Origin: a virus | Taxonomy: Duplodnaviria > Heunggongvirae > Uroviricota > Caudoviricetes | IMG/VR virus record: IMGVR_UViG_2703718850_000003 | Length of the DNA stretch: 6,009 nt | Strand: one strand, 5' to 3' | Shown: piece by piece, positions 1-6,009 of the stretch | Layout: each line of letters starts with the position of its first letter | Numbering within the stretch: the first letter of the stretch is position 1 | Program-made: the position numbers and the translations under genes | Notes under the pieces: model-generated | Told to the model about the DNA's origin: nothing | What the model saw: the letters and a program-made list of their open reading frames with translations, nothing else | The model's database searches: none

Positions 1-873
1 AGCTCGCGATAAAAACTCTTTGTTGAGTTCAGGTATTTTGTCCTGATATTTGACTAACTGGTTAGCAATACCAAAATTTACCCATCCAAGGCCACGACCT
101 CTGAGCATGCTCTGAGTAAGTCCGGTTCCCTCATACTCCTTTGCAAGAGCAGCAACTCTTTCTAACAATACAGGAAGATTTTCTGCTGCCCCTTTTTTAG
201 GATTTATCCCTAATCCAATTAGCCCGTTGTAGGCAGGATGCTGAGTATCATTTTGCGCGGCTGCCAGTGTATTGAGCAAATTACCAACACCGGAAAAATA
301 AGGCGAATAAGTGCTTTCTGCCGCCTTTAACTCTCCTGGAGTTGCCTGCAATTCATCAGCATTTTTCTGTTTCTCTACAACATTACGAGCCATCATGCCA
401 AAGCCAAACGGCCCGGCAACGCCCATAACCGCAAGTTTTGTCCCCCACGATACGGTGGTTTTAAACAGGTTGTTTAATCTCGAAGTGGTCGTCCGTAGCG
501 TAGAATTGATCTGCTTGTAAGTTTTCAGCGTCTGTTTGGCGTTTTTCCCCAGCCCGCTGAGATACTTATCAAACATCGTTTCGCCGCGACCTTTATAGTT
601 GCTCACGAACGAATCCGCTGTTTTTCCGCTACCGACAAAGCGCCCTTTTTCGTCCCTCACTCTCCCGGATACATCCGGTCCTGTCCGACCAGAATTTGCC
701 GCCACGGGCAAACCGGCGCCCCCGCCGCTCCCACTCTGCCCCGGAATTTTCATCGGAGTTCCGGCAGGGCCAATCATCAGACCATTGCGATACTTTTCAA
801 ATATCGCCTCAAGCCGCTTGAGGTGTTCTTCATTAACATCCAGCGTCAGAACTGGCATCTGGTTACCAGCCAT
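1..873 (-). CDS. Probable tail tape measure protein, N-terminal 291 codons; gene continues beyond the window start
   Basis: ATG at 873..871 preceded by AGGAG 7 nt upstream (in 874..890). I checked every codon of this minus frame from 873 to 1 by hand (+ strand triplets from position 1 contain no TTA/CTA/TCA) and found no stop. The start overlaps the upstream chaperone stop as TGATG. The translation begins MAGNQMPVLTLDVNEEHLKRLEAIFEKYRNG, then a Gly-rich stretch and a hydrophobic segment (KLAVMGVAGPFGFGMMA). Position directly after the frameshifted chaperone pair is the canonical place for a tape measure gene. Not in the supplied ORF track because it has no stop within the window. Confidence 0.55.
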   Translation of the reverse strand, partial: MAGNQMPVLTLDVNEEHLKRLEAIFEKYRNGLMIGPAGTPMKIPGQSGSGGGAGLPVAANSGRTGPDVSGRVRDEKGRFVGSGKTADSFVSNYKGRGETMFDKYLSGLGKNAKQTLKTYKQINSTLRTTTSRLNNLFKTTVSWGTKLAVMGVAGPFGFGMMARNVVEKQKNADELQATPGELKAAESTYSPYFSGVGNLLNTLAAAQNDTQHPAYNGLIGLGINPKKGAAENLPVLLERVAALAKEYEGTGLTQSMLRGRGLGWVNFGIANQLVKYQDKIPELNKEFLSRA

Positions 874-1555
874 CACAATACTCCTGCGAGATTTTTGAAT
901 TTGAGCAGCTCACGAAACTGAGCTGCTGTTTTTACATTCAGACCGGAATCTGCACAGATGTCTCTGAATCCGGCTCCGGCTGAGTAGTCGAGGATGTCGC
1001 TGATGACGTGTTCGCCGTCGCGCCAGAACTGGCGGCTGATTTCAATGTCGGCAATGAAGCGATCCATTCCGTAAGATTCAATGACGAGCATTGAGTGCTC
1101 CATATTCCATTGACCACATCCATAGTCCCCTTCGCCTGCTCCGGTGAATTTATCGACGAGACGCATGTAAAAAAAATGAGCTCACCCGCTACTTCGTCCA
1201 AATCAATGATTTCACGCTCCAGCGCCATATCGAGAGGGATTGTGTCGTAGCCTTTGCCCTCCACTGGATAAACAAGGTTTGCCAGGCGAATGACCTCATT
1301 AACCAGTGTATTACGGACCCCTTTATCACCTTCCCAGGCATTAGAATCACGCGAGATCCGCTCCAGCATCAAAAAAGCGATACGTGGCCCCGCAACGACG
1401 CCAAGACCTTCGGAGAAAATGGCAGAAAAGGTTTTACTCAGAATGAAGAAATGCTCTTTAAACACCTCTTTGCTGATCGGCGTGGCATGGATCCAGCCAT
1501 TACCCTTTTCTGTCCGGACAGGAATAATCAGATTCAGATTTCGGGAGATTTTCAT
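873..1555 (-). CDS. Tail assembly chaperone, predicted -1 frameshift fusion product, about 227 aa (zero frame 1555..1169, then -1 frame 1169..876, stop 875..873)
   Basis: The -1 frame (ORF track 873..1166) is closed by TGA at 1184..1182 and opens just 2 codons before the slippery site. It then stays open for 98 codons to a TGA that overlaps the tape measure ATG. Its composition is protein-like (MRLVDKFTGAGEGDYGCGQWNMEHSMLVIESYGMDRF...). The predicted junction is ...GELIFF|YMRLVDK.... The architecture matches the conserved chaperone frameshift seen in lambda G/GT and P2 E/E+E'. Confidence 0.5.
938..1555 (-). CDS. Tail assembly chaperone, unshifted (zero-frame) product, about 205 aa
   Basis: ORF track 938..1567 starts at a GTG, but an ATG at 1555..1553 overlaps the tube stop (TGA 1554..1552) as ATGA and has a GGGA-like motif upstream, so I prefer 1555 as the start. 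It sits between the tube gene and the tape measure gene and contains the slippery run at 1169..1176. The C-terminal roughly 76 aa after the slip site is S/T/A-rich and low-complexity, and may be run-on rather than functional. Confidence 0.55.
   Translation of the reverse strand: MKISRNLNLIIPVRTEKGNGWIHATPISKEVFKEHFFILSKTFSAIFSEGLGVVAGPRIAFLMLERISRDSNAWEGDKGVRNTLVNEVIRLANLVYPVEGKGYDTIPLDMALEREIIDLDEVAGELIFFTCVSSINSPEQAKGTMDVVNGIWSTQCSSLNLTEWIASLPTLKSAASSGATANTSSATSSTTQPEPDSETSVQIPV
1169..1175 (-). other. Candidate -1 programmed ribosomal frameshift slippery heptamer U_UUU_UUU, inside an 8-T homopolymer (1169..1176)
   Basis: The minus-strand coding sequence reads CTC ATT TTT TTT ACA in the zero frame (protein ...GELIFFT...). 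The heptamer T(1175) TTT(1174..1172) TTT(1171..1169) fits the X_XXY_YYZ pattern. After a -1 slip the next codon is TAC(1169..1167), then ATG(1166..1164), continuing the 873..1166 ORF. Confidence 0.5.
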
Positions 1556-1995
1556 ACCAGATCCCACATTTCAGAGTTGATGTAATACGTACCGGTAATG
1601 GTGATGGCTACACCCGGCTCGCCCCCGGCGAAGGTCATATCCTGCACGTTGGTGATCGCCGTGTTATAGATATCGAAGTCACCGAACACCGTGCTGTCGC
1701 TATACACTTTTGCGTCGCCGATCGTGGCGTTCTTTTCCCATTGCGCCTTGAATTGTTTTCCCAGCGCCTGGCTACGCAGCAGATGAACACGCGCCTGTAA
1801 AATCATGTATGGCTGCGGCGACTGCACGGCTCCCGTCATGGCGGGTAAAAACTCCGTAATATTGCCCTGAAAGGACAATTCGACGCCTTCTTTTGCCAGA
1901 AATGAGGCGGACACATTCAGTTCGGAATGAGAGGTGAATTTAACGCTGGCGCGAACCCGGTTAAGGGTGCCAACAGGGATCATTGGATTAGGCAC
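1552..1995 (-). CDS. Probable tail tube protein (147 aa from the GTG start; 143 aa if the ATG at 1983 is used)
   Basis: GTG at 1995..1993 with GAGGGA 7 nt upstream; this RBS overlaps the sheath stop codon (TGAGGGA). Alternative ATG at 1983..1981. Size and position (immediately after the large sheath-like gene, immediately before the chaperone pair) match the sheath-tube-chaperone-tape measure order of contractile tail modules. The stop TGA overlaps the chaperone ATG (ATGA). Confidence 0.55.
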   Translation of the reverse strand: MPNPMIPVGTLNRVRASVKFTSHSELNVSASFLAKEGVELSFQGNITEFLPAMTGAVQSPQPYMILQARVHLLRSQALGKQFKAQWEKNATIGDAKVYSDSTVFGDFDIYNTAITNVQDMTFAGGEPGVAITITGTYYINSEMWDLV

Positions 1996-2006
1996 GGTTC
2001 AGTCCC

Positions 2007-3344
2007 TCACGAAAGCTGCATTGTCACATTGATGTTAAAAATGATTTCGACAAATCCGCGCATCGGCGTATAGGAGGCCGAAAGGCCCGCATAACGCCCG
2101 ATACCGTAATCATTCGGATTCGTGTTGATATACTGGCGGAAAGGCACTGCATCGACGACAGGCTGGCCGTTGACCAGGCCGTAAGATACGCCCGTATTGA
2201 ACACCGCCTGTGCGACCTGCTGTAGACGGTCGATCCCGTCCTGGTTGTAGTAAAGCGGGTTAATTGGGTTATTGCTGCCGTTGATCACCGTGTTGGCGAG
2301 CTGCATATCGACATTAATCTGCACCCAGTCCACGGAATACCAGTACGTCATATCGTTACCGTCACTGGTAACGCCTTTCACCAGAATCGTGTTGGAGATT
2401 CCGCCCTCAGCCCCCGTTTCGACGTAGTTAATATTCTGCTTCGTCATCGTGGCCAGAATGGAATTTTTGCCCTTGTGGGCGTTTACCGCCTGTAGATAGC
2501 GAAATGCCATCGGCGGCACCTTGTTGATTTCTGAAGGTGATGCGGAAACATAGTTCCACATTACGGCTGCTGCCGCGTTTGTCGCCGGGTACGTATCATC
2601 CGCCGTTGCAATAACCGACTTAATACCGGCATAAGGCGAAACGTAATTCGTGTCGTCCGGCGTTTTCGTCAGCACGAAGAAATACTGCATCGCTTCGTTG
2701 GCGGTGTGGAGTTTTGCCAGACTGATAAACTCCGCGTCGCCATCCCACGTCTGCGGTACCAGATAAGCGTAAAAACGCTGGAGCGGATCTTCCATATAAG
2801 ATTTCAGCGCAGCGATTTCCTTACTGACTCCGCCTTTCTGTACTCCCAGCTCCAGCAGGTAAATCCCCACTGAATTTCCCTGGGCAAAAAACGTGTTTAC
2901 TGCCGTCACCAGATTTTCACTGCCAGCAATAGAAAACTGCCCCAGCGTCACTGGAGAACCGGAAAGCTGAGAACCAGTAATAGTCCAGGTCAGTGTTTTT
3001 TCATCCGTGACGGTAGCAGTATATTCGCCATTCCACGCGTCGGGCGAACACCCGGAAACAACAATTTTCACCTCAGAACTGTTTTCGCGTCGGATGTTGC
3101 TCCCTTCCGGAAGCGTCATCGTTACGATGACGCTTGCCGCAGATCTTCCTGCGACAGCTGCCGACAAGGCAACAATCGGATTTTTAACCAGTTCGTTAAT
3201 GTCCTGATTACGGGTGAGTAATACGGGTTTTCCCGGCTCATGAGTCGTGGAACCAAACGAGAGAACCGCAGACATCTGCTGCAAATTCGAGGGAATGGCC
3301 CCGATGGTCTGGGACACATTCACCGTGACGATATTAAATCCCAT
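2007..3344 (-). CDS. Probable contractile tail sheath protein (445 aa)
   Basis: ATG at 3344..3342 with GAGG 7 nt upstream; overlaps the upstream gene stop as TAATG. It is the largest complete ORF in the window and directly precedes the tube-sized gene and the frameshifted chaperone pair. The protein is Gly/Ser/Thr/Asn-rich with many predicted beta-strand-like segments. Family assignment needs an HMM search. Confidence 0.6.
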   Translation of the reverse strand: MGFNIVTVNVSQTIGAIPSNLQQMSAVLSFGSTTHEPGKPVLLTRNQDINELVKNPIVALSAAVAGRSAASVIVTMTLPEGSNIRRENSSEVKIVVSGCSPDAWNGEYTATVTDEKTLTWTITGSQLSGSPVTLGQFSIAGSENLVTAVNTFFAQGNSVGIYLLELGVQKGGVSKEIAALKSYMEDPLQRFYAYLVPQTWDGDAEFISLAKLHTANEAMQYFFVLTKTPDDTNYVSPYAGIKSVIATADDTYPATNAAAAVMWNYVSASPSEINKVPPMAFRYLQAVNAHKGKNSILATMTKQNINYVETGAEGGISNTILVKGVTSDGNDMTYWYSVDWVQINVDMQLANTVINGSNNPINPLYYNQDGIDRLQQVAQAVFNTGVSYGLVNGQPVVDAVPFRQYINTNPNDYGIGRYAGLSASYTPMRGFVEIIFNINVTMQLS

Positions 3345-4288
3345 TATTTAACCTCATATTTACAAATAACTTTTTCAATCAACTGCCGGGATATTTCCCG
3401 GGCGGTGCTCTGGTAGTAATTCACGTCAAAATCGACAATCTTTTTCTTCGCCAGAGCGTTGATTTCAACCTGTCCCGACTTTGCGTCCTGAACCACCGGA
3501 ATATTGGTTACACCAAACTTTTCCTCCTCCAGCGCCCTGTTCACCACCGAGTCGACAAGATCCAGCGCCATTTTGTTGCTGAATCCGTAAAGCGTCAGGC
3601 GAACCGAATCCTGGACTAGCTGGAACCGCTCACCTCCGAAAACAACGGGAGCCACCTGCAACGGAATACTGTTGCGAACATCCACCGCGATATACGGAGG
3701 GCGAAGGTTCTGCGGTACCAGGTAAGACGGATACACGGTCGCGGCATCTTTCATTTGCAGCCAGATCGGGATGCTGTTGGAGATGATCTGCTCGTCGCTG
3801 ATATCCTCCTCGCAGTCGATAATCTGGGAACGCATGGTTGGTAAAATCGCCATGCCGCGATAATGAAAAATACCCGACTGCTGATAACGGCTCTCCATTC
3901 GTGAAAAAGCGAACTGGACGCCTCCGTACTCACCGAGATAGATCGCATCGGGATTTTCCACATTAAAATCATCAACCTGCTGAACAGGCGTGAAAATAAT
4001 ATTGTTCACATCCTTCGAGACAGACTCGTCCTGAATCGCAATAACCTGACGATGCAGGCTGCCTTTGATTTTCAGACGAGTTGGTGACTCAATATTCAGG
4101 CGACACAGTTCATCGCAACTGATGATTTCCGCATTAACCCAATAGACAAAGCCATCCAGCGGCAGAACCTGCCGGACATAGAGCCTGAACGTGATTTCCT
4201 GGTCTGACGAGATGGTTTCAACTGCGGATTTAAGAACGGACGAGAGCTGCGAACTGTGCTGTTCGGCTAATTCCTCAAGACTCGGCAT
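3344..4288 (-). CDS. Hypothetical phage structural protein (314 aa); candidate neck, tail terminator or sheath-associated protein
   Basis: Long ORF with ATG at 4288..4286 and stop TAA at 3346..3344 overlapping the sheath start. Co-directional and coupled with flanking structural genes. No recognisable motif by eye. Confidence 0.7.
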   Translation of the reverse strand: MPSLEELAEQHSSQLSSVLKSAVETISSDQEITFRLYVRQVLPLDGFVYWVNAEIISCDELCRLNIESPTRLKIKGSLHRQVIAIQDESVSKDVNNIIFTPVQQVDDFNVENPDAIYLGEYGGVQFAFSRMESRYQQSGIFHYRGMAILPTMRSQIIDCEEDISDEQIISNSIPIWLQMKDAATVYPSYLVPQNLRPPYIAVDVRNSIPLQVAPVVFGGERFQLVQDSVRLTLYGFSNKMALDLVDSVVNRALEEEKFGVTNIPVVQDAKSGQVEINALAKKKIVDFDVNYYQSTAREISRQLIEKVICKYEVK

Positions 4289-4730
4289 TATTATCTATCC
4301 ACGCTATAAAGCTGCCCTTAAACAGGCCGCCGTCTATGAATGACGGACGCCGCTCTCCGGTATATTTGTCCTTAAGCCTGGAGTTAACGCCCAGTAGCGC
4401 GGCCTGAGTTGGCACAGGGTTTCCGTTAATCGTCATCCCGGCCATTTCTTCAGTTTCAAGAAAAATATGGAAAATCTTCCCGGTCCCTTCCAGAAAATGC
4501 TCGCCAGGTAGCGGAGCCTTATACTTGAAGTGATTGACCAACTGGTACGCCAGTTCAGTACCTGCCTCCTGGATAATCTCGTCCTTATGCATTTCCCAGA
4601 AGTGCGTAAAAATTTCGTATCGCTCCTCGAGGTCACAGGCTACGTCAAACGTGGTTTTTCCCGGTTCGTCGCCGTAGTCATACGGCTGGTCGATAACCCC
4701 AAAACAAAGTTTCATGGCGTGTAACCCCAT
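4275..4730 (-). CDS. Hypothetical phage head-tail joining or tail completion protein (151 aa; 146 aa if the start is the ATG at 4715)
   Basis: ORF track start ATG 4730. An in-frame ATG at 4715..4713 overlaps the upstream gene stop (TGA 4714..4712) as ATGA and may be the true start. Stop TGA at 4277..4275 lies 14 nt inside the downstream gene. Confidence 0.7.
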   Translation of the reverse strand: MGLHAMKLCFGVIDQPYDYGDEPGKTTFDVACDLEERYEIFTHFWEMHKDEIIQEAGTELAYQLVNHFKYKAPLPGEHFLEGTGKIFHIFLETEEMAGMTINGNPVPTQAALLGVNSRLKDKYTGERRPSFIDGGLFKGSFIAWIDNNAES

Positions 4731-5152
4731 ACCGTGCCCATCTGCATCAGCACCGCAACAACCTGTCGTCCATACGGATCCTGTAACATCTGTAAATCCA
4801 GCAAAGACAGATTACTCAGCGCATCGCTGATGGTGATCGAACCCGATGTCCCCTGGTCTGCTGCCGCACTGACAAGCCCGGTAGCCAGTTTCCCAAGGTT
4901 GAGTTTTTTTCTCAGGTCGGCAAACCACGAGCCGGGAGCGAAATTCAGGAGAAATGAGGCAGCAGCGTTATAAACCGTTCGCACATAGATGATGGGTAAA
5001 CGCTCCAGCCCCTGATCATGAGGGATTAGCTCTATCGCAGACTGAAAGCAACATTCCAGCGTCGGATCATCGTCAGCAATAGCGTGAACCGGTACTTTCA
5101 TGTCGTCACGAACAAAGCGAATAAATCCCTCCAGTGACGGACGCAAGGTCAT
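4712..5152 (-). CDS. Hypothetical phage head-tail joining protein (146 aa)
   Basis: ATG at 5152..5150 overlaps the upstream stop (TAA 5154..5152) as TAATG. Same strand and coupled to neighbours. Position between capsid and sheath suggests a connector, head completion or neck role, but this is positional inference only. Confidence 0.7.
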   Translation of the reverse strand: MTLRPSLEGFIRFVRDDMKVPVHAIADDDPTLECCFQSAIELIPHDQGLERLPIIYVRTVYNAAASFLLNFAPGSWFADLRKKLNLGKLATGLVSAAADQGTSGSITISDALSNLSLLDLQMLQDPYGRQVVAVLMQMGTVWGYTP

Positions 5153-5622
5153 TATTTTTTAACCTTAATATTTCGCTTTGTGCTGGGCGGATTTTCCTGT
5201 TCAGTGTTAATCGCTTCCCCGGTGATTTCCATTTCAATACCACCCGGTTGAGGTTTTTCGCCACTCTGAATCACTGCCTGATCCACTGCGTTATTCAGCG
5301 ATACAGCGCTGGCTGCGAGAATTTCTTCTGACAGGGATTCCAGATTTTCCGTTTTCTGCTCCGCGCAATCCTCAATGCGACCGACGCTCACAGGTTTATC
5401 GATGGAATAGCAGATACCGGAAAAATTCTTGTCAACCTTGTCACAACGCTGGAATCCGTAAGGCTCATGCTGTCGGATGATGTGGTCGATAATATCGGAC
5501 TGATTTTCGATCATATGCTGACGTCCGGACGGAATTGTCACACCGAACGACTGCGTTTTTTCGGGGAGTTTGTAGTTGAACGTGTGCGGCTGACGTGAGC
5601 AGTTAGCGATGTAGAGCTTCAT
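5152..5622 (-). CDS. Hypothetical phage protein (156 aa from the ATG at 5622; ORF track gives 161 aa from a TTG at 5637) with an acidic C-terminal half and a basic C-terminus (KRNIKVKK)
   Basis: First gene after the terminator hairpin. ATG at 5622..5620 with a GGGA-like motif about 9 nt upstream. The TTG start used by the ORF track would lie inside the terminator U-tract, so I prefer the ATG. Confidence 0.65.
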   Translation of the reverse strand: MKLYIANCSRQPHTFNYKLPEKTQSFGVTIPSGRQHMIENQSDIIDHIIRQHEPYGFQRCDKVDKNFSGICYSIDKPVSVGRIEDCAEQKTENLESLSEEILAASAVSLNNAVDQAVIQSGEKPQPGGIEMEITGEAINTEQENPPSTKRNIKVKK

Positions 5623-5635
5623 AAATTTTTCCCAC

Positions 5636-5660
5636 AAAAAAGGGGAGCATTTAGCTCCCC
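5636..5660 (-). terminator. Rho-independent (intrinsic) terminator-like hairpin on the - strand, between the capsid gene and the downstream structural genes
   Basis: Minus-strand RNA reads GGGGAGC-UAAAU-GCUCCCC followed by UUUUUU: a perfect 7-bp GC-rich stem (5660..5654 pairing with 5648..5642), a 5-nt loop (5653..5649) and a U6 tract (5641..5636). It lies 20 nt after the capsid stop. Confidence 0.7.
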
Positions 5661-5679
5661 GCGTTATCAGGTTGAACGT

Positions 5680-6009
5680 TTATGCGTATTTGGCAGACAA
5701 CAGGGTGATCCCCTCAGGGCGGAAGTTCCAGCCCGGCGTCGCGCGCATGGTATACAACGTGGTCAGGCCACCATCCGGCATAGGGGATGGTATTTCCGTC
5801 GGCGCTGCCATATCACAGAACATCACGTTGACGGCCTGCTGGTTAGGAACCAGCGTGGAGAAAATATTGGTGTTAATGGTATGACGCGCTTCCGGAACCT
5901 CAATCGTCGGGTTCGTAACGATGATCAGGTCATTACCACCAGCGCCTTTACCGATCAGCGTGTCGTCCTGGCAGAAAATGATGTCGTCGCCTGTCGCCTT
6001 ATCGGCGAC
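5680..6009 (-). CDS. Probable major capsid protein, C-terminal 109 codons; gene starts beyond the window end
   Basis: Minus frame open from 6009 to stop TAA at 5682..5680, by my hand translation (...IIFCQDDTLIGKGAGGNDLIIVTNPTIEVPEARHTINTNIF...RATPGWNFRPEGITLLSAKYA*). The capsid call is positional: it is followed by a strong terminator and then the head-tail and tail genes, a typical late-operon arrangement. Not in the ORF track because it has no start within the window. Confidence 0.45.
   Translation of the reverse strand, partial: VADKATGDDIIFCQDDTLIGKGAGGNDLIIVTNPTIEVPEARHTINTNIFSTLVPNQQAVNVMFCDMAAPTEIPSPMPDGGLTTLYTMRATPGWNFRPEGITLLSAKYA

Follow-up and report, generated by a model that had tools for sequence, protein, structure and literature searches.

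A run of eight thymines in the tail module of an Escherichia coli prophage raises the question of whether ribosomes that reach it sometimes move into the -1 frame, so that a single start codon would give rise to two tail assembly chaperones, as the original prediction had proposed, and of what such a shift would do to the proteins concerned. The window, by which we mean the whole stretch of 6,009 nucleotides that was analyzed, corresponds to the tail module of a prophage of myovirus type in E. coli, with a sheath gene, a presumed tube gene, a gene hereafter called G and a tape-measure-like gene with an SLT domain. Its features are the following:

2007..3344, minus strand: tail sheath gene, 445 aa (phrog_205 "tail sheath", E 1e-53)
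1552..1995, minus strand: presumed tail tube gene, 147 aa (from its position after the sheath gene and its size)
938..1555, minus strand: zero-frame product G, 205 aa, with stop codon TGA at 940..938
1182..1184, minus strand: TGA stop in the -1 frame, two codons ahead of the shifted P-site codon
1175..1169, minus strand: putative slippery heptamer U_UUU_UUU, with P-site UUU at 1174..1172 and A-site UUU at 1171..1169
873..1169, minus strand: -1 segment T, 98 sense codons (YMRLVDK...LAGVL) followed by TGA at 875..873
941..1168, minus strand: predicted dual-coding overlap, 76 codons or 228 nt, in the zero frame (G tail) and in the -1 frame (T)
1..873, minus strand: 5' part of the tape-measure-like gene, with SLT domain; start ATG at 873..871, AGGAG 8 nt upstream

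The pair of reading frames at stake sits between a tube-sized gene and the tape-measure-like gene, in an order that is identical in all the loci inspected. The 147-aa gene, whose stop codon overlaps the start of G (ATGA), matches phrog_6566, a family without assigned function, and presumably encodes the tail tube on the two grounds listed above. The tape-measure-like gene, of which the complete CDS is 679 aa long according to the record annotation, matches phrog_7694; its homologs are named lytic transglycosylase or SLT-domain protein, and the one in RothC "tape measure protein." A matching locus was found in 93 complete E. coli genomes. In the records that we inspected, its genes are described as hypothetical (the sheath gene included, labelled only hypothetical protein), the 205-aa ORF of G is the only product called, and the -1 part is either an unannotated gap or covered by a spurious small ORF; no frameshift annotation was present in any of the database records examined.

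Reading frames around the predicted slip site

The eight thymines occupy positions 1176..1169 of the minus strand and are followed by A1168, and the zero frame around them reads ...GGT GAG CTC ATT TTT TTT ACA TGC..., which places the heptamer at 1175..1169 in the X_XXY_YYZ register, on the codons of Phe128 and Phe129, and confirms the in-frame slippery site that had been proposed. The claims made about the -1 frame are likewise borne out by the coordinates: this frame is closed by the TGA at 1184..1182 and then, reading TAC ATG CGT... from the re-read base 1169 onward, runs for 98 codons to a stop overlapping the tape-measure-like gene: the final base of its TGA serves as the A of that gene's ATG at 873..871. 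The predicted fusion, GT, would therefore have 129 + 98 = 227 aa, of which residues 1-129 are common to G and GT, and the junction peptide that had been put forward for it, ...GELIFFYMRLVDK..., proved correct when derived from both frames.

One argument of the original prediction did not survive the comparison with relatives, namely that chance could hardly explain why the -1 frame opens precisely at the slip site. In relatives, this frame opens anywhere from 2 to 129 codons upstream of the site, and because its position varies in this way, the opening point carries little weight and the TGA at 1184..1182 is not counted as an element of the signal. The zero frame, for its part, does not end near the site: the slip codons are codons 128-129 of 205, and translation in this frame runs on for 76 codons, down to the TGA at 940..938, through a tail unique to G that includes ...TCVSSINSPEQAK....

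Conservation of the heptamer and of the overlapping frames

The original prediction had looked to homologs for conservation of both the slippery run and the -1 frame, and both are indeed kept across distant relatives. Scans seeded with a reduced alignment yielded 5 genome loci and 27 distant viral loci, and the 22 distinct distant loci compared here, which range from 35% to 67% GC, come from several phyla and include an Acetobacteraceae genome of 67% GC, a Chloroflexota MAG and Arsenophonus, along with three cultured phages, Chronis, RothC, and PdC23. T_TTT_TTT is kept in the same register in 21 of these 22 loci, the remaining one having C_TTT_TTT, and the next base is A in all of them. The run itself is T8 in 18 loci, T7 in three, and T6 (C followed by T6) in one. 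Since T8 goes with Val or Ile as the preceding residue, being a by-product of that codon, and T7 goes with Cys or Thr, the seven-base register appears to be what is kept, not the length of the run. Nearer to the window, 56 of 58 close viral loci have T8 and the other two T9. Given the encoded amino acids and the codon usage of each genome, the probability of the heptamer ranges from 0.003 to 0.33 per lineage. As judged from these sequence comparisons, the heptamer is unlikely to come from codon usage alone, and its conservation together with that of a long -1 ORF exceeds chance.

The -1 ORF counted from the site spans 100-117 codons in the 22 distant loci, and in all of them it ends at, or overlaps, the start of the next gene. 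When ATG starts only are considered, an ATG after the site is absent or late (24-103 codons in) in most distant lineages. The coding signature that had been expected of a genuine -1 product is present in two forms, as the protein is conserved and a -1 codon-phase pattern is seen after the zero-frame stop. Indeed, -1 protein motifs are kept at 30-40% identity across phyla, with Y130, Y162, G163, D170, G196, F197, and R215 invariant in 21 diverse fusions, and the -1 ORF reaches 20-42 codons past the zero-frame stop, into a region that is most diverse at the wobble position of the -1 frame (0.198 and 0.276 in two clades). Proteins that appear in databases as a single ORF read ...VFFY... exactly at the predicted junction. 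A structure model of GT consists of a disordered linker and a helical domain, with a pLDDT of about 70-79 in the T part; this model was built on a shallower alignment of database proteins, hence the only moderate confidence attached to the T domain.

The zero-frame tail is conserved as well. The protein search gathered 626 cluster representatives, and the full length of G, tail included, is conserved in 64 diverse relatives. Most of the cluster representatives listed have a length of ~186-200 aa, yet their alignment to the fusion query stops near residue 130, and in relatives the zero frame continues for 58-68 codons after the site. The AF2 model of G (pLDDT 89.8, pTM 0.80; pLDDT 94-97 for residues 130-170) combines a folded core with helices specific to G (about residues 138-167) and a Ser/Thr-rich, disordered tail, and the G-only module ends in a conserved ...S-[IV]-P-[ST]. 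In the overlap of the E. coli clade, wobble diversity in the zero frame falls from 0.309 to 0.137, a value equal to that of the -1 wobble (0.136), and the same dual-frame wobble constraint was replicated in a second, independent clade. At the level of nucleotide diversity, these patterns show that both frames of the 76-codon overlap are constrained.

Since the tail of G is conserved and confidently modelled, and since both frames are constrained, the slip site would lie mid-domain, inside a predicted helix of G, and G and GT would carry alternative C-terminal modules. In this regard, the G/GT-type arrangement originally proposed holds for its location, its conserved heptamer and its conserved -1 ORF, and needs to be amended on two points, the position of the site in the middle of the gene and the 76 conserved zero-frame codons that had been overlooked.

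Proposed mechanism and rival explanations

We consider it quite probable that a G/GT-type programmed -1 frameshift, with the two products predicted above, explains this locus. Most ribosomes would stay in the zero frame and synthesize the 205-aa G, while a minority, with UUU paired to tRNA-Phe in the P site as well as in the A site, would slip back by one base, re-pair perfectly, read UAC (Tyr) and go on for 98 codons in the -1 frame before stopping at the overlap with the start of the tape-measure-like gene. GT would thus be made of residues 1-129 of G, a flexible linker and a different helical domain, T, and because the site lies 76 codons before the stop of G, the shift would swap C-terminal modules rather than only extend G. 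By analogy with lambda G/GT, the segment common to both proteins would form a coat on the tape measure protein and the T module would bring in the tube protein, with the G:GT ratio set by a fixed low rate of slippage. We infer that the slip is ribosomal and its efficiency low, as we do the chaperone function and the binding partners. In E. coli, U_UU.U_UU.U shifts above 0.1% without any stimulator, and H_HH.U_UU.Y heptamers, including this one, count among the efficient -1 motifs (PMC4066793); according to a review, U_UUU_UUU was far less shifty than A_AAA_AAG in early E. coli constructs (PMC5009743).

With regard to stimulators, the downstream RNA suggested for the window folds no better than shuffled sequence in either of two folds (z +0.3 to +0.6), and the upstream SD-like match there is ordinary (anti-SD pairing -4.6 kcal/mol, 40th percentile of the gene). 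Elsewhere, 7 of 17 lineages have an SD-like tract that ranks within the gene's top 5%, and a possible downstream structure reaches z values down to -3.7; no consistent feature of downstream RNA structure was found across lineages. The upstream purine-rich tract also encodes a conserved E-V-E-G motif, and its SD-like character is for this reason inseparable from protein constraint.

The searches for related proteins gave no match to the G and T products in Pfam or NCBIfam and nothing in a PDB profile search, and the PHROG families matched by G (phrog_11810) and by T (phrog_14324) have no assigned function. Proteins named tail assembly chaperone recur in the BFVD Foldseek results, but only at E 0.16-5. 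None of these searches, in Pfam, NCBIfam, PDB, or BFVD, revealed a significant resemblance, in sequence or in fold, to a known tail assembly chaperone. Our literature search found no paper on Rac-SA53 that treats its tail genes. We would give an even chance to the broader proposal that these proteins form a widespread family of tail chaperones, from Enterobacteria to Chloroflexota, left unannotated in all the databases that were checked and without detectable relation to lambda gpG, in which the -1 shift acts as a mid-domain switch between mutually exclusive conserved C-terminal modules and 60-76 dual-coding codons have been kept across phyla. If this reading of a mid-domain switch is true, the G-only module would serve a separate function, one that must be absent from GT.

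The same GT could also be produced by transcriptional slippage, that is, by an RNA polymerase adding an extra U on T8 to give U9 mRNAs that are then translated normally. The window shares T8 with 18 of the 22 distant loci, and in E. coli genes UUUUUUU occurs less often than expected in each of the three frames, for which transcriptional slippage is one proposed reason (PMC4066793). In addition, T9 variants in assemblies show that the run is prone to indels, and as a ribosomal and a transcriptional slip yield an identical protein, ORF comparisons cannot tell the two mechanisms apart. However, what is conserved among the distant loci is the codon register and not the length of the run, and a T6 run, such as the one that follows C in one of them, is a poor template for transcriptional slippage. 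The well-documented bacterial cases cited in a review use runs of 9 A or T (PMC5009743). For ribosomes, C_UUU_UUU remains competent as a shift motif, being of the H_HH.U_UU.Y class (PMC4066793). Run length does not appear to be under selection and the threshold for transcriptional slippage is not sharp, which leaves this mechanism as a minor rival, unlikely on the whole, that may make a minor contribution. It is less likely still that two separate genes are involved, the -1 ORF being translated alone, with no fusion, from the ATG at 1166..1164 as a 97-aa protein. In Arsenophonus, as in the window's clade, an ATG does stand two codons past the site, the ATG at 1166..1164 is preceded at about 14 nt by a GGTGAG tract, and PHROGs has a 97-aa family for the -1 ORF (phrog_14324), with which some gene callers agree. 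Yet the spacing between this SD-like tract and the ATG is long, and the N-terminal part of the -1 ORF is kept open in most distant lineages despite the absent or late ATG; besides, a separate gene would give no reason for the conservation of the heptamer, and only translation of the junction accounts for the Tyr that invariably follows FF and the A that invariably follows the heptamer.

Two further readings would do away with the frameshift altogether. In one, which we regard as very improbable, the -1 ORF is untranslated, and its openness and conservation are a by-product of selection acting either on the zero-frame tail or on the nucleic acid itself, DNA or RNA. As 76 of the 98 -1 codons overlap the zero frame, some conservation is common to both, but such a by-product would not account for an ORF that continues past the zero-frame stop with a diversity peak at its own wobble position, that always ends at the start of the next gene, that keeps protein motifs across phyla and whose T part is modelled as a helical domain. 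In the other, the most improbable of all, the real gene is a single 227-aa ORF with T9, and T8 reflects either an error of sequencing or an indel that inactivated the gene. Single-ORF forms are indeed found in databases (P0001-P0004, P0125, P0128, P0131, and P0133), and locus L005 has T9; the T9 homologs that the original prediction had regarded as evidence against itself thus exist, but they are rare and amount to sporadic indels or T9 variants. Against an artefact stand the two-frame T8 of 56 of the 58 close viral loci, the annotation of the 205-aa zero-frame ORF alone in 5 of 5 E. coli-clade records examined, and the presence of the 205-aa form on hundreds to >1000 contigs per cluster versus 1-6 contigs for the fused forms. 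Moreover, close fused forms switch frame at four different positions, distant ones are T9 on single contigs with the conserved zero-frame tail intact in the other frame, and this tail is itself conserved and structured in the model of G. The T9 fused ORF was rejected as the true gene, fused forms being rare and sporadic, with the frame change at differing places.

Significance and comparison with known systems

If the programmed frameshift is genuine, its recognition would point to a likely function for two PHROG families of unassigned function and for a family of 626 cluster representatives, and would extend the conserved tube-to-tape-measure frameshift to a lineage without detectable gpG homology, in an architecture where the shift exchanges C-terminal domains. 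The 76-codon stretch would also represent a clean natural example of long-term dual-frame coding, useful for the study of how two proteins co-evolve on one segment of DNA, and the overlap could show which part of a tail chaperone is needed by the abundant form and which by the rare one. The cultured phages Chronis, RothC, and PdC23, together with inducible E. coli prophages, make the system tractable.

The locus resembles lambda G/GT by its location, with the major tail or tube gene on one side and the tape measure gene on the other, by its two predicted products with a common N-terminal part, by a -1 slip at an in-frame heptamer that has no obvious requirement for RNA structure, by a second ORF without a start of its own (here in most lineages, the window's clade having an ATG two codons past the site) and, presumably, by a low shift rate that sets a fixed ratio. 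In lambda, according to a review, the slip is located "near the 3' end of g" (Levin, Hendrix and Casjens 1993; Xu, Hendrix and Duda 2004, 2013, 2014; via PMC5009743). It takes place on G_GGA_AAG, with GT holding essentially all of G, whereas the motif here is U_UUU_UUU and GT would lack the C-terminal third of G. The shift considered here would moreover occur at codon 129 of 205, in a predicted helix, with 76 dual-coding codons, in a virus with a contractile tail, and no sequence or fold similarity to gpG-type chaperones was detected.

Phage P2 reportedly makes E and E+E' through a frameshift on T_TTT_TTG in its FETUD tail operon, which Christie et al. are said to have described in 2002, E being about 90 aa long and the slip lying near its end; we know of no report of a long conserved dual-coding overlap in this system. 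P2 was absent from the phage matches, and no similarity to it was found by sequence. The two loci have in common a contractile tail, a chaperone-like pair between the tube and tape measure genes, a U-rich heptamer and an extension that overlaps the start of the tape measure gene.

Outside tail modules, the E. coli dnaX tau/gamma and IS3-family orfA/orfAB systems, as described in PMC4066793 and PMC5009743, share with the window a tandem -1 slip on X_XXY_YYZ that yields two proteins with a common N-terminus. They differ from it in biological context and in their reliance on strong stimulators, SD-like upstream and hairpin or pseudoknot downstream, of which the window has no significant ones. Finally, the sites of transcriptional slippage in Thermus dnaX (A9) and in Shigella mxiE/spa, as presented in PMC5009743, are similar in that a homopolymeric A/T run within a coding region gives a trans-frame product. 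These sites use runs of 9 (PMC5009743), unlike the present one, where the run is T8, or T7 or T6 in some relatives, and the codon register is conserved.

Gene order and reading frames at the slip site

Every gene of the window is carried by the - strand, and E. coli F2_407_2_2 carries a prophage with which the window shares 100% identity. Of 5426 complete E. coli genomes, 93 have related prophages, and phage Rac-SA53 is a further relative. The features of interest are the following:

3344..2007, -, sheath gene (phrog_205, E 1e-53)
1995..1552, -, tube-sized gene, 147 aa (by size)
1555..938, -, 205-aa ORF (G)
1184..1182, -, TGA closing the -1 frame (sequence)
1176..1169, -, run of eight T, T8 (sequence)
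1175..1169, -, in-frame heptamer U_UUU_UUU (sequence)
1169 (re-read base) to TGA 875..873, -, -1 ORF of 98 sense codons (sequence)
940..938, -, zero-frame stop TGA, 76 codons past the site
873, -, start ATG of a long gene with homologs named SLT-domain, lytic transglycosylase or tape measure protein (phage RothC)

At the site, the coding strand reads GGT GAG CTC ATT TTT TTT ACA TGC. The original prediction, that of a slippery T run followed by a -1 ORF reaching the tape measure start, is confirmed in the sequence and accurately described; the layout it proposed omitted, however, that the zero frame continues for a further 76 codons, with no stop nearby. The -1 ORF stop supplies, with its final base, the A of the ATG that opens the next gene: within TGATG (871..886 region, -), the stop of the predicted fusion (GT) and the tape-measure-like start share one base, with AGGAG lying 8 nt upstream of this start, inside the coding sequence of the -1 segment (T). 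The zero-frame stop of G lies 64 nt further upstream. Only frameshifted ribosomes would stop at the gene start, which could permit a translational coupling of the tape-measure-like gene that is specific to GT.

In all records inspected, the locus is annotated with the 205-aa ORF alone and carries no frameshift annotation. The gene in tape measure position (1..873, -) and its homologs (L001-L003, L068-L070) harbor an SLT (lytic transglycosylase) domain according to record annotations. Naming varies from record to record (tape measure protein, lytic transglycosylase or hypothetical protein), and the start annotated for this gene in Chronis and PdC23 either overlaps the last part of the -1 ORF or leaves that part unexplained. 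One relative, PP818812.1 ("Actinobacillus phage vB_Apl-pPE4", recorded host Actinobacillus pleuropneumoniae), shows ~88-90% nucleotide identity to the E. coli prophage tail region, a closeness unexpected for hosts in different orders, so that its host assignment may merit re-checking.

Conservation of the heptamer and of both frames

When a fused homolog (a single ORF covering the G core and T) was used as query against cluster representatives, 626 proteins were matched. Most of the matches listed are 186-200 aa long and align over query residues 1-130 only, a stretch reaching the slip site, while a few proteins of 227-263 aa align across the entire fusion, with ...VFFY... at the predicted junction. 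We then considered the DNA of 22 distinct distant loci (32-51% protein identity; 35-67% GC), including Arsenophonus, Sphingomonadaceae, Acetobacteraceae, a Chloroflexota MAG, environmental viral contigs, and the cultured phages Chronis, RothC and PdC23. The slippery run and the -1 frame, whose conservation in homologs the original prediction had proposed to check, are kept at this distance: T_TTT_TTT occurs in the same zero-frame register in 21 of the 22 loci (C_TTT_TTT in the other), the following base is A in all 22, giving Tyr (TAY) and no stop in the -1 frame, and the -1 ORF extends for 100-117 codons past the site, ending at the next gene's start or overlapping it. In most of these lineages, an ATG in this ORF is absent or found far downstream only. 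Conditioned on the encoded residues and on the codon usage of the locus concerned, the probability of the heptamer is 0.003-0.33 per lineage. The heptamer is conspicuous in an Acetobacteraceae MAG (L066, 67% GC; locus 2503..3225), where TTT TTT occurs although TTT makes up 15% of Phe codons locally. There, the -1 frame has no stop along all of G, with 129 open codons ahead of the site. Since this upstream opening varies from 2 to 129 codons among lineages, the "exact opening" of the -1 frame, originally taken as a signal, is not part of it. Run length, for its part, tracks the preceding residue (T8 after Val or Ile, T7 after Cys or Thr), hence the conserved unit is the seven-base register rather than the length of the run.

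Both translations are conserved. The -1 translation retains, in all lineages, the motif E.YG...F..D[IV][DE]..R.[FY]WRDG.H..S..LD[YW]..G.GF...[FY]R.R, with Y162, G163, D170, G196, F197 and R215 invariant. Across 64 diverse relatives, the zero-frame tail keeps an invariant F129, together with F128, S167 and L168 at a conservation of at least 90%; it also has an LW motif and ends in ...S-[IV]-P-[ST]. The end of this G-only tail (938..1045, -) is a disordered Ser/Thr/acidic stretch, closing in distant relatives on ...S-[IVL]-P-[STHV], which has the appearance of a short linear docking motif. Nucleotide diversity was computed separately for each codon position, in two clades independent of each other.

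Nucleotide diversity (pi) at zero-frame positions 1, 2 and 3, which are -1 frame positions 2, 3 and 1, respectively (E. coli, 41 unique sequences; Environmental, 12)
E. coli, G-only: 0.071, 0.042, 0.309
E. coli, overlap: 0.074, 0.136, 0.137
E. coli, T-only: 0.109, 0.198, 0.069
Environmental, G-only: 0.137, 0.056, 0.343
Environmental, overlap: 0.065, 0.135, 0.254
Environmental, T-only: 0.085, 0.276, 0.144

Where a single frame is in use, diversity is highest at the wobble position of that frame; within the overlap, the wobble position is constrained in both frames, which is the pattern that would be expected of a true dual-coding stretch.

Probable ribosomal slippage and alternative explanations

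On this basis, the GT fusion is very probably made by recoding at the T run, and the recoding itself is probably ribosomal -1 frameshifting. The best explanation is a tandem -1 slippage, in which two tRNA-Phe on U_UUU_UUU would slip back together on the ribosome. H_HH.U_UU.Y heptamers rank among the efficient -1 motifs in E. coli, where U_UU.U_UU.U shifts at >0.1% without stimulators (PMC4066793); U_UUU_UUU is described as far less shifty than A_AAA_AAG (PMC5009743). The stimulatory hairpin that the original prediction suggested looking for found no counterpart in the window, where downstream RNA shows no significant folding (z +0.3 to +0.6), and the upstream SD-like match is not exceptional, so that shifting is likely to be infrequent and unstimulated. 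Infrequent shifting would fit an excess of G over GT like that of lambda, where the ratio is 30:1 (PMC5009743). SD-like tracts or possible downstream structure are present in some other lineages. In environmental viral contigs (L124-L150), the 65 nt located 11-75 nt past the heptamer fold better than mononucleotide shuffles in several members (z -1.6 to -3.7), a difference from the window's clade that may reflect a lineage-specific stimulatory structure. Elsewhere in the window, a second in-register heptamer, A_AAA_AAA (AGA AAA AAA CTC, ...LRKKL...; 4904..4910, -), lies in a 146-aa ORF (5152..4712), with the -1 frame open for 30 codons thereafter, the +1 frame for 28, and no obvious extension product.

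Transcriptional slippage on T8 would yield an identical GT product and is a possible minor contributor; the conserved register and the existence of T7 and T6 lineages speak against it as the principal mechanism, as do the runs of 9 in the bacterial cases cited in PMC5009743. That T8 could be a sequencing error for T9 within a single ORF, the refutation originally envisaged, was rejected: T8 is found in 56 of 58 close viral loci and T9 in 2, and the 205-aa protein clusters are supported by hundreds to >1000 contigs, against 1-6 for the four close fused clusters. In the latter, the frame changes at the run, 7 codons later, ~50 codons later, or through a double shift, as is typical of indels arising sporadically. 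P0125 and P0128, two fused proteins at greater distance, are T9 variants from one metagenomic contig each, whose other frame retains an intact, conserved zero-frame tail of 59-60 aa.

Predicted structures and relation to known systems

The AlphaFold2 model of the 205-aa protein (64-sequence alignment; pLDDT 89.8, pTM 0.80) places the slip site within helix 119-135. Past the site, residues 130-170 are confidently modelled (pLDDT 94-97; helix 138-152, strand 155-157, helix 161-167) and residues 171-205 are disordered. The fusion model (shallow alignment; pLDDT 76) keeps core 1-135, followed by a disordered linker (137-148) and a helical T domain (148-220; pLDDT ~70-79). Because the core is kept and the structured part is swapped for the T domain, the shift is predicted by these models to replace the C-terminal structured part of G rather than simply extend it. 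Homology to known tail assembly chaperones was not shown by searches of Pfam and NCBIfam (no match), PDB profiles (no match), PHROG (two families matched, for G and T, without assigned function) or BFVD (best named matches at E 0.16-5 only, several being "tail assembly chaperone" or "frameshift protein G"), and the modelled proteins had no significant match among solved or predicted viral structures.

We thus view G/T as a G/GT-like family, broad in its phylogenetic range and lacking annotation, in which the slip site lies in mid-domain and a conserved dual-coding overlap spans 60-76 codons. The frameshift itself is expected biology, whereas the lack of annotation throughout the family and the length of the overlap between the two frames deserve notice. 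The family would operate like lambda G/GT and P2 E/E+E': its place in the genome is the same, it carries a heptamer for a -1 slip, and its second ORF lacks a start and ends where the tape measure gene begins. It differs from classic G/GT in that the slip does not occur near the 3' end of G but at a site in mid-domain.
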